Assembly: GCA_035297125.1 (NCBI GenBank)
Contig: DATGZQ010000019.1
Coordinates: forward strand, 12,940-76,939
DNA length: 64,000 nucleotides
Source of the DNA: Thermoplasmata archaeon
GTDB taxonomy: Archaea > Thermoplasmatota > Thermoplasmata > Lutacidiplasmatales > UBA184
Direction: 5' to 3'
Shown: positions 1 through 64,000 of the stretch, piece by piece
How the letters are laid out: each line of letters begins with the position of its first letter
Position numbering within the stretch: position 1 is the first letter of the stretch
Notes under the pieces: generated by a model
Database searches by the model: none
Told to the model about the DNA's origin: nothing
Seen by the model: the letters and a program-made list of their open reading frames with translations, nothing else
Position numbers and translations under genes: made by a program

Positions 1-142
1 GCGGGTCGTAAATACCGCAGGGGATGTCGCAATGGGCGTAGACCGTCGTGGGGGGTCGGATCGCGTCCCGGGCCCCTAGGACCCCGTCGCGGAATCGAGA
101 GTAGGCCGACATGGCGGGCAGTATCCGGGACGGTGGATAACG

Positions 143-577
143 TTGCCGAGGGGAGAGAGCGCGGCCGGGGAGAAGGAGGCCGCAGAGACAGGGACGCTGC
201 GGCGCAAATGGCGAAGCCGTCGTGTGGTCGTCGAGGACGAATCGATGCTCCCGGCACTGCGCCCGGGCGACCGGCTCCTGGTGGACCCAACGTACTATCG
301 GGGGCGACGGCCCGCCCGCGGGGACGTCGTCGTGCTCCGGGACCCGGAGCGGCCCGGACGGCTTCTCGTGAAGCGGGTCGGCGCGACGGAGGGCGAGCCG
401 GATCCGTCCGGGGCCCCGGTCCCATCCGGTACCCTCTACCTCATCGGGGACGACCCGGCCCGCAGCCGGGACAGCCGGTCGTTCGGCCCTGTGCCCCTCA
501 ACGGCCTCGTCGGGCGCGTCTGGTTCCGTTACGCTCCCGGGGACCGAAGGGGCCCCGTGAACGGGGAACGACACTAG
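143..577 (+). CDS. S26-family signal peptidase I (Ser/Lys dyad type)
   Basis: 144 aa. Motifs ESMLPAL (catalytic Ser box), LLVKRVGATEGE (Lys box) and GDDPARSRDSRSFGPV (GDN..SxDSR-like box). The overlapping 133..876 ORF is Arg-rich junk. Confidence 0.6.
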   Translation: MPRGESAAGEKEAAETGTLRRKWRSRRVVVEDESMLPALRPGDRLLVDPTYYRGRRPARGDVVVLRDPERPGRLLVKRVGATEGEPDPSGAPVPSGTLYLIGDDPARSRDSRSFGPVPLNGLVGRVWFRYAPGDRRGPVNGERH

Positions 578-614
578 GCGACCGGGTCGCCGCCCGGCGC
601 GCCGACGCCGCCCC

Positions 615-1055
615 CTACTCCACGAGCGATTGCCAGTGCCCGATCCATTCCTTCGCGTGCTCGACCTGCGGGCGAGCGGTCCGGACCCGGTCGTACGCCT
701 CGTCGAGGGTCAACTGGGAGAAGCGGTGCAGGTACCAGGCGGCACCCAGCGGCCCCCGGCGCACCCCATGGCCGCAGAACACGAGGACCGGGGATCCGCC
801 TGAGCGGGCCCGCTCTATCCGCCGGGCCAGGACCTCCAGGTTCTCGACGATAGGAGCGTCCCGGACGCCGTCGTAGATCGGGACGTGGATCGCCCCCGGC
901 AACCCCTCGGGAGGCTCTTCCCGAACGCAGAACTTCGTTCCGGTGAACCGGACCGCGTCGTTCCAGCCGCCGACGAAGACGCCCGGGGCGATCTCCGAGG
1001 GACTCGTGAGCTCCCGCTTCGGGGTCCGCTTCGCCGGCGAGTTCGGGGGCGCCAT
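615..1055 (-). CDS. protein-tyrosine / dual-specificity phosphatase-like protein
   Basis: 146 aa with a CX5R P-loop signature VFCGHGVRRGP. Size and layout typical of small DUSP-like phosphatases. Confidence 0.5.
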   Translation of the reverse strand: MAPPNSPAKRTPKRELTSPSEIAPGVFVGGWNDAVRFTGTKFCVREEPPEGLPGAIHVPIYDGVRDAPIVENLEVLARRIERARSGGSPVLVFCGHGVRRGPLGAAWYLHRFSQLTLDEAYDRVRTARPQVEHAKEWIGHWQSLVE

Positions 1056-1074
1056 CGCTCGGTCGACCGGTCGC

Positions 1075-2073
1075 CTAGTCCCGGACTCCCTCGGTCGTGA
1101 GCGAGAAGACCGCCTCCCCTTCGGGGAGGTTGGGAGAGTCGATCAAGCGGGCGATCCTCCGCGGAGGCTTCGACTTCCGCAGGTAGATCCGGTAGGTGGC
1201 CGCGTGCGCGACGATGTTCCCGCCGATCGGGCGGGTCGGGTCGCCGAACAGGATGTCGGGGCGGGCGGAGACCTGGTTGGTGACGACGATCGCCGCGTTG
1301 TACATGTCGGCGAAGCGAAGGAGCTCGTGGAGGTGCCGGTTGAGATGCTGCTGGCGGGGCGCCAGCTCGGCCCGTCCCATGTATTCGGAGCGGAAGTGGG
1401 AGGTGAGCGAATCGACCACGAGCAGGCGAATCGGCCTCTCGCGCGCGAGCTCCTGGGCCCGCTGGACGAGCAGCATCTGGTGGTTGGAGTTGTACGCGCG
1501 CGCGACGTGGATCTTCTCGAGCGCGGCGGCCGGGTCCATCCCGACGCCCTTCGCCATGTCGACGATCCGCTCGGGGCGGAACGTCGATTCCGTGTCGATG
1601 TAGACGACCTCGCCCAAGAGGCCCCCTTGGGCGACTGGGAGCTGGATGTCGACCGCGATCTGGTGGGCGATCTGGGTCTTCCCCGTTCCGAACTCGCCGG
1701 AGAATTCGGTGATCGCCTGGGTCTCCACGCCGCCGCCGAGGAGCTCGTCCAGCGCCTTCGCGTTGGTCGTTACCCGGCCGAGGCGCTTCCGCCGTTCCAG
1801 CACCGTCGACCCGCTCTCGAACCCCCCGACGTCCGCGCGCCGTCGGGCCTCTCCGATGATCTTCTGCGCGATCGCGACCCCGATCTCCGCGGCCTCCGCG
1901 ACGTCGCCGGGGGAGGCGACCGCGAGCTCCATCAGGTCGGTGTATCCGGACTCGCGGAGCTTCTCGGCGATGGTCGGTCCGACCCCGGGGAGGTCCTCGA
2001 GGGCGACCGTCACTCGGGGTTCGGTCGCGGGGCCAGGGGTCTCGGCGGGTCGCGTGGCGGTCTTTGCGGGCAC
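1075..2073 (-). CDS. radA: DNA repair and recombination protein RadA
   Basis: 332 aa. N-terminal HhH ([20 protein letters not shown]), Walker [10 protein letters not shown], Walker B LLVVDS. Full-length archaeal RecA/Rad51 homologue. Confidence 0.9.
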
Positions 2074-2142
2074 ACCGGGTCGACCGGGCCTCGGGGAGAT
2101 AAGGGTGCGGGGAGAGGTCGCGAAACGCCGGGGGATGCGTCC

Positions 2143-3102
2143 CTACGCGGTCGCGGCCTTGGGGGCGAACGGTTCCCCCGTCAGCCGCTGATAGACGGTC
2201 GTGTAGAGCCGGCTCACCTCGTCCACGAGGAGGGGCGGGAGCGGCGCGATGGGCGGCTCCTCCGTCTTCGCCTCGCGCGCGCGCACGAGACGGTCGTAGT
2301 AGCCGCTCTGACGGTAGTGCTGCCGGACGAACTCCTTCGAGAAGTCGACCTGCCGGCCGCGCTCGTAGGCACCCTTGTCCCAGAACCGGTCCTCGTCGGC
2401 GGTCCCGAACGTGTCGACGACCCGCGGGACCCCCTCGGCATCGATCCCGAACTCCTTCTTCCCGTCGACGTGGAGGAGACCGCGCGGGCCAATCTCGGCC
2501 TGCATCGCGCTGTCGAGCTTCAGGATCGTCTCCCGGATGGTGTCGAGCTGCGCGCGGTCCAACGCTGCAAGCTCGAGCGCCTCCTCGATCGTGAGCAGAC
2601 GGTCGACCGGCTCGAGCTTCGTCGTGACCTCGAAGTGGGGCTCGGGGAGCTCCATGCCGTAGACGAGCGTCCGGTCGGCCCTGAACCCGAGATCGCGCCC
2701 CGAGACCTTGCCAGCCTGGACGCGGTCCCACATCGAGCCGGCGAGATAGTAGCGTACGATCAGCTCGAGCGGCACGAGGTAGTCCTTCGGCCGGGGCCCG
2801 AGCGTCCGGGGCTTGGGAACGACGCGGACCCGACGGACCCGCATCGACGTGGGGCCGCTCAGGCGAAGGAAGTGGTGCGGGATGTTCATCCGGGAGCAGA
2901 GGGCGAACCAGTGGGACGCGGTGCGGGCGAGCGTCTCGCCCTTGAACGGGATCTCGCTCGGGATGTGCTTGTCGAACACGGAGATGTCGTTCGTGAAGCG
3001 GAACTCGAGCTCGGTCGGCGAGATCTCGTAGACCTCCTTCACCTTCCCACGGCGAAGGAACTTCGGTTCCGGCGAGGCCGGGGCAGCGGTCGTCTTGGCC
3101 AT
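2143..3102 (-). CDS. purC: phosphoribosylaminoimidazole-succinocarboxamide (SAICAR) synthetase
   Basis: 319 aa. RGKVKEVYE and DISVFDKHIPSEIPFKGETLARTASHWF match the PurC ATP-grasp N-terminal motifs. Has a long C-terminal extension. Confidence 0.75.
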   Translation of the reverse strand: MAKTTAAPASPEPKFLRRGKVKEVYEISPTELEFRFTNDISVFDKHIPSEIPFKGETLARTASHWFALCSRMNIPHHFLRLSGPTSMRVRRVRVVPKPRTLGPRPKDYLVPLELIVRYYLAGSMWDRVQAGKVSGRDLGFRADRTLVYGMELPEPHFEVTTKLEPVDRLLTIEEALELAALDRAQLDTIRETILKLDSAMQAEIGPRGLLHVDGKKEFGIDAEGVPRVVDTFGTADEDRFWDKGAYERGRQVDFSKEFVRQHYRQSGYYDRLVRAREAKTEEPPIAPLPPLLVDEVSRLYTTVYQRLTGEPFAPKAATA

Positions 3103-3155
3103 GCCGGCCGAGGAGGACGGGCCCGCTTAAGGTTCGCGGAGGACGGGCCAGAACG

Positions 3156-3695
3156 CTACAGCGAGCGCGCGTGGATGGAGGTGATCGGGCGGAACCCGCG
3201 CTTCGCGTAGAACCGGCCGGCGATCTCGTTCTGTGCCGGGAACTCGGCGGTCACGACGCCGGCGCCCTTCGCCTTCAGCGCCACCGAGACCTCGCGCAGT
3301 AGGTACTCCCCGACCCCGCGACGCCGGTAGAGCGGCAGGAGGTAGATGTCGAGGATGACGCCCTCGAACTCGGGGGTGTAGAACGGCCGCTCGCGGACGA
3401 GGGCCCGGACGAACCCTACGACCTTGTTCTTGTCGGCCCCGACCCCTTCGGCCGCGAGCACGACCGCCTTCGGGTCGGCGATCTGCGCGCGAAAGACGGT
3501 GCGGCTCTGCTCTTCCGCGTCGTCGCGGACCTTGAGCAACGGGTCGAACTCCTCGTTCAACCGCTTGAGGCGCAAGAGGAGCGGGATGAGCGCGGGGATG
3601 TCCGCGACGACCGCCGGTCGGAGGTGGATCGGCGGCGTTCCCCCGTCCGCGCCCGAGGCGCTCGAGGCGTGGGAGCCCGTCTCGTCGGGGGTCAT
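3156..3695 (-). CDS. GNAT-family N-acetyltransferase
   Basis: 179 aa. Acetyl-CoA binding motif RRRGVGEYLL. 4-nt ATGA overlap with the stop of the upstream malic-enzyme gene. Confidence 0.55.
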   Translation of the reverse strand: MTPDETGSHASSASGADGGTPPIHLRPAVVADIPALIPLLLRLKRLNEEFDPLLKVRDDAEEQSRTVFRAQIADPKAVVLAAEGVGADKNKVVGFVRALVRERPFYTPEFEGVILDIYLLPLYRRRGVGEYLLREVSVALKAKGAGVVTAEFPAQNEIAGRFYAKRGFRPITSIHARSL

Positions 3696-5131
3696 GTCGC
3701 CCTCCGGCGTCCGATCGAGCCGCGGGGCATCGGTGCGGTCAGGTGCGCCCGCGCGAGCGTCCGGACCAGGCGGGACGGGCGCACCATGATCGTCCGCGCC
3801 CGCTCGAGGAACTCCTCGTGCGAGAGCTTCTTCCGCGCGACCCCGAGGCGGACGGTGGCGTCCGCGACCGCAGCCGCGACCTCGGGGAACACTTCGGGCT
3901 CTTCCATCGTGGGCAGGATGTGATGCACGTTCATTCCCTTTCGCTCCGCCGCCTTCGCGAGCTCGCGCGCCGCGGCGATGACGACCTCGTCCGAGATCGA
4001 CCGGGCCCGTGCGTCGAGCACGCCCCGGAAGACCGCCGGAAAGATCAGCGAGTTGTTTACCTGGTTCGGGAAGTCACTGCGTCCCGTCGCGACGATCGCC
4101 GCGCCCGCGGCGCGGGCGACGTCCGGCCATATCTCGGGAACCGGGTTCGCGAGCGCGAAGACGATCGGGTCACGGTTCATCGCTCGCACATGGTCGGGTC
4201 GGACGGTTCCGGGGATCGGGGTCGACGCGGCGATCAGAACGTCCGCTCCTTCGATCGCGCGGGCGAAGTCGCCCGTACGTCCACCGCCGTTCGTCTTGAG
4301 TGCGAGCCGGTACTTCCACGGGTTGCGGACGGAGAGCTCGTCGACGTCGTCCCGCTCGGCGTGCAGGACCCCCTTCTGGTCGACCAGGGTCAGCTTGTGC
4401 GGGTCGTGGCCGAGGGTGATCAGGATCCGGGCGGTGACGAGGTTCGCCGCGCCCGCGCCCAGGAGCACAGTGCGCGTCTCCTTGACGGACCGTCGGGTGA
4501 GCGTGAGGGCGTTGATCAGGCCCGCGACCGTCGCGGCCGCCGTGCCCAGCTGGTCGTCGTGCCAGACCGGGATCTCGAGCCGCTTCGTGAGCTCCTCGAG
4601 GATCGCGAAGCACTTCGGCGAGGCGATGTCCTCCAGGTTGATCCCGCCGAACGCGGGGGAGATCCCCTCGACCGTGTTCATGAACTCGGCCGGGCTCGAG
4701 GCCTGGATCGGTATGGGGATCGCGTCGACCCCGCCCAGGAACTTGAACAGGAGCGCCTTCCCCTCCATCACGGGGAGGGCAGCGGCAGGACCGACGTTCC
4801 CAAGCCCGAGGACCCGTGTCCCGTCGGTCGCGATCGCGACGGTGTTCCAGCGACCGGTCAGCTCGAAAACGAGATCCGGGTCGGCGTGGATCGCCCGCGA
4901 CACCTCCGCTACGCCCGGCGAGTACCAGAGCGAGAAGTCGTGCATCGAGCGTACCGGGACCTTGGGAACGGTCTCGATCTTCCCGCCGTAGAACCGGGAC
5001 AGTTCCACGGCGCGACGCCCGAGAAGGTCGGTCTGGTCCTCGCGGCGTTTCTCGATCGTTTCTTCGCTTGTGAGGGTCCGGCGCCGGCCAACTCGGTGGG
5101 GCGGATGGGGAGCCGCCACGCTCTCCGCCAT
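3692..5131 (-). CDS. NAD(P)-dependent malic enzyme
   Basis: 479 aa. YSPGVAEV, ATDGTRVLGLGN and GAGAAN(L) are hallmark malic-enzyme motifs. Confidence 0.85.
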   Translation of the reverse strand: MAESVAAPHPPHRVGRRRTLTSEETIEKRREDQTDLLGRRAVELSRFYGGKIETVPKVPVRSMHDFSLWYSPGVAEVSRAIHADPDLVFELTGRWNTVAIATDGTRVLGLGNVGPAAALPVMEGKALLFKFLGGVDAIPIPIQASSPAEFMNTVEGISPAFGGINLEDIASPKCFAILEELTKRLEIPVWHDDQLGTAAATVAGLINALTLTRRSVKETRTVLLGAGAANLVTARILITLGHDPHKLTLVDQKGVLHAERDDVDELSVRNPWKYRLALKTNGGGRTGDFARAIEGADVLIAASTPIPGTVRPDHVRAMNRDPIVFALANPVPEIWPDVARAAGAAIVATGRSDFPNQVNNSLIFPAVFRGVLDARARSISDEVVIAAARELAKAAERKGMNVHHILPTMEEPEVFPEVAAAVADATVRLGVARKKLSHEEFLERARTIMVRPSRLVRTLARAHLTAPMPRGSIGRRRAT

Positions 5132-5156
5132 CGGTAGAGGTCGGACCGGGGACCGA

Positions 5157-5166
5157 GCTATTTACT
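5157..5166 (-). promoter_or_regulatory. TATA box for the malic-enzyme gene (leaderless)
   Basis: GCTATTTAC on the plus strand reads GTAAATAGC on the minus strand. It lies about 27 bp upstream of the ATG at 5131. The same motif recurs at 12885, 32145 and 34845. Confidence 0.4.
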
Positions 5167-5376
5167 CTTTGGTGAAGTCGACCGGCGTCTTCGGAAATCG
5201 CCGGAGGATTCGGCCGCAGGGAGGACCTGCCATCGTCGGTTCCGATGCGGCTCCGGATCCCGAGGCGGACCCGGCCCCGGGAAGCCTCCTTGTTCGCCGC
5301 GCAACATCGTTTCCCACTCTGCAGACCGCGGTTTGAGAGCGACGGTTAAGGACCCCACCCTGCTCGGGGCCGCGCC

Positions 5377-6348
5377 ATGATCGTCCATGCCGGTCTGACC
5401 GGCGCGTTCCCGCGTACGGAGGGACTCGTCCGCGCCACCCGCGACCTCGACCGCGGCCGGGCGAGCCCGGATTCGGTCGAGGCTCTCTTCCGTACGAGCG
5501 AGCTCGAGGTGGTCGCGCTCGAGCGGCGTCTCGGTTTCTCGACCGTCACGGCCGGCTACCTGCGCTGGCCCGACCTCTTCCGCGCGTTCGCCGAGACCTG
5601 GGAGGGATTCTCCGTCGGACCCCTTACCCGGTGGTTCGAGACGAACACGTTCTACCGCCAGCCAGTCCTCTTCTCCCCGCCGCTTAGGGTCCCCGGAGCG
5701 TTCGCAGCGAGAATTCCGGCTCCGCTCAGGGCCGAGCCCGCCTCCGCCCGCATCCTCCTGCCGGGCCCCTACACGTTCGCGGGGCTCCTCGAGAACCGCT
5801 CGGGGGAGACCGATTCCGCGCTCGTCCACCGGCTCGGCCGCCTACTCGCCGACGAGGTGCGCGAGCTCCGCGGGCTCGGGTTCTCGACCTTCCAGTTCAC
5901 CGAGCCGCTCCTGGTCGTCCGTCCCCCCGACGGCCCTCACGCCGAGGCGGTCGTCGAGGCGTACGGGTCGATCTCCAAGGCGCTCCACGGGGGAACCTCC
6001 ATCGTCTGGACGTTCGGAAAGGACGCGCTCCCCGCGCTCCGGATCCTCGACCGGCTTCCGGCCTCGGTGGTCGGGATCGACCTCGCCGACACCGACGTCG
6101 ATCGGCTCCCGGCCGGAGGCCAGGTACCGGCGCTCGGCCTGGGCGTACTCGACCCCAGGACCACGCTGCCCGAGGACCCGGCCGAGGTCGTGCGCGTCGT
6201 CCGGGTCGCCGCGGAGCGGCGCGGTGCAAAGACGGTCTGGCTCGGGCCCGGTGCTTCGCTCGACCTCCTGCCCCCGGAACCTGCGACCCGAAAGCTCGAG
6301 GTCCTCTCCACGGTCCAACGCACGCTCTCGGAAGGAGGAAAGCCGTGA
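5377..6348 (+). CDS. MetE-like protein, non-catalytic N-terminal-type half
   Basis: 323 aa resembling the cobalamin-independent methionine synthase barrel but without the HxC/Cys Zn ligands. Its stop overlaps the next gene by ATGA. Confidence 0.55.
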   Translation: MIVHAGLTGAFPRTEGLVRATRDLDRGRASPDSVEALFRTSELEVVALERRLGFSTVTAGYLRWPDLFRAFAETWEGFSVGPLTRWFETNTFYRQPVLFSPPLRVPGAFAARIPAPLRAEPASARILLPGPYTFAGLLENRSGETDSALVHRLGRLLADEVRELRGLGFSTFQFTEPLLVVRPPDGPHAEAVVEAYGSISKALHGGTSIVWTFGKDALPALRILDRLPASVVGIDLADTDVDRLPAGGQVPALGLGVLDPRTTLPEDPAEVVRVVRVAAERRGAKTVWLGPGASLDLLPPEPATRKLEVLSTVQRTLSEGGKP

Positions 6349-7487
6349 CCGAACGCCTCTTCCCGGCCCAGGAGATCGGAAGCCTGGCGAGACCCCGCTG
6401 GCAGCTCCTTGGCCAGCGCGGCGAGGCGCTCGACGACGCGGCCCGCGCCGAGTTCGAATCGTGGGACCGGCGGCTGAAGTTCGCTGCGGAGCTCCCCGCC
6501 GCCCGGGATGCCCTTCTCGCCGGGAAGACGAAGGGACCCGGGGCCGAGGCCGTGCGCGACCTCGCGGCCCTCTTCGCCATCCGGTACCTCGAGTCGGCCG
6601 GCCTTGAGCGCATCTACGACGGGGAGGCCCGGCGGGTCGAGATGTACGAGCACCCCGTCCGGCAGATGCAGGGATTCCAGTTCCAGGGGCACGTCCGCTC
6701 GTTCGACTCGAAGTACTACCTCAAGGCTGCGATCGTCGAGCCGGTTCGCCTCGACAAGCCGTTCGACGTCGACGAATTCGACTTCGTCCGCAAGCACGCC
6801 CACGCCGTCCCGAAGATCCCCGTCACGGGCCCGTACACGCTTGCGGACTGGTCGTTCAACGAGTACTACCTCGCCCGCCAGAAGGGCTGGAAGGGCCGCA
6901 GCGCACGTCGCTCGGCGCAGCGAGAGTTCGTGGTCGACCTCGCGAAGAACGCGATCCGCCCGACCCTCCGGGCGCTGATCGACCGTGGCTGCAAGGTCAT
7001 CCAGATCGACGAGCCGGCCGCGGGCACCCATCCGGACGAGACGGCGCTCGTGGTCGAGGGGTTCAACGCTGCGACCGAGGGACTGGACGCCGAGTTCTCG
7101 ATGCACATCTGCTACTCGGAGTACCGCGACCTCCTGCCCGCGCTGCTCGAGGCCAAGCGCTGCACCCAGTGGGCGTGGGAGTTCGCCAACCGCGACTCGG
7201 AGGGTCACGACGGCTACGAGGTGCTCCGGGCGCTCAAGGAGTACGGGGACACGCGCTCGATCGGCCTCGGGGTAGTCGACGTCCATCGTGACCCCGTGGA
7301 GGCGCCCAGTGTGGTCGCGGACCGGATCCGCCGCGCGTCCAAGTACCTCGGCGACCCTTCGCGCATCTGGGTGAACCCCGACTGCGGGCTGCGGACGCGG
7401 AGCCTCGAGGTTGCGCACGCGAAGCTGCGCGCGGTCGTCGAGGGAGCCGCCCTCGCCCGGGCCGAGCTCTCGAAGCCCGGCCGCTAG
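6345..7487 (+). CDS. metE: cobalamin-independent methionine synthase, catalytic (MetE C-terminal-type) protein
   Basis: 380 aa. Zn-ligand motifs SMHICYSEY (HxC) and NPDCGLRTR are present. Translationally coupled to 5377..6348. Confidence 0.7.
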   Translation: MTERLFPAQEIGSLARPRWQLLGQRGEALDDAARAEFESWDRRLKFAAELPAARDALLAGKTKGPGAEAVRDLAALFAIRYLESAGLERIYDGEARRVEMYEHPVRQMQGFQFQGHVRSFDSKYYLKAAIVEPVRLDKPFDVDEFDFVRKHAHAVPKIPVTGPYTLADWSFNEYYLARQKGWKGRSARRSAQREFVVDLAKNAIRPTLRALIDRGCKVIQIDEPAAGTHPDETALVVEGFNAATEGLDAEFSMHICYSEYRDLLPALLEAKRCTQWAWEFANRDSEGHDGYEVLRALKEYGDTRSIGLGVVDVHRDPVEAPSVVADRIRRASKYLGDPSRIWVNPDCGLRTRSLEVAHAKLRAVVEGAALARAELSKPGR

Positions 7488-8388
7488 GGCGGGTTCGGCG
7501 ACGCGACCGAGAGGACCTCGGCGCCCGAGGGTCCGACCAGCACCGTGTGTTCGGCCTGCGCGACGAGTCCCCCCGCCCGTTCGAGAAAGACCGGGTAGGC
7601 CTGCAGGGTGCGCCGGGCGCGCTCGAGCGCCTCCCGCTCCTCGTCGGTCTTCGCCCAGCGGGCGGTGAACGGCAGCGTGTGGAACCGGCCGAACAGTCCG
7701 GTGAGCACAAGGTCGCTCGCCGGCGGCGCCCGGCGGAACCGGAGGATGTGGCCGAACGGCCCGTTGTCGATCCGGCCGACCCCGTTGGTGGCGAACGGCT
7801 CGATCGCCACGATCTCCCCCTCCACGAACGTTGCGTCCGTCATCCCGGGGACGTTCGGGATGGATTTCCCGGCGTGCAGCACGTATCGGTCGATGGTGTG
7901 CCCGGTGAGGTCGACCACGGGCTTCAGCCCGCGGGCCCGGATCGCACCGGCGACCGCCTGGCTCACGTCGTCCACGTCCCCCCCGGGCCGGACCGCGGCG
8001 ATCCCCGCGGCGAGCGCGTCGTGGACGGCCCGTACGAGGTGGGCGTTCCGGTGCCCGCCCCCGACCTCGACGGTGTCGGCGGTATCCGCGACAGCGCCTT
8101 CGATGTGGGCCCCCACGTCGATCTTCAGGAGGTCGCCCTCAACCAGCACCGCCTCGTCGCCGGCGTCCGGGGTGTAGTGGGCCGCCTCGACGTTCCGGGA
8201 GAGGTTCGCGGGGAAGGCAGGCTGGGCGCCGTGGTCGCGAATGTACGATTCGATCGCCTCGGCGATATCACGTCGGCGGGCTCCCGGGACCGCCAGGCCC
8301 AGACCGAGCTCTCGGGCGTCCGCGGCGATGCGCGCCGCCTCGCGCCAGCGGTCGAGGTCCGGCGGGTACTGGGTCGCGGGCGTCATCG
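7484..8388 (-). CDS. map: methionine aminopeptidase, archaeal type 2
   Basis: The pita-bread fold region begins at MTPATQYPPDLDRWREAARIA, with metal ligands in the DxD...H...E...E context. The ORF track extends it 113 aa upstream as Arg-rich text that I discount. ATG at 8386-8388 overlaps the yrdC stop. Confidence 0.75.
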
Positions 8389-8946
8389 ACGGGCCCTCGT
8401 CCGCGGCTCCGGGCCCGTGAGATCCACGAGGGTCGAGGGAACGCCGCTCGGCGGAGGGCCCCCTCCGAGGTAGACCCGGACGTTCGCGCCGAACGCTTCC
8501 CAAGCGTCGGCGAGCGTCAAAACAGGCGGTTGCCCGTGCCGATTCGCGGACGTCGCCACGATCGGACCGGCGCCTCGGGCGAGCTCGCGCGCGACCGGAT
8601 GGGCCGGGACTCTCAGGCCGAGCGCCCGACCGCCAGCTACGGCGGGGGCCAACGACCTCTTCGCTCGGGGCGAGGGAGTCACGAGGATCGTGAACGGACC
8701 CGGCAGGTGCCGCCGGACCCATCGACGGCCCGAGGGAGAGAGGGCGGCGAGCGGCTCGATCTCCTCCACGGAGCTCACGGCGACCGACAACGGCTGGGTG
8801 CCCGAGCGTCCTTTCGCGCGTACGAGCCGGTTGACGGCTGCTCGGGAGGAGGCTCGCGCGGCCAACCCGAAGACCGTGTCCGTGGGGTACACGACGAGCG
8901 CGCCGGCCCCCAGCGCGCGGACCGCCTCCGCGACCGACCGGCCCAT
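8383..8946 (-). CDS. tsaC: L-threonylcarbamoyladenylate synthase, Sua5/YrdC family
   Basis: 187 aa. YPTDTVFGLAA and ATSANRHGQPP are YrdC signature segments. Confidence 0.75.
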   Translation of the reverse strand: MGRSVAEAVRALGAGALVVYPTDTVFGLAARASSRAAVNRLVRAKGRSGTQPLSVAVSSVEEIEPLAALSPSGRRWVRRHLPGPFTILVTPSPRAKRSLAPAVAGGRALGLRVPAHPVARELARGAGPIVATSANRHGQPPVLTLADAWEAFGANVRVYLGGGPPPSGVPSTLVDLTGPEPRTRARR

Positions 8947-8950
8947 CGAC

Positions 8951-9409
8951 CTAGAAGTACTCCTCGCCGACGCGGGAGTACGCGAGGTAATCGTCGGGCT
9001 GGAAGTAGAGCGCGAGCTCCCGCGCCGCAGACTCCGGAGAGTCGGAGGCGTGCACGAGGTTCGGCGTGATCCCGAGCGCGAGGTCGCCCCGAACGGTGCC
9101 GGGTGCGGCCAGCTGGGGGTTGGTCGTGCCGATCACCAGCCGGGTCACCGAGATCGCCGAGCGCCCCTCGAGGGCGAGCGCGACGATCGGCCCGGAGGTG
9201 AGATGCTGGATCAGTGCGGGGTAGAACGGCTTTCCCTGGTGCTCGGCGTAGTGCCGTTGTGCGAGCTCCGGCGCCACCCGGAGGGTCTTCGCGGCCACGA
9301 TCTTGAGCCCCTTTCGCTCGAACCGTCCGACGATCTCCCCCACCACTCCTCGCCGCACGCCGTCGGGCTTCACGAGGACGAGCGTGCGCTCGACGTTCCC
9401 CTCTGCCAT
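8951..9409 (-). CDS. ndk: nucleoside diphosphate kinase
   Basis: 152 aa. ERTLVLVKPDGV and the NxxHGSD-type active site (NLVHASD). Confidence 0.9.
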   Translation of the reverse strand: MAEGNVERTLVLVKPDGVRRGVVGEIVGRFERKGLKIVAAKTLRVAPELAQRHYAEHQGKPFYPALIQHLTSGPIVALALEGRSAISVTRLVIGTTNPQLAAPGTVRGDLALGITPNLVHASDSPESAARELALYFQPDDYLAYSRVGEEYF

Positions 9410-9493
9410 CGGCTCGACCAGCCTACGGGCACGCTAAAGCTTTCGCGCCACCCCGAGAGCAGACCTCTTCATCCCGACCGGTTCGTCCGAGGC

Positions 9494-10144
9494 GTGCCGC
9501 CCCGGCGAGGGAGCGTCATCGGGCTCGACCTGGCGGGGAGCCCCGGCCGGCGGACCGGATTCTGCCGGCTCGGGCCGGGGCTCGCGACCCGAACCGCTCC
9601 GCTGGCGGGCGATGCGGAGATCCTGGACGCGGTGCGTTCCTCCCGGCCGAGCATTGTCGCGATCGACGCTCCCCTGAGTCTCCCGGCGGGCCGACTCTCC
9701 CTCGACATTCCCGGCCCTCCTCATCTACGGCGATGCGACCGCGAGCTGCAGAAGCTGGGGATCCGGTTCTTCCCGGTCACCCTCGGCCCGATGCGGATGC
9801 TCACCGCCCGGGGGATCGCGCTCGCCCAGCGGTTCCGCGCCGAGGGGTTCACCGTCATCGAGGCGTACCCCGGCGGCGCCCAGGATCTCCTCGGGATCCC
9901 GCGGAAGGGAGCGGGCGTGGAGACGTTGCGAAGGGCCCTCGTTCGCTTCGGGTTTCGCGGCGACGTGGAGCGCACGGCGATCACCCACGACGAGCTGGAC
10001 GCCGTGGTCTGCGCGTACACCGGCCGCGAGCACCTCGCCGGCCGCTCCCTCGTCCTCGGCGACCCCGCGGAGGGCCTGCTCGTCCTGCCCCGGCCGCGCT
10101 CGGTCCGCGGGCGTTCCGTGCCCGCACGGCGGAGGTCCGCGTGA
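9494..10144 (+). CDS. DUF429-family predicted RNase H-fold nuclease
   Basis: GTG start at 9494. VIGLDLAG...IVAIDAPLSLP...HDELDAVVCAYTG matches the DUF429 pattern. Its stop overlaps the next gene as GTGA. Confidence 0.5.
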   Translation: MPPRRGSVIGLDLAGSPGRRTGFCRLGPGLATRTAPLAGDAEILDAVRSSRPSIVAIDAPLSLPAGRLSLDIPGPPHLRRCDRELQKLGIRFFPVTLGPMRMLTARGIALAQRFRAEGFTVIEAYPGGAQDLLGIPRKGAGVETLRRALVRFGFRGDVERTAITHDELDAVVCAYTGREHLAGRSLVLGDPAEGLLVLPRPRSVRGRSVPARRRSA

Positions 10145-10920
10145 GAGAGCCCACCTTCCGGACCGCCCCCGCCGTGCGTGGATTCGAACGAAGCGCCGAG
10201 GCGTACGAGCGGGGCCGGCCGGGTTACCCGGCCTCGGTCGCCCGGCACCTCGCCCGCGCCCTCCGGCTCGGACCCCGTCGGACGGTCGTAGAGCTCGGCA
10301 GCGGGACGGGGAAGTTCACGCGGACGCTCGTTCCTGTGGGATGCGCTATCGTCGCGGTGGAACCGACCGCCGGCATGCGCCGGGTCTTCGAGCGCACGGT
10401 TCCCGACATCCCCGTCCTTCCCGGGACCGCGGAGGCGATCCCTCTGCCCGACGGGCTCGCCGACGCGGTCGTCGCCGCCCAGGCGTTCCAATGGTTCCGC
10501 CCGCGGCCCGCGATGGAGGAGATCGCGCGCGTGCTGCGACCGGGCGGAGGGTTGGGCCTCGTCTGGAACGTCCGGGACGAGTCGGTCGGCTGGATGAAGG
10601 CGGTCTCGAGGATCCTCGGCCGCTACAACCACGCCCCGCAGGTCCGCGAACGCCGGTGGAAGGCCGCGTTCCGGGCGAAGGGCGTGCCCTTCCCTCCCCC
10701 TCGGATGCGCCGCATCTCCCACGTCCAGCGGGCGACCCCCTCGGAGGTCCTCGACCGGTTCCTCTCCGTGAGCTCCATCGCCATCCTTCCCGCGGCGGAC
10801 CGCCGGAAGGTCGCGACGGAGATCCGGGAGCTCCTCCGTTCGGACCCCATGACCCGGGGCCGGTCGTACGTCGACCTGCCGTACGACACCGAGGTCTACT
10901 GGACCCGCCTCAAGCGTTGA
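10141..10920 (+). CDS. class I SAM-dependent methyltransferase (small-molecule type)
   Basis: GTG at 10141. VELGSGTGKFT is motif I and LRPGGGLGLVWNV is the motif II/III region. No DPPY/NPPW, so not a DNA methyltransferase. Confidence 0.65.
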   Translation: MREPTFRTAPAVRGFERSAEAYERGRPGYPASVARHLARALRLGPRRTVVELGSGTGKFTRTLVPVGCAIVAVEPTAGMRRVFERTVPDIPVLPGTAEAIPLPDGLADAVVAAQAFQWFRPRPAMEEIARVLRPGGGLGLVWNVRDESVGWMKAVSRILGRYNHAPQVRERRWKAAFRAKGVPFPPPRMRRISHVQRATPSEVLDRFLSVSSIAILPAADRRKVATEIRELLRSDPMTRGRSYVDLPYDTEVYWTRLKR

Positions 10921-10937
10921 GCGCGGCGACGTCCGGG

Positions 10938-11453
10938 TCAGCCGGGTCCGGCCCGGACGTCACAGACGTCCGCCCAGGAGCAGCGCCCGCAGCGGCCCGG
11001 GCTCGGCGTCGCCCGCCCGTCGTACCTGGCCCGGACCGCGCGGTCGATGGCGAGAAGCTCGGATCGGGCGGTCGCGTTCCAGGCGACCCTAACCTCCCGG
11101 TCCGTGTAGCGCAGCACGCCGAACGAGGGCGAGCGGCCTGTCGTTTCCTCCACGAGCAGGCAGTACGCCCACACCTGGACGACATGCGACGGGAAGGCGC
11201 CGCGCGCGGGCGCCGCCCGGTGCTTCAGCTCGATCGGGACGAGCGTCCCGTCGGGCGCGCGACGCAGGATGTCCGGGCGACCCGAGAGGCGGTACCGTTC
11301 CGAACGGAGGGTCTCCGGTCGGCCGGCGTCGATCGATACCAGGGACCCGAACCGGCGGTCACGGCGCCGGTGCGCGAGCAGTCCGGCGCCGGCCGCGAGG
11401 ACGATCAGCCCGACGCCGAGTACGGCGAGGGCGAGGAGCGGCGTCACCGCCAC
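10938..11453 (-). CDS. Cas4-family nuclease, C-terminal segment (second TM helix, D...ELK, QxxxY, CX2CX5C)
   Basis: 171 aa. Starts with helix AVTPLLALAVLGVGLIVLAAGAGLLA. GRPDILRRAPDGTLVPIELK gives the RecB motifs II/III, HVVQVWAY the QxxxY motif, and GRCGRCSWADVC the three C-terminal Fe-S Cys residues. Confidence 0.55.
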   Translation of the reverse strand: MAVTPLLALAVLGVGLIVLAAGAGLLAHRRRDRRFGSLVSIDAGRPETLRSERYRLSGRPDILRRAPDGTLVPIELKHRAAPARGAFPSHVVQVWAYCLLVEETTGRSPSFGVLRYTDREVRVAWNATARSELLAIDRAVRARYDGRATPSPGRCGRCSWADVCDVRAGPG

Positions 11454-11695
11454 AGGAAGACCGCCAGCGCCCCGAGGACCAACAGCGCGCCGATCCCCAC
11501 GAGGGCCCAGTAGGCCGACCCGTGCGCCGAACGACGGAGCTCACCGCCCAGCGTCCGGGCGTGATATCTCTCCCCCGCTACGGAGCTCCGGCTCGGCGGG
11601 GCCGACCCGTACGTCTGCCGGTAGTAGTGCGCGCGCGGGCAGTACGCATACTCGGCGAGCTCGGACGGGGTCGTCCACCGCTCTTCGGAACGCAC
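11444..11695 (-). CDS. Cas4-family nuclease, N-terminal segment (first Cys, GxxH motif, first TM helix)
   Basis: 83 aa. AEYAYCPRAHYY is the Cas4 N-terminal Cys motif and GERYHARTLG the Cas4 motif I. Ends in a hydrophobic helix AYWALVGIGALLVLGALAVFLW. The stop overlaps the next ORF. Confidence 0.55.
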   Translation of the reverse strand: MRSEERWTTPSELAEYAYCPRAHYYRQTYGSAPPSRSSVAGERYHARTLGGELRRSAHGSAYWALVGIGALLVLGALAVFLWR

Positions 11696-11761
11696 GCGCG
11701 AGAAACGCGTCGCGCCCAGACTTACCGATTCCGTTGGACGCGCACGCGTCCCGGCTCGCGC

Positions 11762-12193
11762 CTATGCGTCGTCGGCCGAGTCCGAAGCCTTCGCCTTGGG
11801 CTTCGGCTTGCGCGGTCTCGGCGCCTTGGCCGCGTCGGCCTTCGCTTCTCCGGTCGCCTTCGCGCGTGCCGGAGCTGCGGGAGCCGGGGTCTCCTTGGCG
11901 GCGGGAGCCGGTTCCTTGGCGGCGGGGGCGGCCTTCGACGGGGCGGCGGTCGCGGGGCGGGACTTCGGCGAGGCGGCCGAGGCGCGCACGCTCGCCGAGT
12001 GCTCGGCGGCCTTCTTCAGCTCGTACGCCCGGGTCCACTTGAACCGGTGGCCGACCCGGCCCAGCTTCAGCTGCTGCTTGCGGCACGACGACGTGCAGAA
12101 ATGGAAGACGGTCCCGTCGCGCTTCACGAACATCGACCCGGTGCCGGGTTCGATCTCACGGGCGCAGAACGAGCACTGGCGCTTGACCACCAT
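11762..12193 (-). CDS. rpl24e: 50S ribosomal protein L24e with a long Ala/Pro/Lys-rich C-terminal tail
   Basis: CSFCAREIEPGTGSMFVKRDGTVFHFCTSSC is the L24e zinc ribbon. The protein is 143 aa against the usual 60-70 aa. The tail is KAAPAAKEPAPAAKETPAPAAPARAK... ending in KPKPKAK. Confidence 0.8.
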   Translation of the reverse strand: MVVKRQCSFCAREIEPGTGSMFVKRDGTVFHFCTSSCRKQQLKLGRVGHRFKWTRAYELKKAAEHSASVRASAASPKSRPATAAPSKAAPAAKEPAPAAKETPAPAAPARAKATGEAKADAAKAPRPRKPKPKAKASDSADDA

Positions 12194-12203
12194 GGGAACG
12201 TTC

Positions 12204-12416
12204 CTACCGGACCGAAAGCTTTCGGGCCTCGCGCGCGGTCTCTCGGAGGATCAGGACGTCGCCCAGGCGGATCGGGCCGGCCACGTTCCGGGTGATGATC
12301 TTGCCCCGATCGCGGCCCGCGAGAACGCGCACCTTGACCTGCGTCGCCTCGCCCGCCATCCCGGTGCGGCCTACGAGCTCGACGACCTCGGCCGGCGAGC
12401 CCTTCTCTTCCGCCAT
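12204..12416 (-). CDS. rps28e: 30S ribosomal protein S28e
   Basis: 70 aa. [51 protein letters not shown] is near-consensus S28e. Confidence 0.9.
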
Positions 12417-12441
12417 CGACGATCCCTCGCCCGAACGGGGC

Positions 12442-12813
12442 TCACTTCTTCAGCGTCGGGTACGCCGCGGCGATCTCGTCGAGCAGGGCCTTCGCCTCAC
12501 CGGGCTCGACGATCGCAACGCTCGCCGCCGACTTCGAGAGCCCGGCGGCCTGGCCGAGCCTCAGCTTCTTCGGGACGTAGACGTACGGGATGCGCTTCTC
12601 CTCGCACAGCATCGGCACGTGGACCAGGATCTCGACCGGGTCGACGTCCTCTGCCATCACGATGAGCTTCGCTTCCGCGCGCTCGCTCGATTTGGTGACT
12701 TCGTTCGTGCCGACCCGGATCTTGCCCGTCTCGCTCGCCACCTGAACGAGCTGGAGCACTTTGTCGGCGAGGTCGCTCGGGGTCTCAAACCGTACGTAGA
12801 TGGGTCGCGCCAT
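12442..12813 (-). CDS. rpl7ae: 50S ribosomal protein L7Ae (K-turn binding)
   Basis: 123 aa. [30 protein letters not shown] is the L7Ae/L30e core. Confidence 0.9.
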
Positions 12814-12884
12814 GGTTCTTCGCGTCAGCGGAACCCCCGAACGGGGGGTCCTCGGCTCACGGGTAGGCCCCGCCTACGGCCTGC

Positions 12885-12894
12885 GCTATTTAAC
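12885..12894 (-). promoter_or_regulatory. candidate TATA box for the L7Ae-S28e-L24e transcript
   Basis: GCTATTTAAC reads TTAAATAGC on the minus strand. It lies about 72 bp upstream of the L7Ae ATG, leaving a 45-nt 5' UTR with two perfect 6-bp hairpins. Confidence 0.3.
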
Positions 12895-13968
12895 GCTAGT
12901 AGGGCCGGCGGCGCGGAACGCGGCGCTCGAAAGCTCCGGATGCTCCGCGAAGTAGCGGCGCGCGGGAGCGATCAACCGGTCGAGGGACGCGACCACCGCG
13001 CCCTTCAGGTCCTGGGGGTGGAGGCGCCCCTTGGCCCATGCGGCGAGGAACGCCGGCTCGTCCGGGAACTCCACCGGCCCGCCGTGCTTCGCGGCCCGCT
13101 CGACCGTCAGGCGACCCTCCCACGGGAACACGATGTACCGGGCGATCTCCACGACCGGGTTCCCCTCGACCTCCTTCACCGGACAGAAGGCGGCGCCGAT
13201 GCGCGCGGCGATCTCCTCCCGTTCCGAGGGGATTGGGGCCCCCGACCCGGGGTCCGATTTCGACATCTTCCCCTCCACCGGCCCGTCGGTCGGGTCCATT
13301 CGGCCCCCGCCGCGCAGGGACGAGAGGAGGGGCGTGTGGACCGCGGCCGGGACCGGCCACCCGTAATGGTGGGCCACCTCTCGCGCGAGGACGTGCGCCC
13401 GGCGCTGGTCGAGCCCGCCGTAGGCGATGTCCACCGGGAGCTCGAAGATGTCCGCCGCCTGCATCGAGGGGTAGAACAGCTTCGAGCTGTCGAGGTTGGA
13501 TTCCTCCTCGCTTCGGCCCATGATCGACATCGCCCGCTTCGTGCGCGCGAGGCTGGTCGCCTTCGCGACCCGGACGACCCGAGCCCAGTACGCCGACGAG
13601 CCCGTGAGCTCGTGCGCCCAGCGGAACGAGACGCGCTGGGGGTCGGCGCCGAGGGCCGTGAACGCGGCCTGCATGTACCGACCGCACGCCTCGATCCGGG
13701 CGAGGTCCCCGTCGAGCTTGTCGTTGATCCAGGCGTGCCAGTCGGCGAGGAAGACGGTGACGTGGCACCCCGCGTCGGCGAGGTCGATGATCTTGCGGGC
13801 GGTGATGAGATGGGCGATCGTGAGCGAGCCGGACGGTTCGAACCCGATGTACGCCCGGGGTCGCTCGGTCCGCGCGAAGAGCGCCCGGACCTCCTCCGGC
13901 GTGAGGACCTCGGCCGTGTGCCGGACTACCCGGTCGACGCGTGCTTCGACGTCCACGTCACTCCTCAC
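12886..13968 (-). CDS. tyrS: tyrosyl-tRNA synthetase, archaeal type
   Basis: 360 aa. Class I motifs YIGFEPSG (HIGH region equivalent) and KMSKS. Confidence 0.8.
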   Translation of the reverse strand: MRSDVDVEARVDRVVRHTAEVLTPEEVRALFARTERPRAYIGFEPSGSLTIAHLITARKIIDLADAGCHVTVFLADWHAWINDKLDGDLARIEACGRYMQAAFTALGADPQRVSFRWAHELTGSSAYWARVVRVAKATSLARTKRAMSIMGRSEEESNLDSSKLFYPSMQAADIFELPVDIAYGGLDQRRAHVLAREVAHHYGWPVPAAVHTPLLSSLRGGGRMDPTDGPVEGKMSKSDPGSGAPIPSEREEIAARIGAAFCPVKEVEGNPVVEIARYIVFPWEGRLTVERAAKHGGPVEFPDEPAFLAAWAKGRLHPQDLKGAVVASLDRLIAPARRYFAEHPELSSAAFRAAGPTSVK

Positions 13969-14034
13969 CTCCCCCCGTATTTAGGCCGTGGCGCGGCGTC
14001 CGGGGCGCTCGCAGGGGCCTTCTCCTGACGGAGA

Positions 14035-14044
14035 CATATATTAT
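14035..14044 (+). promoter_or_regulatory. AT-rich TATA-like element between divergent tyrS and KaiC-like genes
   Basis: CATATATTAT lies about 34 bp upstream of the ATG at 14078. It is the only AT-rich stretch in this intergenic region. Confidence 0.3.
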
Positions 14045-14077
14045 GACCTCACGCCGCGCTAGTCCTCTCCTCGGTCC

Positions 14078-16351
14078 ATGGACGGTGCGACGGGGGGGGC
14101 GATGGCGGCTCCGGAAGGCTCCTCGTCGGGGGCCGACGATCTCGCCCGGGCCCTCGGGCTTTCCCGCGGCACCGCGCAGCGCCTCGTGGACGCCGGGTAC
14201 GCGAGCGCTCCCGCCGTCCGGGAACTCTCGACGGAGACCCTCGACCGGCTGGGCGTGACCGCCGAGGAGCGGGATGCCATCCGCCGCAGCTCCCCCTCGC
14301 CGGACGTGGCCGCCGCGCCCGCCGCTCCGTCCGCTGCCTCGGTGAACGCCGACCAGATCGTCGAGCGTTGGGTTGGGAACGTCCAGCGGGCAGACCGGGG
14401 GCGAAAGCGCCGGCTCCCCACGGCCGCGAAAGGTTCCACCGACGTGCTGCGGAAGTGGGTGGACGGCGATGACCGGGCGATGGAGGACTGGATCCGTTCC
14501 TCCGACACCGAGCGTCCCGCCCCCGTGGCCCCGGCTCCCCCGATGGCCGCCGGAACGGAGGAGGGGGCCCTGCTGCCCCGCACCGCCGAGCCCGGCGGTT
14601 TGCCGACGGTCAGCGAGCGGGAGGAGACGGTCGTCCGATGGCTCACCGGCCTCCTCGACCGCGTGAAATCCGACCAATTCGACCCTTCCTCGATGATCCA
14701 GGAGGTCCAAGACCTCCAGCGGCAGCTCTACGACGAGCGGACGAAGCGCAAACAGCTCGAGGACCAGGTCGAGCACGTCAAGCGCGGCTCGATCGCCGTC
14801 ATCAAGTACGTACGGTCGCGGGAAGCGAAAGAGCGCGAGCTCGCCGTGCGGGCCAAGGAGGCGGAGGTCGCCGACCTGAGGCTTAGGCTGACCGCCCTCA
14901 ACGGCTCCCCCGGCGGCCCCGGCGCCCTCCCCGAGGCCCCGGCCGGAGACGGCGCCCCGTCGTCGGGCTCGGACCCCGGCGCCGTCGAGCGGGCGATCCG
15001 CGACACCGAGCTTCGCCTCCGCAACGAGTTCTCCGACCACGAGCACCAGTTCATCGAACGGGAGACGGAGCTTCGCCGACGGGTCGTCCAGCTGGAAGGC
15101 GAGATTCGCAGCCTCTCGAGCGTGGCCCAGCAGGCGGAGGGCCGGGCCGAGCTCGTCGGAAAGCAGGGGAGCCCCATCGCCGAGGACGTGACCCGGCGGT
15201 TGGAGGAGCTTACGCTGAAGGAGCGGGACCTGGTCGCCCGGGAGAACGAGCTCCGCGCGAAGTTCGAGGAGATCCGGATCAACGCCGAGGAGGTCGAGCG
15301 GCGACGGGGCCCCCTCGAGTTCAAGGAGCGGGAGCTCGCCGTCTACGACCAGCAGCTGCAGACCCGCCGCCAGGCGCTCGACATCGAGGCGCGACGCCTC
15401 GAGGAGCATCGACGGGAGGCCGGGATCGGCGGCGTCGCGAAGACGAGCGAGGGAGCCCGCCTCGACGACATGCGCCACGAGCTCGCCAAGAAGGAGGCCG
15501 AGCTGCGCGCGCGCGAGACCCAGCTCCAGGACCAGGTCCGGGAGCTCGAGAAGCTCGCCGGCCGGGCGGCCGAGGCGGACGCCGACCAGATGCATGCCGA
15601 CAGCGTCGCCGCGGCGGAGTCCCCCAAGGTCCGGAGCGGCGTCCGCCGGCTCGACGACCTGCTCTTCGGAGGGTTCGCGGCGGGGACCCAGATCCTGCTC
15701 AACGGTCCTGCCCATACCGGAAAGGACGTCCTCGCGCGGTTGTTCTCGACGGAGGGCCTGCGCGTCGGGATCCCCTCCCTCTGGGTGGTCACGGACAAGA
15801 GCTACGGCCAGGTCCGGGACGACCTCGCGACGCTCTACCCCGGCCTCGCGGACGCCGAGAAGAAGGGGATGCTGCGGTTCGTCGACCTCTACTCGCTGTC
15901 GGTCGGGTCGTCCGCGCCGGTGCCGGGCGTGCGCTTCCTCTCCTCGACCGGCAAGGCGGTCCTCGACCAGCTCGCCCAGAGCGTGAACGGGTTCGGCGAG
16001 GAGCTGAAGTCGAAGTTCTCGACCTACCGGCTCATCTTCGAGTCGGTGTCGACCATCACGGCGTACCTCGACACGGCATCCACGTTCCGGTTCCTCCAGC
16101 CGTTCGTGGGACGCCGCAAGCTCGACGGGGCCGTCGGCTACTATGTCCTCGAGAGCGGCATGCACTCGGAGTCGGACCTCGAGACGCTGGAGCACATGGT
16201 CGACGGGTCGCTGAACCTGAAGATCGACCAGATGAAGACGTTCCTTTCGGTCCGCGGGATCGGCGAGGCCCAGGCGCGGAGCTGGGTCGGCTACACGTTC
16301 ACGAAGCGCTCGTTCAACCTCGGCTCGTTCAGCCTCGAGCACATCCGCTGA
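14078..16351 (+). CDS. KaiC/RecA-superfamily (COG0467-like) domain protein with N-terminal HhH and a central coiled coil
   Basis: 757 aa. N-terminal HhH-like LARALGLSRGTAQRLVDAGY. About 350 aa of heptad-rich E/R/L/Q sequence. The C-terminal KaiC-like domain has a Walker A, LLNGPAHTGKD (Asp where Ser/Thr is expected), a Walker B-like MLRFVDLYS and a KaiC-type SGMHSESDLETLEHMVDGSLNL segment. Confidence 0.6.
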   Translation: MDGATGGAMAAPEGSSSGADDLARALGLSRGTAQRLVDAGYASAPAVRELSTETLDRLGVTAEERDAIRRSSPSPDVAAAPAAPSAASVNADQIVERWVGNVQRADRGRKRRLPTAAKGSTDVLRKWVDGDDRAMEDWIRSSDTERPAPVAPAPPMAAGTEEGALLPRTAEPGGLPTVSEREETVVRWLTGLLDRVKSDQFDPSSMIQEVQDLQRQLYDERTKRKQLEDQVEHVKRGSIAVIKYVRSREAKERELAVRAKEAEVADLRLRLTALNGSPGGPGALPEAPAGDGAPSSGSDPGAVERAIRDTELRLRNEFSDHEHQFIERETELRRRVVQLEGEIRSLSSVAQQAEGRAELVGKQGSPIAEDVTRRLEELTLKERDLVARENELRAKFEEIRINAEEVERRRGPLEFKERELAVYDQQLQTRRQALDIEARRLEEHRREAGIGGVAKTSEGARLDDMRHELAKKEAELRARETQLQDQVRELEKLAGRAAEADADQMHADSVAAAESPKVRSGVRRLDDLLFGGFAAGTQILLNGPAHTGKDVLARLFSTEGLRVGIPSLWVVTDKSYGQVRDDLATLYPGLADAEKKGMLRFVDLYSLSVGSSAPVPGVRFLSSTGKAVLDQLAQSVNGFGEELKSKFSTYRLIFESVSTITAYLDTASTFRFLQPFVGRRKLDGAVGYYVLESGMHSESDLETLEHMVDGSLNLKIDQMKTFLSVRGIGEAQARSWVGYTFTKRSFNLGSFSLEHIR

Positions 16352-16436
16352 GCCCGTTCATCCCCTCCACGCCGTCCGGAGCGCGGTTTCGCCCCCTGCC
16401 AAGAGCTATGTAGAGGACGCCCGTCGGTCTCTTCGC

Positions 16437-16747
16437 TAGGCTAGACCGGGGGGTTGGGCGTCCCCTTACACACCGAAACCGTCCTTAGCGGGGGTGACAG
16501 GCAGGAGCGACGTTCGGAGGAGTCGCGCGTCCCGCGTGGCTTCGCAGAAGCTCTGTTCCGCCGGGCCGCGGGCCCCGCGACGAGCGCTCGGAGGAGCGCC
16601 CTAGCGGGTATCCATCACGGGCATCGGGTCAGGTCCTGACGGGAGCAGCCTTACCGTGACCCGTCGACGCTGGCGGGGTGACGGGGCCGAGGAGCGCGCG
16701 AGATCTACGGGCGATTCGTCCGGGCGGCAATCCTGCTGGCCTAGCAC
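16437..16747 (+). ncRNA. candidate signal recognition particle RNA (7S/SRP RNA)
   Basis: The 490-bp ORF-free gap contains GGUCAGGUCC-UGAC-GGGAGCAGCC at 16626-16650, matching the universally conserved SRP helix-8 SRP54-binding motif (GGUCAGGUCCGGAAGGAAGCAGCC). Complementary ends GCUAGGC (about 16437) and GCCUAGC (about 16738) could close helix 1. The length is about 310 nt. A TATA-like CTATGTAGAG lies about 25 bp upstream. Confidence 0.5.
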
Positions 16748-16839
16748 CCCGCGGGACCGGTCCACGTTTCGGTTAGGGTAGAACGACCGTTGAAGGAGTG
16801 GGGAATCGAGACACCCCCACCCCCCTGTTTCCAATGCAA

Positions 16840-17274
16840 CTATTTCCCAGGGGCCGGCCACCCCTCGCTCGTTGCGTCGACCGCGTCGCGCTCGAGCACG
16901 GCCCGGCGCCCGTCGGGGATGGGTTTCTTGGAACCGGTGCTGTAGTCGTAGCAGACGATGACGGTCCGGCCCAGGGCGGTCAGGGTGCCGGTCTTTACGT
17001 CGGTGAAGCGGTAGAGGAACGTGAAGCTCGTCCGGCCGGGAGGACGTGCTGGAGTGATCTCTCCCAGCAGTTCGGCCCCGTAGCCTACGGGTGCGAGGTA
17101 GCGGCAGGAGGCTTCGGCGATGATGATGTCGAGAGAGGTAGGGTCGGTAGAGGAGAGCAGAGGAAGGTAGTAGTCGCAACGGAGAGTCTCCATCATCGGA
17201 AAGTATGCAGCGTGGTTGAGGTGGTTGAGCACGTCGAGATCGTGATACGGAACGTAGAACCGACGACGAACCCT
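16840..17274 (-). CDS. hotdog-fold acyl-CoA thioesterase (4HBT/YbgC-like)
   Basis: The C-terminal 140 aa of the 16840..17565 ORF carry YHDLDVLNHLNHAAY, a 4HBT signature. The upstream part of that ORF is Arg/Pro-rich and discounted. The start position is approximate. Confidence 0.55.
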   Translation of the reverse strand, partial: RVRRRFYVPYHDLDVLNHLNHAAYFPMMETLRCDYYLPLLSSTDPTSLDIIIAEASCRYLAPVGYGAELLGEITPARPPGRTSFTFLYRFTDVKTGTLTALGRTVIVCYDYSTGSKKPIPDGRRAVLERDAVDATSEGWPAPGK

Positions 17275-17381
17275 CCACGATCCTGTACCGGACACGGTCC
17301 CCTGCCTCGACGACCGACTGTCCCGCTCCCTATTATGGCCTCGAGAGGCTGACGGCCCTGCTCCGCGAGCGCACGCGGGGA

Positions 17382-18758
17382 ATGGGTGCCATGGCGCCAG
17401 GCTCGAGTGGAAGTGGGGGGGTGGGGGTGTCCCCCAACACGGCCGCCACCCCGGGCCCCGGTGAGATGGCCGCGGTCGTACGCCAGATCCGGGAGACTGT
17501 CCGACGCCACTCGGCGCGGTTCGAGCGGTCGATCCCGCTGATCGCGAGCGAGAACTTGCTCTCACCCTACGCGAAGGAGCTCATGATCTCGGACTTCCAC
17601 TCCCGCTACGCCGAAGGTCTGGTAGGCGATCGGTACTACGAGGGGAACGAGCAGGTCGACGAGGTGGAGACCATCTGTCTCGGCCTCGCCCGCCGCCTGT
17701 TCCGGTGCTCGTTCGCGGACGTCCGCCCCATCTCGGGGACGGTCGCGAACCTCGCCGTGCTGAAGGCGCTCACCGAACCGGGCGACCTCGTCGCCACGAG
17801 CCGCCTCGCCGACGGGGCGCACATCTCGAGCGCGGCGTTCGGCGCGTTCGGCCTACGCAACGTCCGTCCGGTATACTACGCGTGGGATTCGGAGAAGATG
17901 ACGATCGACGTCCCGCGCACGCGCGAGATCCTGAGGGCCGTCCGTCCGAAGACGTGCCTGTTCGGCCTGTCGCTGTTCCTCTTCCCGCTCCCGATCGACG
18001 AGCTCCGGTCGACGATGGAGGAGATCGGCGCCCGCGGCTGGTACGACGGCGCGCACGTGCTCGGCCTCATCGCCGGCGGGCAGTTCCAGGACCCCCTACG
18101 GGAGGGATGCGTCGTGATGAGCGCCTCCACGCACAAGACCCTCCCCGGTCCGCAGCACGGGATCCTTCTCGGCCAGACGGAGGACCCAGAGCTTGTCCAC
18201 CGTCTCCAGTCGGGGGCGTTCCCCGGCGTTACGAGCAACCACCATCTGAACGCCATGGCGGCCCTCGCGGTGAGCCTGGCCGAGCATCTCGAGTTCGGAC
18301 AGGAGTACGCCCGACGGACGATCGCCAACGCCCGGGCGCTCGCCCAGGCGTTGCACGACCGGGGGTTTGACGTCCTGGCCGCCGATCTCGGGTTCACGAG
18401 GTCGCATACCCTCGCCGTCCGGGTGGACTCGGAGGGGGGCGGGGCTGCCGTCGCGCGTCGCCTCGCGAACGCCGGGATCATCGCGAACAAGAACCTCCTG
18501 CCGGGCGACAAGAGCCCGAAGCAGCCCGGCGGGGTCCGCCTGGGCACGCCCGAGGTGACCCGACTCGGGATGGGAGAGGCCGAGATGGTCCGGATCGCCG
18601 AGCTGTTCGACGACCTCCTGCACCGGGGGCGGAGCGTCGAGGACGTGTCGGCCCGGGCCGCCGAGTTGAAGAAGGGGTTCACGACGCTGCGCTACTGCTT
18701 CGGGGCGGGCGAATCCGCGTACCGGTACTACGACCTGGTCGGTCGGGACCCGTCCTAG
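17382..18758 (+). CDS. glyA: serine hydroxymethyltransferase
   Basis: LIASENLLSP, the PLP-site motif SASTHKTLPGPQHG and the overall length. The Gly-rich N-terminus is doubtful, and the true start may be the ATG near 17466 (MAAVVRQIRE). Confidence 0.85.
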   Translation: MGAMAPGSSGSGGVGVSPNTAATPGPGEMAAVVRQIRETVRRHSARFERSIPLIASENLLSPYAKELMISDFHSRYAEGLVGDRYYEGNEQVDEVETICLGLARRLFRCSFADVRPISGTVANLAVLKALTEPGDLVATSRLADGAHISSAAFGAFGLRNVRPVYYAWDSEKMTIDVPRTREILRAVRPKTCLFGLSLFLFPLPIDELRSTMEEIGARGWYDGAHVLGLIAGGQFQDPLREGCVVMSASTHKTLPGPQHGILLGQTEDPELVHRLQSGAFPGVTSNHHLNAMAALAVSLAEHLEFGQEYARRTIANARALAQALHDRGFDVLAADLGFTRSHTLAVRVDSEGGGAAVARRLANAGIIANKNLLPGDKSPKQPGGVRLGTPEVTRLGMGEAEMVRIAELFDDLLHRGRSVEDVSARAAELKKGFTTLRYCFGAGESAYRYYDLVGRDPS

Positions 18759-21538
18759 GGGCCCGGTCCGTCGCCCGCGAGCTCCTCGTCCCGCAGGCGG
18801 AGCGCCTCGTCGAACGCCTCCGTGTCCAGCGTTACCCTCGGCGCGGACGGTCCCGGGGCGAGGCAGAAGCGCGCCTTCCCGTCGGGCCCGACGCTCGCAC
18901 CCAAGGTCCCGTCCGTCACGAGGGACGCGAGCCAGTCGGCGAGGTCCGGCGGGGCGGGAGGAGGCTGCCAGGACGACTCGACCTCGGGCAGGTCGACCGG
19001 CCCGTGCCGGCGCACGATCTCGACGATCGCGGCCCGGCCTTCGGCGAGGCGCTGGAGCTCGCTCTCGTCCGACGGACCCGGAGCTCGGCGGCGAGCCCGC
19101 CGCAACGCGACCAGCATCACGCCGGCCCCGAGCGCGACGATCCCGAGGAGGGCTCCCACGACGCCGTACGGCACGGCCAGATCGTCGGCCGCGGCTAGCG
19201 CCGGTACCGTCAGCGGCCCGAGGAGGGCCTTGCCGGCGCCGTCCAGCACCGTGACGGTCCCGCCTTCGGGACCAGGGGCGGAGAAGTTGACCCAGACCCC
19301 GGTCGAGCCGTTCGATTCGGGCGAGGCGGTCTCGTTCTCTTCGGAGCTCTCGGAGCCCCACACGTACCGGATCGTCACGTTCGCCCCGGGCACAGCGTTG
19401 GCGAACCGGTCCTCCACTTGCCAGTACGTAGCGTTCGTGCGCGTTCCGCTCACGGCCACCACGGGGTCGTAGAGGCGGAGGTGCTCGGTATCCGGGTTCG
19501 CGAGAATGTGGATTTCGGGGACCGCGGACGGTAGGCCCCTTCCGACGAGCTCGACCGAGAATGGGCCGGCGGCGAGCACCTCGACGGTGAGGGCGAGCGT
19601 CCCGTTGACCCAGGCCGCGCCGGGAACCTCGAACGTACCGTTGCCGCCGCCCGTCAGGGGGCCCACGGTGGAGGCGTTGACCCAGCCGACCGGCGCCGTG
19701 GACCCCGGGCCCGCGAGGACGACGCTGGCGTTCGTCGAGAACGTCGGCACCGGCTGGTCCGAGCCGTCCAGCGCCTCCCAGCTCAGCGGAACGGAGCCGC
19801 CGACCACGACCGACGACGCGGGCGGGGTTCCGGTTTCGGTCAGCCGTACGGCCGATGCCGGCCCCACGGTGAGCGCGAGCGCGGAGCGAACGACGGTGCC
19901 GAGGGCATCGCGCGCCGTCAGTGTGAGGGTGACGGAGCCGGTACCGGACGGGACGAACGAGAGCCAGAGTTGGCCGTCGGCGCCCAACTCTCCGCTCTCG
20001 AGCGGGGCGTCCTCCGTGGAAGCGTTCCACCAGTACCGTCCGGGAAGGTCACCGCCCGTGATCGTGGAGGAGACCGAAAGGTTCGCCCCGACCGTCGCGT
20101 TCGGGGTCTCGAGGTCGAGCGAGGTCGCTGCGAGAGGGGCCACGACCGTGACGACGAACGAGACGGACCGGTTCGTCCCTTCCGAGTCCACGGCCCATGC
20201 AGATGCGGTGTACTGCCCGGGCGAAGCGTAGACCGGGTCGAACGTCCAGCTCGGCCCGGGCGCGCTCGTGCACAGCGGGGCACCAGACCCCGGGTCGAGG
20301 CACGCCTCCTCGAACGGAAGGATACCCGAACCCGCCGTGGCGATCAACTCGACCGGGAGCGGGGAGAGCGCGTAGCCGGTCGGGAACCCCGGAGTCACCC
20401 AGAGCGCGGCGGCAGGGTCCACCATGACGCTCGGGAACTGGCCGATCGCGGCCGAGAAGCCGTTCGTGACGTTGAACGCCGGCTGCGCGATGCCGGGTCC
20501 GGTGTAGGTGAGGTTGGCCAGGCACGTGGCCAGGACCGTTCCGGGGCCGTAGGCCGTCGTGCCGCACGGAACCTGGACCGCCGCAAGGCCGAGCCCCGGG
20601 TCGAGCCAGGCCCGATAGGCGTAGCCGGCGGCGCCCACGACCGTCACGTTGGCGGAGACGTTGGAGCCGACGTCCAGTTCGGTACGGTTGAGCTCGGCCT
20701 CCGCGAGCGTCGTCGCGACCGCGTCGAGGGCGATCGTACGCGGAGGGGGCGAGAGGGCCGTTCCGTTGACCGTCGCCTCGGCCTGTACGGTGAGCTTTCC
20801 GGCCGTCGCACCGGGGACGGAAACGATGGTCGCCCGGTCCCCGACGGGGGCGGTGGAGAGCGCCCAACCGGTCCCGTTGAGCGTCCAGGTGTAAGCCGGG
20901 TCGAGCGGAGTCGCGGAGCCGTTCCCCTGCCACCCCGAGGCCACGAGGGAAATCGGGGCACCCGGGGCCACGGTGAGGGTCGACCCGGCGGGCGAGAGCG
21001 TGATGTCTTCGAGCAGCCAGACGAGAGCCAGGTCCGCCGCGTCCGACGTCACGTCGAACGAAAGCGCATAGCCGTCGGGCGGGGGCTCCGAAAGCGAAGG
21101 GGTGAGCGGCCCGATCGCCGAGGAATAATCCGTGCAAACGGTACCGTTCGGTACGGGAGTGCAGTAGCTGCGCGGCGTCGTGGGCGCGAACGAGAACGCT
21201 CCTCCAGCGTCCGTCGTCACCGAACCCGAGAGCGACGCACAGCTGGCGCTCGCCACGACGCCACCGGGTTCGTCCACGACCCAGACGTCCACGAAGTACG
21301 AGAACCGGATCGTGGCACCGCCGGTACCGTTCGGGGGGAGCGGCCCCCCATCGACCTTCAGGGTGCCGGCGTACACGGGCCGCAGGTGCGACCCCGCGCA
21401 GGCACCCGAGGTCGCGAAGGCGGTCGGCGGGCTCGACGAGGAGTGTGGGGGAGGACCCCACGATAGGACGAGGGCAACAATCACCACGGCGACCACCGGA
21501 CCGGGGATCGATCTCGAGAACGAGCCTCCGGCCGGCAC
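18755..21538 (-). CDS. cell-surface (S-layer-like) glycoprotein with signal peptide, C-terminal TM anchor and cytoplasmic tail
   Basis: 927 aa. The N-terminal hydrophobic h-region is VVAVVIVALVL. More than 20 N-x-S/T sequons (NGT, NVS, NAS, NLT, NRT, NET and others) lie in a Thr/Ser/Gly/Ala/Val-rich body. A C-terminal helix VVGALLGIVALGAGVMLVAL is followed by RRARRRA and an acidic tail of about 100 aa. Confidence 0.6.
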   Translation of the reverse strand: MPAGGSFSRSIPGPVVAVVIVALVLSWGPPPHSSSSPPTAFATSGACAGSHLRPVYAGTLKVDGGPLPPNGTGGATIRFSYFVDVWVVDEPGGVVASASCASLSGSVTTDAGGAFSFAPTTPRSYCTPVPNGTVCTDYSSAIGPLTPSLSEPPPDGYALSFDVTSDAADLALVWLLEDITLSPAGSTLTVAPGAPISLVASGWQGNGSATPLDPAYTWTLNGTGWALSTAPVGDRATIVSVPGATAGKLTVQAEATVNGTALSPPPRTIALDAVATTLAEAELNRTELDVGSNVSANVTVVGAAGYAYRAWLDPGLGLAAVQVPCGTTAYGPGTVLATCLANLTYTGPGIAQPAFNVTNGFSAAIGQFPSVMVDPAAALWVTPGFPTGYALSPLPVELIATAGSGILPFEEACLDPGSGAPLCTSAPGPSWTFDPVYASPGQYTASAWAVDSEGTNRSVSFVVTVVAPLAATSLDLETPNATVGANLSVSSTITGGDLPGRYWWNASTEDAPLESGELGADGQLWLSFVPSGTGSVTLTLTARDALGTVVRSALALTVGPASAVRLTETGTPPASSVVVGGSVPLSWEALDGSDQPVPTFSTNASVVLAGPGSTAPVGWVNASTVGPLTGGGNGTFEVPGAAWVNGTLALTVEVLAAGPFSVELVGRGLPSAVPEIHILANPDTEHLRLYDPVVAVSGTRTNATYWQVEDRFANAVPGANVTIRYVWGSESSEENETASPESNGSTGVWVNFSAPGPEGGTVTVLDGAGKALLGPLTVPALAAADDLAVPYGVVGALLGIVALGAGVMLVALRRARRRAPGPSDESELQRLAEGRAAIVEIVRRHGPVDLPEVESSWQPPPAPPDLADWLASLVTDGTLGASVGPDGKARFCLAPGPSAPRVTLDTEAFDEALRLRDEELAGDGPGP

Positions 21539-21607
21539 CGCCTCCCCTCGGGTCCCGTCCCCAATCGCGGGACACCCTCCAGCGGTCTGCCGGTCCTTAA
21601 TCGTATC

Positions 21608-22585
21608 GTGGCGGCCGGCTCCGGTCGAACGGTGCGTGAGCCGGCACCCTCAAGGGAGGGCGTCCCTGCCGTGTCCGTGGTCTCGCGCGTCCGCACGTCG
21701 CTCGTTCCTCCGCGGCTCGCATCGCTCCCCCGGGAGCGGCTCCAGCTCGAGTACTCGTCGCGCTCCATCGTCTTCGCCCGAGATGGCCGCCGCCTCCTGA
21801 GGACCTGGGGGTCGCCCGAGCGGCCGTGGGTCCTCGCGGTCGAGCCCGCGGGCGCCCGGTGGCGCGTGGAGGCTTGGGGCGCGGGTCCGAAGAAGGCCCG
21901 GGAGGCCGCCCGTGCTCTGTTCTCCCTGGACGATCCCCTCGAGGAGTTCTACCGCCACACACGCGCCGACCCGGTGCTCCGCGGTACCGAGCGTGCGTTC
22001 CGCGGGCTGCGGCTTCCCCGCGACGCAAACCTGTACGAGAGTCTCCTCCACGCGATCGTCGGACAACAGCTGTCGGTCGCCGCCGCGAACGCGATCGAGA
22101 AGCGTCTGTTCGAGCGGCTCAGCACTCCGTTCACGGTCGACGGTCTTGAGGTTCCGTGCGTCCCCGCTCCGTCCCGCGTGCTCGACGCCGAGCAGGGCGA
22201 GCTCCGCGCTCTCGGGATGAGCGGGGCGAAGTCCCGGGCGCTCGTGGCGCTGGCGACCTGGGCCTCCGGGAAGCCGCCGAGCGCGCAGGTGCTCCAACGA
22301 CGGTCGCTACCGGCGGCACGGGGCGCGCTCGAACGGCTCCCCGGGGTCGGGCGCTGGACGGCCGAGAACGCGCTCCTGCGGGGAACGGGCCGCCGCGATG
22401 TCTTCGTGGCGGGCGACCTCGGGGTCCGGGTCGCTCTCGAGCGGTACGGCGTCCTGCCACGCTCGGCCCCCGAGGAGGCGGCGCGCGCGTGGGGGGAGCT
22501 CCGGTATCCCGGCTGGGGAAGCTACGCGACGCTCTACCTGTGGCGGAAGCTCGTGGCCGATCGGTTCGAGACCGAGGCCGGTTGA
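21608..22585 (+). CDS. HhH-GPD DNA glycosylase (AlkA / 3-methyladenine glycosylase II-like)
   Basis: HAIVGQQLSVAAANAI followed by LPGVGRWTAENALLRGTGRRDVFVAGD gives the helix-hairpin-helix, Gly/Pro loop and catalytic Asp. The N-terminal domain resembles the AlkA N-terminal domain. Confidence 0.65.
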   Translation: MAAGSGRTVREPAPSREGVPAVSVVSRVRTSLVPPRLASLPRERLQLEYSSRSIVFARDGRRLLRTWGSPERPWVLAVEPAGARWRVEAWGAGPKKAREAARALFSLDDPLEEFYRHTRADPVLRGTERAFRGLRLPRDANLYESLLHAIVGQQLSVAAANAIEKRLFERLSTPFTVDGLEVPCVPAPSRVLDAEQGELRALGMSGAKSRALVALATWASGKPPSAQVLQRRSLPAARGALERLPGVGRWTAENALLRGTGRRDVFVAGDLGVRVALERYGVLPRSAPEEAARAWGELRYPGWGSYATLYLWRKLVADRFETEAG

Positions 22586-23112
22586 TCAGGGCGGCCCGGC
22601 CGACCCCGCGAGCGGGAACGCCTCGACCGTTCGATGGACCGCGCCGCCGGGGCCAAGGACGCTCTCCTTCAGGACGAACTCACTCACCCGGACGGACCGG
22701 GGCGGGGGAGGGGAGCCGGGGTCACGCAGGACGTCGAACGCCCTCCGGCGGTCCGTGGGCGAGCGCACCCGGAACCACGTCAGGTGGGGGACGAACTCTT
22801 CGCGGCGGGCCTGGACCGTCCCTTCCAAGGCCGAGTGCACCCGTCGGGCGAGCTCCATCAGCTCTGCTCGGCCCGAGGTGACGCCGACCCATACGACGCG
22901 CGGGTCGGACGGGGAGGGGAACGCCCCGATCCCCTCCAGCCGGATATCGAACGGACCGATTCCCCTCCCCACCGGGCGCAGCCTTTCGGCGATCCGTGGC
23001 GCCGATTCCGGCGGGACCTCGCCTAGGAATTGGAGGGTGAGGTGCTCGGGGGCGGCACGGCCCACGCTCCCGGGTTCGCCGGTCGGCACCTCGACCGCGA
23101 CGAAGGCGCGCA
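22586..23112 (-). CDS. RNA 2',3'-cyclic phosphodiesterase (2H family, LigT/ThpR-like)
   Basis: Two H-x-T/S-x motifs, HLTLQFLG and HLTWFRV, and about 175 aa. GTG start at 23112. The ORF track adds an implausible Arg-rich N-terminal extension. Confidence 0.7.
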
Positions 23113-23214
23113 CGTCGTCGCATGAGGTCCGCGCCCTCTTACGCTGTCCGGGGGCGCGGCTGCGCCCGCCCCCCGGGCCCTCGCCGCCCGGCGCACCCCG
23201 GGCCGGCTGGGGTG

Positions 23215-25734
23215 TCAGCCGACGCGAAGGGTCCAGACCTGGGCCTCGGCCGGACCGATCCCTTCGGCGCGCAATGCTCGTTTCACGCGGGTCGCCCGTC
23301 GAGCGTCGGCGACCACGAACAGGGCGAACGCACCTCGGGAGCGAGCCTTGAGGAACCCGTGACGGATGCGGGCCGGCCGAAGCGCTCCCGAAACCTCGGC
23401 CTCCACGTGCACGTCCAGGCCACCGAAGAACCGCCACGCCCACCCGTTTCGCACCGTGTCAAGGGCCCCCGCCAAGTCGCGGGCCGAGCCGGCGCGCGCC
23501 CGGTCCGGGATCTGACGGAAGATCGCGTCGGGGAGGGTCGTGTCGTAGCGCCCTTGTCGCACGATCTCGAGGAGGTAGCCTCGGCGGGCGAACGTTCGGA
23601 ACGCCCGAAGGAGGAGCGCCCTGTGCTCTGCGCTCTCCCGCGTGGCGCCCGTAGCCGACCCGAGGCCGAGGCGACGTTCGCCTGCCGGCGTCAACCGGAC
23701 CCCGCCCGGGCCGACCTCGACGTATCCGCGGCGCGCGAGACCTCGAGCGCGATCGCCGATCGTGGCAGGGTCGGGCGAGGGGCCGGGCAGACGTTGGGCA
23801 GCGGAGGTGAGACCGTCCTCGGTAAGGGACCTACCCGACTCCTCGGCGGCCAGCACGGCGAGCAGGAGCCGCTCGGTCGCCGGATCGTCGAGCGATCCGC
23901 AGGGAGCGCTCCGCGCCTCCGGGAGGAATTCCCGGCGAGAGGCGACGACGGCCTCGACCCATGGGTCCGTCGCCAGACCCTGGGGCGCGACTCCGGGAGC
24001 GAGCGGCCGGATCTCGCCGGTCTCGGGGTCTCGCTCGAGGGCGTGACCGGTCGGAAGGTCCGTCAGGAGGCGGTCGGCCTCGGCGGCGGAAAGACCGATC
24101 CAGCCGCCGACCGTCGCGGCGCTCGGTGGGGGTACGCGGAACGCCACCACGTCCCGGGCGACTCCCGCGGCGGCGTGCCGAAGCTCGGGCGCGAGACGTT
24201 CGGGGTACTGGGTCGCGAGCAACAGCCGCAGTCCGAACTTTCTGCCTTCGGCGAGCATCTCGGTCACCAGCCGGGGGGAGAGCCCCTGTACCTCGTCCAG
24301 GACGGTGAGGACCGCGGGGCAACGGCCGCGAGCGGAGCCCCGGGAGGCGAGCCCCAGGTAGACGCGGGCGAGCACGAGGGTCCCGGCGAACGAGGCGGCC
24401 TCGGGCCCGAGGGCGGCGAACGGCAGCCGGACCAAGAGCGAGCGTCCTCCCTCGAGCAGCTCCTCGACCGGCAACCCACCGTCCGCGGGCGAGAGCAGCT
24501 CCGCGAGCGCCGGCACGAGCACGATCTTCGACAACCTGGCCGCCGCGGCCCAGAGGAAGTCGGGGTTCCGGCGAGCGATCGGCGCCAGCTCCTCGAGGAA
24601 CCGGACCAGGTCGGTGCTCCGCGAAGCTAGCCGAGCGGCATCTCGGCGGTCCGCGTCGGCGAGGAGCGCGTAGAGGTCGTGGAGCGAGCCCCCCGACTCC
24701 TGGACGATTCGGACGAACGCGTCGAAGATCCGCTCGAGGCGGAACCCCCAGTAGACGTCCGTGCCGTCCGCGCTGAGACGCTTAATCGCCGCGACAAGGT
24801 GCGCCGCGGACCGCTCGTCCGAACCGGCGAGGGCCGCGATGCCCGGCAACGGCCGGTCGAGCGCGTCGACCGCCACGACCCGGCGCCGGACGTCCGCCGG
24901 GAGCCGCGCGACGATCGCGGGAGCCAGGTCACCGTGCAGATCGATCGCGACCACCGCCTCGTGCCGGATGATCGCTCGCGACGCCCGCTCCGCGAGGAAC
25001 CAGGTCTTCCCGGCACCGGACGCACCCAGGACCACTCCGTGGCCGACCCGGCACGGCTCCGCTTCGACGCTGGCGAACGGCGCCGGTTCGGCCGTCCTCT
25101 CGACCGTGGCTGGAAGGAACGCGCCCCACGCGTCCCGGGGTATCGACCGGGTCGCGGCGCGGCGCCAGTCGCGACGCGCACCGTAGCCGGAAGGGCGAAC
25201 GGTCGCGCTCCTCCCGGTGGCATGCGCCCACTCCTGGGCCACGGTCGCGGCCACGGCGGAGAACCGCGCGTGGACGTCCCGCGGGGTCGACCCGGAGAGC
25301 CGGAACCGTCGGGCCGCCCAGAGACGACCGTCCTCTCCCCTCGCCCAGAACGTCTGGAAGCCGAGCCAGCCTCCGGGGCCCAGAAGCGGGGCCGATTCGG
25401 GCGGAGCTCGGAGCGACTCCGCGGTCGCGAACGTAGGCGCCCCAGGGACGAGGATCCCGTAGGCGTCGGCTCCCCGGTAATCCGGTTCGTCCGCGGACCG
25501 GGTGGGGCCGGTCTCGACCGGGGTTCCGGCGAACGTCGGCATCGCGGCCAGCGGGGCGAGGAGCGACGACGGCCGGGCGGTCACCCGGGGAACCGGTAGG
25601 TCGAGCGTCGACTCGAACAGCACCAGGCCACCCGGCTCGGAGGCCAGTAGTCCCTCGGCAAGTGCCCGGTAGAATCGGCGACGGACGGGGTACGGGCCCG
25701 GAGACGAGGTCGTAATCGCCTCGTGGGGCGTCAT
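23215..25734 (-). CDS. FtsK/HerA-superfamily P-loop ATPase with C-terminal winged-helix and nuclease-like domains
   Basis: 839 aa. Walker A GASGAGKTWF, Walker B AVLTVLDEVQGL and an FtsK-like LLLATQYPERL motif. C-terminal wHTH-like segments (LLLAVLAAEESGRSLTEDGL...GYVEV) are followed by a conserved-looking 130-aa tail with charged residues in a PD-(D/E)xK-like order (YDTTLPD...GLDVHVEAEVS...FLKAR). The N-terminal 210 aa match no domain I recognise. Confidence 0.55.
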   Translation of the reverse strand: MTPHEAITTSSPGPYPVRRRFYRALAEGLLASEPGGLVLFESTLDLPVPRVTARPSSLLAPLAAMPTFAGTPVETGPTRSADEPDYRGADAYGILVPGAPTFATAESLRAPPESAPLLGPGGWLGFQTFWARGEDGRLWAARRFRLSGSTPRDVHARFSAVAATVAQEWAHATGRSATVRPSGYGARRDWRRAATRSIPRDAWGAFLPATVERTAEPAPFASVEAEPCRVGHGVVLGASGAGKTWFLAERASRAIIRHEAVVAIDLHGDLAPAIVARLPADVRRRVVAVDALDRPLPGIAALAGSDERSAAHLVAAIKRLSADGTDVYWGFRLERIFDAFVRIVQESGGSLHDLYALLADADRRDAARLASRSTDLVRFLEELAPIARRNPDFLWAAAARLSKIVLVPALAELLSPADGGLPVEELLEGGRSLLVRLPFAALGPEAASFAGTLVLARVYLGLASRGSARGRCPAVLTVLDEVQGLSPRLVTEMLAEGRKFGLRLLLATQYPERLAPELRHAAAGVARDVVAFRVPPPSAATVGGWIGLSAAEADRLLTDLPTGHALERDPETGEIRPLAPGVAPQGLATDPWVEAVVASRREFLPEARSAPCGSLDDPATERLLLAVLAAEESGRSLTEDGLTSAAQRLPGPSPDPATIGDRARGLARRGYVEVGPGGVRLTPAGERRLGLGSATGATRESAEHRALLLRAFRTFARRGYLLEIVRQGRYDTTLPDAIFRQIPDRARAGSARDLAGALDTVRNGWAWRFFGGLDVHVEAEVSGALRPARIRHGFLKARSRGAFALFVVADARRATRVKRALRAEGIGPAEAQVWTLRVG

Positions 25735-25955
25735 GGGTGGTCCTGCTCCCTCGGGCTCAGGTTGGGCAGGGTCCGACGGGGTGGCAGTCCCGACCCGTCG
25801 GGAACAACGATCTTCGGCGGTCGCAGAACGGGTTGGCTAGGAATAGGTTCGCTCGGGCGAGCGGCGTCTTCTCCTTCCATCATGGTTCGCATACTTTCTG
25901 CCCACGCCGACGGGTCCGTCGGCCGGGTTGTGTGTCGGGCGGCGTCAACGCTCAC
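25731..25955 (-). CDS. small Pro-rich hypothetical protein translationally coupled to the ATPase
   Basis: 74 aa. Its stop overlaps the ATPase ATG as ATGA. No motifs. Existence is uncertain. Confidence 0.25.
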   Translation of the reverse strand: MSVDAARHTTRPTDPSAWAESMRTMMEGEDAARPSEPIPSQPVLRPPKIVVPDGSGLPPRRTLPNLSPREQDHP

Positions 25956-26621
25956 GGCGGACGCAACGTCGGCGACCCTCGGGGGACCCGGCTCCTCGAG
26001 CAGACCGTCGAGGGACCCGAGGCTCGTGGCGTCGGTAGAAGCCGATGCGGTCGCCTGCCCGTCCTGGGTGCGTTGGATCGAGCGAGGCGGTCGGGCCCGG
26101 CCGGGCGGACGCTCGCGGACGGCGGCCCCGGAGGTCCTGTGCTTGGGGGCGGCGCCGGGCTCTAGGACTCAGAGATCGTGGCGCGACGGGCCGGTCGATC
26201 GAGGCCGGTAGGAGGCCCGCAGAGCCGGGGGGCGGCCGGGCGGTCGAGGGCTTGCGCGTCGGGGATCGTCGGGGTGCGCGACCGAACGGGAAAGGCGGTC
26301 GGGGACGCGGACGAAAGGGGCGACGGCAGGCAACGCATCGAATTCGGCATCCCTACGGGTTCCCGGGGGAGACGTTCGTTCGGAACTTCGAGAACGATGG
26401 AACCTGGTAGGAAGGCCCCCGCACGCCCGAGACTCGGTGCCGAGTCTCCTTTGGGCGATGTTGAGGGTCCTTCCCTGGGTTGGTTGCGAAAGAACAACCC
26501 TCCCGCGACTACTTGAACGCCGGAAGGAGGGGGTGTGAAACGCCCCTCCCGAGCGGCCGTTGCGAGGAAGGGGAGCTTTCCGAGGATCCGTCGGGCGGGG
26601 GAAGGATCCCTCCGCGACGGG

Positions 26622-27107
26622 TCAGCGCTTCGCCCGGCTCTCGGTCTCGCCGAGGACGATGCGGGGCAGTTCGCCCTGGATCACGGGCGGACGCCGCGCC
26701 GACGCGCTCGTGCGGGCTGCGGCCTGCCGTCGCGGGAGGAGCCAGCGTTCGCCCCATTGGCGGAGCTCCCGGGCGGCCGGAGCGAGCCCGAGCCCCATCT
26801 CCGTCAGGGAGTAGACGACCGAGAACGGTCGGGTGCTCACGACCGTCCGCTGGACGACTCCCTGGCCTTCGAGGAACTTGAGCGTCGCGCTCAGCGTCTT
26901 CGCATTGAGCCGGGTGTTCGACTTCAGGATCTCGCTGAACCGTTGCGGCCCTTCGAGGAGCCGGTGGACGATCGCGAGCCGCCACTCGGTGCCGATCACA
27001 CCGACGGCAGCGAGCACGGGGCAGATCGAGGTACCGTCCTCCGCATCGCACGTGTCGGACCCATCGGCGCTCGCCCCGGCCGCCCGACGAATCCGCTCGC
27101 TTTGCAT
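26622..27107 (-). CDS. HxlR-family (DUF24) winged-helix transcriptional regulator
   Basis: 161 aa. ICPVLAAVGVIGTEWRLAIVHRLLEGPQRFSEI...VVYSLTEMG is the canonical HxlR core, including the N-terminal Cys. Confidence 0.75.
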   Translation of the reverse strand: MQSERIRRAAGASADGSDTCDAEDGTSICPVLAAVGVIGTEWRLAIVHRLLEGPQRFSEILKSNTRLNAKTLSATLKFLEGQGVVQRTVVSTRPFSVVYSLTEMGLGLAPAARELRQWGERWLLPRRQAAARTSASARRPPVIQGELPRIVLGETESRAKR

Positions 27108-27124
27108 CCGTGCTGCCTCACCCG

Positions 27125-27164
27125 CCCGACGCCGCCGACGGATTTATAGTTACGCCCCTATAGT
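27125..27164. promoter_or_regulatory. divergent promoter region with TATA boxes and an inverted repeat
   Basis: The only AT-rich patch nearby reads TTTATAGTTACGCCCCTATAGTAAGTATAGAAAAG. It contains CTATA-gtaag-TATAG (5-bp arms). AACTATAAA on the minus strand sits 20-27 bp from the HxlR ATG. Confidence 0.4.
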
Positions 27165-27257
27165 AAGTATAGAAAAGTTACCTCTCGTGACATTTCGGGC
27201 GGCGCGAAGGCGGTCGGTGCCGGAGTACGTTTTCTCCGAGCGTGTCCGTCCGTCCGC

Positions 27258-27887
27258 ATGACCGCGCGTCGGCGTGAAGTCGAGCTGTCCGTGGAGCGGC
27301 CGGTCGGCCCCGGCGCACCGCCGGGCAGCGTCGCTCGCCTGGCCGCCCGGTTCGACGCGGGTCCCGGCGGCGAGGGTCCCACGCCCTCCGAGCTACGGAC
27401 CGCGCTCGACGAGCTCTCCGCCGACCTCGACGCGCTGGTCGGCCCGCTTCTCGCGGCCGCGCCCATCTCCCGGCCCGACCGGGAGCTGACCGAGCTCGTC
27501 GAGACGTACCGTCCTCGGCAACGGGACCTCGTCGACCTCCTGCGGGACGACGGCGAGCTCACCCCCACCGAACACGAACAGTTGATCGCATACCTCGAGG
27601 CGCGACCCGCCGCGGGCGCTCCGGCCCCCCGCAGTCCGGAACAGATCGTAGAGCGCCCGATTGCGTCCGTGCCGATCGCAGCCGCCCCTCTCGCGGTCGA
27701 GCGTTCGCTCCCGGCGTCCCGACCGGTAGCCGAGCTGCTGCGAACGTACCAGATCAATTCCCTACGGCAGGCGGGTGCCGTCCGCGCCCGGCGACAGATC
27801 TCGTTCGCCGAGTACATGGCCCTCAAGCGCCACTTCGAGGAGACCGAGCGGGGCTCGCACTCGACTCCCGAGGGCGGCTCCGGTTAG
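27258..27887 (+). CDS. hypothetical protein (no recognisable domain)
   Basis: 209 aa. Non-antisense composition, divergent from HxlR. Acidic with predicted helical segments. Confidence 0.4.
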   Translation: MTARRREVELSVERPVGPGAPPGSVARLAARFDAGPGGEGPTPSELRTALDELSADLDALVGPLLAAAPISRPDRELTELVETYRPRQRDLVDLLRDDGELTPTEHEQLIAYLEARPAAGAPAPRSPEQIVERPIASVPIAAAPLAVERSLPASRPVAELLRTYQINSLRQAGAVRARRQISFAEYMALKRHFEETERGSHSTPEGGSG

Positions 27888-29263
27888 CCCTTCCCCTTGG
27901 CCGGCGCGGCGGGCGGGCGCCAGAGGGACATCGCGACCAGACCGACGTCCGTTATTCCGGGTCGCATCGCGAGCGGCCGAGTCTCGTCCGGCGTTGGGGT
28001 CGCCTCGGAGTCTGACGGGGCTCCCACGACCCATCCGCCAGGATCGCCCGGATCGTCGGGGTCGTTCGGCAGTCGCAGCGGCCCGGCGGTGCGCAGGAGG
28101 CTGACGCTCAGCTCACGCCGGCGAAGACCGGCGCGAGCCCGCTGGAGGAACTCCCAGCAGGGCAGGGTGTCGTCGACGCCCTCGGGAAGGTCGAGGGTCG
28201 TCATCGCGAACGTCGCGTACCCCTTCGTGCGCCCGGGCGGGGCCGACCGCCCTTCCTCGAGGAACGTTTCGGTCCGTGCGAGCAGCTGGTCGGCCGCCGC
28301 GTCGGGAGGCTCCCGCATCTCGAGAGAGGCCAGCCGGGCGGTCCACCCCTTGTCGAACGCGGCGTCCGCAGCCCCTCGGAGGGCGTCGGCCGGGCCCGTG
28401 ACCAGCACCGGCCGACGCAGGCTGGGCGGGAGCGGTGCCGCGGGCGCACCGGCCCTAAGCGCCTCGACCGCCGTGGCCGGCAGGCGGGCCGCGAGGCCGA
28501 CCCGTTCGATCACAGCCCGCGCTTCCGCGCGTTCGTTGGGAGCGATCGGGGTGAACGGTCCTCCTCCCAGGAGCGCGGGGCCGTCCCCGCGGTCGACCAT
28601 CAGCACCTCGATATCGGCCGCCGTGGACGCCGGTAGGAGGCGGCCTCCGACGCCGCCCGAGCCCAGCACCCTCGCGAGGAGCATCACCTCGGCACCGGTC
28701 GCGCCGAACCCGTGCGCCTCTTCGAGGACGCGGGAGAATTCGGCGGGGGTCACGCCCGGCGGCGGCAGCAGGAGCCCGCGGAGCGCCCCGGGAGAGAGGA
28801 GGACAAGGAGGAGGTCGGACGCGCGGAGCCCGGCGGCGATCTCCCGTACCGCCCCGACCACCGCGGGCGCCTCTTCCGCCCCGCCCCATCCCGCGGGGAG
28901 CTCCGCGACCCGGAACGGAATGTTGGGGGCGCCGGGCTCGGGACCCGCGAGGTATCCCTGGGTCAGGCGCTCCCCGAAGACGTCGAGCGCGGCTAGCGCC
29001 ATCGAGTTCGCCGCGTGGCCGACGGCGACGAACGCGACCTCCCGGTAACGGCCGTCCGCCACGAACCGGTTCCCGACGCGCAGGATGCCGCGCTCCCGGC
29101 GCAGGGCGATGCGGAGGAACCGGTAGACGTCGGCTCCGGCCACCGCCGCCCGGTAGCAGATCGCGTGGAGCGCGTCCGGCCCGACCGGGTCGGGAGTCGT
29201 GGCCTGGGCCGTTTCCCAAGGCAGCCGCGCGCTCACACCGACCGGACCGGGGAGTAGGGTCAA
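27884..29263 (-). CDS. glycerate kinase, MOFRL family (DUF4147 plus MOFRL domains)
   Basis: 459 aa. GRYREVAFVAVGHAANSMA, LLVLLSPGA and the C-terminal MOFRL region. Confidence 0.7.
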   Translation of the reverse strand: MTLLPGPVGVSARLPWETAQATTPDPVGPDALHAICYRAAVAGADVYRFLRIALRRERGILRVGNRFVADGRYREVAFVAVGHAANSMALAALDVFGERLTQGYLAGPEPGAPNIPFRVAELPAGWGGAEEAPAVVGAVREIAAGLRASDLLLVLLSPGALRGLLLPPPGVTPAEFSRVLEEAHGFGATGAEVMLLARVLGSGGVGGRLLPASTAADIEVLMVDRGDGPALLGGGPFTPIAPNERAEARAVIERVGLAARLPATAVEALRAGAPAAPLPPSLRRPVLVTGPADALRGAADAAFDKGWTARLASLEMREPPDAAADQLLARTETFLEEGRSAPPGRTKGYATFAMTTLDLPEGVDDTLPCWEFLQRARAGLRRRELSVSLLRTAGPLRLPNDPDDPGDPGGWVVGAPSDSEATPTPDETRPLAMRPGITDVGLVAMSLWRPPAAPAKGKG

Positions 29264-29288
29264 TACGGTGGCGGGCGCGACTCCGCCG

Positions 29289-30455
29289 TCAGCCCAGCTG
29301 CAGCCGCTCCACGGCCGGGGCTGCCGTCCCGTGGAGGAAGCGCGCGGGAGAGAACTCCTCCGGGTCGAGGTCGACCTTCTCCCCGAGGACCGCGGCCGCG
29401 ACCCTCCGGGTCGCCGCCGGCGCGAGCATGAAACCGTGCCCGCCGAACCCGTTCGCGTGGACGAACCCCGCGAGGCGGGGGTCCTCCCCGATCACCGGGA
29501 GCCCGTCGGGAGTGTCGTCGTAGTAGCCGGTCCATGCGCGGAGGACGTTGAGCCTCGCGAGCCGCGGGATCAGACCGACCATGGCCCGCGCCATTCCCGT
29601 GAGGAACCGCGGCGAGCTCGGCACACCCCGGGCGGTTCCCGGCGCGTGCGGGACGGTGAGGCCACCGACGAGCTCCCCGCGCATCGTCTGGCTGAAGTAG
29701 AGGCCGTCCGAGGTCCGGACGACCATCGGTACGAGGAATGGTTTCATCGGCTCCGTCGCGAGGATCTCGTGACGCGAGGCGACGTTGGGCGTGGAAAGGC
29801 CGGCCCGTTGGGAGAACTCGGAGGACCATCCGCCCGCCGCGTTTACGACGGAGGATGCCCGCACGGTCCCTTCGGAGGTGACGACGCCCTCCACGCGTCC
29901 GTCGCGCGCGACCACGCCGAGCGCGTCCACGCCCAGCGCGACCTCGACCCCGAGCGACCGGGCCGTCTCGTAGACGCCCCAGACCGCCGGGAACGGGTAC
30001 AGCGTTCCGTCGCTCCTCAGATAGACCCCTCCGACCGTCGACCCGGGCGCGATCCCGTCGACCCGCCGGGCGACCTCCTCGGGCGTGAGGACCTCCGACG
30101 GGAGCCCCTCGGACCGGACGATCTCGTGGACCCGGCGGAGCCGGCCGAGCTCGGTCTCGTTCTCGGCCAGGAACAGGTACCCTCCCTGGCGGAACCAGAT
30201 GTTGTAGCCGAACTCGATGCCGAACCGCCGCCAGTCGGAGACCGCCTCGCGCGCAAGGCGGATCGTCGACCGGGTCTCCCACTGCTGGCGAACGCCCCCG
30301 CCGTTTCGGCCGGAGCCGCCGCTGGAGAGGAACCCCCGGTCGACCACGAGGATCGGTCCGGCTCCGGCGCGGGCGAGCCGGACCGCGGTGAACAGGCCGA
30401 CGATGCCGGCACCGACGACGACGGTGCGGTACGCGTTGGCCCTGAGCGGCGTCAC
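29289..30455 (-). CDS. FAD-dependent oxidoreductase, sarcosine oxidase/L-proline dehydrogenase beta-subunit-like
   Basis: GTG at 30455 overlaps the upstream stop as GTGA. Rossmann motif VVVGAGIVGLFTA. DAO-family C-terminus GFGGHGFMLAP. Confidence 0.7.
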   Translation of the reverse strand: MTPLRANAYRTVVVGAGIVGLFTAVRLARAGAGPILVVDRGFLSSGGSGRNGGGVRQQWETRSTIRLAREAVSDWRRFGIEFGYNIWFRQGGYLFLAENETELGRLRRVHEIVRSEGLPSEVLTPEEVARRVDGIAPGSTVGGVYLRSDGTLYPFPAVWGVYETARSLGVEVALGVDALGVVARDGRVEGVVTSEGTVRASSVVNAAGGWSSEFSQRAGLSTPNVASRHEILATEPMKPFLVPMVVRTSDGLYFSQTMRGELVGGLTVPHAPGTARGVPSSPRFLTGMARAMVGLIPRLARLNVLRAWTGYYDDTPDGLPVIGEDPRLAGFVHANGFGGHGFMLAPAATRRVAAAVLGEKVDLDPEEFSPARFLHGTAAPAVERLQLG

Positions 30456-32116
30456 GTGACCCCGTTGTCCGCGAACTCCTCGTGCACGACCGCGAGGGCG
30501 GAGAGCGGCGTGGGCACGAGCGGGGGACGTTGCCGGATGTACCCGACCTCGGGCGCGGGGCGCCCTTCGAGGTGGGCGAGGAGGAGGAGCGCGTCGGGGA
30601 GGCAGTAGCGGCCCTGACAGAGTCCGGTCCCGACTCCCGTGTACCGCTTCATCACCTCGATGCCGCGGAACCCGGCCTTGGACGCGTCCTCGAGGTCCTC
30701 GAGGAGGACGTCCTCGCACGGGCAGACGATCCACTTTCCCGTTCGCGGCTCCTTCAGGAGCTCCCGGTAGTACTCCCCGAGGTCCGCGGAGACGTCCACC
30801 GCCCCGGGTGCAGTCGGGGTCGTCTCCGCCCTGACGCCCGCGGCGGACGAAGCCGCCCGCTCGCCGCTCGTGCCGCGTTCGTCGGCGGCGAACCCCGCCA
30901 CCGTCCCAGCGACGTACAGCCCGGGTACTGTGGTTCCTCCGGTCGCGTCGACCACCGGGAAGTAGCTTCCCGGGTCGGGTCGCCAGACCATCCGGGCGTC
31001 GGCCTGGAAAAGCAGTTGCGCGTTCGGGAGGCGCCGGTGGGCAAGGACGACCGTGTCGCACGCCAGGGAGAACCGGGTGTCCTGGCCGCGGGTCCGGAGG
31101 TCGAGGGACCGGACGCGCGAGCGGCCTACCGCCCGGACGACCAGAGAACGAGGGTAGAGAGGGATCGAGAGCTCGGACGCACGCCGGACAACGTCGGGGG
31201 AGATTTCGCCCGGGGCGACGACCGCGGTGACCGAGGGCCCGATCAGATCGAGAGCTTCGCGAGCCCTGCGACCCCCTCCCACCACGACCGCCCGCCGGAT
31301 CGGGAGGCGCCCCCCGCGCGGCGCCATGCGGGTGAGAAGGTCGGCGGCCATCACCCCGGGGCGGTCGCCCCCCTCGAAGAGGAGCGAGCCATCGTACCCT
31401 CCGGTGGCGAGGACGACCGTCTTCGCACGGATCGAGACCCCTCGGTCGGGCTCTTCGAAGCCGAGGAGGACGAACGGTCTCGGCGCCGTCGGGCGCGGAG
31501 GCGGGAGGAACGTGACGGTGGTGCGGGGAGCAAGGTCGGAGCCCGGGATGTCGATGACCTCCAGCGCCCGGTCGATAACGAGGGGACGGATCCCGCGCCG
31601 AACGAGGGCCTCCGCGGCGGCCCGGCCGGAGGTGCCGGCGCCGACGATCACGACGTCCGTATCCCAGCGGTGCGCGATCGCGCTCGGCGCTCCGTCCGGG
31701 ATCGGATCGGGCACCGCCCCGTACCCGGCGAGCCGGCGTCCGACCCGCTGGAAGGCGCGGGTCGCCCAAGCCGGCCGTCGGAACCCCCGCAGGGTGTCGA
31801 GACCGCGCGGGAACACGACGTCGATTGCTCCCAGGACGTCCCACCGCGGGCTTGGCCAGGCGTTCTCGGTCTCTACCCGGTCCCCTTCCTCCACGACGTG
31901 GCGGCAGGCCCGGACGTTCGGGCGGCCGTTCACCCGCACAAGGCAGCCCGTGCAGTGGCCGAGCCCGCAGAACGGGCCCCGGGGCCGATGGCAGCGGACC
32001 GAGCGTACGACGTTGGGGAGCTCCTGCTCGGCGAGCGCGGCCAGCAGCGTGTCGCCAGAGGAAGCGGTACGGGCTCGGCCGCGAAAGCGAAACCGTCGGG
32101 TCACTGGGTCGGCCAT
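30452..32116 (-). CDS. sarcosine oxidase/L-proline dehydrogenase alpha-subunit-like iron-sulfur flavoprotein
   Basis: N-terminal 2Fe-2S-like CGLGHCTGCLVRVNGRPNVRAC. Two Rossmann segments, VVIVGAGTSG and VVVGGGRRA. C-terminal BFD-like CPCEDV...GLCQGRYC. Preferred ATG is at 32116 (MADPV), while the ORF track starts at TTG 32131. A TATA box lies at 32145-32154. Confidence 0.7.
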   Translation of the reverse strand: MADPVTRRFRFRGRARTASSGDTLLAALAEQELPNVVRSVRCHRPRGPFCGLGHCTGCLVRVNGRPNVRACRHVVEEGDRVETENAWPSPRWDVLGAIDVVFPRGLDTLRGFRRPAWATRAFQRVGRRLAGYGAVPDPIPDGAPSAIAHRWDTDVVIVGAGTSGRAAAEALVRRGIRPLVIDRALEVIDIPGSDLAPRTTVTFLPPPRPTAPRPFVLLGFEEPDRGVSIRAKTVVLATGGYDGSLLFEGGDRPGVMAADLLTRMAPRGGRLPIRRAVVVGGGRRAREALDLIGPSVTAVVAPGEISPDVVRRASELSIPLYPRSLVVRAVGRSRVRSLDLRTRGQDTRFSLACDTVVLAHRRLPNAQLLFQADARMVWRPDPGSYFPVVDATGGTTVPGLYVAGTVAGFAADERGTSGERAASSAAGVRAETTPTAPGAVDVSADLGEYYRELLKEPRTGKWIVCPCEDVLLEDLEDASKAGFRGIEVMKRYTGVGTGLCQGRYCLPDALLLLAHLEGRPAPEVGYIRQRPPLVPTPLSALAVVHEEFADNGVT

Positions 32117-32144
32117 CGAGCGAGCGGCCAAGACCGCCTCCGCG

Positions 32145-32154
32145 TCTATTTACC
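32145..32154 (-). promoter_or_regulatory. TATA box (GGTAAATAG on minus strand) for the alpha-like gene
   Basis: The same GCTATTTAC-class motif lies about 28 bp upstream of ATG 32116. Confidence 0.4.
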
Positions 32155-32216
32155 CTCCCGCCCGGACGAGGAGACGGAGGGACCCCGCGCCCACGGGCGT
32201 CGCTTCGCGACCGAGG

Positions 32217-32226
32217 CTATATAGAG
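32217..32226 (+). promoter_or_regulatory. TATA box for the PhoU-like gene (leaderless)
   Basis: CTATATAGAG lies 30 bp upstream of ATG 32254. Confidence 0.45.
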
Positions 32227-32253
32227 ACAGGAGGGTCCCACCCCGTACGTAGC

Positions 32254-33333
32254 ATGCGGAGCAGCGGAGGCTTCCACGGACGCCGGATCCAGAAGACCGG
32301 CGGTTCGACGTTCATCATCTCCCTACCGAAGAACTGGGTCCTCGCCCGGGGCCTGGGAGCGGGGGACGTACTGTTCTTCACGCCGCGCGCGGACGGGTCG
32401 CTCACCGTGTTCGCCGAGTCGAGGACCCCTTCGGAGGCGGAGCGGCGGGTCGTGGAGGTGTCGAACGACGCCGACAAGGACCACCTGTTCCGGCGACTGA
32501 TCGCGGAGTACATCGCCGGGTACCCGCTCCTCGAGGTCCGGACCCACGGACGCATGAGCGCGCGCACCCGCGAGGTGGTCCGAAACTTCGCGCAGCGGAT
32601 GATCGGTCCCGAGATCCTCGAGGAGACCGCCGAGTCCGTGATCCTTCAGGACGTAGTCGGAGCGAACCCGCTTCCGATCCCCTCCATCATCCGCCGCATG
32701 CACCAGATGGTCCGCGCGATGCACACGGACGCGATGGCCGCCCTCCGCGCCCGCGACCTCGCGATCGCGCGGGACGTGGAGGAGCGCGACTGGGAGGTCG
32801 ACCGCCTCCACTGGTTCCTCGAAAAGCAGGTGACGAGCGCGCTCAGGGACGCCCGCATCCTCGCGACCCTCGACCTCACGCTCCCGGAATGCTCCACCTA
32901 CCTGCTCGCCTCGCGCATCCTCGAGCGGATCGCCGACCACGCCGTGCGGATCGCCGGGGCGGTCACGATCCTCGGTAAGGAGACGCTGCCCGAGCGGATC
33001 GTCGCCGAGCTCGAGCGGATGGCGACCGAGGCCGCGAGCGGACTCGTGGACGCGCTCGACAGCCTCGACTCTCGGAACATCGAGAAGGCGAACGCGGTGA
33101 TCGATGCGGCCCACGAGCTCACCCGCCAGCGCGACCACGTTCTCCACGAGCTGACGCTGAAGCGGGGACGGCTCGCGGTCGGGCTCGCCTACGTTCTCGA
33201 GAGCCTGGAGCGCTCGGCGTTCTACGCGAGCGACCTCGCCGAGATCGCGATCAACCGGGCGGTGGAGACCCCGTCGCGGCTCGAGGATCTTTCGGTCCGC
33301 GCGCCCGCGATCGCAGTACCCACCCGTCCCTGA
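32254..33333 (+). CDS. PhoU-domain regulator with N-terminal SpoVT/AbrB-type DNA-binding domain
   Basis: N-terminal swapped-hairpin motif IQKTGGSTFIISLPKNWVLARGLGAGD. The C-terminal tandem PhoU-like helices carry DxxxD-type segments (ERIADHAVRIAG). Confidence 0.7.
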   Translation: MRSSGGFHGRRIQKTGGSTFIISLPKNWVLARGLGAGDVLFFTPRADGSLTVFAESRTPSEAERRVVEVSNDADKDHLFRRLIAEYIAGYPLLEVRTHGRMSARTREVVRNFAQRMIGPEILEETAESVILQDVVGANPLPIPSIIRRMHQMVRAMHTDAMAALRARDLAIARDVEERDWEVDRLHWFLEKQVTSALRDARILATLDLTLPECSTYLLASRILERIADHAVRIAGAVTILGKETLPERIVAELERMATEAASGLVDALDSLDSRNIEKANAVIDAAHELTRQRDHVLHELTLKRGRLAVGLAYVLESLERSAFYASDLAEIAINRAVETPSRLEDLSVRAPAIAVPTRP

Positions 33334-33358
33334 GCGGGATTTCGCCGGGCGCAGCGCC

Positions 33359-34504
33359 CTAGCCCGGACGGCCGAGGATCGCGTCGAGGAGACCGCGGAC
33401 GTCGTCGACGTTGGGGACCCTGGGGTTCGCGAGCGCGGCGGGGGAGCGCAGGACGTTCGTCACGATCCGGTCCCGGTCCGTACGGACCCGCTCCGCCGGG
33501 ATCCCGGCAGCGACCAGCGTAGCAGGGACGCCCAGCCCGTCGTATAGGCGCCGGAGCCGCACGGCGAACGCGGGTCGCGTGCTGTCGTCGGGAGGGGCCG
33601 TGGCTGCGGCCAGCGCCTCGAGTCGCTCGCGGGCCGCAGGGCGGTCGAACTCGAGTACGTGCGGGAGCACGATTCCGAGGAGCCGGCCGTACGGCAGCGC
33701 CGTCGGTCGAACGAGAGCTCGGGCGAGCGCGTGGGCGAGCCCCCGCTGCGCGTTCGACGCCGCGAGCCCGGCCGAGGTCGCAGCGTAATGGAGCAGGCTC
33801 CGGGCGTCGGGGTCGTCGCTCCACCGGACGGCGTGGGGCAGTCGGTGCACGATCGTCGACACAGCGTGGAGGGCCAGGGCGTCCGAGAACGGGTTGGCCC
33901 AGGCGGAGAGGAACGCCTCCGTGGCGAGCGCTGCGGCCTCGAGCGCCCCCGACACAACCTCCGTCGGCGGGAGCGAGAGGGCGAACGCTGCGTCGACCAG
34001 AGCCCAGTGGGGCACCAGCGCCCGGTCCGCGAGCTCGACCGGGTCGCCGGCGCTCGAGAAGAGGTCAGACGTCCAGCTGACCTCGGCTCCGCTCCCGCTC
34101 GTGGTCGGGATCGCGACGAGCCGGGAACGGGGCGTTTCCGGCAGTCCGAGCACCGCCGGCGGCGCCCCGAGGTCGAGGTCCGGTCGCTCGAAGACGGCCC
34201 GCGCCGCCTTCGCGAGGTCGACCGTTCTCCCTCCTCCGATTGCGACAACCCAGTCGGGGTCGAACGTACGGAGCCGGTCCCGAAGCCCGACCGCCGACAC
34301 GATCTCGTCCGGGGCCTTCGTGTCGGACACGACCTCGACGACGGTCCCGGCCTTCTCGAGTTCCTCGAGCACCCGGCGGTGGCCGTCCTGCCGTGCCACG
34401 ACCGGGTCGACCAGCACGAGCGCTCGCCGGGAGCCCAGGGAGCTCAGCTGCTCGACCGCGCCGGGCCCCCAGGCAATCGAGGGCGAGGTGAAGAACGCCG
34501 TCAT
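33359..34504 (-). CDS. iron-containing alcohol dehydrogenase family protein
   Basis: 381 aa. VVAIGGGRTVDLAKAAR (GGGSxxD-like) and VAIPTTSGSGAEVS nucleotide/metal-site motifs. Confidence 0.7.
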   Translation of the reverse strand: MTAFFTSPSIAWGPGAVEQLSSLGSRRALVLVDPVVARQDGHRRVLEELEKAGTVVEVVSDTKAPDEIVSAVGLRDRLRTFDPDWVVAIGGGRTVDLAKAARAVFERPDLDLGAPPAVLGLPETPRSRLVAIPTTSGSGAEVSWTSDLFSSAGDPVELADRALVPHWALVDAAFALSLPPTEVVSGALEAAALATEAFLSAWANPFSDALALHAVSTIVHRLPHAVRWSDDPDARSLLHYAATSAGLAASNAQRGLAHALARALVRPTALPYGRLLGIVLPHVLEFDRPAARERLEALAAATAPPDDSTRPAFAVRLRRLYDGLGVPATLVAAGIPAERVRTDRDRIVTNVLRSPAALANPRVPNVDDVRGLLDAILGRPG

Positions 34505-34517
34505 TCCTCTCGCCCGC

Positions 34518-34823
34518 TCACGGGGCGTCGGGGCCCTCTCGACACCGTCGGCACGCGCCGGTGAGAGAGAAGGCGATGCGGTCGACGCTCCAGCCTTCCG
34601 GACGGAGAGCGGCGAGCTCGGTGAGGAGGTGTCGATCGAGCTCCGTGAGCTCGACCGGCTGGATCCGTCCGCAGACGCGGCAGACGATGTGGGAGTGCGG
34701 GTCCTCGGGATCGATCGGCTCGGCCACCCGCGGCCGGGGTAGCGGGGGGGCGGGAGGAGCGTGGGTCGATCGGACCGTACGTCGGGGGGGTGGGCGGGGC
34801 GCCGGTCGTCGCGCGGGCGCCAT
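34518..34823 (-). CDS. Fur-family C-terminal (metal-binding/dimerisation) domain-only protein
   Basis: About 100 aa. HSHIVCRVCGRIQPVELTELDRHLLTELAALRPEGWSVDRIAFSLTGACRRC aligns with the Fur C-terminal HHDHLxCxxCG...CxxC. The N-terminal 50 aa are Pro/Arg-rich with no winged helix. A TATA box at 34845-34854 lies 22 bp upstream. Confidence 0.35.
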   Translation of the reverse strand: MAPARRPAPRPPPRRTVRSTHAPPAPPLPRPRVAEPIDPEDPHSHIVCRVCGRIQPVELTELDRHLLTELAALRPEGWSVDRIAFSLTGACRRCREGPDAP

Positions 34824-34936
34824 CGGCGGCGTCGACCCCACCCCGCTATTTACCTTGGGCGAGCGCGGGTAGCCGACGGACCCGGTCCGGGGCCCGGTAG
34901 GCGCAGCCTCCGGGGGAAACGCTCCCGAGCGCGCGT

Positions 34937-36556
34937 TCAACCCTGGAACGGGCGCCGCCAGTCGTCCGGCAGCACAGCGCTCTCCTTGATGTTGCGGGGC
35001 GTCACCCAACGGAGCATGTTGAGGATCGACCCGGCCTTGTCGTTCGTCCCGGAGCGACGGGCGCCCCCGAACGGCTGGCGTCCGACGATCGCCCCGGTCG
35101 GCTTGTCGTTGATGTAGAAGTTCCCCGCGCTCCAGCGCAGCGCCGCCTCGGCCTTCGCGACCGCGGCCGTGTCGCGGCCGAAGACGGCTCCCGTAAGGGC
35201 GTACGGGGACGTCGTGTCGCAGAGCGCAAGGGTCTCCTCGAACTTCTCGTCCGGGTAGACGTAGACCGTGAGCACCGGGCCGAAGATCTCCTCCGACATC
35301 AGCTTCCCCTTCGGGTCCGTCGTGCGGATCACGGAAGGGCGGACGAACCAGCCCTTCGTGCGGTCGGTCCCTCCGTCGACCACGAACGAGTACTGCTTCG
35401 GATGGGCCCGCGCAAAATCGAGGTAGCGCTGGATGTTCGTGAACGCCGGCTCGTCGATCACCGCACCCATCAGGTTCTTGAGGTTGGCCACCGGGCCCAC
35501 GGGGACCTTCGGGACCTCCTCCTTCAGGATCCGCTCCACCTCCGGCCACCGGCTCGCGGGGATGTAGGCCCGGGAGCAGGCGGAGCACTTCTGGCCCTGG
35601 TACTCGAACGCGCCGCGCAGGAGGTTGATCGCGGTGCCGCGGGCGTCGGCGGACGGGTGCATGAAGATGAAGTCCTTGCCCCCGGTCTCGCCCACGATCC
35701 GCGGGAAGTTCCGGTACTTCTCGAGGTTAGCACCGACCCGCTTCCAGACGTGGACGAGGGTCTTGTAGCTCCCCGTGAAGTGGATCCCGGCCAGGTCGGG
35801 GTGGTCCAGCAGCACGTTCGCGTCCCTGCTCGAGAACGGGACGAAGTTGATGACCCCGGGCGGCAGGCCCGCCTCGACCAGGACCTTGAAGATCTCGTAG
35901 TTCGAGAGGATCACCGAGCGCGCCGGCTTCCAAAGGGCCACGTTGCCGACCATCGCGGGGGCGGTCGGAAGGTTGCCGGCGATCGAGTAGAAGTTGAACG
36001 GCGGGATGGCGAGGACGAACCCCTCGAGCGGGCGCCAATCGAACCGGTTGGTCTCTCCCGGGTACTGGTTCGGCTGGATCTCGTAGACCTGGCGCGTGAA
36101 GTGCGCGTTGAAGTTCCAGAAGTCCACGAGCTCGGCGAGGTCGATCTCCGCCTCGTACGGGTTCTTCGAGTGGTTGAGCATGACCGCCGCGATGTTCCGC
36201 GTCCGGCGCGGGCCCGCGAGCAGGGTAGCGGCCTTCACGAAGACCGCGACCCGGTGGTACCAGTCCGTCCGGGCCCAGGCCTCGTGCGCGGCCAGCGAGT
36301 TCTCCACCGCTTCCTTAAGCTCCTTCCGGCCGGCGAGATGAGCCCGGGCGAGGACGACGCCCGTATCGTCCGGACAGGGGACCTCGACCATCCTGCCCGT
36401 GCGGACCTCTCGACCGCCGATGATGAGCGGGATCTCGAGCGTGGACTTGCGCACCGCAGCGAGTTCTTCCTCGAGCCTTCGACGATCGACCGAGCCCGTC
36501 GCGTAGGACCGGATCGTGTTGACGTCGTTCACCGGCCGTTCGATGTTCCAGTTCAT
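34937..36556 (-). CDS. delta-1-pyrroline-5-carboxylate dehydrogenase (aldehyde dehydrogenase family)
   Basis: The ATG at 36556 gives MNWNIERPVNDV. ALDH catalytic Cys context QGQKCSACSR, EIFGPV and the overall RocA/PutA C-terminus-like sequence. The ORF track extends it 198 aa upstream, which I discount. Confidence 0.8.
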   Translation of the reverse strand: MNWNIERPVNDVNTIRSYATGSVDRRRLEEELAAVRKSTLEIPLIIGGREVRTGRMVEVPCPDDTGVVLARAHLAGRKELKEAVENSLAAHEAWARTDWYHRVAVFVKAATLLAGPRRTRNIAAVMLNHSKNPYEAEIDLAELVDFWNFNAHFTRQVYEIQPNQYPGETNRFDWRPLEGFVLAIPPFNFYSIAGNLPTAPAMVGNVALWKPARSVILSNYEIFKVLVEAGLPPGVINFVPFSSRDANVLLDHPDLAGIHFTGSYKTLVHVWKRVGANLEKYRNFPRIVGETGGKDFIFMHPSADARGTAINLLRGAFEYQGQKCSACSRAYIPASRWPEVERILKEEVPKVPVGPVANLKNLMGAVIDEPAFTNIQRYLDFARAHPKQYSFVVDGGTDRTKGWFVRPSVIRTTDPKGKLMSEEIFGPVLTVYVYPDEKFEETLALCDTTSPYALTGAVFGRDTAAVAKAEAALRWSAGNFYINDKPTGAIVGRQPFGGARRSGTNDKAGSILNMLRWVTPRNIKESAVLPDDWRRPFQG

Positions 36557-36656
36557 GTCCGGCACGAAGCCCCCGACGGGGCTAACGGTATCGTCAACTA
36601 ACTTTGATGCGGAGTTTAAGGCGCCTCCCCTCCCTGAAACGGACGAGAGGTCTCCG

Positions 36657-38750
36657 ATGCCGCCGTACCGCCTGGAACGACACCCCATCCTGGAGGTGCC
36701 CGACCGGCCCGAGATGGTGGCGTTCACCTTCGACGGCCAGCGTCTTTCGGCACGAAGATCGGAGATGATCTCGTCGGCCCTGTTCGCGAACGGGATCCAC
36801 GTGTTCGGGCGCCATCTCAAGGACGGCGCCCCCCAGGGGATCTTCTGCGCGAACGGCCAGTGCGCCCAGTGCCTCGTCGTGGCCGACGGGCGCGCGGTGA
36901 AGGCGTGCATCACGCCCGTCCGGCCCGGCATGCAGGTCCGGTCCGTGATCGGCGTTCCGGAGCTGGAAGCGGACGACGTCCCCCTCAAGGCGATCCCGCA
37001 GGTCCAGGAGGTCGAGACCGACGTGCTGATCGTCGGCGGGGGCCCGGCGGGGCTGACCGCGGCGGCCGAGCTTGCCGAACACGGGGTCGGTGTCATCCTC
37101 TGCGACGACAAGCCGACGCTCGGCGGCAAGCTGAGCCTCCAGACGCACAATTTCTTCGGTTCGGTCGACGATTGCTATGCCGGCCACCGCGGTACGGAGA
37201 TCGGGCAGCTGCTCGAGGCGAAGGTGCGCGGCCACCCCGGCGTCGAGGTGTGGACCGACTCGCCGGTCGTGGGCGTGTTCCAGGACGGCGTGGTGGGCGT
37301 CGTGAAGCAGGGCCGCTTCACGGTGGTGAAGCCGAAGGCCCTCCTCGTCGCGGCCGGCGCCCGCGAGAAGGCGCTCGCGTTCGCGGGAGCGGACCTTCCG
37401 GGTGTGTACGGCGGGGGCGCGTTCCAGACCCTCGTCAACCGGGACCTGATCAAGCCGTCGAAGAAGCTGCTGATCGTCGGCGGAGGCAACGTCGGCCTGA
37501 TCGTCGCCTACCAGGCGCTCCAAGCGGGGATCGACGTGGTCGCGGTGCTCGAGATACTACCCCAGGTCGGCGGGTACAAGGTGCACCGGGACAAGATCGT
37601 TCGGCTGGGCGTGCCGGTCTACACTTCGTACACCGTGCTCCGCGCGGAGGGGAACGATCGCGTGGAGCGGGTGATCGCCGCGCGGGTCGACGACAAGCTC
37701 CGGCCCGTGAACGGCACCGAGGTGGTGTTCGCCGTCGACACGGTGCTCGTCGCCGTCGGGCTCTCTTCCATCAAGGAACTGTTCGAAGAGGGTCAACGTC
37801 TCGGCCTGCGGGTCTACTCCGCGGGCGACGCGCACGAGATCGCGGAAGCCTCCGCGGCGATGTTCTCGGGAAAGATCGCGGCGCGCACGATCCTTCGCGA
37901 CCTCGGTCTCCCCGCGGAGGTCCCGGAAGCGTGGAGCCACATGGGGACCCTTCTCGCCTCGCATCCGGGGCCGGTGCGGGGATTCTACCCCCCGCCTATC
38001 GGCGTCCCGGTCTATCCGGTCATCCGCTGCGCGCAGGAGATCCCCTGCAACCCGTGCACCACGGTCTGCCCGAAGGACAGCATCACGATCCCCGAAGGGA
38101 ACATCCTCGGGCGGCCGAAGCTCGAGGGGGATTGCGTCGGGTGCCTCAAGTGCGTGGCGATCTGCCCGGGGCTCGCGATCACCATGGTGGACCGCCGCTA
38201 CGACCCCACGGGGCAGCGGGCCAAGGTGACGATCCCGTGGGAGATGCCCGAGGAGCTCGTGGCGACCGGCGACACCGTCGCGACGACGGGCTTCGAAGGC
38301 GAGCCCGTGGGCTCCGGGAAAGTGATCCGGGTCCTCTCCGGCAAGGCGCTCAACCGCCGTCGGCTAATGGTCCTCGAGGTACCCGTGGCGGAGGCCGACC
38401 GCGTTGCCGGGGTCCGCATCCGGGAGCTCGAGCCGCTGTTCCACGTCTACGGCGTGGCGCCTCCGAACGATGCGGAGACCGTCATCTGCCGGTGCGAGCG
38501 GGTCTCGAAGGAGACGGTGGCCGACTACATCCGGGCCACCGGCACGCGGGACCTGAACGCCGTCAAGGCCGGGCTCCGCAGCGGAATGGGCCCGTGCGGG
38601 GGAAAGACGTGCGGCGAGCTGATCCTGAGGATCTTCCGGGAGCTGGGGGTGGAACCCACGGCGGTGACGCCCGCGGTCCATCGCCCCTTCACCCAGGAGG
38701 TCCCGATCACGGCCTTCCTCACGGTGGACGATGGCGCATCCGGAGTTTGA
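36657..38750 (+). CDS. L-proline dehydrogenase/sarcosine oxidase alpha-subunit-like iron-sulfur flavoprotein
   Basis: ATG at 36657 preceded by GGACGAGAGG. N-terminal 2Fe-2S-like FCANGQCAQCLVVADGRAVKAC. Rossmann segments LIVGGGPAGLTAA and LIVGGGNVG. A 2x[4Fe-4S] ferredoxin segment (CNPCTTVCP, CVGCLKCVAICP). C-terminal BFD-like CRCERV...GPCGGKTC. Confidence 0.7.
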   Translation: MPPYRLERHPILEVPDRPEMVAFTFDGQRLSARRSEMISSALFANGIHVFGRHLKDGAPQGIFCANGQCAQCLVVADGRAVKACITPVRPGMQVRSVIGVPELEADDVPLKAIPQVQEVETDVLIVGGGPAGLTAAAELAEHGVGVILCDDKPTLGGKLSLQTHNFFGSVDDCYAGHRGTEIGQLLEAKVRGHPGVEVWTDSPVVGVFQDGVVGVVKQGRFTVVKPKALLVAAGAREKALAFAGADLPGVYGGGAFQTLVNRDLIKPSKKLLIVGGGNVGLIVAYQALQAGIDVVAVLEILPQVGGYKVHRDKIVRLGVPVYTSYTVLRAEGNDRVERVIAARVDDKLRPVNGTEVVFAVDTVLVAVGLSSIKELFEEGQRLGLRVYSAGDAHEIAEASAAMFSGKIAARTILRDLGLPAEVPEAWSHMGTLLASHPGPVRGFYPPPIGVPVYPVIRCAQEIPCNPCTTVCPKDSITIPEGNILGRPKLEGDCVGCLKCVAICPGLAITMVDRRYDPTGQRAKVTIPWEMPEELVATGDTVATTGFEGEPVGSGKVIRVLSGKALNRRRLMVLEVPVAEADRVAGVRIRELEPLFHVYGVAPPNDAETVICRCERVSKETVADYIRATGTRDLNAVKAGLRSGMGPCGGKTCGELILRIFRELGVEPTAVTPAVHRPFTQEVPITAFLTVDDGASGV

Positions 38751-39900
38751 CGCGATCGTCATTGGCGCGGGGTCGGTCGGCAACCCCACGGCGTACTTTC
38801 TCGCCCGGGAAGGGGTCCGTACGCTCGTCCTTGACGAGATGCCGTCCTCGGGGCAGGGTCAGAACAAGGCGGCGATCGGTGGGGTGCGCGCGACCCATTC
38901 CGACCCGGCGAAAATCCGGCTCGGCCAGCAGAGCCTGGAGGTCTTCGCCCAGTGGAAGGGTGCGACCGGAACCGACATCGGCTGGAAGAAGGGCGGGTAC
39001 TGCTTTCCGGCGTTCGACGAGCACGTCGAGGCCACTCTCCAGAAGCTGCTCCCGATTCAGAAGTCCCACCGGCTGAACATCGACTGGCACGACGCCGAGG
39101 GGATCCGCCGTGTCGTCTCCGGGATAACCCCGGTCGGTCTCCGCGGCGGGACGTACTCTCCGGACGACGGGCAGGTGAGCCCGCTCAAGGCGGCGGAGTC
39201 GTTCACGCAGGAGGCGGTACGGCTCCACGCCCAGTACCGATACCGCGAGCCCGTCACCTCCCTGGTGACGGAGGACCACGCCGTGGCCGGCGTGAGGACG
39301 GAACAGGGCGAGTACCGCGCCCCCTGTGTGATCATCGCGGCGGGCACCCACGCGACCCGCCTCTGTCAGATGGCGGGCCTCGACCTTCCGGTGCTTCCGG
39401 AGAGCCACGAGGCCGGGATCTCGGCCCCGGTCCAGGAGTTCCTCGGTCCCCTGGTCGTGGACCTCCGGCCCGGCCCCGAGGGGAAGACGACCAACTTCTA
39501 TTTCGGGCAGGACTCGGACGGCCAGATTATCTTCTGCTACACCCCCAAGGAAAAGTTCCCCGGCGAGAATCGCACCTCGACGTTCGAGTTCATGCCGGTC
39601 GTCGCGGCGCGTCTCGTGAACCTGATCCCACGCCTCAAGAACCTGACCATTCGCCGCGTGTGGCGGGGGCTCTACCCGATGACCCCCGACGGCAACCCGA
39701 TCGTCGGCAAGGCCCCGAACGTGAGCGGCCTCCTCCTCGGGATCGGGATGTGCGGTCAGGGGTTCATGCTGGGTCCCGGCGTGGGGATGAACCTCGCCTC
39801 GCTCGCGATCCGGGGTCAGCCCGCCATCGAGCCGGGGATCTTCGACCTTCTGAGCCCGGCCCGGGACCTCTACGGCGGCAAGAAGGAATCCCTGAAGTAA
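38731..39900 (+). CDS. FAD-dependent oxidoreductase, L-proline dehydrogenase/sarcosine oxidase beta-subunit-like
   Basis: 389 aa. AIVIGAGSVGNPTAYFLA Rossmann motif. GMCGQGFMLGPG DAO-family C-terminus. Overlaps the alpha-like gene by 20 nt. Confidence 0.7.
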   Translation: MAHPEFDAIVIGAGSVGNPTAYFLAREGVRTLVLDEMPSSGQGQNKAAIGGVRATHSDPAKIRLGQQSLEVFAQWKGATGTDIGWKKGGYCFPAFDEHVEATLQKLLPIQKSHRLNIDWHDAEGIRRVVSGITPVGLRGGTYSPDDGQVSPLKAAESFTQEAVRLHAQYRYREPVTSLVTEDHAVAGVRTEQGEYRAPCVIIAAGTHATRLCQMAGLDLPVLPESHEAGISAPVQEFLGPLVVDLRPGPEGKTTNFYFGQDSDGQIIFCYTPKEKFPGENRTSTFEFMPVVAARLVNLIPRLKNLTIRRVWRGLYPMTPDGNPIVGKAPNVSGLLLGIGMCGQGFMLGPGVGMNLASLAIRGQPAIEPGIFDLLSPARDLYGGKKESLK

Positions 39901-39964
39901 GCCCCTCCGGAAACGCGTCGCCTGCTGCTCGCGGGCCCCGTGGTCTCGGTCCGGGGGCCCGCTT

Positions 39965-40849
39965 ATGGTCGCGTGGACGTACGGCGATCGTATGGCGACT
40001 CAGGCGGAGAAGGCCGAGGCGTTCCGCGCCCTGCACCACGGACCCCATCCGCTCGTCCTCCCCAACGCCTGGGACGTGCCGAGCGCGCGCGTGTTCGAGG
40101 AGGCCGGTTTCCCGGCGGTCGCGACATCCAGCGCGGGTCTGATGGTTTCGCGGGGATATCGGGACGGCGAGGAGATGCCCCGCCGCGAACTCGTGGAGGC
40201 GGTCGGGCGGATCGCGGGGAAGCTCTCCGTCCCCCTGAGCGCTGACGTCGTGGGCGGGTACGGGCGTACGGCTCGCGAGGTCGCCTCCACCGTCCGCCTG
40301 ATCCTCGCGGCCGGGGCGGTCGGGATCAACCTCGAGGACCTGGAGCCGTCGGCCGGCGGCCTGCATCCGGTCGAGGTGCAGGTCGAGAAGATCGAGGCGG
40401 TTCGCCGCCTCGGAAAGTCCCAGGGGATTCCGCTCGTGATCAACGCTCGGACCGACGCGTTCCGGCACGCGACCGGGAACGACGAGGAACGGCTGCACGA
40501 GGCGATCCGCCGGTCGATCGCGTACCGCGATGCGGGGGCTGATTGCGTCTACCCGATGGGGGTGAGCGACGCCGCCGCCATCGGGGCGTTCGTTCGCGCG
40601 CTCGGCTGTCCGGTGAACGTGATGATCCGCAAGGGGCTCCCGACGGTGGGCCAGCTCGAGAAGCTCGGGGTGAAACGGGTGAGCTTCGGCCCCTCCGCCT
40701 CGTACGCGGCGATGGGACTGCTCAAGCGGGCCAGCCAGGAGGTCCTCTCCCGAGGGACGTACGGAGCGCTCCTCGACGGGGCGATCACGTTCGACGAGCT
40801 CAACCAACTGGCCGCGCGAAGGGCCCCCGGGAACGCGACTCACACCTGA
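39965..40849 (+). CDS. isocitrate lyase/PEP mutase-family enzyme (carboxyvinyl-carboxyphosphonate phosphorylmutase / methylisocitrate lyase-like)
   Basis: LVLPNAWDVPSARVFEEAGFPAVATSSAG is the ICL/PEPM N-terminal signature. The start may instead be the ATG at 39992. Confidence 0.6.
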   Translation: MVAWTYGDRMATQAEKAEAFRALHHGPHPLVLPNAWDVPSARVFEEAGFPAVATSSAGLMVSRGYRDGEEMPRRELVEAVGRIAGKLSVPLSADVVGGYGRTAREVASTVRLILAAGAVGINLEDLEPSAGGLHPVEVQVEKIEAVRRLGKSQGIPLVINARTDAFRHATGNDEERLHEAIRRSIAYRDAGADCVYPMGVSDAAAIGAFVRALGCPVNVMIRKGLPTVGQLEKLGVKRVSFGPSASYAAMGLLKRASQEVLSRGTYGALLDGAITFDELNQLAARRAPGNATHT

Positions 40850-40894
40850 ACGCGGGCCCCGACCGGTGGAAGCGCCCCGGTCGGACCGGGGGAG

Positions 40895-40979
40895 TGCGGG
40901 GAGAGGGATTTGAACCCACGAACCCCTACGGGACCAGACCCTGAATCTGGCGCCTTTGACCAAGCTGGGCGATCCCCGC
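40895..40979 (-). tRNA. tRNA-Leu (anticodon CAG)
   Basis: The minus-strand read GCGGGGATCGCCCAGCTTGGTCAAAGGCGCCAGATTCAGGGTCTGGTCCCGTAGGGGTTCGTGGGTTCAAATCCCTCTCCCCGCA folds as a cloverleaf. It has a 7-bp acceptor stem, an anticodon loop TTCAGGG and a long variable arm (type II). The T-loop is GTTCAAATCC. CCA is not encoded. Confidence 0.75.
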
Positions 40980-41027
40980 GCGGTCGGGCGGAGCGGGGTG
41001 GCGCATAAGACCGTTCCGCGAGAACGG

Positions 41028-41849
41028 TCAGGCCCGGGCCGACGCGGCGGCCGGCGCGCGTCCCTTCGCGCTGCCGAGAACGTCCATCGCCTCGGCCACG
41101 GTCGCCTTCTCGTGCACGATCGCACGAAGCGCCTTCAGCATCGCAACGGGGTGGTCCGACTGCCAGATGTTCCGTCCCATGTCGATCCCGTGCGCCCCCT
41201 TCGCGATCGCGCTGTGCGCGAGCTCGAGAGCGGCCCGGTCGCTGTCGAGCTTCGGCCCGCCGGCGACCACGAGGGGGACGGGGCATCCTTCGACGACCTT
41301 TTCGAACCCGTCGCAGTAGTACGTCTTCACGAGGTGTGCGCCCAGCTCCGCCGAGACGCGGCAGGCGAGAGCGAGATAGCGCGCGTCGCGCTTCTCGAGC
41401 TCCTTGCCCACGGCCGTGATGGCCATGACAGGAATGCCCGCCTCCTCACCCTCGTCCACGAGCTTCGAGAGGTTCACGAGCGACTCGTGCTCGTGGGGCG
41501 CCCCTACGAACACGGAGAGCGCGACCCCGCAGACGTTCAGTCGCGCGGCGTCCCGCATCGCCGTCGTGATCGTCTCGTGGGAGAGGTCCTCCTTGAGGAC
41601 CGTGGCACCGCCGGAGACCCGGAGCATGACGGGCGTTGCGCTGGTCGACGGGACGGACGTGCGGAGGATCCCGCGGGTGAGCGCGACGGCGTCCGCGTAG
41701 GGGAGGAGCGGCGCGATGGTCGCCCGGGCGTCCTCGAGGTGGTGGGTCGGTCCCATGAAGTACCCGTGGTCGACCGCGAGCATCACCGCGTTCCCGTTCT
41801 CGCCACCCGGGAACATACGGGCCAATCGATTGCGCATTCCCCAGTCCAT
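41028..41849 (-). CDS. class I aldolase of the DhnA/FbaB family (fructose-bisphosphate aldolase or ADH synthase AroA')
   Basis: 273 aa. AVMLAVDHGYFMGPT and Schiff-base Lys context HLVKTYY. The length fits the archaeal type. Confidence 0.65.
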   Translation of the reverse strand: MDWGMRNRLARMFPGGENGNAVMLAVDHGYFMGPTHHLEDARATIAPLLPYADAVALTRGILRTSVPSTSATPVMLRVSGGATVLKEDLSHETITTAMRDAARLNVCGVALSVFVGAPHEHESLVNLSKLVDEGEEAGIPVMAITAVGKELEKRDARYLALACRVSAELGAHLVKTYYCDGFEKVVEGCPVPLVVAGGPKLDSDRAALELAHSAIAKGAHGIDMGRNIWQSDHPVAMLKALRAIVHEKATVAEAMDVLGSAKGRAPAAASARA

Positions 41850-41919
41850 CCGCTTCCTCCGACCCCCGCGCGACGGGGCCGGAGCTCATAGCGGTTGGGG
41901 AATCGCGCGCGCCCCCGGA

Positions 41920-42411
41920 TCAGTCGGGCGGGGTCCGCTCCATCCCTCGGAGGGAGACCGGCACCCGCCGGTCCTCCTTCACTCGATTCAGGACGACCCG
42001 GGTGTTCGACCGCTCGACGTGAGGATCCTGGAGCGCGTGCTTCACGAACCGGTCGAGGTCCCTGCGGTCGCGGAACCGGCCGATCAGGAGGGCGTCGTCG
42101 TCGCCCGTGACGTCGTAGATGGCGTACACCCTCGGGTCCTTCGCGAGATGCTCCTCGACCTCCCTCAAGCGGCCCTTCGAGATCCGGATCCCGATCGCGG
42201 CCCAGAGGTCCCAACCGAGCTGCTCGTCGTCGAGGATCGGGATGTACCCTCGGATGATGCCCTGCTCCTCGAGCCGCCCGATCCGAGAGCTCACCGTCGT
42301 CGGAGAGACCTTGAGGCGGCGGCCGATATCCCGGTGGCTCCGGCGCGCGTCGACGTTCAATTCCTCGAGGATCGACCGGTCGAGCGCGTCCAGAGTGGAC
42401 ATTCGCCGCAT
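41920..42411 (-). CDS. lrp: Lrp/AsnC-family transcriptional regulator
   Basis: 163 aa. N-terminal HTH (LDRSILEELNVDARRSHRDIGRRLKVSPTTVSSRIGRLEEQGII) plus a C-terminal RAM domain. Divergent from glnA. Confidence 0.8.
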   Translation of the reverse strand: MRRMSTLDALDRSILEELNVDARRSHRDIGRRLKVSPTTVSSRIGRLEEQGIIRGYIPILDDEQLGWDLWAAIGIRISKGRLREVEEHLAKDPRVYAIYDVTGDDDALLIGRFRDRRDLDRFVKHALQDPHVERSNTRVVLNRVKEDRRVPVSLRGMERTPPD

Positions 42412-42527
42412 ACAACTTCAAGGATACATCTGAAAATAAACCCTGCGCTCGTGACTTTGGGCGTTCGTCCATAATTTTCGACTGAGGCTTGATGTAGCCG
42501 GAGACAGTCGGGGCACCGGGTGCGAAC

Positions 42528-43988
42528 GTGGCATCGCAGCGGGGAAAACAGTCGATGGACGGCGAGTCGGTGGTCGAGCGCCTGGCGACCGACAAGGTGC
42601 GCTGGGTCCAGTTGTTCTACACGGACGTCTTCGGCGGGCTAAACCAGCTCGACATCCCGCGCCACGCCCTCGAGGCCGAGATGTTCAGGACCGGGGTCCC
42701 CAAGCTCGACGGTTCATCGGTCCGGGGATTCCGCGAGATCTTCGAGTCCGACATGCTGCTCGTTCCCGATCCCCAGACGATGGCGAACATCCCGTGGAAC
42801 CCGGAGGCCGGGCGCACGGTCCGGTTCATCTGCGATGTCCGGCTCGGCGCCTCGAGCGAGCCGTACGAGCACGACCCGCGGGGGGTCGCGCGGAAGGCGG
42901 AGCAGGTGCTCGCGGCGGCCGGCTACGACCGGTCGTACTGGGGACCCGAGATCGAGTTCTTCGTCTTCGACAGCGTCCAGCTCGTCCCATCCTACGCCGG
43001 GGTCCGGGACGCATGGGCGGGGGCGGGCTACCTCATCGGCCAGTCCGAGGCGCCGTGGGACCCGGCCAGCGGCCAGCCGACGATCCGGTTCAAGGAAGGG
43101 TACCACCGAACGCCCCCTACCGACTCCTTGGTCGGCCTGCGCGCGGAGATGTGCAACATTCTGGCCGACGACTTCCACATCATCATGGACGCGCACCACC
43201 ACGAAGTGGCCACCGCGAGCCAGTCGGAACTGAACGTCCGGTTCGACGAGCTGGTCCCTATGGCGGACCACATCCAGGACGTCCGCTACGTGATCAAGAA
43301 CGTCGCCCGCCGCCACGGGAAGGTCGCCTGCCTGATGCCGAAGCCTATCTATGGCGACAACGGGATCGGGATGCACACCAACCAGTCGCTCTGGACGAAG
43401 GGGAAGAACGCCTTTTACGACCCCGACGACGAGTACGCCGAGGTCAGCCAGGCATGCCGCTACTACATCGGCGGGCTTCTCGAGCACGCCCGCGCGCTGT
43501 GCGCGATAACGAACCCGATCACCAACTCCTACCGCCGGCTCGTCCCGGGGTACGAGGCCCCCGTGTTTATCGCCTGGAGCAAGGCGAACCGCTCGGCGAA
43601 CGTGCGCATCCCGTTCTACCACCGAGGTCGAGCCGCGGCCAAGCGGATCGAGTACCGTACGCCCGACTCCGCCGCGAACATTTACCTCACCGAGGCCGCG
43701 CTCGCGATGGCGGGGCTCGACGGGATCCGCCGGAAGATCGAGCCGCCACCCCCGGTGGACGAGAACATCTACAAGCTCACCCCCGCCAAACGAAAGCAGC
43801 TCCGGATCCGCGAGCTACCCGGCTCGCTCAGCGAGTCGCTCGATTGCCTCGCCTCCGACCGCGACTTCCTCAAGCCCGCGTTCGCCGGTTCGCTGATCGA
43901 CACCTACATCGAGATGAAGCGCGAGGAGCAGCTCGAACTGAACCTGCGGCCCCATCCGTACGAGTTCTACCGGTACCTCGACGTTTAG
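42528..43988 (+). CDS. glnA: glutamine synthetase, type I
   Basis: 486 aa. GS beta-grasp and catalytic-domain motifs (GPEIEFFVFD, the NxYxxxxxG(H/D) region, KPIYGDNGIGMHTNQS). Confidence 0.85.
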   Translation: MASQRGKQSMDGESVVERLATDKVRWVQLFYTDVFGGLNQLDIPRHALEAEMFRTGVPKLDGSSVRGFREIFESDMLLVPDPQTMANIPWNPEAGRTVRFICDVRLGASSEPYEHDPRGVARKAEQVLAAAGYDRSYWGPEIEFFVFDSVQLVPSYAGVRDAWAGAGYLIGQSEAPWDPASGQPTIRFKEGYHRTPPTDSLVGLRAEMCNILADDFHIIMDAHHHEVATASQSELNVRFDELVPMADHIQDVRYVIKNVARRHGKVACLMPKPIYGDNGIGMHTNQSLWTKGKNAFYDPDDEYAEVSQACRYYIGGLLEHARALCAITNPITNSYRRLVPGYEAPVFIAWSKANRSANVRIPFYHRGRAAAKRIEYRTPDSAANIYLTEAALAMAGLDGIRRKIEPPPPVDENIYKLTPAKRKQLRIRELPGSLSESLDCLASDRDFLKPAFAGSLIDTYIEMKREEQLELNLRPHPYEFYRYLDV

Positions 43989-44022
43989 GGCGGACGGCAG
44001 CTCCCCGTCGGCCGTCACACGG

Positions 44023-45615
44023 GTGTCGGGCGGGGACGGACCGGTGACGGAGGCGTCCCTCTGGTCGGGGGGCCGGGTGTTCACGGGCCGGCGCTACGTG
44101 GAGTCGATCCTGGTCGAGAGCGGCCGGGTCCTCTTCGCTGGGGCGCTCGGCGGTGCGCAACGGCTCGCGCCCACGGGCGTCGAGCGGCGGGCGCTCGGAG
44201 GGCGCCTCCTAATCCCAGGGATCGTGGACGCCCACGTGCACCTCTCGGACCTGACGCGGGTCCGGGAAGGGTTCGACCTTTCCGCGACCCGGTCGCTCGC
44301 CGAGCTTCGGGACCGCCTGTCCGCATGGGCGGTCGAGCACCCGTCGGGGCCGATCGTCGGCCGGGGGTGGGACCCCGAGCGGTGGAAGGGCGGGCGCTGG
44401 CCGGAGATCCGGGACGTCGACCCGGTCGTTCCCGACCGTCCGACGATCCTCTACCACGCGAGCGGCCATGCCGCCCTGCTCAACTCCGCCGCCCTCCGAG
44501 CGAGCGGGGTTCTTCGGGCAGGGGCGGTGCGCGACCCAGCGATGATCGGCCGATCCGCGGACGGAACGCCGAACGGTATCCTCTACGAGGAGGCGCTCCG
44601 CCTCGCCGGTTCGATCGCCTCCGATCGGGGTCCCGGCGGCGAGGGCCTCGCGCGCACGTTGGGGGTGCTCGCCGCGCACGGCATCACGGCCGTCGGGGCG
44701 ATGAGCGCGAGTCCCCACGAGGTCCGTGCGCTCCGCACCCTAGACGCCTCCGGTCGCCTCGCCCTCACGGTCCGGGCCTACGTCCGCCTGTCCGAGCTCT
44801 CCGTGTTCTCGGCGCCCGACCTGGTCGCGGGCTCGCGGCGGCTGTCGGTGGTCGGGGTGAAGGCGTTCCTCGACGGTGCCTTCGGGCCGCGGACCGCGGC
44901 TCTCCGAAGGCCGTACTCGGACGACCCCTCGAACTCGGGAATCCCCGTCGGGGACGATGGGGAGCTCACCCACCAGCTCGCCGAGGCCGGCCGGCGCGGA
45001 CTCGTACCGGCGCTCCACGCGATCGGCGACAGCGCGGTGGAGAGGGCCGCACGGTTGCTCCGGCCATGGACGGGACGTTCCGGACCTCCGGCGCGCGTCG
45101 AGCACGCGGCGCTGACGCCGCCCGAGGCCCTCGGACCCCTGTTCGAGGCCCGTCCGGCGCTCGTCGTCCAACCAGGGTTCGTCTGGAGCGATTCCTGGCT
45201 CGCGGACCGCCTCGGGCCGGCGAGGTGCCATTGGGCCTACGCGTTCCGGACGCTGATCAATCGCGGCTTCGTCGTCGCCGGCTCGAGCGACGCACCGTAC
45301 GACCCCGTCGATCCGTGGCGGGGGCTGCGGGCCGCCGTGGACCGCCGCGACCCTTCCGGCCGGTCGGCGAACCCCGACCCCGGCGAGGCGCTGTCCCCCG
45401 AGGAGGCGCTCGGACTGTACACGACGAACGCCGCGGCATCGGTCGGATTGCCGACCTACGGGCATCTCGAGGCGGGGGGAGTCGCCGACTTGGTCGTGCT
45501 CACGACCCCCGACCTCCGCCTGGCGCTCGCCTCCGGTGCCCCGCCGGTCCGCGAAACGTGGGTCGCGGGCCAGAGAGTGTACGCGGCACCGGGGCCCGTG
45601 GGTCAGCAAGCCTAA
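44023..45615 (+). CDS. amidohydrolase-3 family metal-dependent hydrolase
   Basis: 530 aa. GRLLIPGIVDAHVHL metal-binding HxH motif and the C-terminal amidohydrolase_3 region (GSSDAPYDP). Confidence 0.65.
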   Translation: MSGGDGPVTEASLWSGGRVFTGRRYVESILVESGRVLFAGALGGAQRLAPTGVERRALGGRLLIPGIVDAHVHLSDLTRVREGFDLSATRSLAELRDRLSAWAVEHPSGPIVGRGWDPERWKGGRWPEIRDVDPVVPDRPTILYHASGHAALLNSAALRASGVLRAGAVRDPAMIGRSADGTPNGILYEEALRLAGSIASDRGPGGEGLARTLGVLAAHGITAVGAMSASPHEVRALRTLDASGRLALTVRAYVRLSELSVFSAPDLVAGSRRLSVVGVKAFLDGAFGPRTAALRRPYSDDPSNSGIPVGDDGELTHQLAEAGRRGLVPALHAIGDSAVERAARLLRPWTGRSGPPARVEHAALTPPEALGPLFEARPALVVQPGFVWSDSWLADRLGPARCHWAYAFRTLINRGFVVAGSSDAPYDPVDPWRGLRAAVDRRDPSGRSANPDPGEALSPEEALGLYTTNAAASVGLPTYGHLEAGGVADLVVLTTPDLRLALASGAPPVRETWVAGQRVYAAPGPVGQQA

Positions 45616-45665
45616 GTCCCCCGTTCCCTCGTCGGGCCGTGCCCGACCCCTCCGAACCCCCCGTG

Positions 45666-46277
45666 ATGAGGGAGTTCTCGCCCACGATGCGGGTAGACGT
45701 CCTCGTCTCCGACTGGAGGGCAACGCTCCCGGTCGAATCCTCCCAGGAGGAACGCGAGCGCGAACTCTACGGCAAGGCGTGGGAGGCGTACCAGGAGGGC
45801 GACTACGGGTTCGGCCTGTGGTGCTGGCACGAGGTCGACCGCCTCACGAACAGCCTCAAGGGCAGCATCCGGGAAGTGACGCGGATCGTCGGACCGGGCC
45901 GGTACTTCGGGTTCTCCCATAGGCGCGTGGTGGCGGTTGCGGTCCCGATCGAGCGGATCTACCGGCCGCGCAAGGGGGACATGAGCACTCCCCGGACCGA
46001 CGCGTTCGTCCTCCCCCACTACCAGGTCCTGTGCGTCTACCTTGCCCAGGCGGGCGCCGGGGATCCGAAGGCGAAGGCGCTGCTCGAGATCGCGCTGGGC
46101 GAGCTCGAGGACCGCCGACGGGCCGACCCTTTCCTGCCCCATTTCGAGACGTTCCGGCAGCTGGTCGATCGCACGAGCGCCGCCAGCGCCGCTAGCGCCG
46201 CCCCGACCACGGCCCCGGTGAGCGCCCCGCGCGCGCCGGAGACGCCCGCCCGGGGCCGGAAGAACCGGGCGCGTTGA
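45666..46277 (+). CDS. hypothetical protein
   Basis: 203 aa, beginning MREFSPTMRVDV at ATG 45666. Ala/Pro-rich C-terminal tail. No recognisable domain. Confidence 0.4.
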   Translation: MREFSPTMRVDVLVSDWRATLPVESSQEERERELYGKAWEAYQEGDYGFGLWCWHEVDRLTNSLKGSIREVTRIVGPGRYFGFSHRRVVAVAVPIERIYRPRKGDMSTPRTDAFVLPHYQVLCVYLAQAGAGDPKAKALLEIALGELEDRRRADPFLPHFETFRQLVDRTSAASAASAAPTTAPVSAPRAPETPARGRKNRAR

Positions 46278-46342
46278 GGCGCTGGACCCGTCCGGTCCGA
46301 AGCCGCCTTTAGCGCACTCCGCTCGCTCCGGCCGAGGCTGCG

Positions 46343-47527
46343 ATGCGAGCGGTCGTCCTCGGAGGCGGGGGGCTCACGGGCCGGTGCGCGGTCCGGGACC
46401 TCGCGCGCGGGGGCGTCTTCGATTCCGTGGTCGTGGCCGACCTCGACCCCAACCTGGCCGCCGAGGCCGCGCGGGCCGCGGGGGCGGGAGCATCGGCCGT
46501 CCCGATCGACGTACGCGACCACGCGGCGCTCGTACGGCTGCTCGACGGCGCGTCGGTCGTGGTGAACGCCGTGCAGTACACGTTCAACCTCGAGGTGATG
46601 GAGGCGGCCCGTGAGGCGCGGGTGACCTACCTCGATTTCGGCGGGCTCTTCCACATGACACGGCGCCAGCTCGCGCTGGACGCGGCGTTCCGAAAGGCCG
46701 GGCTTCTCGCCATCCCCGGCCTGGGGCAGGTGCCCGGAATCTCGAACGTTCTCGCGATGGAGGCGTCGGCGGACCTAGACCGGGTCGATTCCCTAGTCTT
46801 CCGGGACGGGTGGCGGGACCTCACCGTGGGGGGGCCCGAGATCTCGTTCTCATGGTCCCCCAGCACGTTCCTCGACGAGATGGTCCTGCCCGCGGTCGTG
46901 TTCGAGGACGGGGAGTACCACGACCACCCGCCGATGAGCGCGCCGGAGGAGTTCGATTTCGGCCCGCCTATCGGCCGGACCAGGATCTACCGCACGCTCC
47001 ACTCGGAACCGGCGACCCTGCCGGAGAGCCTGAAGACGAAGGGACTGCGGCACTGCGAATGGAAGGAGGGCGGGACGGGGATCGATGTCCTCCGTACCAT
47101 GGCCCTCCTCGGGATGGCGTCAGACAAGCCGCTCGAGGTACGGGGGACGAGCGTGGTTCCGCGGGAGTTCACGCTCGCGCTCCTCCGACGAGGGCACCTC
47201 CTCGGCGTCCCGGCCGGCGTGGTCGTCAACGACTGGGAGAGCTTGAACATCGAGGTCAGGGGGACCTCGCACGGTCGGCCCGTCGTCCGGCACGCCGTCG
47301 CCTGGTTCCCGCCGCGGCCGGATTGGCACCTCTCCGCGACGGAGTACGCCGTCGGGGTCGCAGGCGCCATCGGGGCCGAGCTGATCGCATCGGGAGAGAT
47401 CCGCGGCGAGGGAGTGATCCCGCCCGAGCGGTGCGTCCCTCCCGGACCGTTCCGGGCAGCGCTCGAACGCCGCGGCATACGGACCGCGATCGTCCCCCCC
47501 GACGCCCCCCTGCCTCCCCCCCAATGA
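46343..47527 (+). CDS. saccharopine dehydrogenase-like NAD(P)-binding oxidoreductase
   Basis: 394 aa. Rossmann VVLGGGGLTGRCAV. Sacchrp_dh_NADP-like layout. Confidence 0.6.
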   Translation: MRAVVLGGGGLTGRCAVRDLARGGVFDSVVVADLDPNLAAEAARAAGAGASAVPIDVRDHAALVRLLDGASVVVNAVQYTFNLEVMEAAREARVTYLDFGGLFHMTRRQLALDAAFRKAGLLAIPGLGQVPGISNVLAMEASADLDRVDSLVFRDGWRDLTVGGPEISFSWSPSTFLDEMVLPAVVFEDGEYHDHPPMSAPEEFDFGPPIGRTRIYRTLHSEPATLPESLKTKGLRHCEWKEGGTGIDVLRTMALLGMASDKPLEVRGTSVVPREFTLALLRRGHLLGVPAGVVVNDWESLNIEVRGTSHGRPVVRHAVAWFPPRPDWHLSATEYAVGVAGAIGAELIASGEIRGEGVIPPERCVPPGPFRAALERRGIRTAIVPPDAPLPPPQ

Positions 47528-47661
47528 CCGGCTCGGCGCCCCCAAATCGCGGATTCGTGCGATAAATGTGGCCTCCAGATGGCCCCAATCTATGGATTCA
47601 GTGTTGTAACCTATCGGAAGGACACTGTTAGAAACTGTTTCATGACATCTACCTTTTATTC

Positions 47662-47692
47662 CCGTCCCCGGGCATCTATATATACGCACCCG
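47662..47692 (+). promoter_or_regulatory. TATA box embedded in an inverted repeat upstream of the aminotransferase gene
   Basis: CCCCGGGC-ATCTATATATAC-GCACCCGGGG places the TATA box (47676-47685) between 7-bp inverted arms CCCCGGG/CCCGGGG, about 40 bp upstream of ATG 47725, in the AT-rich gap 47530-47724. Confidence 0.4.
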
Positions 47693-47724
47693 GGGCTCAT
47701 CGAGACCGCGTAGATGCGTTTCCT

Positions 47725-49302
47725 ATGGCGGAGTCGGAACCCGCCCCGATCGTGCTGTTACCGGACCGTCCGGCTCTCGGGCCGGGGCCCGGTCCGGCCC
47801 TCCGGCCCCTGAACGCGGAAGGCACCGCGGTCCCCCCTCCGACCCCTCCCGCGGGCTCCCCCGCCGAAGAAGCTCCCCGCGAGACGAAGAAGGAGGCCAC
47901 GCCCGAGCCGGCCCCGGTCCCCGAAGCCGAGGTCGTCCCGCTCCCGATACCCATCGCCCGGCTCGTCCCGAAGCTGAAGAAGAGCCAGAAGCTCTTCGAG
48001 GAGGGCAAGAAGCGCATCCCCAACTCCTCAAGCTCGCTGATCCGGGTCGCGTCGTACGACCCGTGTCCCCCGTTCATCAACCGAGGCAAGGGCGCCCGGA
48101 TCTGGGACGAGGACGGGAACGAGTACCTCGACTTCAACCTCGCCTACGGGGTCCTGATCAACGGCCACGCGCCCGAGGCCCAGGTGAAGGCGATCCAGGA
48201 GGCGGTCGAGCTGGGGCTCCATTTCGCCTCTCCGACGGTCCTCGAGATCGAGGTCGCGAAGCTGTTCCAGAAGCTCGTGCCCAGCGCCGAGCGGGTCGCG
48301 TTCTGCTCGAATGGCTCCGACGCGACCATGAACGCCATCCGGATCGCGCGGGCGGTCACGGGAAAGGACGCCATCCTGAAGTTCGAGGGCCACTACCACG
48401 GCCAGCACGACCTGGCGCTGATCAGCGCCGAGGCGCCTCCCGTGGTCTCCGGGCTCGACGAGTACCCGCGGCCGATGCCGAACTCGGCCGGGATCCCTCC
48501 CGGGGTCATGGACTACGTGATCGTCGCTCCGTACAACTCCATCGTGGCGTTCGAGCGGATGGTCCGCCGCTACCGCGACCGGCTGGCCGCGGTGATCCTC
48601 GAGCCGATCATGGCGAACGCGGGCGTCATCCCTCCCGCCCCGGACTTCTTGAAGCGCCTGGTAGAGATCGCCCACGAGAATGACATGCTGGTGATCTTCG
48701 ACGAGGTCTTCACCGGGTTCCGGGTCGCGCCGGGGGGGGCGCAGCAGCTCTACTCGGTGGAGCCCGACATCTCGTGCTGGGCGAAGGCCCTGGGCGGTGG
48801 GGTCCCGATCTCCGCGGTCTCGGGAAAGGCGGAGTACATGGACATGATCGCCCCCGGGCGGATCTCGTTCGGAGGGACGTACTTCGCGAACAACATCTCG
48901 CTCGCGGGGGCGCTCGCGAACCTGAAGACCTTGCACAAGGGGGGCGAGGAGCTCTACGCGCGGTTCGGGCGGCTCACCCAGAAGCTCGAGAAGGGGCTCG
49001 AGGAAGCCGGCCGGGACGCGAAGATCAACATCCTGATCCAGTCCGTGAACGGGATGCTGCAGTTCTTCTTCACGCGACGGAAGAAGATCGTGAACTATCG
49101 CGAGTCGCTCCAGATCGACTGGAACCTCTACCTCCGCCACCACCAGCTCCTGCTCGACCACGGGATCTACACCCACCCCGACAACTACGAGCGGCTCACC
49201 TTCTCGAGCGCGCACACCGAGAAGGACGTCGAGCAGTTCGTCCAGACCGCCACCGAGACGTTCAAGGAACTGAAGACCCTGCCCCGTGACTACCTCCCGT
49301 AG
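47725..49302 (+). CDS. class III (GSA-aminomutase-like) PLP aminotransferase with Pro/Ala-rich N-terminal extension
   Basis: 525 aa. LAYGVLINGHAPEA and PLP-Lys context SCWAKALGGGVPISAV are hemL-like. The first 90 aa are low-complexity. Confidence 0.75.
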   Translation: MAESEPAPIVLLPDRPALGPGPGPALRPLNAEGTAVPPPTPPAGSPAEEAPRETKKEATPEPAPVPEAEVVPLPIPIARLVPKLKKSQKLFEEGKKRIPNSSSSLIRVASYDPCPPFINRGKGARIWDEDGNEYLDFNLAYGVLINGHAPEAQVKAIQEAVELGLHFASPTVLEIEVAKLFQKLVPSAERVAFCSNGSDATMNAIRIARAVTGKDAILKFEGHYHGQHDLALISAEAPPVVSGLDEYPRPMPNSAGIPPGVMDYVIVAPYNSIVAFERMVRRYRDRLAAVILEPIMANAGVIPPAPDFLKRLVEIAHENDMLVIFDEVFTGFRVAPGGAQQLYSVEPDISCWAKALGGGVPISAVSGKAEYMDMIAPGRISFGGTYFANNISLAGALANLKTLHKGGEELYARFGRLTQKLEKGLEEAGRDAKINILIQSVNGMLQFFFTRRKKIVNYRESLQIDWNLYLRHHQLLLDHGIYTHPDNYERLTFSSAHTEKDVEQFVQTATETFKELKTLPRDYLP

Positions 49303-49413
49303 GTCGGCCCGGCCCGCGCGGGGGGCGCGAATGGCGATTTTATACCGGGTCATCGTGGGGTAACCGGGAGTCGCGAGGGGCGATCGCCTCGCCTTTCGCC
49401 AATACCGTCGGGG

Positions 49414-50439
49414 ATGGGACGGAGTCCGAGCGATCTCGCGGTCTTCGTCGGCAAGCGCCTCCTCCAGCTGATCCCCGTCCTCCTCGGGATCACGATCCTC
49501 ACCTTTGCCATCACCCATCTCTCGACCGCGAACTGGTGCGCAGCGTCGTTCCCGCACGCCGACAAGGCCACGCTCGCCGATTGCCAGGCCCAGTTCCAGA
49601 AACCGGTCCTGGTCCAGTACTGGACGTATCTCGTCAACCTCCTCCACGGCAACTGGGGTACCTCCTCCACGGGCGTGCCGGTCTACCCGCAGATCGCCGA
49701 CGGGCTCCCCGCGACCGTCGAGCTCGTCCTCGCCTCCCTGTTCCTGATGATCGTGATCGGGATCCCGCTCGGGGTGGTCGCAGCGCAGTCCGCGGGCCGC
49801 TGGGCCGACCACCTCGTGCGGATCTTCTACCTCACGGGATGGGCCACTCCGACGTATCTCGGGACGGTGATCGCCGCCATCCTCCTCGCGCCCTACTTAG
49901 GGCTCCCATCCCACGGACAGTACACGACCCAGCCACCCCCGTTCCACGAGTGGACGCACATGTCCGTGATCGACCCGCTGCTGGCGGGCAATCTCGCCTG
50001 GGAGGGCGACGCGATCGAGCACCTGATCCTGCCGGCGTCCGTCCTCGCGTTCGTGAACATGGGAATCGCGACGCGGATGACGCGTAGCTCGATGCTCGAG
50101 GTGATCCCGCTCGACTACGTGAAGAGCGCCCGGATGAAGGGGCTCTCCGAGTTCTGGGTGATGTACAAGCACGCGCTGAGGAACGCGCTGATCACCACCA
50201 CGACCGTCCTCGGGGTGACCGCGGGCGGTCTCCTCGCCGGGACCGTCGTCGTCGAGGAGGTGTTCGGCTGGGGAGGGATGGGGCAGTACGCCTACACCTC
50301 CATCGGCGGCGGCGGAAGTCCGGCGAACTTCGACGGAGCGCTCGCGGTCGTGGCCATCTTCGCCGCCGGCGTGGTCATCGCGAACCTGATCGCCGACGTG
50401 CTCTACGGGCTCCTCGACCCGCGCGTGGATTGGAGGTAG
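49414..50439 (+). CDS. peptide/nickel-type ABC transporter permease (DppB/OppB-like)
   Basis: 341 aa. Six predicted TM helices and an EAA-like loop (SARMKGLSE). Confidence 0.8.
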   Translation: MGRSPSDLAVFVGKRLLQLIPVLLGITILTFAITHLSTANWCAASFPHADKATLADCQAQFQKPVLVQYWTYLVNLLHGNWGTSSTGVPVYPQIADGLPATVELVLASLFLMIVIGIPLGVVAAQSAGRWADHLVRIFYLTGWATPTYLGTVIAAILLAPYLGLPSHGQYTTQPPPFHEWTHMSVIDPLLAGNLAWEGDAIEHLILPASVLAFVNMGIATRMTRSSMLEVIPLDYVKSARMKGLSEFWVMYKHALRNALITTTTVLGVTAGGLLAGTVVVEEVFGWGGMGQYAYTSIGGGGSPANFDGALAVVAIFAAGVVIANLIADVLYGLLDPRVDWR

Positions 50440-50443
50440 GGCG

Positions 50444-51508
50444 GTGTCGGCTCCTTCCTCTACCGGACCTTCGGCCGGCGCGTTGGCCGTCCGTCAGGTC
50501 CGACGCGCGGGCCGGGCCGTTCACACGCTCACGCGCGTGCTCCGCGCGAACCCGCTGACGCTGGTCGGGTTCGTCCTCGTCGTCGTGATCGCCGTCACCG
50601 CGGTCTTGGTGCTGGTGGCCCCCCACCTCCTGACGCCGTACGCGCCCGACCAGGGCACGACCGACTACACCCAGGGGCCGTCGTGGAACCACCCGCTCGG
50701 GACGGACGGGAACGGGATCGACATCTACGCAGAGGCCCTGTACGCCCTGCCCCTCGACCTCGCGCTCGCGTTCGCTATCGCCGGGGTGGCGATGCTGGGG
50801 GGAGGCGCGCTCGGTCTGGTCGCCGGCTACTGGGACCGCCCCGGCACGCTCGGGGGCGCGCTCTCCGTGGTCGTGATGCGGGTCACCGACATCTTCCTCG
50901 CGTTCCCCAGCCTGATCCTGGCGCTCGCGATCGCGGTGTCGCTCGGACGCGGCGTGGTCCAGCTCGTGGTCGCGATCCTGGTCACTTGGTGGCCGTACTA
51001 CGTACGGCTGGTCCGGGGCGAGACCCTCGCGGTGAAGCACCTGCCGTACGTCACGGCCGCGAAGGCGGCCGGGGTGACCGACCGCCGGATCGTCCTCCGG
51101 CACATCCTCCGCAACGTCCTCGAGCCGGTGGTAGTCTACTTCTCCCTCGACATCGGGACCGTCCTCGTGACGCTCTCGACCATCGGGTTCGTCGGCCTCG
51201 GGCTGAACTACCCGACCACGGCGGAATGGGGGAGCATGATCTCCTACTACCAGGTCGCCGGATTCATCACGGCCTATCCGTGGACGGTCCTCGGGCCGGG
51301 GGCGGCGATCTTCGTGACGGTGCTCGCGTTCAGCCTGCTGGGTGACGGGCTGAGGGACGTCCTCGACCCCCGCAGCCGGCGGGTCCTCGCCGGCTCCGGC
51401 GGGCCGGACTCCACCTCTCCCGCCTCCGTCGACCCCACGCCCTCGCCGTCCGCCGGCCCGCTGCCCGGGGAGGGTCTCCCGGCCGCGGCTCCGGGAGGGA
51501 TGACGTGA
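50444..51508 (+). CDS. peptide/nickel-type ABC transporter permease (DppC/OppC-like)
   Basis: 354 aa. TM-rich. EAA-like region AAKAAGVTDRRIVLRHILRN. Confidence 0.8.
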   Translation: MSAPSSTGPSAGALAVRQVRRAGRAVHTLTRVLRANPLTLVGFVLVVVIAVTAVLVLVAPHLLTPYAPDQGTTDYTQGPSWNHPLGTDGNGIDIYAEALYALPLDLALAFAIAGVAMLGGGALGLVAGYWDRPGTLGGALSVVVMRVTDIFLAFPSLILALAIAVSLGRGVVQLVVAILVTWWPYYVRLVRGETLAVKHLPYVTAAKAAGVTDRRIVLRHILRNVLEPVVVYFSLDIGTVLVTLSTIGFVGLGLNYPTTAEWGSMISYYQVAGFITAYPWTVLGPGAAIFVTVLAFSLLGDGLRDVLDPRSRRVLAGSGGPDSTSPASVDPTPSPSAGPLPGEGLPAAAPGGMT

Positions 51509-52644
51509 CCGGTCCGGTCCTCTCCATCCGCGACCTGACGATCGATTATGTGATCGGAGCGGGCCGCTTCCGGGCGGTCTCGGGGGTATCGTTCGACGTC
51601 GCCCCGGGGCGCGTGATGGGGATCGTTGGGGAGACCGGGTGCGGGAAGAGCACTCTTGCGCAGGCGATTCCCCGCCTCCTGCCGGAACCGCCGGCGACCA
51701 TCGGTGGCGGGTCCATCGAGTTCAACGGGGTCGACCTCGTGAAGGTCCCTCAGTGGAAGATGCCCCGGATCCGCGGGACCGGCATCAGCATGATCTTCCA
51801 GGAGCCGCTCAACTCGCTGAACCCGGCGTTCCGGATCTACGACCAGCTCGCGGAGGCGGTCCGCATACGCCAGGCCCGGGACGCGGGGCACACAGTACTC
51901 GACCGCCGGGAGGCCCCGCCGTTCGACTACACGCGCCGGCCGAAACCCGAGGTCGGGGATGCGCTCGTTCGGCCGCTGGTGCCGGGGGGCGCCACGGCGA
52001 AGGCGGCGCGCCGCTCGCTCTCCGGCCGCCGCGAGCTGCGCGAGGACGTCCTCGAGTACCTTCGCCTCGTGCGGATCAACGACCCGGAGACGATCCTCGA
52101 CCTCTACCCGCACGAGCTCTCGGGCGGGATGCGCCAGCGCGTGATGATCGCGATGGCCCTCTCCGAGCGGCCGGCGCTCCTGATCGCCGACGAGCCGACC
52201 AGCGCGCTGGACGTGACGATCCAGGCCCAGGTCCTGACGCTGATGAAGGACCTCATCGAGGAAGTCGACACGTCGATCCTGTTCATCAGCCACGACCTCG
52301 GCGTCATCGCGGAGACGGCGGACGAGCTGGGCGTGATGTACGCGGGGAAGCTGGTGGAGCTCGGCCCCGTCGACGAGATCTTCGGATCGCCGCGGCACCC
52401 GTACACGAAGGCCCTCCTCCGCGCAGCGCCGACCCGCTACAAGTCCGACGGCCCCCTCCTCTCGATCCCGGGGTCCGTGCCGAACCTCGCGAAGCCTCCG
52501 GCGGGCTGCCGATTCCATCCCCGCTGCCCGATCGCGAAGGACGTCTGCCGTGCCGAGCCGGCACCCCCGCTCGACCTGGTCGCAGGGACGGCGTCGCACC
52601 GCAGCGCCTGCCACTTCGCGGCGGAGGTGCCGCAGCTCGTATGA
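51505..52644 (+). CDS. ABC transporter ATP-binding protein (OppD/DppD-like) with a 50-aa insertion
   Basis: Walker A GETGCGKST, signature LSGGMRQRV, Walker B LLIADEPTSALD, and the oligopeptide C-terminal domain HPYTKALL...CRFHPRCP. Confidence 0.85.
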   Translation: MTGPVLSIRDLTIDYVIGAGRFRAVSGVSFDVAPGRVMGIVGETGCGKSTLAQAIPRLLPEPPATIGGGSIEFNGVDLVKVPQWKMPRIRGTGISMIFQEPLNSLNPAFRIYDQLAEAVRIRQARDAGHTVLDRREAPPFDYTRRPKPEVGDALVRPLVPGGATAKAARRSLSGRRELREDVLEYLRLVRINDPETILDLYPHELSGGMRQRVMIAMALSERPALLIADEPTSALDVTIQAQVLTLMKDLIEEVDTSILFISHDLGVIAETADELGVMYAGKLVELGPVDEIFGSPRHPYTKALLRAAPTRYKSDGPLLSIPGSVPNLAKPPAGCRFHPRCPIAKDVCRAEPAPPLDLVAGTASHRSACHFAAEVPQLV

Positions 52645-53933
52645 CGGACGGTCCCCTGGTCGAGACGGTCGGTCTCGAGAAGCAGTTCCCCCTCACCCGC
52701 ACCGCGAGCGAGTACTTCGGTGGCAAGGCCGCCCGGGGGATCCACGCGGTCGACGGCGTCTCCCTCACGATCCTCCCGGGAGAGACCCTCGGGCTCATCG
52801 GCGAATCGGGGTCGGGAAAGACGACCCTCGGGTGGCTGGTCGCCCGGCTGCACGACGCGACCGGGGGAGCGTACCGATTCGGGGACGAGGAGATCCTCAC
52901 GGATCGCCAGCGCAGGGAAGTTCGGCGAGATCGTGCCCAGGCGATCCGGGAGAACCGCGTCATCCTCCGTGAGAATCGCAAGCGTCTTCGGCACAACCGC
53001 CGGCTCGAGAGCGAGCAGCGGCACCCCTCGGCCCCCGCGCCGAGCCCGGGGGCCGGATCGAAGGCCGAGCCTCGTGTCCCCATCGAGATGGTGCCGTTGA
53101 AGCCGGTGCCTCCCGCACCGCCCAGGGGCAGGGTCGCCGCGCAGCGCCTGAGACGCTGGCGCCGGAACGTGCAGATCGTCTTCCAGGACCCGGTCGGGTC
53201 GCTCGACCCCCGCCTCAAGGTCTGGCAGATCGTCTCCGAGCCGCTCCGCGCCCAGGGAGAGAACGACCGCAAGAAGCTCCGCGAGCGGGTTCGGGCCCTC
53301 CTGCCGACGGTCGGGCTGCCCCCGGACTGCCTGGACCAGTACCCCCACGAGTTCTCGGGGGGCGGCCGGCAGCGCATCTCGCTCGCGCGGGCGTTCAGCG
53401 TCGACCCGAAGCTCGTGATCCTCGACGAGCCGACCAGCGCGCTGGACGTCGCCGTCCAGGCCCAGATCCTGAACCGTCTGGTCGAGTTCCAGAAGGAGCG
53501 CTCGGTCGCCTACCTCCTGATCACCCACAACGTCGCGGCCGTCCGGTACGTCGCCGACCGGGTCGCGGTGATGTACCTCGGCCGGATCGTCGAGCTCGGG
53601 ACGGTCCGCGGCGTCCTCGAGCGCCCGGTCCACCCGTACACGAAAGCGCTCCTCGCCGCCGTGCCGGTCGCGGACGCGCGCCGCCGGCGCGCCCGGTTCC
53701 GGATCGGCGGGGACGTCCCGTCGCTCATCGACCTGCCTCCCGGGTGCCGCTTCGCTCCCCGGTGCCCGTTCGTGGTCGACCGGTGCCGGACCGAGTACCC
53801 GGCGCTACGCGAGATCCCGGGCGCGCCGGGCCAACGGATCGCCTGCCACAGAGCGGAGGAAGTCCGGGACGTCGCCCCGGAGACGCTCCTTACCGTGGAC
53901 AAGCCGGCGCCGGCCGCGACCCCCGCGCCCTAG
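52641..53933 (+). CDS. ABC transporter ATP-binding protein (OppF/DppF-like) with an 85-aa Arg-rich insertion
   Basis: ATGA overlap with the previous gene. Walker A GESGSGKTT, signature FSGGGRQRI, Walker B LVILDEPTSALD, and C-terminal HPYTKALL...CRFAPRCP. Confidence 0.85.
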   Translation: MTDGPLVETVGLEKQFPLTRTASEYFGGKAARGIHAVDGVSLTILPGETLGLIGESGSGKTTLGWLVARLHDATGGAYRFGDEEILTDRQRREVRRDRAQAIRENRVILRENRKRLRHNRRLESEQRHPSAPAPSPGAGSKAEPRVPIEMVPLKPVPPAPPRGRVAAQRLRRWRRNVQIVFQDPVGSLDPRLKVWQIVSEPLRAQGENDRKKLRERVRALLPTVGLPPDCLDQYPHEFSGGGRQRISLARAFSVDPKLVILDEPTSALDVAVQAQILNRLVEFQKERSVAYLLITHNVAAVRYVADRVAVMYLGRIVELGTVRGVLERPVHPYTKALLAAVPVADARRRRARFRIGGDVPSLIDLPPGCRFAPRCPFVVDRCRTEYPALREIPGAPGQRIACHRAEEVRDVAPETLLTVDKPAPAATPAP

Positions 53934-55819
53934 CCCGCCCACTGCGAGTTGAACAGGAACGCGAACGGCTCGGCGCTGGCCATCGGGTTCGTGACCACCC
54001 CGTGGAGGTGGGCCGAGTAGACGGAGAAGGAGGCGGGAACGACGAGCCAGATGTCCGTGTAGTTGTCGAACATCAGCTGCGTCATCGTGCTGTAGTACGC
54101 CGTGAGGTTGGTCGCATTCTGGCTGCTGGCGGCGGCGTAGGCGTCCGCGGTCACGGTCGTGTTGTTGTAGCCCGACATACACGCGTTCGCGCTGCCCGTG
54201 TTCACGGCGTCGTTCTGGGTCCAGTCGTCCGGCGAGATGTAGTCGGACGTGTAGAACTCCTGGCCCATGTAGAACGGCCCGCCGTTGGTCGAGGTCGCGG
54301 TCGTGCAGACCCCGTTGCCGTTCAGCGCCTGCTCCTCGTACAGCTCGCTGAGCGAGATCGGGACCGGGTCGATGTTGAGCCCGATCTGCTGGAGGTCGCC
54401 CTTGAGGAACTGGGCGGTCTCGGCCCAGTCGATCCCCGTGTCGAGGTAGGCGTACTTGATGGAGAGCCCGGCGCAGGCGTTGCCGGCGCACGGCGAGTTC
54501 GCGATCTCCGCCCGAGCGAGCGTCAGGTTGTAGGCGTAGGGGTCCAGGTTCGAGGGATTGTAGTACGGGTACGACGGGGGCACCGGCCCGACCCACTGCG
54601 TGGCGTAGCCGCCGAACGCCTGCTGGATGATCTGGCCGTAGTTGATCGCGTGCGCAATCGCGGCCCTCACGGAGAGGTTGTCGAACGGGAAGACGCTCTG
54701 GTTGAGGTAGATCCACCACGAGCCGCTGGTCGACCCGTAGATCGTCGGGAGCTCCTTGACGACGAGGCAGCTCTTCCCCTGGAGCGCGTGGATGGTCGCC
54801 GGCCCGATGTAGGCGAACGAGGCGCTGGCCACGTCCCCGATCTCGAGGTCGTTGGTCGTGATGTCGACCGAGTCCTGGAAGACGACGTCGACGGTCGTGT
54901 TCGCGGGCTGGAGGAGCGTGTTCCACGGCTCGGTGGTCCACGCGGCGTGCCCCCAGTAGTTGGGATTCGGGGAGAGGGTGTAGCCGCCCCCCGGGAGCCC
55001 GTTGTAGTACGTGAGGAGGTACTGGCCGGTGCCGACCATGTCGTCCGAAAGGTACGTGTTCGGCTGGCCCCCGAGCGAGGTCGACCAGAAAACCCCCCCG
55101 TTCGCCTGGACGACCGCCGGGTCGACCGCATACGAGGTCGGGGCCGAGATCGAGGCAAGCAGGTAGGCGTAGGGGGAGTATCCGAGGTAGCCGTACCCTA
55201 CGTTGAGCTCGATCTCCAGCGGGTTGATCACCTGGAACGACTGGTTCGCCGTCTCCATCAGGGCGATCTCCGTGGCGTTCGGTGCGAAGAAGTTCCAGGT
55301 GTTGAGGTCGTTGTCCAGGGTGACGTTCGCCGTCTGGACCGCCGAGAGGTTGGACGAGTAGTTGAGCGGGTTCGAGGCGTTGAAGTTCGTCGAGAAGAAG
55401 TTCTCCTCGAGGATGAACTGCGGCCCGCCCGTGAGGAGCAGGCTGCGGTAGAGGCTGAACCACTGGACGTAGGCGTTATACGGGTCGCCGTTCGAGAAGT
55501 GGACCCCGCTCCGCAGGGTGAAGTTCCAGTCCAGCCCGTTCGGGGACTCGGTCCAGTTCTTCGCCAGCACGCCGGTGAAATTGGTCGCGCTCGACCCGTT
55601 GTAGTTGACGAGCCCCTGGTAGACCTGCTGGACCGCCGCCCAGCCGGGGGTCGAGAACGTCTCACCGGGGTCGAGCGAGTCCGGGATCTCCGACTGGTCG
55701 ACCACCATCGGGTTCGTCTGGTGGAGGCAGCTCGAACCAAGCGCCCGCAGGGAGACCCCCGCTCCGATCAGGACCACGACGATCCCGAGAACGACCGCGT
55801 TCCGCCACTTCGGGTCCAT
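53930..55819 (-). CDS. ABC transporter substrate-binding protein, family 5 (peptide/nickel), membrane-anchored and N-glycosylation-sequon rich
   Basis: The ATG at 55819 gives MDPKWRNAVVLGIVVVLIGAG (lipobox-like, SSC). SBP_bac_5-like body with many NxS/T sequons. The ORF track adds 35 junk residues upstream. Confidence 0.75.
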   Translation of the reverse strand: MDPKWRNAVVLGIVVVLIGAGVSLRALGSSCLHQTNPMVVDQSEIPDSLDPGETFSTPGWAAVQQVYQGLVNYNGSSATNFTGVLAKNWTESPNGLDWNFTLRSGVHFSNGDPYNAYVQWFSLYRSLLLTGGPQFILEENFFSTNFNASNPLNYSSNLSAVQTANVTLDNDLNTWNFFAPNATEIALMETANQSFQVINPLEIELNVGYGYLGYSPYAYLLASISAPTSYAVDPAVVQANGGVFWSTSLGGQPNTYLSDDMVGTGQYLLTYYNGLPGGGYTLSPNPNYWGHAAWTTEPWNTLLQPANTTVDVVFQDSVDITTNDLEIGDVASASFAYIGPATIHALQGKSCLVVKELPTIYGSTSGSWWIYLNQSVFPFDNLSVRAAIAHAINYGQIIQQAFGGYATQWVGPVPPSYPYYNPSNLDPYAYNLTLARAEIANSPCAGNACAGLSIKYAYLDTGIDWAETAQFLKGDLQQIGLNIDPVPISLSELYEEQALNGNGVCTTATSTNGGPFYMGQEFYTSDYISPDDWTQNDAVNTGSANACMSGYNNTTVTADAYAAASSQNATNLTAYYSTMTQLMFDNYTDIWLVVPASFSVYSAHLHGVVTNPMASAEPFAFLFNSQWAG

Positions 55820-55966
55820 CGCGCGTATCCGAGAGGCCGAATCCCCCCACGCCGTCCCTCCTTGATATAGTGCCGCTCGGGGCCATCGCCCCCGCGGGAA
55901 GGCCCGGCCCCGGCGGCCCGGCAACCATCTTTACCCGCCCGACCTCTTGACGGTCGCGGAGGGACG

Positions 55967-57460
55967 ATGGACCGGCCGATGCTGATCGGGGGCGAGTGGG
56001 TCCCGGCGTCGAACGAAGCGACGATGCCCGTGGTGAGCCCGTACGACGGTGCGCCGCTCGGTACCGTTCCGCGGGGTTCCCGCTCGGACGCGCGGGCCGC
56101 AATCGATGCCGCGCGAGAGGCGTTCGACAAGGGGCCGTGGCCTCGCCTCCCCCCGCGGGCCCGCGCCGAAGTGTTCCTGAAGGTCTCCCAGCTTCTGACC
56201 CAGCGACTCTCCGAGCTCGCGGAGCTCGAGAGCCGGAACCAGGGAAAGACGATCAAGCAGGCGGCGGACGCCGACCTGCCGTTCTGCGCCGACAACCTCG
56301 CGTTCTATGCCGGCGCGGGGCGGATGCTCGAGGGCCGTAGCGCCGGCGAGTTCACGGGAGAGGGGACGACGATATTCCGGCGCGAGCCGGTCGGCGTCGT
56401 GGCGTCGATCACGCCGTGGAACTACCCGATCATGATGGCCGTCTGGAAGGTCGCTCCCGCGCTCGTCGTCGGGAACACTGTCGTGCTCAAACCGGCGAGC
56501 TGGACCCCGCTCACAAGTCTCGAGCTCGGCCGAGCTTTCCAGGACGCAGGGCTCCCCGCCGGGGCGCTGAACGTGGTGACTGGGCCCGGGGCCGAGGTCG
56601 GCGACGAGCTGACCCGCAACCCGGCGGTCGATATGGTCTCGCTGACCGGGGACACCGCGACGGGCCGCAAGATCATGGAAGCCGCGAGCCAGACCGTGAA
56701 GCGGGTCCAGCTGGAGCTCGGCGGGAAGGCTCCGTTCGTCGTCTTCCCCGACGCCGACATCGGGGCCGCCGTCGAGGGCGCGATTGTCGGCGGGTTCGTG
56801 AACGGGGGTCAGGATTGTACGGCGGCCACCCGCCTGATCGTGCACACCAAGGTGAGGGTCCGGTTCGTGGAGAGGCTGCTGAAGAGGATCCGGACCATCC
56901 GGGTCGGGGATCCCCTCTCCCGGAAGACCGACCTCGGCCCGCTCGTGAGCCGAGTCCACCAGAAGAAGGTCCTCGGGTTCGTGGCCAAGGGGAAGAGCGA
57001 GGGCGCCAGACTCCGCATCGGGGGCACGGACGGGGGCCGGGAGCATCGCGCGGGCGCCTTCGTCCTTCCCACGGTGTTCGACTCAGTCGCCCCGAACATG
57101 GCGATCGCCCAACGGGAGATCTTCGGGCCGGTCCTCTGCGTCCTCGAGTTCTCCACGTTCGACGAGGCGATGGAGATCGCCAACGGGGTCGCCTACGGCC
57201 TCGCGGGAAGCGTCTGGACGAGGGACGTGCGGACCGCGATCCGCGCGGCCCACGCCCTCCGGTTCGGGGACGTATGGGTCAACGACCACCTGCCGCTCGG
57301 CTCGGAGACCCCGCACGGTGGAGTAAAACAGTCCGGGTTCGGAAAGGACCTCGGCGCGGACTCGCTGAACGACTACACCGTCGTGAAGAACATCTACGTC
57401 GATCTCACCGGTCAGGCCCGGAAGAGCTGGCACTACACCGTCTACGGGGACCCAGCCTAG
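55967..57460 (+). CDS. NAD(P)-dependent aldehyde dehydrogenase
   Basis: 497 aa. ELGGKAP and the catalytic-Cys context GQDCTAATR. Confidence 0.8.
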   Translation: MDRPMLIGGEWVPASNEATMPVVSPYDGAPLGTVPRGSRSDARAAIDAAREAFDKGPWPRLPPRARAEVFLKVSQLLTQRLSELAELESRNQGKTIKQAADADLPFCADNLAFYAGAGRMLEGRSAGEFTGEGTTIFRREPVGVVASITPWNYPIMMAVWKVAPALVVGNTVVLKPASWTPLTSLELGRAFQDAGLPAGALNVVTGPGAEVGDELTRNPAVDMVSLTGDTATGRKIMEAASQTVKRVQLELGGKAPFVVFPDADIGAAVEGAIVGGFVNGGQDCTAATRLIVHTKVRVRFVERLLKRIRTIRVGDPLSRKTDLGPLVSRVHQKKVLGFVAKGKSEGARLRIGGTDGGREHRAGAFVLPTVFDSVAPNMAIAQREIFGPVLCVLEFSTFDEAMEIANGVAYGLAGSVWTRDVRTAIRAAHALRFGDVWVNDHLPLGSETPHGGVKQSGFGKDLGADSLNDYTVVKNIYVDLTGQARKSWHYTVYGDPA

Positions 57461-57468
57461 GGACACCG

Positions 57469-58953
57469 GTGATCGAAGGGATACCGCCGGGCGGCCGGGG
57501 CGCCCTGTTCATCGGCGGGACCTGGAGGCCGCCCTCCGGCGGTCGGTACAGCCCTGTCGTAGACCCGTCGACAGGCCTCGCGCTGGGCGAAGCTCCCGTG
57601 GCGACCGTCGAGGATTCCCGGGCCGCGGTGGACAGCGCGGCGGAGAACGAAGAGCGCTGGGCACGCGTGCCGGGGCACGAGCGGGCCCGCATCCTCCGGA
57701 GTGGTGCGGACCGCCTCGCGGCCGACCGTGAGACGATGGCTCGGCTGATCGCCTCGGAGGTCGGAAAGCCGATCACCGATGCGCGGGTAGAGGTCGACCG
57801 CGCCGTCGGGGTCTACCGGCTCGCGGCCGAGGAGATCCGCCAGCTCGGAGGCGAGAGCTTTCCGGCGGACGCCTACGAGCGGCCCGCCGGCAACGAGCAC
57901 CGGTTCCTCTTCACGGTCCGGGACCCGATCGGCGTCGTCGTCGCGATCGGGCCGTTCAACTTTCCGTTGAACCTACTCTCCCACAAGGTCGCGCCGGCCC
58001 TCGCGGCCGGCAATCCGGTCGTCGTCAAGCCGACCAGCGCCGCCCCGTTCACAGCCCTGCGGCTGGCCGAGCACCTTTCGGCGGCAGGGATCCCGCCGGG
58101 CGTGCTCAATGTCATAGTCGGCCCGGGGGATTCCGTCGGGGACGCCCTCGTCGAGCACCCGGCGACCCGTCTCGTCTCGTTCACCGGGTCGACGTCGGTC
58201 GGGAAGCGGATCGCCGAGCGCGCGGGCCGGCACGCCAAGAGGGTGATCCTCGAGATGGGGGGTCTCGACCCCTTGGTTGTCCTCGAGGATGCGCCGCTCG
58301 ACGTTGTCGTGGCCGCGACGGTGCGGGGAACGTTCGGCTACTCCGGACAGGTCTGCACCGCCTCGAAGCGTCTCTTGGTCCACGAATCGATCGCCGATGC
58401 GTTCGGCCGGGCCCTGGCGGAGCGCGCGCGCTCCCTGAGGGTCGGCCCGGCGCTCGACGAAGCGACCGAGGTCGGACCCGTGATCGACGGTGCCTCCGTC
58501 GCGCGGCTGGAACGGCTGGTCGAGGAGGCCCGGGGACGCTCGGCGTCCGTGCTCGCGGGTGGGGGCCGGGTGTCGATAGGCGGCGGCAGCTTCTACGCCC
58601 CGACGGTGCTCGACCACGTTCCGGAGAACGCTCTCGTCGTTCGTGAGGAGCCGTTCGGCCCGATCGCCCCGATCCTGCGGTTCTCCGCCGTCGACGACGC
58701 GGTCCGCATCGCGAACGCAACCCCCTACGGTCTCCAGGCGGCCGTCTACACCAAGGACCTCTCCCGCGGCCTTGCGCTCGCGAAGCGCATCCGAGCCGGC
58801 GGAGTGCACCTCAACGACCCGACCAACCTGCGCTGGGACGCGCTGCCGTTCGGCGGGGTTCGGGAGAGCGGACTCGGACGGGAGGGACTGCGCTACGCCA
58901 TGCAGGAGATGACCGAGGTCAAGCTGATCTCGATCAACTACGCGGGATCATAA
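57469..58953 (+). CDS. NAD(P)-dependent aldehyde dehydrogenase (second paralogue)
   Basis: GTG at 57469 gives VIEGIPPGG...LFIGGTWRP. EMGGLDP and the catalytic-Cys context GQVCTASKR. Confidence 0.8.
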   Translation: MIEGIPPGGRGALFIGGTWRPPSGGRYSPVVDPSTGLALGEAPVATVEDSRAAVDSAAENEERWARVPGHERARILRSGADRLAADRETMARLIASEVGKPITDARVEVDRAVGVYRLAAEEIRQLGGESFPADAYERPAGNEHRFLFTVRDPIGVVVAIGPFNFPLNLLSHKVAPALAAGNPVVVKPTSAAPFTALRLAEHLSAAGIPPGVLNVIVGPGDSVGDALVEHPATRLVSFTGSTSVGKRIAERAGRHAKRVILEMGGLDPLVVLEDAPLDVVVAATVRGTFGYSGQVCTASKRLLVHESIADAFGRALAERARSLRVGPALDEATEVGPVIDGASVARLERLVEEARGRSASVLAGGGRVSIGGGSFYAPTVLDHVPENALVVREEPFGPIAPILRFSAVDDAVRIANATPYGLQAAVYTKDLSRGLALAKRIRAGGVHLNDPTNLRWDALPFGGVRESGLGREGLRYAMQEMTEVKLISINYAGS

Positions 58954-58968
58954 CGAGCCCGCCGGCCG

Positions 58969-60465
58969 TCAGTCCGTGAGCGTGGGGTTGGGAACGGACG
59001 GAATCCGGGGAGGGGGCACCGCATGCTCCGGGGGGAGGAGGAGCTCGCGGGGGGTCGCGGGAGGGTGTGGTCCCACTGACCGAGCCATCTCGGGGCCCGA
59101 ATCCAGGCTCTCAATCGACTCTTCGAACGCCGCCAGGCCGCGCTCGAGGAGCTCGTCCTCGATCACGAGCGGGGCCATGAACCGAAGGACCTGGTCCCAG
59201 CTTCCGGAGGTGTGCATGAGGACGCCCCGGGCGAGCAACGCCGAACGCATCGCCTTCGCCCGCTCGCCCCACGGCCGGCGACTGGCGCGGTCGTGGACGA
59301 ACTCGGTGCCGATCATGAACCCCTTGCCGCGGACGTCGCCGATCGTGGGGTGGCGTTCCGAGATTGCTTGCAATCGCGCCACGATGCGGGGCCCGCGGTG
59401 GCGGGTCCGCTCGAGCAGGTCGCCCTCCTGGAGGACCCGGAGCGTCTCCGCTCCCACCGCGAGCGCGAGCGCGTTCCCCCGGTACGTTCCGAGGTGGAAG
59501 CCGCGCGGAAGTTCCTTCACGAGGTCGGACCGGTAGGCGACCAGGGACAGCGGTAGCCCTCCGCCGATCGTCTTCGCGATGCAGAGGATGTCGGGCGTTA
59601 CGCTCGAGTGCTCGACCGCCCACATCCGGCCGGTCCGGCCGAGCCCGGTCTGGACCTCGTCGGCGATGAGGAGGATCCCATGGCGGTCGCAGAACTCGCG
59701 CAGGGACGGAAGGAAATCGTCGGGAGGGACGACGTAGCCTCCCTCGCCGAGGATCGGTTCGACCAGGACCGAGGAGATCGAGTCGACACCCGAATGCGGG
59801 TCGTTCACGAGGTGCTCGAGGTAGGCGATCGTGCCCGCGGCCCCCTGGTCGGCCCCGAGGACGGGGCGATACGGGTCGGGGTACGGGACCCGGACCACCG
59901 TGCCTCCGTGGAACGAGCTTGTGGTGTGGTACCGCCGGCCGCTCGTGAGGTTGACCACGCCCCCGTGGACCCCGTGGTAGGCGCCCGAGAACGCTACGGT
60001 ACCGTTCCTGCGCTGGGCGAAGTCCGCGAGGCTGACGGCAGTCTCGACCGCGTCCCCGCCGGTGACGGTGAAGAGGATCTTGGCATGATGCTTGAGATTG
60101 CCCGGCAGGGCATTGTCGAGCTCCTGAAGGAATCGGACCCGCGCCTCAGTCGGAAGCTCGAGGGCGTGCCACATCTGGCCCGCCTGAGCCGCCAGGGCGG
60201 CCATGAGCCGAGGGTGACAGTGCCCCAGGTTGAGAACCGAGATCCCTCCCACCCAATCGATGAACCGGTTGCCGTCAACGTCCTCGATCGTCGCACCTTT
60301 CGCGATCTTCGGGGCGATAGGAAAGTAGTGAGGGTAGGCGACCGCGTCCGTCTCGAGACGGGCTTGTTCCCCGAGCAGCTCCCGCGATCGCGGCCCCGGC
60401 GGCGGGACCACGATGCGCGGCGCGTCGGGAAAGCTAAGCCAGTCGGAGGTACGCGTCATCGCCAC
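58969..60465 (-). CDS. class III PLP aminotransferase (4-aminobutyrate/omega-amino acid type)
   Basis: 498 aa. ISVLNLGHCHP and PLP-Lys context DILCIAKTIGGGLPLSLV. Confidence 0.8.
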   Translation of the reverse strand: MAMTRTSDWLSFPDAPRIVVPPPGPRSRELLGEQARLETDAVAYPHYFPIAPKIAKGATIEDVDGNRFIDWVGGISVLNLGHCHPRLMAALAAQAGQMWHALELPTEARVRFLQELDNALPGNLKHHAKILFTVTGGDAVETAVSLADFAQRRNGTVAFSGAYHGVHGGVVNLTSGRRYHTTSSFHGGTVVRVPYPDPYRPVLGADQGAAGTIAYLEHLVNDPHSGVDSISSVLVEPILGEGGYVVPPDDFLPSLREFCDRHGILLIADEVQTGLGRTGRMWAVEHSSVTPDILCIAKTIGGGLPLSLVAYRSDLVKELPRGFHLGTYRGNALALAVGAETLRVLQEGDLLERTRHRGPRIVARLQAISERHPTIGDVRGKGFMIGTEFVHDRASRRPWGERAKAMRSALLARGVLMHTSGSWDQVLRFMAPLVIEDELLERGLAAFEESIESLDSGPEMARSVGPHPPATPRELLLPPEHAVPPPRIPSVPNPTLTD

Positions 60466-60589
60466 CGTTACCGGAACCGGCGAGGGCCCATATCAACCTG
60501 CCCGGGGACCGCCGATGCGTGACGCGATTCCCTGATAGGGTCGACCGGACAACCACGACTCCGCGCGGGCGCGGAGGAGGGTCCGAGGG

Positions 60590-60865
60590 TCAGCTCTTCT
60601 GGAGCCAGCCGGCCAGCGGCAACAGGCTGCGATAGAGTGAGATGCCCGGTTCCGTGAGCGCATACGCCCTGACGGGTCCTTTCGACCCTTCTACCTGGAC
60701 TCGATGAATCAGTCGAGCTCGCTCGAGCGAGCGCAAGGTAGAGGTCAACGTCGCCGGGCTGACCCCCGAGAGGCACTTTTGAATCGGCCCGAAACGGACC
60801 GTTCCGTACTTCCCAGGGAGCGAGACGACGCAGACGGCCCGCTTCTTCCCCACCACGTCGATCAA
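60590..60865 (-). CDS. HxlR-family transcriptional regulator, apparently N-terminally truncated
   Basis: The 91-aa core VVSLPGKYGTVRFGPIQKCLSGVSPATLTSTLRSLERARLIHR...RAYALTEPG matches HxlR. The conserved N-terminal ECPCPPIGL is encoded in-frame immediately upstream of the TTG start, but no canonical start codon precedes it. Confidence 0.5.
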   Translation of the reverse strand: MIDVVGKKRAVCVVSLPGKYGTVRFGPIQKCLSGVSPATLTSTLRSLERARLIHRVQVEGSKGPVRAYALTEPGISLYRSLLPLAGWLQKS

Positions 60866-61327
60866 CCCAATCGGGGGGCACGGACACTCGAGGTCGTCTT
60901 CACGGCTGCCCTCGTCGTGGGCCTGCTCGTCCTGGCCGACCTCGGAGAAGGCCTCCGCCAGTGGCGGATCCTCCTTCCTCCCTGGTCGTGGGACTCTCGA
61001 CGTACCTGATCGGGCCGTGGACGGGAAGTTCGCTCAACCCTGCGCGGACGCTCGCGCCGGCGATCCTCTCGGGGACGTACACCGATCTTTGGGTCTACCT
61101 GACCGCCGTCCCGCTCGGCGCCCTTGTCGCGGCCGCGGCATGGAGACCCAAGGCCGTGGACCGGCTGGACGGCGGGCCAGGTCGCCTCGAAACGTCGAGC
61201 TAGAGCATCGGTCCCGCCAAGCCGCGGAATCGCCTGAGGGCATGGGAATCTCGTCCGTGGGAAACCCGGAACGTGGTTATTCCCGCGTAGTCCGAGGGAT
61301 TAAGCGCGCAAGAGAGTTCGTGGCTAC

Positions 61328-62206
61328 GTGGGAGAGCCTCCCCTCCGCACCGGACGAGTCGACTCGCACATCCACCTGAGCCGATGGTGGCCGCGCATCG
61401 CGGAGACGGCCTATCGGCCAGGCCTCGATTACTCGGTCGCCGGGCTCCTGCAAGAGATGGACCGGGACGGGATCGAGTTCGCGCTGGCCATCCAGATCTT
61501 CCAGGCGCCGTCGTGCAAGGACGCGCTCACAGAGGGCCGAGGTTCGTTCATCGCGAGCGGAGGGCGCCTCCTCCCGGTGGCCACTCTCGACCCTACGCGA
61601 GGCGGACCGGCGATGACCGAGGACCTCGAGGCGATCGACTCCGAACCCGAGATCGCGGCCATCAAGCTCTTCCCGGGATACCTCTCGTTCTACCCTACCG
61701 ACCCCCGGCTCGACCCGATCTATGAGTACGCTCGGGAGCGGGGACTGCCGGTCCTGTTCCACCAGGGCGACACGCTCGAGGGGCGCGGGTTGCTCAAGTT
61801 CGCGAGGCCGGTGGAGGTCGACGAGGTCGCGGGCCGCTTCCGGGATGTCCGGTTCGTGCTCTGCCACCTCGGAAACCCCTGGATCGATGAGGCTGCTGAG
61901 GTCGTGTACAAGAACCCGAACGTCTACGCGGACACTTCCGGCCTCCTAGGCCCTCCGTCAGCGCCCTACTTTGCCCGCTCGCTCGAGCTGTGCCGCGAGC
62001 GGCTGATGAACGTCATCCTCACGGTCGGCTCGCCGGAACGTATCCTCTACGGGTCCGACTGGCCCCTAGAGGAGCTCCGTACCGCAGTGGACCTCATCGA
62101 TCGGCTCGACCTGCCCGACAAGGACAAGGCCGCCATCCTAGGGGGCAACGCTCGCCATCTCTTTGGGCTCCCCGAACGGCGGGGCTCGGTCGCCGTCCCG
62201 CCATAA
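61328..62206 (+). CDS. amidohydrolase-2 family TIM-barrel metal-dependent hydrolase
   Basis: 292 aa. Metal-ligand segments DSHIHLS, CHLGNPW and GSDWPL. Confidence 0.65.
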   Translation: MGEPPLRTGRVDSHIHLSRWWPRIAETAYRPGLDYSVAGLLQEMDRDGIEFALAIQIFQAPSCKDALTEGRGSFIASGGRLLPVATLDPTRGGPAMTEDLEAIDSEPEIAAIKLFPGYLSFYPTDPRLDPIYEYARERGLPVLFHQGDTLEGRGLLKFARPVEVDEVAGRFRDVRFVLCHLGNPWIDEAAEVVYKNPNVYADTSGLLGPPSAPYFARSLELCRERLMNVILTVGSPERILYGSDWPLEELRTAVDLIDRLDLPDKDKAAILGGNARHLFGLPERRGSVAVPP

Positions 62207-62290
62207 GTCTCCAATCGGTCGTCGCCCACGCCGGAGCCTCCGCGGCGTTTTGTAGCGACCCCGGTTCGGGTCGCTCGCGACAGTGCCCCC

Positions 62291-63685
62291 TTGGTCGGGG
62301 GTCGCGGGAGACTTGCGATGGATCTTCGAATCGAATCGGCATACGCGGAGTACCGGCGTCGAACGCCGCGCTCCGCGGAGCTGTTCGCGCGGGCTCGGAC
62401 GTGGACCCCCGTCGGGGTCCACTCCAACTACCGGTTCCTGGACCCGTATCCGTTCTACGTGAAGCGCGCCCACGGGGTCACGCTTCAGGACGCGGACGGG
62501 AATGACTACCTCGACTTCAACATGGCCTACGGCTGCCTTCAGAGCGGGCACGCGCATCCCAAACTCGTGGAGGCTCTCAGCCGCCAGCTCGGACAGGGGA
62601 GCGTCTACGGCTACGAGTGGGAGCGAACGCCGGAGGCGGCCGAGCGGGTCTGTCGACGGTTTGGCATGGCGCAGGTCCGGTTCAGCACCACGGGCCTCGA
62701 GGCGACGCACCACGCGATGCGATTCGCCCGGGCCTACACGAAGAAGCGGTACGTGCTCAAGTTCGAGGGTTCGTACCACGGCTCTCACGACACGCTACTG
62801 GTCGGGGTGAAACCGCGGCTCGAGGTCGCCGGCGCTCCGGAACATCCGAACTCTGTGCCGGCCTCACCGGGGATTCCGCCCGAAACGTACGGCCGTACGC
62901 TCGTCGCCCCGTTCAACAACCTCGAGGCGACCCGGAAGATCGCGCTCGAGCACCGCGACGACCTCGCGGCGATCATCGCAGAGCCGATCCCGATGAACAT
63001 GGGGTTCATCCTGCCGGAGAAGGGATTCTTCCCCGGGCTGCGGGAGCTCTGCGACGAACTCGGGGCCCTCCTCGTCCTCGACGAGATCAAGACCGGGGCC
63101 AAGTACCCCGGGGGCGGCGCCGCTCGGGTGGGGGTCCGCCCGGACATCGTTACGCTAGGAAAATCGATCGCCTGCGGCATCCCGCTTTCGGCGGTTGCTA
63201 CAGGTCCGGGGATACTCGACGAGGTCGGTCCGCGGAAGGTCGCCCACGCGGGGACCTACAACTCGAACCCCCTGGCCGTGACCGCGTGCCTCGCCTCGCT
63301 CGAGCACATCCTCACCAACGAGAACCTGGAGCGGTCGGCCGCGCTCTGCGCTCGTCTCGCCCGGGGGTACACCGAGGTCTTCCGGGGTGCAGGCGTGACC
63401 GCGGTCGTGGCGGCCGATGGTGTTTCGGGGTCGGTCTACTTCACGGACCACCCGGTCCGCAACTGGAGGGATTTCCTCACGATCGACGGGGACCGCTCGA
63501 TGCTGTACTACTATCTGTGTCTCAACCAAGGCCTGATCCCATCGGGAACCGGCCCGGACGAACAGTGGACCATCTCCGTCCAGCACACCGTCGCCGACGT
63601 CGACCACCACATCGAAATCCTCGCCCGGGTCGCAGATCGGCTGGCCGGTGCTCCCCGGGCGGGCGAGATCGAAGAATCGGTGTGA
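62291..63685 (+). CDS. class III (GSA-aminomutase-like) PLP aminotransferase
   Basis: 464 aa. MAYGCLQSGHAHP and PLP-Lys context TLGKSIACGIPLSAV. Confidence 0.8.
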   Translation: MVGGRGRLAMDLRIESAYAEYRRRTPRSAELFARARTWTPVGVHSNYRFLDPYPFYVKRAHGVTLQDADGNDYLDFNMAYGCLQSGHAHPKLVEALSRQLGQGSVYGYEWERTPEAAERVCRRFGMAQVRFSTTGLEATHHAMRFARAYTKKRYVLKFEGSYHGSHDTLLVGVKPRLEVAGAPEHPNSVPASPGIPPETYGRTLVAPFNNLEATRKIALEHRDDLAAIIAEPIPMNMGFILPEKGFFPGLRELCDELGALLVLDEIKTGAKYPGGGAARVGVRPDIVTLGKSIACGIPLSAVATGPGILDEVGPRKVAHAGTYNSNPLAVTACLASLEHILTNENLERSAALCARLARGYTEVFRGAGVTAVVAADGVSGSVYFTDHPVRNWRDFLTIDGDRSMLYYYLCLNQGLIPSGTGPDEQWTISVQHTVADVDHHIEILARVADRLAGAPRAGEIEESV

Positions 63686-63740
63686 TCTTGGCAGGCGTAG
63701 GCCTCGGAAAGGGGTGGAATCACCCCCGCGGACGGTACGC

Positions 63741-63980
63741 CTAGCGTTGGCGGGTAATCTTTGCCACCTGGGCCGCGAGGTCCGAGGGAAGCAGGTTGAG
63801 GAGGCTCATTTCCGCCTGAGGCCCGGGTTTCGCCGTTCCGGCTTGGGCTCCGAACCAGAAGCACGTCTGGAGGGCGCGGGGAATCGCCTCCGCGTCGCCG
63901 GTGTCACGCAGCGTCCGCGCCATGTCCCTCCAACGTTCTCGGACGTCCTCCGATGATTTTTCCCAGAGATCGAGCGCCAT
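63741..63980 (-). CDS. hypothetical small protein
   Basis: 79 aa, plausible composition (MALDLWEKSSEDVRERWRDMARTLRD...), no motifs. Confidence 0.25.
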   Translation of the reverse strand: MALDLWEKSSEDVRERWRDMARTLRDTGDAEAIPRALQTCFWFGAQAGTAKPGPQAEMSLLNLLPSDLAAQVAKITRQR

Positions 63981-64000
63981 ACCCGGTTGAGCCCCTTCCG

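Follow-up and report, generated by a model that had tools for sequence, protein, structure and literature searches.

The locus raises the question of whether two abutting open reading frames represent one broken gene, one recoded gene or two genes. Both lie on the minus strand of the window, the whole 64-kb stretch of DNA that was analysed. ORF1, the N-terminal half (11444-11695, minus strand), encodes 83 residues and ends in TGA, and ORF2, the C-terminal half (10938-11447, minus strand), encodes 169 residues from the GTG at 11447. The first-pass annotation had offered three options, a single gene with a sequencing error or an authentic frameshift, a recoding site, or a recently disrupted gene. 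We propose a fourth, to which we give a probability of roughly 0.78: ORF1 and ORF2 are co-transcribed, translationally coupled genes that jointly encode a membrane-anchored Cas4-family nuclease (RecB-like PD-(D/E)xK, four-cysteine) in two pieces. Judged from the comparison of sequences given below, the change of frame reflects a conserved gene pair and not a break.

The two ORFs carry all Cas4 motifs in the correct order, as had been noticed before. ORF1 contains the Cas4 N-terminal segment with Cys19 of the YCPR motif (codon 11639-11641), the first predicted [4Fe-4S] ligand, followed by motif I (G41..H45, with the His45 codon at 11561-11563), membrane helix 1 and the TGA. ORF2 contains membrane helix 2, motif II (GRPD, Asp59 codon 11271-11273), motif III (ExK, Glu73 and Lys75, 11223-11231), QxxxY (Gln91 and Tyr95, 11163-11177) and a CX2CX5C cluster whose Cys153, Cys156 and Cys162 (10962-10991) are further predicted [4Fe-4S] ligands, all of these codons being on the minus strand. 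Against the profile TIGR00372 (cas4), ORF1 aligned with positions 2-42 (E 8.6e-5, 22.4 bits) and ORF2 with positions 51-179 (53.0 bits), each below the cut-off, and the ORF1+ORF2 concatenation reached 72.0 bits, passing the curated cut-off of 65. The search against PF01930 (Cas_Cas4) that the first-pass annotation had suggested also supported the homology, with 27.9 bits for ORF2 alone over a cut-off of 22.7, and ORF2 alone passed PF12705 (PDDEXK_1) with 33.6 bits. In alignment A1, residues Asp59, Glu73, Lys75, Gln91, Tyr95, Cys153, Cys156 and Cys162 of ORF2 are invariant. In alignment A3, which comprises 35 conceptual ORF1+ORF2 fusions from relatives, C19, R21, Y25, G41, H45, D142, E156, K158, Q174, Y178, C236, C239 and C245 (numbering of the fusion) are invariant in all 35 sequences. 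The RecB nuclease motifs I (His), II (Asp), III (ExK) and QxxxY are present in both alignments. At the level of sequence, the four cysteines for a [4Fe-4S] or [2Fe-2S] cluster are present as well, split over two polypeptides. The product is predicted to be a metal-dependent DNA nuclease of the Cas4 family.

An AlphaFold2 model of an artificial single-chain fusion, rather than of two chains, has a pLDDT of 89 and a pTM of 0.84. It superimposes over 181-183 residues with complete Cas4 structures and shows the Cas4 fold. The model alignment (A6) holds the window fusion together with ORF2-type and single-chain relatives; short ORF1-only homologues were left out because MAFFT misplaced them in the mixed alignments A4 and A5. 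These data bear on whether ORF1 belongs to the catalytic fold at all, as ORF2 might be a self-sufficient nuclease anchored by its N-terminus, with ORF1 a separate small membrane protein such as a regulator, an inhibitor or a chaperone. ORF2 passes Pfam Cas_Cas4 alone, with motifs II and III, QxxxY and three cysteines, and ORF1 is often missed by gene finders. Published Cas4 proteins active without an Fe-S cluster also favour this possibility, namely those of Leptospira (PMC8610317) and the solo-Cas4 of M. mazei (as cited in PMC13621843). However, ORF1 aligns with the first 40 positions of the Cas4 profile and with the N-terminus of Pcal_0546 (4r5q), and it has an invariant Cys and an invariant His. 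The counterpart of this His in SSO0001, His62, is a ligand of the metal in the active site (Lemak 2013, quoted in PMC13621843). Moreover, the same segment is covalently part of single-chain relatives, and it is the fusion that matches complete Cas4 structures. An ORF2 acting on its own is therefore unlikely, and we favour a nuclease built from both chains.

Between motif I and motif II lie two hydrophobic helices, as first noted from the letters of the sequence. Helix 1 is encoded at 11447-11518 (minus strand; ORF1 residues about 60-83, SAYWALVGIGALLVLGALAVFLWR) and helix 2 at 11373-11441 (minus strand; ORF2 residues 3-25, PLLALAVLGVGLIVLAAGAGLLA). The mean Kyte-Doolittle peaks over 19 residues in 64 loci are 2.40 for helix 1 and 2.38 for helix 2, and in the AlphaFold2 model of the fusion residues 60-84 and 86-114 form the two helices of a hairpin. 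In the same 64 loci, the 15 residues before helix 1 contain 3.0 Lys and Arg on average and the 15 residues after helix 2 contain 4.5, whereas the loop between the helices, about 7.5 residues long, contains only 0.56. In the window, the positively charged HRRRDRR directly follows helix 2. This charge pattern predicts an active site on the cytoplasmic side. The gene junction sits at the extracytoplasmic turn of the predicted helical hairpin; the frame switch at this turn had been pointed out in the first-pass annotation and is found likewise in 65 loci.

The junction itself needs a small revision. The TGA of ORF1 does overlap a GTG start of ORF2, as had been reported for 11444-11453, but the first GTG at 11453, which gives an ORF2 of 171 aa (10938-11453, minus strand), is not the likely start. 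The second GTG, at 11445-11447, produces a canonical 4-nt GTGA stop/start overlap at 11444-11447 (minus strand), and its position is where ORF2 starts in the closest relatives (L001 and L009). ORF2 is therefore probably 169 aa long, and the conceptual fusion 252 aa rather than the 254 aa given earlier.

The same two-ORF layout was found in 65 distinct loci from independent assemblies, almost all of them Thermoplasmata. In these 65 loci ORF1 stops at the end of helix 1, with TGA as the stop codon in 60, and in the Thermoplasmata ORF2 always lies in the -1 frame relative to ORF1. A 4-nt NTGA overlap is present in 28 of the 65 loci, and in 32 the overlap is 16-22 nt, the ORF2 start lying 12-18 nt upstream. 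An ATG, GTG or TTG start of ORF2 occurs at or near the junction in 64 loci, the single locus without a canonical start there being L055. Shine-Dalgarno-like matches of at least 5 nt precede ORF2 in 20% of the loci, compared with 5% of the controls. The 120 best homologues of the conceptual fusion are all 154-189 aa long and cover the ORF2 part only, and 21 ORF1 homologues measure 81-95 aa, apart from one fragment of 45 aa. A comparison of orthologues, which had been recommended, thus revealed hydrophobic segments that are strong across 64 loci and a frame change in every relative examined. A conserved stop/start overlap or short spacer, with both products conserved, is what characterises a coupled two-gene operon, and these loci and the bacterial ones described below show it.

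This conservation is hard to reconcile with a sequencing or assembly indel, or with a recent inactivating mutation that would make the locus a pseudogene. Indel errors do occur in such data, as in some long-read assemblies of relatives (L007, L045 and L066) these genes carry extra frame breaks. But the junction is the same in 64 other distinct loci, in short-read and long-read assemblies alike, and the break is universal in the clade and present in bacteria too. In addition, dN/dS over 15 pairs is well below 1 in both ORFs (0.07-0.56 overall; 0.10-0.56 for ORF1 and 0.07-0.33 for ORF2), and the catalytic and Cys residues are invariant. A single gene with an erroneous or authentic frameshift and a recently disrupted gene, two of the options raised at the outset, are contradicted by these results, and we regard an artefact or a pseudogene as extremely improbable. 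As for L045, it was considered as a possible in-frame fusion and discarded; its extra frame break lies within ORF1, and helix 1 and the stop codon are found in another frame. Reading of TGA as a sense codon was also rejected, as the ORF1 frame, continued beyond this codon, reads 'RRSSPSPYSASG*', and a TGA also terminates ORF2 at its conserved C-terminus.

The third option, recoding, would yield one 252-aa chain with a membrane hairpin through programmed -1 ribosomal frameshifting or another recoding event. The constant -1 frame of ORF2 in every Thermoplasmata locus is in line with it, in most loci the ORF2 frame extends far upstream of the junction without a stop, and the single-chain relatives show that a fused product would be viable. 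With 70% G+C, however, an open upstream frame is to be expected in any case. The last 60 nt of ORF1 are free of X XXY YYZ heptamers in all 65 loci, against 50 of 660 control windows that contain one, and beyond the TGA the junction nucleotides are not conserved. The 114 nt of RNA downstream, analysed for the window only, fold no better than shuffled sequences (z -0.5). Against recoding stand also the nearly universal start codon of ORF2 at or near the junction and the enrichment of Shine-Dalgarno-like motifs. In one locus (L027) the ORF2 frame is closed by a TAG directly before its GTG start, and bacterial members have spacers, or an in-frame stop followed by ATG. We therefore find the idea of a recoding site very improbable as the main mode of expression, although a low level of frameshifted fusion product may be made besides the pair.

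The split is also found in bacteria, where the two genes are separated by 1-4 nt or overlap by ATGA. In Desulfobacca (L075) the junction reads TAG-gcc-ATG, in frame, in L082 it reads TAG-ggc-ATG, and in L080 the spacer is 1 nt. A Bacillus subtilis plasmid has the split with a 4-nt spacer, and on the Paludisphaera borealis plasmid PALBO2 the genes overlap by ATGA and RefSeq lists them as two separate genes. The protein pairs are WP_076351862.1 and WP_076351885.1 in P. borealis PX4, and WP_144625283.1 and WP_144625286.1 in B. subtilis NRS6116. More than 1,600 single-chain relatives that have membrane helices inserted, and many split ones as well, are deposited in public databases under generic names. 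The single-chain relatives, which are abundant in Thermoplasmatota, carry between 2 and about 10 helices, inserted at this same point: forms of about 331 aa have 4 helices, and others have 2 or about 8-10. In a rough neighbour-joining tree the 4-helix forms make up one clade, and the state changes between split and unsplit at least four times. The small gene for the N-terminal half is often missed by gene finders or labelled hypothetical, and the C-terminal half is labelled Cas4. A scan of viral contigs with alignment A1 found no relative, and a tblastn search of 50,697 phage records with the window ORF2 and the B. subtilis ORF2-type protein gave no match. A phage origin, or a function in superinfection exclusion, found no support in these searches and was dropped.

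Based on these data, we propose how the coupled pair might work. ORF1 would comprise a cytoplasmic N-terminal domain, helix 1 and a very short external tail, and ORF2 a very short external head, helix 2 and the cytoplasmic nuclease core. The two helices would pair in the membrane like the hairpin of the single-chain relatives, bringing Cys19 and His45 of ORF1 onto the ORF2 core with its Asp59, Glu73, Lys75, Gln91, Tyr95 and Cys153/156/162. The cytoplasmic face of the membrane would thereby acquire a complete active site, together with a [4Fe-4S] cluster whose ligands come from both chains, and there the enzyme is predicted to cut DNA as do Cas4, AddB and Dna2 nucleases. Because the cut lies at the external turn of the membrane hairpin, the membrane helices could serve as an assembly device for the two chains. 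What the data show is the pair of genes and its conservation, the selection acting on each half, the homology and fold, and the charges from which the topology is predicted. That the two chains assemble and share a cluster, and what the DNA substrate and the biological role would be, we infer from the above, and processing of DNA ends at the membrane, such as those of incoming foreign DNA, would be only a guess.

The genomic neighbourhood was described in the first-pass annotation as a housekeeping one between rpl24e and ndk, with a solo nuclease outside any CRISPR system. A Pfam scan confirmed L7Ae (12442-12813), S28e (12204-12416) and L24e (11762-12193), all on the minus strand, upstream of ORF1, and this synteny is shared with L001-L006. 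On the other side the description holds less well, as ndk (8951-9409, minus strand) is not adjacent: a class-I methyltransferase gene (about 10150-10920, plus strand) and a DUF429 gene (about 9470-10144, plus strand) lie between ORF2 and ndk. The order methyltransferase, DUF429, ndk is also seen in L001 and L003, and in L005 without the methyltransferase. The solo character was borne out, with no CRISPR array found in the 64-kb window, no core cas gene matched in 37 other candidate ORFs, and no cas genes in the neighbourhoods of the relatives examined. The adjacent cas1/cas2 genes or array that mark a CRISPR-associated Cas4 are not found at this locus. Neighbourhoods differ by lineage: ribosomal genes and ndk here, TPD/GlmS or MetRS genes in the single-chain Thermoplasmatota, and plasmid DNA-metabolism genes at the bacterial loci. 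Being inconsistent across lineages, the context yields no functional clue. The DUF429 protein and the methyltransferase were considered as functional partners and rejected, since they are neighbours in this clade only and are absent at the single-chain and bacterial loci.

The Cas4 proteins known so far are soluble and consist of one chain of about 160-220 aa, whereas two genes are present here, with one predicted transmembrane helix each. In Cas4, AddB and Dna2-type nucleases, which are soluble, the Fe-S cluster ties the N-terminus of a single chain to its C-terminus. The Fe-S nuclease domains of AddB, AdnAB, Dna2 and Exo5 reside in large soluble helicase-nucleases or soluble enzymes, and to our knowledge none is membrane-inserted or split at this position. 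Compared with Cas4 (SSO0001, 4IC1; Pcal_0546, 4R5Q; type I-C, 8D3L; the Cas4-Cas1 fusion, 7MI4) and with the solo-Cas4 of M. mazei, each in one soluble chain, the pair differs in having a membrane hairpin between motifs I and II, two genes cut at the hairpin turn, the four Cys ligands on two chains, and no Cas1/Cas2 partners. The single-chain Thermoplasmatota relatives resemble it more closely, sharing the N-terminal segment xSAxxLxxYxYCP...H, the insertion point, the nuclease core, the CX2CX5C cluster and a solo housekeeping context, but they are one polypeptide with usually at least four helices, at other genomic positions. They are known only as database entries, which call them 'CRISPR-associated protein Cas4' or 'Dna2/Cas4 domain-containing protein'. 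Consequently, the statement in the first-pass annotation that no membrane-inserted Cas4-like nuclease is known must be given up as far as sequence entries are concerned, and stands for the searchable literature, where no account of a membrane-inserted or split Cas4 came to light. Nothing on transmembrane or split forms appears in PMC5704561, on the phylogenomics of Cas4, or in PMC12501428, on the solo-Cas4 of M. mazei. In its short overlap or spacer, including the 4-nt overlap, and in having both halves conserved and needed for one fold, the pair is like ordinary coupled ATGA/GTGA pairs and split archaeal genes, such as the fragmented genes of Nanoarchaeum equitans (PMC3491384). Unlike those, it is interrupted within a catalytic domain, the cut falling on the external turn of the membrane hairpin.

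A wider proposal, for which we put the odds slightly short of even, is that these proteins constitute a class of solo Cas4-family enzymes not described before: a two-polypeptide membrane-embedded nuclease, its helices paired as a hairpin and one [4Fe-4S] cluster ligated across the chains. It would act on DNA at the cytoplasmic face, for example on ends entering by infection, conjugation or uptake, be widespread in Thermoplasmatota chromosomes and bacterial plasmids, and interconvert with the single-chain forms. The family shows that the Cas4-type fold can take up membrane helices in its core, as a hairpin or as a set of 4 to about 10, and can be cut into two genes at the turn. An active site spread over two chains would then be kept together by the shared Fe-S cluster and by packing of the helices against each other. 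A DNA nuclease held at the inner face of the membrane, inherited vertically within an archaeal order and found on bacterial plasmids as well, would point to an unstudied activity at the interface of membrane and DNA. The function of solo-Cas4 proteins is poorly understood, and the membrane-inserted forms are a large, easily recognised subgroup of them. Members are carried by culturable hosts, namely Paludisphaera borealis PX4 and Bacillus subtilis strains with plasmids of about 64 kb.

The Cas4-like nuclease is encoded by two minus-strand genes, ORF1 for the N-terminal half (11444-11695, 83 aa) and ORF2 for the C-terminal half (10938-11453, 171 aa from its first GTG). A second GTG of ORF2 at 11445-11447, also on the minus strand, overlaps the TGA of ORF1 as GTGA. 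ORF1 carries Cys19 within AEYAYCPR and Gly41 and His45 within GERYH. ORF2, numbered from 11447, carries Asp59 within GRPD, Glu73-x-Lys75, Gln91 and Tyr95, and Cys153, Cys156 and Cys162. All the Cas4 motifs listed in the first-pass annotation were thus present, and profile searches bore out the proposed homology. In the NCBIfam cas4 model of 180 positions, ORF1 aligned to 2-42 (E = 8.6e-5) and ORF2 to 51-179 (53 bits); the two concatenated scored 72.0 bits, above the curated cut-off of 65. On its own, ORF2 passed the Pfam models Cas_Cas4 (27.9 versus a cut-off of 22.7) and PDDEXK_1. The profile gap between the two matches is only about 8 positions, and it is the site of two hydrophobic segments, helix 1 at the end of ORF1 and helix 2 at the start of ORF2.

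The junction had been read as a sequencing error or frameshift, a recoding site or a recent disruption of one gene. When the conceptual fusion (ORF1 and ORF2 joined artificially) was searched against 5.8 billion proteins, the best 120 matches were all 154-189 aa long and covered the ORF2 part only, their named sources being Thermoplasmata archaeon genomes. With ORF1 as query, the matches were 21 proteins measuring 81-95 aa and a single fragment of 45 aa. On the contigs of relatives, an 83-aa gene and a 169-172-aa gene overlap by 4 nt and keep the neighbourhood, with L7Ae-S28e-L24e upstream and DUF429 and ndk downstream. A scan with one genome per species yielded 70 loci (67 titled Thermoplasmata archaeon), and the identical two-ORF layout was found in 65 distinct loci, the window counted in. 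In these 65, ORF1 stops at the end of helix 1 (TGA in 60, TAG in 3, TAA in 2) and ORF2 invariably lies in the -1 frame relative to ORF1. The ORF2 start (ATG, GTG or TTG) falls inside the NTGA overlap in 28 loci and 12-18 nt upstream in 32, giving an overlap of 16-22 nt. Relatives share the split of the window, and the frame change is a conserved feature, not a lesion. Sequencing error is excluded, because many independent assemblies carry the same junction.

Recent disruption does not agree with the constraint on both genes. Nei-Gojobori dN/dS over 15 pairs was 0.10-0.56 for ORF1 and 0.07-0.33 for ORF2, and Cys19, Arg21, Tyr25, Gly41 and His45, together with the catalytic and Cys residues of ORF2, are invariant in 35 sequences. 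The evidence also argues against recoding. None of the 65 loci has the slippery heptamer X XXY YYZ within the final 60 nt of ORF1, against 50 of 660 control windows that do, no conservation of nucleotides was seen around the ORF1 stop in these loci, and RNA structure in the 114 nt downstream of the junction in the window was no better than in shuffles (z = -0.5). In one relative (L027), a TAG in the ORF2 frame directly precedes the GTG start of ORF2. Stretches of 5 nt or more that match the anti-Shine-Dalgarno sequence precede the ORF2 start in 20% of loci, versus 5% of internal control positions, giving modest support to independent initiation. ORF1 and ORF2 thus form a conserved overlapping two-gene unit, both halves of which are under purifying selection.

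Three long-read assemblies of the MFD series of metagenome-assembled genomes contain additional frame breaks inside ORF1 or ORF2 (L007, 3650-4510; L045, 3550-4450; L066, 3650-4520). Short-read relatives are free of them, and they are most likely homopolymer indel errors. Such errors can mimic both fusions and pseudogenes of this pair. L045 was considered as a one-frame fusion and rejected, as helix 1 and the stop sit in another frame.

An exhaustive profile search with the ORF2 alignment retrieved 1,732 cluster representatives at E <= 1e-3. About two thirds of the best 150 are of the ORF2 type: they measure 160-185 aa, have a single helix at the N-terminus and lack an N-terminal Cys motif. At every locus with DNA examined, an ORF1-type gene ending in a membrane helix was found directly upstream. 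Far outside this clade, the junction is TAG, gcc, ATG, in frame, in Desulfobacca (L075); TGA, one base, GTG on a metagenome contig of 68% G+C (L080); TAG, ggc, ATG at two loci of 50% G+C with ORF1 uncalled (L082/L083); an ATGA overlap on plasmid PALBO2 of Paludisphaera borealis PX4 (L084, 30615-31396); and a 4-nt spacer on a plasmid of Bacillus subtilis NRS6116 (L085, 14300-15038). Ordinary neighbouring genes would be expected to vary in this way, whereas a recoding signal would not. The P. borealis pair, annotated as a 91-aa hypothetical protein and a 'PD-(D/E)XK nuclease family protein', adjoins a large DNA methyltransferase gene and umuD; the B. subtilis pair is flanked by a helicase gene on one side and by hfq, thermonuclease and toprim genes on the other. 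These cultured bacteria with a plasmid-borne pair offer practical experimental systems. Gene finders miss the ORF1-type gene in several public assemblies (L001/L002, 2687-3004; L082, 3740-3996; L083), so that the annotated nuclease is preceded by a 'gap' of some 300 nt, and where called the gene is labelled hypothetical. The N-terminal half of this family looks like a systematic annotation gap.

The same search also matched single-chain proteins of 243-560 aa, in which a conserved N-terminal segment (..SAxxLxxYxYCP..H) is linked to the C-terminal nuclease core through hydrophobic helices (2, 4 or about 8-10 of them) that are invariably inserted at the same point. The 4-helix form (about 331 aa) is very common, with more than 1,600 matches in Thermoplasmata, Thermoplasmatota, Candidatus Natronoplasma and 'Methanobacteriota' genomes, and is named 'CRISPR-associated protein Cas4' or 'Dna2/Cas4 domain-containing protein'. 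Three 4-helix loci sit outside the L24e-ndk slot in housekeeping contexts, with no cas genes nearby. On a rough neighbour-joining tree built from the nuclease core, the 4-helix forms group as a single clade, with three single-chain proteins of the 2-helix type dispersed among the split ones. The split state would have changed at least four times, an indication only, because the tree is not robust.

The AlphaFold2 model, computed for the conceptual fusion of the window with an alignment of ORF2-type and single-chain relatives, has a mean pLDDT of 89.0 and a pTM of 0.84. Helices 60-84 and 86-114 form a hairpin in the model and the remainder an α/β domain. Foldseek agreed with the model, and the only solved relatives by sequence were Cas4 proteins; summed, the halves show Cas4 homology and, in the fusion model, the Cas4 fold. 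On average, the 15 residues leading into helix 1 contain 3.0 Lys and Arg; the loop, some 7.5 residues made up of the ORF1 tail and the head of ORF2, contains 0.56, and the stretch following helix 2 contains 4.5. This charge pattern predicts that the helix pair places both soluble parts, and hence the nuclease, on the cytoplasmic side, with the cut between the ORFs in the external turn. Helices 1 and 2 would pair within the membrane as in single-chain relatives, with Cys19 and His45 supplied to the C-terminal half. In the Cas4 nuclease SSO0001, the metal is bound by His62 (the counterpart of His45) and the cluster by the four Cys (Lemak 2013, quoted in PMC13621843), so the cluster would bridge two chains here, and DNA would be cut at the membrane. 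That the pair processes DNA ends there, e.g. those of incoming DNA, is offered only as a low-confidence guess, because neighbourhoods differ between lineages.

The enzyme family itself is known. The earlier statement that no membrane-inserted Cas4-like nuclease is known holds for the literature searched, including the Cas4 phylogenomics paper (PMC5704561) and the solo-Cas4 study in M. mazei (PMC12501428), where neither this architecture nor the conserved two-gene form was found, but the genes are already in public databases under generic names.

On the minus strand of the window, a TyrRS/TrpRS-type synthetase, L7Ae, S28e and L24e precede ORF1 and ORF2. Beyond ORF2 lie two plus-strand genes (class-I methyltransferase and DUF429), followed by minus-strand ndk, Sua5/YrdC and M24 peptidase. 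The placement between rpl24e and ndk is thus correct for L24e, directly upstream, whereas two genes separate ORF2 from ndk. As first proposed, the 64-kb window showed no CRISPR array, and a PADLOC screen of 37 other candidate ORFs gave no core cas match, which makes the pair a solo Cas4-family system. The viral and phage collections searched contained no copy of it. The sole short-range direct repeat of the window (19142-19249, two 33-nt copies 75 nt apart and 76% identical) lies within a long ORF and is no CRISPR array.

In L24e (11762-12193, minus, 143 aa), only residues 5-65 match the L24e domain, and the C-terminal ~75 aa form an Ala/Lys/Pro-rich low-complexity tail (…AAPSKAAPAAKEPAPAAKETPAPAAPARAKA…KPKPKAKASDSADDA). 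This extension appears conserved in the clade, since L24e of relatives is also 132-135 aa. The DUF429 gene (~9470-10144, plus) resembles PDC-S44, a candidate defence family in PADLOC, in its C-terminal part only (E = 2e-13). The methyltransferase gene (~10150-10920, plus) has a match to mad2 of the MADS system (E = 5e-17) that probably reflects general similarity among methyltransferases. Both genes adjoin the pair in this clade only. About 40 kb from the pair, a 379-aa ORF (51505-52644, plus) matches PADLOC mad3 (E = 1.6e-29), mad8, AriA and an ATPase-Toprim model, which identifies it as an ABC/OLD-like ATPase that may be defence-related.

Follow-up and report, generated by a model that had tools for sequence, protein, structure and literature searches.

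P-loop NTPases are defined by the Walker A motif GxxxxGK[S/T]. The Elongator subunits Elp4/5/6 and the yeast Shu proteins Csm2-Psy3 have RecA/KaiC-like folds that have lost canonical ATPase chemistry, mostly together with the entire P-loop, and they bind nucleic acid and form rings or heterodimers. In RadA/Rad51 and aRadC (SSO2452, 2w0m), a RecA-superfamily core is preceded at the N-terminus by an HhH domain of RadA/Rad51-NTD type, and aRadC proteins bind DNA and modulate recombination. iKaiC domains retain the KaiC fold without its catalytic residues and, along with KaiC-like domains, are described as archaeal signaling hubs (PMC5847659, citing Makarova et al. 2017). A KaiC-fold ring is combined with a coiled coil for higher-order assembly in KaiC-RS of Rhodobacter sphaeroides (8dba, 8fwi; PMC10076222). 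Here, we describe a Thermoplasmata protein that joins an HhH domain, a long helical region, and a KaiC-like domain with a deviant Walker A motif. Its gene lies in the window, i.e., the whole 64-kb stretch of DNA that was analyzed:

14078..16351, + strand: complete ORF, 757 aa (GC3 0.925; 408 homologues, the best 120 of which are full length)

The ORF starts with ATG and encodes 757 aa plus a stop codon, exactly at the coordinates originally predicted. Local DNA has a GC content of 72%, and a 794-aa antisense ORF (13958..16342, − strand) overlaps the gene. GC contents at the three codon positions are 0.72/0.47/0.93 in the + frame, resembling the adjacent TyrRS and SHMT genes, and 0.91/0.48/0.72 in the antisense frame, a shadow pattern. 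Judged by its composition and homologues, the gene is real and strongly conserved in uncultured soil Thermoplasmata archaea. The three-part architecture is likewise conserved among orthologues, as had been proposed, and mean column identity across genera is 68% along all 757 aa.

The C-terminal third of the protein comprises the following features:

15626..16348, + strand: KaiC-type RecA-fold domain, aa 517-757 (PF06745, DUF7504, AF2, and Foldseek match to PH0284)
15704..15727, + strand: deviant Walker A GPAHTGKD, aa 543-550, with Asp for Ser/Thr and with Gly and Lys present
15791..15799, + strand: T572-D573-K574 directly after strand beta2, replacing the catalytic Glu-Glu of KaiC/PH0284
16025..16042, + strand: Walker B strand YRLIFE, aa 650-655, terminated by Glu where Asp is expected
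16310..16348, + strand: nearly invariant C-terminal tail SFNLGSFSLEHIR, which ends the protein (family consensus GSFxLERIR-COOH)

The fold assigned in the original prediction was borne out by profile, model, and structural comparison. PF06745 (KaiC) matched aa 518-721 with 52.6 bits (E=5.3e-14; cut-off, 26.6), which argues against a non-RecA domain. DUF7504 (PF24336) scored 42.4 bits (cut-off, 27) over aa 536-711 and profile positions 1-176 of 179; this lower-scoring match overlaps PF06745 and so reports the same superfamily region. An AF2 model of aa 505-757 reached a pLDDT of 93.3 and a pTM of 0.90. This domain-only model, built from a diverse alignment, was used instead of the full-length one (30 close orthologues), in which the C-terminal domain was poor (pLDDT <50, spurious helices) and gave marginal Foldseek matches. 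With the domain model, Foldseek placed Pyrococcus horikoshii PH0284 (2dr3) on top (E=2.8e-16, TM 0.79/0.86, rmsd 2.5 Å), followed by KaiC CI, KaiC CII, and PH0186; the nearest structural relatives are hexameric ATPases. The family motifs of this domain are TFRFLQ, GMH, and the C-terminal GSFxLERIR, and its conserved basic residues are K681, K715, and R734. Since the P-loop Gly and Lys, D603, R734, W736, and the tail are near-invariant, a binding function appears to have been retained rather than lost to decay. The last residues of the tail have a pLDDT of <50 in the monomer model, and the tail may serve docking or trans contacts.

PH0284 and PH0186 (2zts), both of the thermo_KaiC_1 type, are also the best sequence matches (E=7.8e-11 with the single sequence, 9e-13 with the profile). 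They have the fold in common with the window protein over the whole 240-aa domain (TM 0.79-0.86, rmsd ~2.5 Å), as well as the N-terminal "G..RLD.LL.GG.P" and the P-loop Gly and Lys. However, GTGKT, Glu-Glu after beta2, and the Walker B Asp of PH0284 correspond to GKD, Asp-Lys, and Glu in the window protein. Unlike the window protein, PH0284 has no N-terminal extension, and a score of 42 bits against the NCBIfam thermo_KaiC_1 cut-off of 307 indicates that the window protein is no equivalog.

The Walker A segment LLNGPAHTGKD (aa 540-550) keeps the glycine-rich P-loop and Lys549 intact but departs from the canonical motif at its last position, as had been noticed at the outset. Asp at this position is no oddity of the window sequence: among the 120 closest of the 408 homologues, 115 have D directly after GK and 4 have E, contrary to what would be expected if orthologues carried GK[ST]. 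The wider family has Glu/Asp here in 117 of 135 representatives, with Glu in most members and the consensus GPPFxGKE. By these counts, the acidic Walker A is a mark of a large Thermoplasmatota family and not peculiar to the window protein. At the level of secondary structure and model confidence, the AF2 domain model presents the motif as a canonical strand-loop-helix with a pLDDT of ~98.

Deviation extends beyond the P-loop. PH0284 "ALEE" aligns with "VTDK" of the window protein, which thus lacks the catalytic Glu-Glu; counts across the family are D80/S22/N11/E4 at residue 573 and K59/R30 at residue 574. At the Walker B strand, the HMMER alignment has a low posterior but agrees with the strand position in the AF2 model. 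E655 is invariant among close orthologues, and the wider family varies there among R, L, E, and D. According to the alignments, therefore, the three positions that normally bind Mg2+ or activate water appear to be replaced, by Asp550, Asp573-Lys574, and Glu655, which widens the original claim from one residue to a noncanonical catalytic center. G543, G548, K549, D573, E655, and D603 are invariant in the orthologue group, and D550 is conserved in ≥90%. A charge swap between an acidic residue 550 and a basic residue 574 found no support, because both occur in 76 of 135 representatives, yet Lys/Arg574 is also present in 12 of the 18 without acidic 550.

The N-terminal region contains two further conserved elements:

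14123..14287, + strand: (HhH)2 domain, aa 16-70, five helices in the AF2 model; matched by the family profile
14357..14515, + strand: basic patch (RADRGRKRR) followed by the Trp-acidic motif LRKWVDGDDRAMEDWI, aa 94-146, with W127, G130, and W138 invariant

The HhH assignment, which the single sequence conveys weakly (Pfam HHH_5, E=0.07), became firm with a profile built from 18 family N-termini and searched against the PDB. The strongest matches were DNA-binding HhH arrays, with multiple (HhH)2 matches to the Topoisomerase V repeats (E=2.2e-20), and the NTDs of RadA/Rad51, i.e., Pyrococcus Rad51/RadA (1pzn; E=1.1e-6, aa 42-85), human RAD51 (1b22; E=1.3e-5), and RadA 1t4g (E=5e-4); archaeal eL32 HhH was matched at 4e-10. 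The AF2 helices span aa 16-26, 30-38, 44-48, 52-57, and 62-70 (pLDDT 90-94). SAM domains and NusA AR domains are matched as well, and HhH/SAM-like folds can also mediate protein-protein contacts. HhH homology and the adjacent basic patch suggest that the head may bind DNA without sequence specificity. The basic patch, the Trp-acidic motif, and a "VK(K/R)GSxAxxKY" motif are conserved in the N-terminal half down to ~30% identity; over that range, 22 representatives have a single or double occurrence of KWLxG[DE][DE]xAxxxWL. Conservation of the HhH domain, basic patch, and Trp-acidic motif equals that of the rest of the protein, and Zn-ribbons lie N-terminal of the HhH in some family members.

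Between head and core lies the helical region:

14609..14863, + strand: helical module, aa 178-262, conserved and marked by the motifs FDP and ELEHVKRGSIAVIKYVRS; present in 32 of 150 representatives of the family
14903..14974, + strand: Pro/Gly-rich variable linker, aa 276-299 (24 aa; pLDDT <50, low conservation, gaps)
14975..15619, + strand: three long charged helices, aa 300-359, 366-448, and 458-514, with [KR]E.EL..RE..L repeats (pLDDT 70-88)

A coiled coil of about 350 aa had been predicted here. A long helical region does exist (aa 178-514, 337 aa), but AF2 divides it into five helices (178-197, 203-275, 300-359, 366-448, and 458-514), the first part of which, aa 178-262, is nearly invariant among orthologues. 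Because a Fourier scan for 3.5-residue periodicity could not distinguish helical from globular parts of the protein, a register-based test of a/d occupancy was used in its place. In the best register, LIVMF residues occupied 0.41-0.54 of a/d positions per helix (z = 1.7-4.5 versus shuffles), and clear heptad stretches began near aa 204, 316, and 369. Given the breaks between the five helices, the linker at 276-299, and an only moderate heptad signal, the stalk is a segmented helical or coiled-coil structure and no single continuous rod.

The family comprises at least 1394 clusters at 50% identity (the representatives), and at least 332 GTDB species genomes carry a relative. All named members belong to Thermoplasmatota, and the family is a large uncharacterized Thermoplasmatota branch of the KaiC/RecA superfamily (COG0467). 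Short forms of ~300 aa occur in acid-mine Thermoplasmatales relatives, which may prove more tractable. Member P0178 carries this C-terminal domain after HD and STAND NTPase domains, where sensor or interaction modules are normally found. Relatives are listed as "DUF7504 family protein" at NCBI and as "KaiC/GvpD/RAD55 family RecA-like ATPase" at JGI. Current annotations such as "ATPase domain-containing protein," "RAD55 family ATPase," and "recombinase RecA" overstate catalysis.

Upstream of the gene, two elements can be recognized:

14036..14044, + strand: AT-rich TATA-like promoter box ATATATTAT, 34-42 nt 5′ of the ATG, read directly in 72%-GC surroundings
14058..14063, + strand: conserved element GCTAGT(A), located 3′ of the TATA-like box and 5′ of the start codon

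In the orthologous loci analyzed, the most AT-rich 8-mer falls mostly at about −38 to −50 relative to the start codon, and a GCTAGTA-like sequence recurs at about −20 in nearly all upstream regions displayed. The former is a putative promoter, and the latter probably acts as an initiator or transcript 5′ end. The gene forms a monocistronic unit, for which a separate, conserved promoter is predicted, and lies between TyrRS and SRP RNA in a housekeeping neighborhood (TyrRS, L7Ae-S28e-L24e, SRP RNA, and SHMT). Its pairing with TyrRS is kept in 76 of 85 loci, only within the order, and distant family members have neighbors unrelated to those of the window gene. We therefore treated the pairing as inherited synteny with no functional link and drew no functional inference from the neighborhood. 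The protein is probably a vertically inherited core protein of soil/peat Thermoplasmata (UBA184/Ca. Lutacidiplasmatales-type lineages). The 64-kb window contains no paralogues or other proteins with the Trp-acidic motif. The original links to a structural or chromatin-associated role, UV response, and motility drew support from no test: the orthologous loci examined have no conserved operon partner, and archaellum genes are absent from the vicinity.

Comparison with the systems introduced above separates the protein from each of them. In the window family, the Gly-rich loop and Lys are almost invariant and are followed by a specific acidic substitution (GK[E/D]), which may set the family apart from iKaiC/MEDS/DUF7504 domains; similarity to MEDS and DUF7090 is weak, whereas the DUF7504 gathering score is passed. 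Fusion partners also differ, being HhH, Zn-ribbon, and coiled coil in the window family and REC, PAS, and HalOD1 in the iKaiC/MEDS/DUF7504 type. Module order is the same as in RadA/Rad51 and aRadC, and SSO2452 was matched at E=1.2e-5 (profile). However, basic, Trp-acidic, and coiled-coil segments totaling ~450 aa separate the NTD of the window protein from its core, which is KaiC-type with deviant catalytic motifs, unlike the Rad51-type core of RadA/Rad51. Rad51/RadA models (PF08423) were absent from the Pfam/NCBIfam matches at E≤1, RadA/Sms TIGR00416 scored 17.3 bits against 403, and RadB 2cvf gave E=0.71. KaiC-RS structures (8db3, 8fwj) are among the Foldseek neighbors of the domain, but KaiC-RS has two domains, is catalytically active as autokinase/ATPase, and ends in a short coiled coil, whereas the window protein has a single deviant domain behind a long N-terminal stalk. 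The Elp4 profile PAXNEB scores above its cut-off in some members of the family (P0125, 31.6 versus 28 bits) but matches the window protein marginally (E=0.007, 15.8 bits), and beyond the superfamily we found no sign of shared ancestry with Elp4/5/6 or Csm2-Psy3. Circadian KaiC proper was rejected because the protein has only a single domain and scores low against TIGR02655 (18.1 bits versus 546) and NF006799 (35.5 versus 408). An SMC/Rad50-type ATPase was discarded as well, SMC_prok_A matching the helical region only (15.8 bits versus 729) and the NTPase-like domain being contiguous, C-terminal, and KaiC-type. Archaellum ArlH/FlaH was rejected on low scores (NF004723, 16.3 bits versus 194; 4wia, E=0.45) and on the neighbors, which are TyrRS, ribosomal proteins, SRP RNA, and SHMT. 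Membership in a defense system gave no signal other than subthreshold coiled-coil matches to LmuB.

We tentatively favor a DNA-associated scaffold or tether that is noncatalytic or cycles very slowly, an interpretation drawn from sequence and models. The KaiC-like domain would not be a motor that hydrolyzes Mg-ATP but would serve phosphate or nucleotide binding and self-assembly, probably as a ring, as its relatives do. The stalk would dimerize or bundle and act as a spacer, the HhH head and basic patch would bind nucleic acid irrespective of sequence, with duplex DNA as the likeliest target, and the Trp-acidic motif would recruit a partner. Such scaffold logic would be comparable to that of inactive RecA-fold mediators and not to clock KaiC. 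The main competitor is an active unconventional NTPase or motor in which Asp550 ligates Mg2+, Glu655 provides Walker B, Asp573 acts as general base, and ring cycling moves coiled-coil arms on DNA. Asp550 could indeed ligate Mg2+ directly, and because Asp573 and Glu655 are invariant acids in the orthologue group, a residual or unconventional ATPase is possible; the invariant P-loop residues, the canonical modeled loop, and the hexameric ATPases among the closest structural relatives are all compatible with it. Nonetheless, we consider such an activity unlikely: in the GK[E/D] family the Walker B position is mostly Arg/Leu (R33, L26 versus E13, D11), Ser, Asn, Thr, or Ala often stands in for the catalytic Glu, and the next residue is Lys/Arg in place of Glu, so that Mg-ATP hydrolysis is unlikely to have been the ancestral function of the clade. 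Within the literature covered by our search, neither an earlier case of a GK[D/E] Walker A with activity nor relevant papers on DUF7504 or iKaiC turned up, and we know of no such active motif.

The scaffold could alternatively lack any direct DNA role, if the inactivated KaiC domain bound a partner KaiC-like ATPase or phosphoprotein as a signaling adaptor, with HhH and Trp-acidic motif as protein-interaction surfaces. The hub role described for KaiC-like/iKaiC domains, the MEDS and DUF7504/DUF7090 similarities, a distant member adjoining a second KaiC-like gene (L090), the fusion to a STAND NTPase, and the profile matches to SAM and NusA-AR interaction domains all fit this picture. We nevertheless regard it as quite improbable, since PAS, GAF, and REC domains, kinases, and KaiB-like genes are absent from the protein and its conserved neighborhood, the best HhH matches are to DNA-binding Topo V arrays and RadA/Rad51 NTDs, and a conserved Arg/Lys patch follows the HhH. 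Very improbable is a cytoskeletal or structural coiled-coil protein for cell shape or division, with the KaiC-like domain as an assembly knob and a vestigial HhH. The charged helices (~300 aa), which are partly heptad-periodic, and weak coiled-coil-type matches to SMC, LmuB, and the RNase Y N-terminal region would suit it, but the HhH, basic patch, and Trp-acidic motif are conserved like the rest and hence not vestigial, and division or cytoskeleton genes are not linked to the gene. Finally, a sequencing or assembly error, or a decaying pseudogene, for which no supporting evidence was found, is refuted by the conserved GK[E/D], the intact ORF with coding GC3, and the wide distribution of relatives, leaving it virtually no credence.

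A bolder version of the DNA-tethering scaffold, which we regard as a long shot, is that the GK[E/D] P-loop has been re-engineered to bind a nucleotide or other phosphate ligand independently of the usual Mg2+ chemistry, its metal site being reshaped by the acidic Walker A residue and by the Lys/Arg in place of the second catalytic Glu. Rings, coiled-coil arms, and (HhH)2 DNA heads would then make up a previously unrecognized, Thermoplasmatota-specific machine for tethering or organizing chromosomes, built on KaiC and not on ABC/SMC. In this family, the loop and its Lys are under strong selection while the Mg2+-ligating hydroxyl has become a carboxylate and the usual catalytic acids have been removed. 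It thus offers a natural experiment on what a P-loop does without canonical hydrolysis chemistry, be it ligand sensing, Mg-independent binding, or very slow cycling. The window protein is the product of a conserved core gene of abundant, uncultured soil/peat Thermoplasmata, and since its modules point to DNA association, it is a candidate piece of archaeal chromosome or repair biology.

The high GC content of the window (~70% throughout) makes long spurious open reading frames common, and one such frame runs antisense to the entire gene under study:
14078 to 16351, forward strand: target ORF with an ATG start, encoding 757 aa.
13958 to 16342, reverse strand: 794-aa antisense shadow ORF.
We assigned the target to the forward strand because GC contents at codon positions 1/2/3 (0.72/0.47/0.93) match the pattern of the neighboring TyrRS and SHMT genes (third-position GC, 0.92 and 0.91), whereas the antisense frame differs (0.91/0.48/0.72). 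By this measure the 794-aa ORF is not coding; in a 72%-GC genome, ORF length by itself says nothing. The LLNGPAHTGKD string quoted in the original prediction occupies aa 540 to 550, with GPAHTGKD translated from nt 15704 to 15727.

The KaiC/RecA fold anticipated for the C-terminal domain was confirmed by Pfam KaiC (PF06745; aa 518 to 721, 52.6 bits against a cutoff of 26.6). DUF7504 was also matched (42.4 bits; cutoff, 27). The NCBIfam KaiC, FlaH, RadA, and SMC models all scored far below their cutoffs; the protein is the equivalog of no named protein. Clock KaiC, ArlH, RadA/RadB, and SMC were each rejected as its identity. The closest solved relatives by sequence were the single-domain KaiC-like ATPase PH0284 of Pyrococcus horikoshii (2dr3; E = 7.8e-11), KaiC CII, and PH0186, also from P. 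horikoshii. A full-length AlphaFold model fed with 30 close orthologues was discarded, its C-terminal domain being badly modeled. With a diverse 29-sequence alignment as input, this domain alone was modeled at pLDDT 93.3 and pTM 0.90, and it superposed on PH0284 with TM scores of 0.79/0.86 and an rmsd of 2.5 Å, followed by KaiC CI, KaiC CII, and PH0186. The suspected P-loop is recognizable in this model, where QILLNG (538 to 543) forms the strand, PAHTG the loop, and K549-D550 the start of the helix (pLDDT, ~98), the canonical layout of a P-loop. Profile and fold thus place the target in the KaiC/RecA superfamily, while its catalytic motifs seem not to be those of an ATPase member.

Asp550, which stands at the end of Walker A where Ser or Thr is normal, is a deviant yet conserved residue: GK is followed by Asp in 115 and by Glu in 4 of the 120 best homologues, almost all of them full length and 61 to 100% identical to the target. 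A sequencing error or a pseudogene is refuted. A profile search over 1.84 billion cluster representatives recovered a wider family of 1,394 proteins at E ≤ 1e-3 (167 at E ≤ 1e-30), and residues were counted in the 142 domains that could be aligned out of the best 150 family representatives. The Walker A consensus of this family is GPPFxGKE; the Lys is retained in 124 of 135 representatives, and the Ser/Thr position is filled by E (101), D (16), Q (5), S (4), or T (2). The catalytic-Glu pair, D573-K574 in the target, reads D (80), S (22), N (11), T (7), A (6), or E (4) at the first position and mostly K (59) or R (30) at the second, and the Walker B Asp, replaced by E655 in the target, corresponds to R (33), L (26), E (13), or D (11). 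The catalytic positions are hence lost or recharged. Other residues are kept: D603 is present in 136 of 136 cases, and G694, D709-G710, R734, W736, and the tail GSFxLE[RH]I[RK] that closes the protein are near-invariant. Within this family the target's orthologue group is a sub-clade in which GPAHTGKD, D573-K574, and E655 are all invariant or nearly so. These alignments make the deviant catalytic center a trait of the clade, the phosphate-binding loop being kept and the Mg2+/water-activation apparatus removed or recharged, a pattern that favors the view that binding has been preserved and ordinary hydrolysis has not. Covariation of the acidic residue 550 with the basic residue 574 was tested in the family and was not supported.

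The predicted N-terminal HhH domain was recovered as an (HhH)2 unit at aa 16 to 70, modeled as five short helices (pLDDT, 90 to 94). Pfam HHH_5 was barely reached by the target's single sequence (E = 0.07) and was matched at 6.8e-13 by some distant family members. A profile built from 18 family N termini and searched against the PDB retrieved the (HhH)2 repeats of topoisomerase V (2.2e-20), the HhH extension of archaeal eL32 (4e-10), and the N-terminal domains of Pyrococcus Rad51/RadA (1.1e-6) and human RAD51 (1.3e-5). The target shares with RadA/Rad51 the order of modules, an HhH N-terminal domain followed by a RecA-superfamily core, but differs in its 450-aa insertion and KaiC-type core. Three more conserved modules lie beyond the HhH, and each can be detected in members at ~30% identity: an Arg/Lys patch (RADRGRKRR); a Trp-acidic motif, KWLxG[DE][DE]xAxxxWL, present once or twice (LRKWVDGDDRAMEDWI in the target, with W127, G130, and W138 invariant); and a helix with FDP and ELEHVK(K/R)GS(I/V)A(V/M)(I/M)KY. 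Some family members carry an additional N-terminal Zn ribbon. The coiled coil of about 350 aa was upheld as to its helical nature (aa 178 to 514) but not as a single rod, since the model breaks it into helices 178 to 197, 203 to 275, 300 to 359, 366 to 448, and 458 to 514, with a disordered Pro/Gly-rich linker at 276 to 299, and heptad a/d occupancy is moderate (z = 1.7 to 4.5; clear windows beginning at about aa 204, 316, and 369). It is better described as a segmented stalk or bundle.

We lean, with rather less than even confidence, toward the whole protein being a DNA-associated scaffold or tether. Its KaiC-like domain would bind phosphate or nucleotide and self-assemble, turning over very slowly or not at all, and the helical stalk would be a spacer that probably dimerises. 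The HhH head and basic patch would bind nucleic acid, and the Trp-acidic motif may recruit a partner. The main competing explanation, which we consider unlikely, is that D550, D573, and E655 form an unconventional but active site in the target's sub-clade; the Arg or Leu at the Walker B position in the wider family makes it less likely that the ancestor was a hydrolase, although this sub-clade may still be one. A role as a signaling adaptor seems slightly less probable still, and a purely structural coiled-coil protein is improbable.

The target is a core gene. To its left lie genes for a methyltransferase and, all on the reverse strand, a Cas4-like PD-(D/E)XK protein, an 83-aa ORF, L24e, (S28e), L7Ae, and TyrRS; to its right follow the SRP RNA (forward), a 4HBT thioesterase (reverse), SHMT (forward), and a 927-aa protein (reverse). 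The located features are as follows:
10938 to 11695, reverse strand: Cas4-like PD-(D/E)XK nuclease gene (171 aa, with a C-terminal Cys cluster) and the 83-aa ORF that it overlaps.
11762 to 12193, reverse strand: ribosomal protein L24e.
14036 to 14044, forward strand: AT-rich box ATATATTAT.
14058 to 14063, forward strand: GCTAGT(A) element, ~15 nt past the AT-rich box.
16434 to 16746, forward strand: archaeal SRP (7S) RNA (RF01857, 129 bits), 83 nt past the target stop codon.
18755 to 21538, reverse strand: 927-aa protein.
40894 to 40979, reverse strand: tRNA-Leu (CAG), the sole tRNA of the 64-kb window.
The divergent TyrRS-target pairing recurs in 76 of 85 loci, and in 9/9 orthologous loci tested the SRP RNA follows the orthologue in the same orientation, within ~100 nt in four close relatives (L003, L004, L009, and L019). 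This RNA accounts for the seemingly noncoding gap past the target, ORFs across which are spurious. Since distant members sit elsewhere, either behind an enolase-superfamily gene or adjoining a second KaiC-like gene, we attribute the TyrRS/SRP RNA synteny to inheritance within a housekeeping region rather than to an operon. Both upstream elements are kept at the same distances in most orthologues (50 to 95% identity), which suggests that the target has its own promoter signature; the strictly conserved GCTAGTA could be an initiator, a 5′ untranslated region element, or a regulator site. Neither a paralogue nor a second protein with the Trp-acidic motif was found within the 64-kb window. No defense-system signal was obtained.

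Several neighbors are noteworthy in themselves. The Cas4-like protein exceeds the cutoffs of both PDDEXK_1 and Cas_Cas4. Its gene overlaps the conserved 83-aa ORF (no Pfam match), and neither CRISPR arrays nor cas genes were noticed around it. This pair sits inside the L7Ae-S28e-L24e/NDK housekeeping cluster and is syntenic in 42/85 (Cas4-like) and 33/85 (83-aa ORF) loci. L24e totals 143 aa, with the Pfam domain confined to aa 5 to 65 and an Ala/Lys/Pro-rich C-terminal extension of ~75 aa. The 927-aa protein, conserved at its place after SHMT in 26/85 loci, lacks a Pfam match. Ser, Thr, Pro, Gly, and Ala are abundant in it, N-x-S/T sequons are numerous, and a hydrophobic segment close to the C terminus precedes a charged tail; a glycosylated surface protein is its probable identity.

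Named family members all belong to Thermoplasmata/Thermoplasmatota or to MAGs labeled unclassified "Euryarchaeota" or "Methanobacteriota." A scan of the species genomes in GTDB, limited by a search pattern, yielded 332 relatives; UBA184 and "Ca. Lutacidiplasma silvani" are among the best 80, and a Danish soil MAG is nearest (95%). Thermoplasmataceae and lineages from acid mines have forms of ~300 aa in which the coiled coil is short. In P0178, a distant member of 1,257 aa from a JGI metagenome, the domain is a GKQ variant at the C terminus, fused behind HD-CE and an nSTAND1 NTPase, which suggests that in a STAND protein the KaiC-like domain can serve for sensing or interaction. At locus L090 (789 to 3579, forward strand) of a Thermoplasmatota MAG, KaiC-like genes of 376 and 420 aa flank a 93-aa ORF and lie opposite an AAA ATPase, possibly a multi-KaiC module, in contrast to the solitary target gene.

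The idea of a KaiC domain that has been inactivated is not new (PMC5847659). The literature searched, outside the Makarova 2017 census, yielded no paper that treats the target's family or a Walker A of the GK[D/E] type. With a function predicted from sequence and models, the target is of moderate interest to the study of how P-loops evolve and to the cell biology of Thermoplasmatota.

Follow-up and report, generated by a model that had tools for sequence, protein, structure and literature searches.

A conserved FtsK-HerA superfamily ATPase with a winged helix and a candidate nuclease domain in a vertically inherited operon of Thermoplasmata

The window, the whole stretch of 64,000 nucleotides that was analyzed, encodes on its minus strand an ATPase of 839 aa (23215..25734, stop codon included). 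The large open reading frame of the initial annotation is real, and its start agrees with the starts of 46 homologs in the alignment. The protein consists of an N-terminal alpha/beta domain (residues 1-215; 25090..25734), a P-loop ATPase core similar to TrwB, VirB4, DndH, and HerA (residues ~228-585; 23980..25053), a winged helix-turn-helix (wHTH) domain (residues 618-689; 23668..23883), and a C-terminal alpha/beta domain (residues 700-839; 23218..23637). The AlphaFold model of the entire protein has a pLDDT of 83.9 and a pTM of 0.68. On the same strand, the gene is followed by a LigT/ThpR-type 2H phosphoesterase gene (22586..23113) and preceded by a 74-aa ORF (25731..25955), a structured small RNA (sRNA) gene (26409..26517), and an HxlR regulator gene (26622-27107).

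The FtsK-HerA superfamily is characterized by a Walker A motif of GxxGxGK[ST], a Walker B motif of hhhhDE, a conserved polar residue (Q) following the sensor strand, and an arginine finger region. The ATPase has Walker A as GASGAGKT (residues 237-244; 25003..25026), Walker B as LDEVQ (residues 479-483; 24286..24300), RKFG after Walker B (residues 497-501; nt 24232-24246), and ATQ (residues 507-509) within ATQYP (residues 507-511; nt 24202-24216). These motifs are intact and conserved; G237, G240, G242, and K243 of Walker A, as well as D480, E481, R498, K499, F500, Q509, and P511, do not vary across 47 sequences. In the model, the core contains an all-alpha insertion at residues ~307-430 (nt 24445-24816). 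The Foldseek search of the core against PDB gave TrwK/VirB4 (8rtd) as the top match (E 4e-10), along with TrwB (1e9s, TMt 0.56-0.58), DndH-C (7es4), VirB4 (4ag5), and HerA (4d2i/9x1m). The matches to TrwB, VirB4, and HerA range from E 4e-10 to 1e-6. A profile of the ATPase matched HerA and TrwB among PDB sequences, and the HerA-class matches from profile and structure comparisons include 9x1l, 8wiv, 4d2i, 8zit, and 8j4u. The Pfam model TrwB_AAD_bind was below threshold on the P-loop region, and the PADLOC model for mad8 matched residues 231-520 (E 1.5e-10). By its predicted fold, the core belongs to the TrwB/VirB4/DndH-HerA branch of the superfamily. The motifs and the superfamily assignment in the initial annotation are thereby confirmed. 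As it had also stated, no described family or system is matched by the 839-aa protein above threshold.

The N-terminal region, noted earlier as ~210 aa without a recognizable domain, has indeed no match in Pfam (E<=10), NCBIfam, or PDB sequences, and tier-2 relatives do not match residues 1-215. Its residues Q127, T128, W130, R143, W190, and W203 are invariant in the 47-sequence alignment. Two wHTH-like segments had been proposed downstream, one of which is retained. In a separate model of the C-terminal part (pLDDT 87, pTM 0.80), DSSP assigned residues 618-689 the order H-H-H-beta-beta, which corresponds to a three-helix bundle with a beta-hairpin wing. Local Foldseek over ~75 residues matched this domain to SSo2273 (2x4h; prob 1.0, rmsd 2.9-3.6) and to MexR, the CggR DNA-binding domain, the KAT6A winged helix, and MotA (prob 0.9-1.0). 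The other segment, residues 536-578, is a short helix-helix-hairpin.

The C-terminal domain shows no Pfam or PDB sequence match, but its conserved residues are distinctive. E700, H704, E723, Q727, P735-D736, E778-x-E780, and K796 are invariant in tier-1 and tier-2 relatives. The segments YDTTLPD, DVHVEAEVS, and FLKAR, from which a PD-(D/E)xK-like tail had been suggested, are present with their key residues invariant in 38-47 homologs, in the order expected, and the motifs are retained in a distant 1378-aa relative, P0256 (hhalign 97%). The PD-(D/E)xK fold has an alpha-beta-beta-beta-alpha-beta core, in which an acidic residue starts beta2 (PD) and (D/E)xK lies on beta3. DSSP gave alpha-beta-beta-[helical insert]-beta-alpha-beta-alpha-beta for the model: alpha (702-717), beta (723-724), beta (737-739) preceded by P735-D736, a helical insertion between beta2 and beta3, beta (774-779) with E778 and then E780, alpha (787-799) with K796, and further beta, alpha, and beta elements. 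The motifs are thus on the elements expected for PD-(D/E)xK, whereas (D/E)xK has Glu in place of its canonical Lys (PD...ExE), and the Lys is displaced to the next helix. Nuclease matches recur over the ~130 residues: viral endodeoxyribonuclease I (prob 0.91), "Nuclease" (TMt 0.52), VRR-NUC, and restriction endonucleases, all at E>0.006, and FokI (E 0.03). All of them are sub-significant, and no known PD-(D/E)xK member is matched significantly by structure or profile. Because every structural match has E > 1e-3 (best 0.006-0.03), the nuclease fold, although plausible, is not established. A divergent PD-(D/E)xK-type nuclease of the variant PD...ExE...K is the most likely identity of the domain.

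The downstream neighbor is assigned to LigT by Pfam LigT_PEase (E 9e-19, 67.9 bits vs. cutoff 23.3) and 2_5_RNA_ligase2 (E 3.4e-17, 63.3 bits vs. cutoff 27). It has both HxT motifs of catalytic 2H phosphoesterases, HLTL and HLTW. Its start is uncertain; the most likely one is the GTG at 23113, ~100 nt past the ATPase stop, which gives 175 aa. In 76 of 85 loci, LigT is the next gene downstream of the ATPase and lies on the same strand; the spacing is mostly 24-25 nt, and -4 nt in seven loci. The linkage is kept in tier-2 relatives, even when another gene is inserted between the two.

The 74-aa ORF, described earlier as translationally coupled, does exist, and its TGA overlaps the ATG of the ATPase, but it lacks a coding signature. 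Its GC1/2/3 values are 0.71/0.60/0.67, against ~0.77/0.58/0.85 in real genes, and it is detectable only in a 92%-identical strain, at 70% identity. It shares just the N-terminal SEPIPSQP with a family of ~106-aa small proteins, whose genes directly precede that of the ATPase in 55 of 92 related sources, and the HMM of this family finds no match in the window. The ORF is a degenerate remnant of a ~106-aa partner gene, which belonged to the ancestral operon and has decayed here, and it is probably not functional in this genome. Tier-2 operons contain the small ORF, the ATPase, MTase_II, and LigT. In a sister clade (L086, L087, L090, and L091), a Type II-class N6/N4 DNA methyltransferase gene directly follows the ATPase (PADLOC MTase_II, E 3.7e-134). 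In tblastn with the tier-2 protein, the methyltransferase is absent from the window and from all tier-1 loci. The combination of a cognate methyltransferase with the nuclease, which defines restriction-modification, is therefore seen only in the sister clade. The methyltransferase there fits a DNA-targeting, restriction-like ancestry.

In total, 349 full-length homologs of the ATPase were found, at 52-97% identity, all in Thermoplasmata. They are distributed in at least 123 species-level genomes of Ca. Lutacidiplasmatales and relatives, a part of Thermoplasmata and not archaea at large. Ca. Lutacidiplasmatales is an abundant, uncultured archaeal order of acid soils with a proteome that is about two-thirds novel (PMC9287336). 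HxlR, LigT, HhH-GPD, SHMT, DUF4147, DAO, PhoU, SRP RNA, and similar neighbors surround the gene in the window and at ~90 related loci, and this housekeeping synteny is conserved down to 41% identity. The HxlR regulator, HhH-GPD glycosylase, and 2H phosphoesterase were correctly recognized as neighbors in the initial annotation. The HhH-GPD gene abuts the end of the operon in convergent orientation, and therefore is not co-transcribed with it; it is absent from some related loci. The ATPase co-diverges with its flanking genes (Pearson 0.70-0.84), at a rate like that of a metabolic enzyme, and no GC deviation was found at the locus. Insertions into the neighboring variable gap in other genomes consist of metabolic genes and not of defense or mobile genes. 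Since the synteny is invariable and the divergence parallels that of the neighbors, the ATPase is a vertically inherited core-genome gene and not part of a mobile defense island, contrary to the variable location once considered. Distant relatives sit beside integrases, and one of them, P0268, has an integrase and an antitoxin as neighbors. In broader relatives, TraG-D_C and T4SS-DNA_transf signatures are found.

Among characterized proteins, type IV coupling proteins (T4CPs) of the TrwB/VirD4/TraG group likewise have a P-loop nucleotide-binding domain in which an all-alpha insertion separates Walker A from Walker B. TrwB (1e9s/1gl6) is the best single-domain structural match, with TMt 0.56-0.58 and rmsd ~5.6 A over ~410 columns. 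The ATPase differs from them in having an extra 215-aa N-terminal domain, the wHTH, and the nuclease-like C-terminal domain, and in being a chromosomal core gene. T4CP family models (PF10412, PF02534, TIGR03743, and TIGR03754) do not assign it: PF10412 scored 16.4 bits vs. 20.5, TIGR03743 14.9 vs. 366, and TIGR03754 13.6 vs. 647. There is no N-terminal membrane anchor; the maximum 19-residue Kyte-Doolittle value, 1.58, is at residue 393 within the core. T4SS, relaxase, and conjugative-element genes are absent from the window and ~90 related loci. VirB4/TrwK proteins are of similar size (~800 aa) and give the top Foldseek matches (8rtd, 7o43, and 4ag5; E 4e-10 to 5e-8). However, their ATPase domain is C-terminal, behind a ~400-aa N-domain, whereas it is central here; VirB3/VirB8-type partners are lacking, and the proteins superpose poorly overall (rmsd 10-13 A). 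The CedB model NF041017 scored 17.9 bits vs. a cutoff of 700 on the P-loop stretch only, and CedA/CedA1/A2-type membrane partners are absent among the neighbors.

Motors of the FtsK/HerA/TrwB class coupled to nucleases underpin conjugation, the resection of DNA ends in archaea, and several defense systems that were discovered recently. DndH of DndFGH and TdpAB have an ATPase domain of the same branch (7es4, E 3e-8; 8wfd) and share the concept of ATP-driven DNA translocation with a nuclease, and the sister clade is likewise linked to a DNA-modifying enzyme. Unlike in those systems, dndFG, dndA-E, and tdpB are absent, the nuclease-like domain is fused, and inheritance is vertical instead of island-borne. 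HerA-NurA, Sir2-HerA, and DUF4297-HerA/Nezha are of the same superfamily with the same motor-plus-nuclease logic. Here, in contrast, the effector is fused in cis and the partners are the 2H phosphoesterase and the novel small protein; no NurA, Sir2, or DUF4297 gene is near the ATPase. HerA models do not assign the protein (NCBIfam NF042943, 18.7 bits vs. cutoff 800; PADLOC HerA models, E 2e-5 to 0.04 on stretches of 25-45 residues only). FtsK, in which an alpha-beta motor is followed by a gamma winged helix, also has the winged helix directly after the motor, but the present ATPase has no membrane domain, an extra nuclease-like domain, and a core closer to TrwB/VirB4. Pfam FtsK_SpoIIIE does not match it. 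The similarity to Mad8 concerns only the generic ATPase core. MADS is an eight-gene bacterial operon with a methylase (N6-methyltransferase), a specificity subunit, and a kinase (bioRxiv 10.1101/2023.03.30.534895). The genes mad1-7 are absent near the ATPase, and the neighboring genes are unrelated.

There is about an even chance that the protein is a soluble ATPase fused to one wHTH and a probable nuclease, that is, a domesticated DNA translocase-nuclease in a vertically inherited operon. The ATPase is the central member of an ancient operon in Ca. Lutacidiplasmatales and related Thermoplasmata, which runs from the ~106-aa partner through the ATPase and, in one sister clade, the Type II DNA methyltransferase to LigT. 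The ATPase is probably ring-forming, and its all-alpha insertion is typical of the TrwB/VirB4/DndH-like branch. The wHTH would recruit the enzyme to DNA, the ring would move along DNA using ATP, and the C-terminal domains would cut it, as a single-polypeptide counterpart of HerA-NurA, DndFGH, or TdpAB. TraG/TrwB-like ATPases carried by integrated mobile elements appear to be ancestral to the family, which appears to have been domesticated into an enzyme of chromosomal DNA surveillance or processing. We infer the oligomeric ring, DNA translocation, nuclease activity, and cellular role in this way, as well as a functional tie to LigT; the LigT adjacency could also be inherited synteny and co-transcription without shared function.

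An anti-phage or anti-plasmid defense module, in which an ATP-dependent restriction-like enzyme translocates on and cuts foreign DNA, is unlikely. HerA/TrwB-class ATPases with nuclease-like domains recur in defense systems, the structural neighbors include DndH-C, HerA-Sir2, HerA-DUF4297, and TdpAB, and both the mad8 match to the core and the sister-clade methyltransferase point in this direction. Defense systems are normally patchy and located in islands, however, whereas this gene has fixed housekeeping synteny in at least 123 species, co-diverges with its neighbors, and is of typical composition beside a gap with metabolic insertions; the methyltransferase and the other mad genes are missing. 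The DNA-targeting or defense module first proposed is thus compatible with restriction-like ancestry but unsupported as defense in this genome. Among the outcomes that the initial annotation had named beforehand as refuting it, core-genome synteny was found, a clean mapping to a known family was not, and nuclease-fold support is weak but not absent. It is similarly unlikely that the enzyme is instead a housekeeping translocase-nuclease for DNA repair or chromosome maintenance that serves this lineage as a counterpart of HerA-NurA or of FtsK and its gamma winged helix. The gene is conserved by vertical inheritance across the order and under purifying selection; this, the housekeeping neighbors including the abutting glycosylase, and the FtsK-like layout are consistent with such a role. 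The restriction of the family to part of Thermoplasmata, the convergent and sometimes missing glycosylase gene, and the relatives beside integrases or methyltransferases, which point to an origin in a conflict system or mobile element, argue against it.

The tight and ancient ATPase-LigT linkage, seen in both subfamilies, and the two HxT motifs would suit an operon acting on RNA, in which the motor-nuclease cleaves or remodels RNA and LigT heals 2',3'-cyclic phosphate ends, either in RNA repair or in an RNA-targeting conflict system. Such a role is quite improbable, as characterized TrwB/VirB4/HerA-class motors act on DNA, metal-dependent PD-(D/E)xK nucleases yield 3'-OH and 5'-P and not cyclic phosphates, and the sister-clade methyltransferase is of the DNA N6/N4 type. 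A conjugative coupling protein, a VirB4-like ATPase, or a CedB-like DNA-import ATPase of a DNA transfer apparatus is very improbable. The top structural matches, the weak TrwB_AAD_bind and NCBIfam CedB/TraD matches on the P-loop region, and the T4SS-related signatures of broader relatives are in its favor. The family scores are nevertheless below threshold (16.4 vs. 20.5, 17.9 vs. 700, and 14.9 vs. 366), a transmembrane segment is lacking, pilus, T4SS, relaxase, and Ced genes are absent in ~90 loci, and the gene is in core synteny.

The domesticated translocase-nuclease can be given a more specific, though doubtful, history: an archaeal restriction-like motor-nuclease of a mobile element may have been fixed as an order-wide core gene, losing first the methyltransferase and then, in a sublineage, the small partner, and may now function with the 2H phosphoesterase in a new pathway of nucleic-acid surveillance or repair. 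If so, the PD-ExE-K domain and the N-terminal domain would be two new domain families. The ATPase family is a single-polypeptide version of such motors, with two unassigned domains, and is fixed in the core genome of an uncultured archaeal order. Integrase-adjacent relatives, the methyltransferase-bearing sister clade, and the methyltransferase-less core gene show three stages side by side, a natural series for studying the domestication of an enzyme from a conflict system or mobile element. A nuclease without a cognate methyltransferase in this lineage needs other means of self-protection, and if it is active, host DNA would escape cutting in a new way. Archaeal 2H phosphoesterases may gain a first functional handle from the constant pairing of LigT with the ATPase.

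The gap upstream of the ATPase, ~0.9 kb long and given as about 0.7 kb in the initial annotation, has no credible ORF, as stated there, but it is not empty. It holds a conserved structured sRNA gene, which is not part of the ATPase operon and is present in 69 of 69 loci that have hxlR. The gene includes a TATA-like TTCAAGTA (26510-26517), a conserved GCAACCAACCC (26477-26488), and a 21-bp three-helix hairpin (26409-26474), all on the minus strand. It shows no codon periodicity and matches no Rfam family. Compensatory changes are observed in 17 of the 21 pairs. The pairing is 96.2%, compared with 84.9% when shuffled and <=55% when slid (0 of 500 shuffles), and the copy in the window has z = -4.5. 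Its status as a new RNA family is well supported.

The 839-aa ATPase is encoded at 23215-25734 on the minus strand. Walker A GASGAGKT (residues 237-244), Walker B LDEVQ (residues 479-483) and ATQYP (residues 507-511) are all present, as in the initial annotation, and RKFG is at residues 497-501. The searches against curated libraries (Pfam and NCBIfam) returned only P-loop matches, all below threshold: Pfam TrwB_AAD_bind scored 16.4 bits (cutoff 20.5), and NCBIfam HerA, CedB and TraD scored 14-19 bits (cutoffs 366-800). In PADLOC, mad8 matched the core only (E 1.5e-10) and the HerA matches were very short. Searching PDB sequences with phmmer gave no match to the ATPase, and its family profile matched HerA and TrwB weakly.

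From 47 homologs, AlphaFold2 gave a confident model (pLDDT 83.9, pTM 0.68). The structures in PDB most similar to the core by Foldseek were TrwK/VirB4 (8rtd, 7o43; E 4e-10) and TrwB (1e9s, 1gl6; TMt 0.56-0.58), with further matches to the DndH C-domain (7es4), VirB4 (4ag5), HerA (4d2i, 9x1m), DotL, and the HerA subunits of the Sir2-HerA, DUF4297-HerA and TdpAB complexes. The likeness to TrwB includes an all-alpha insertion (~307-430 in the ATPase) between Walker A and Walker B. No transmembrane helix was found in the ATPase, and thus it is soluble, unlike coupling proteins. The ATPase belongs to the FtsK-HerA superfamily. By the respective defining tests it does not qualify as a member of T4CP, HerA, CedB or MADS. 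No family could be assigned to its N- and C-terminal domains or to the small partner.

The C-terminal region (residues 586-839) was modelled separately (pLDDT 87, pTM 0.80). Two wHTH-like segments had been proposed, of which one canonical winged helix, at 618-689, is seen in the model. This predicted winged helix is confirmed by local fold matches (probability 0.9-1.0) to SSo2273, MexR, CggR, KAT6A-WH and MotA. After it comes an alpha/beta domain (700-839). E700, H704, E723, Q727, P735-D736, E778-x-E780 and K796 are invariant among 38 sequences from two subfamilies, and a distant 1378-aa relative carries the same signature, H..RQG..PD..DVxVExE..K (hhalign 97%, E 3.7e-11). On the model, the invariant residues map to alpha1, beta1, the start of beta2, beta3 and the next helix, an order that would be expected for a PD-(D/E)xK core. 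The candidate nuclease tail departs from the canonical pattern in having Glu where the canonical Lys stands and a helical insertion between beta2 and beta3. BamHI has a comparable ExE arrangement.

The window DNA is archaeal and chromosomal, with ~70% GC. There are 349 detected homologs of the ATPase. The best 120 of the 349 are nearly all full-length with 52-97% identity, and every source-named sequence among them is from a Thermoplasmata MAG. When GTDB species were scanned through a single genome each, 123 genomes proved to encode the ATPase, UBA184 and Ca. Lutacidiplasmatales among them. The latter is an order of acid soils that has not been cultured, and its genomes are ~2.1 Mb in size with ~69% GC (PMC9287336). 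The neighbourhood is retained down to 41% ATPase identity, in the order DUF4147, 209-aa protein (-), HxlR, gap, ATPase, LigT, HhH-GPD (-), ~925-aa protein and SHMT (-), with the SRP RNA beyond. The ATPase identity to the window tracks that of every flanking gene (Pearson 0.70-0.84), and on average the ATPase has diverged exactly as far as the DUF4147 enzyme. Because synteny is conserved, the ATPase co-diverges with its flanks and composition at the locus is unremarkable, the ATPase is a vertically inherited core-genome gene and not part of an island. The initial annotation was largely accurate in its description, but its framing as a defence island is not supported for this genome. The 92%-identical strain (CAVQKI010000001.1, 10001-12519) has a 520-aa protein and split tblastn segments for the ATPase, which suggests that this MAG contains a frameshift or was misassembled there.

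The neighbours are located as previously described. LigT, the 2H phosphoesterase with both HxT motifs (22586-23113, minus strand), follows the ATPase directly and co-directionally in 76 of 85 loci; the commonest spacing is 24-25 nt, and it is -4 nt in seven loci. The HhH-GPD glycosylase (21608-22585, plus strand) is convergent. It is adjoined by a Pfam-less 927-aa protein (18755-21538, minus strand), syntenic in nearly all loci yet fast-evolving (30-60% identity). By eye, this protein is rich in Thr, Ser and Pro, contains N-x-T/S sequons and has a hydrophobic segment close to its C-terminus; it is possibly a surface glycoprotein. The archaeal SRP RNA (16434-16746, plus strand; 129 bits), syntenic in related loci, is ~6.5 kb from the ATPase. 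A tRNA-Leu(CAG) gene is at 40894-40979 (minus strand).

In most loci of close full-length homologs, an ORF of ~105-110 aa overlaps the ATPase start by 4 nt (e.g., L030:9636-9956, L034:9684-10004 and L018:9684-10004). It has a genuine coding signature (GC1/2/3 about 0.79/0.52/0.80) and the conserved core VRLPIAGPYRPRARLY..DGRLLW.VRLWE.DR..L..FAR.N.L. With its HMM, a match is obtained directly 5' of the ATPase in 55 of 92 sources, more distant relatives among them, and none in the window or its nearest relatives. The ~106-aa protein is confined to Thermoplasmata, has no match in Pfam or PADLOC, and is publicly annotated as a gene adjoining the ATPase (e.g., VEE86_02465 beside VEE86_02460). At the corresponding position the window has a 74-aa ORF (25731-25955, minus strand). 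Because it keeps only the N-terminal SEPIPSQP motif of the family, has non-coding-like GC3 and shows poor conservation already in the strain with 92% identity, it is a decayed remnant of the ~106-aa partner, lost in the window's sublineage. The overlap of its TGA with the ATPase ATG is real, but the translational coupling claimed from it is vestigial here.

An exhaustive profile search revealed a second tier of relatives of 860-980 aa, which match the ATPase through the core and the C-terminal domains and have no match to its N-terminal domain. Their archaeal context is partly syntenic (PhoU, SO_alpha/DAO and V-ATPase genes), and the gene order is small ORF, ATPase, [N6_N4 methyltransferase], LigT. 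PADLOC clearly identifies the methyltransferase as a Type II-class DNA MTase (3.7e-134); it sits between the ATPase and LigT at L086:12869-13987, L087:5493-6551, L090:10804-11955 and L091:7328-8479. This sister-clade operon with the inserted MTase is an R-M-like gene set. A homolog of the MTase is absent from the window and the loci of close homologs. Thousands of remoter proteins match the core only, with TrwB_AAD_bind, DUF87 or TraG-D_C signatures. One of these distant relatives (loci L092:3157-12035 and L093:839-4141), P0268, has PD/ExE/K motifs at aligned positions, but with an hhalign probability of only 5.6%. It adjoins a tyrosine integrase and a UPF0175 antitoxin, suggesting an integrated mobile element; a mobile-element origin of the ATPase family is therefore suggested. 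Another, of 1100 aa (P0263), carries an intein.

We consider it an even call that the ATPase is a soluble TrwB/VirB4/DndH-HerA-type translocase in an ancient operon with the 2H phosphoesterase. It would translocate DNA by ATP hydrolysis, probably as a ring, with two domains fused to the motor, a wHTH for DNA binding and a divergent PD-(D/E)xK-type nuclease. Before its apparent domestication, its ancestor would have been restriction-like or part of a mobile element. Motor-nuclease fusions are already a known kind; the ATPase combines such a motor with unassigned N- and C-terminal domains. The architecture and the sister-clade MTase would also fit a bona fide defence module, but given the core synteny, the co-divergence and the lack of the MTase here, this is unlikely. 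A lineage-specific housekeeping enzyme for repair or segregation is rather unlikely as well, and an RNA-directed system working with LigT is very unlikely. Least probable is a conjugative or DNA-import ATPase, because the membrane anchor and partner genes are missing.

The distance between HxlR (26622-27107, minus strand) and the ATPase varies from 0.6 to 4.9 kb. The inserted genes (prolyl oligopeptidase (peptidase S9), GT2 glycosyltransferase, MFS transporter, GNATs, QueA and amidinotransferase) are ordinary or metabolic, unrelated between genomes and in some cases convergent (L012, L030, L050, L067, L077 and others). Therefore, HxlR has no functional tie to the ATPase and the gap is not a defence hotspot. 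On its 5' side, the ATPase operon is bounded by this variable gap.

Directly 3' of hxlR, a non-coding block of ~160 nt is conserved in all 69 hxlR-bearing loci. In the window it is predicted to contain a new sRNA gene that is not tied to the ATPase (26409-26517, minus strand), with a TATA-like TTCAAGTA (26510-26517), the conserved GCAACCAACCC (26477-26488) ~25 nt after it, and a 21-bp three-helix hairpin (26409-26474), all on the minus strand. In an alignment of 66 loci, the 5' block has the consensus GCAACCA(A/C)CCC and the hairpin loops have the invariant motifs A.AUCGCC, GCACCG and GGCGUGCG. Compensatory changes are seen in 17 of the 21 hairpin pairs. Pairing is 96.2%, against 84.9% in shuffled data and <=55% with slid partners, and none of 500 shuffles reaches the observed values. 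Folding of the window copy gives z = -4.5. Many loci have oligo-T tracts after the hairpin, and no Rfam family matches. Right behind the hxlR stop codon lies a conserved hairpin or inverted repeat, GGAACGcc...ggCGTTTC (~26537-26564, minus strand), possibly an operator or a 3' structure of hxlR; its inner stem seems to co-vary by eye, and indels prevented column-based counting. The motifs CAyCGTTC (~26392-26399) and TTCGATGCG (~26335-26343), both on the minus strand, recur 3' of the sRNA across many loci, at distances that vary.
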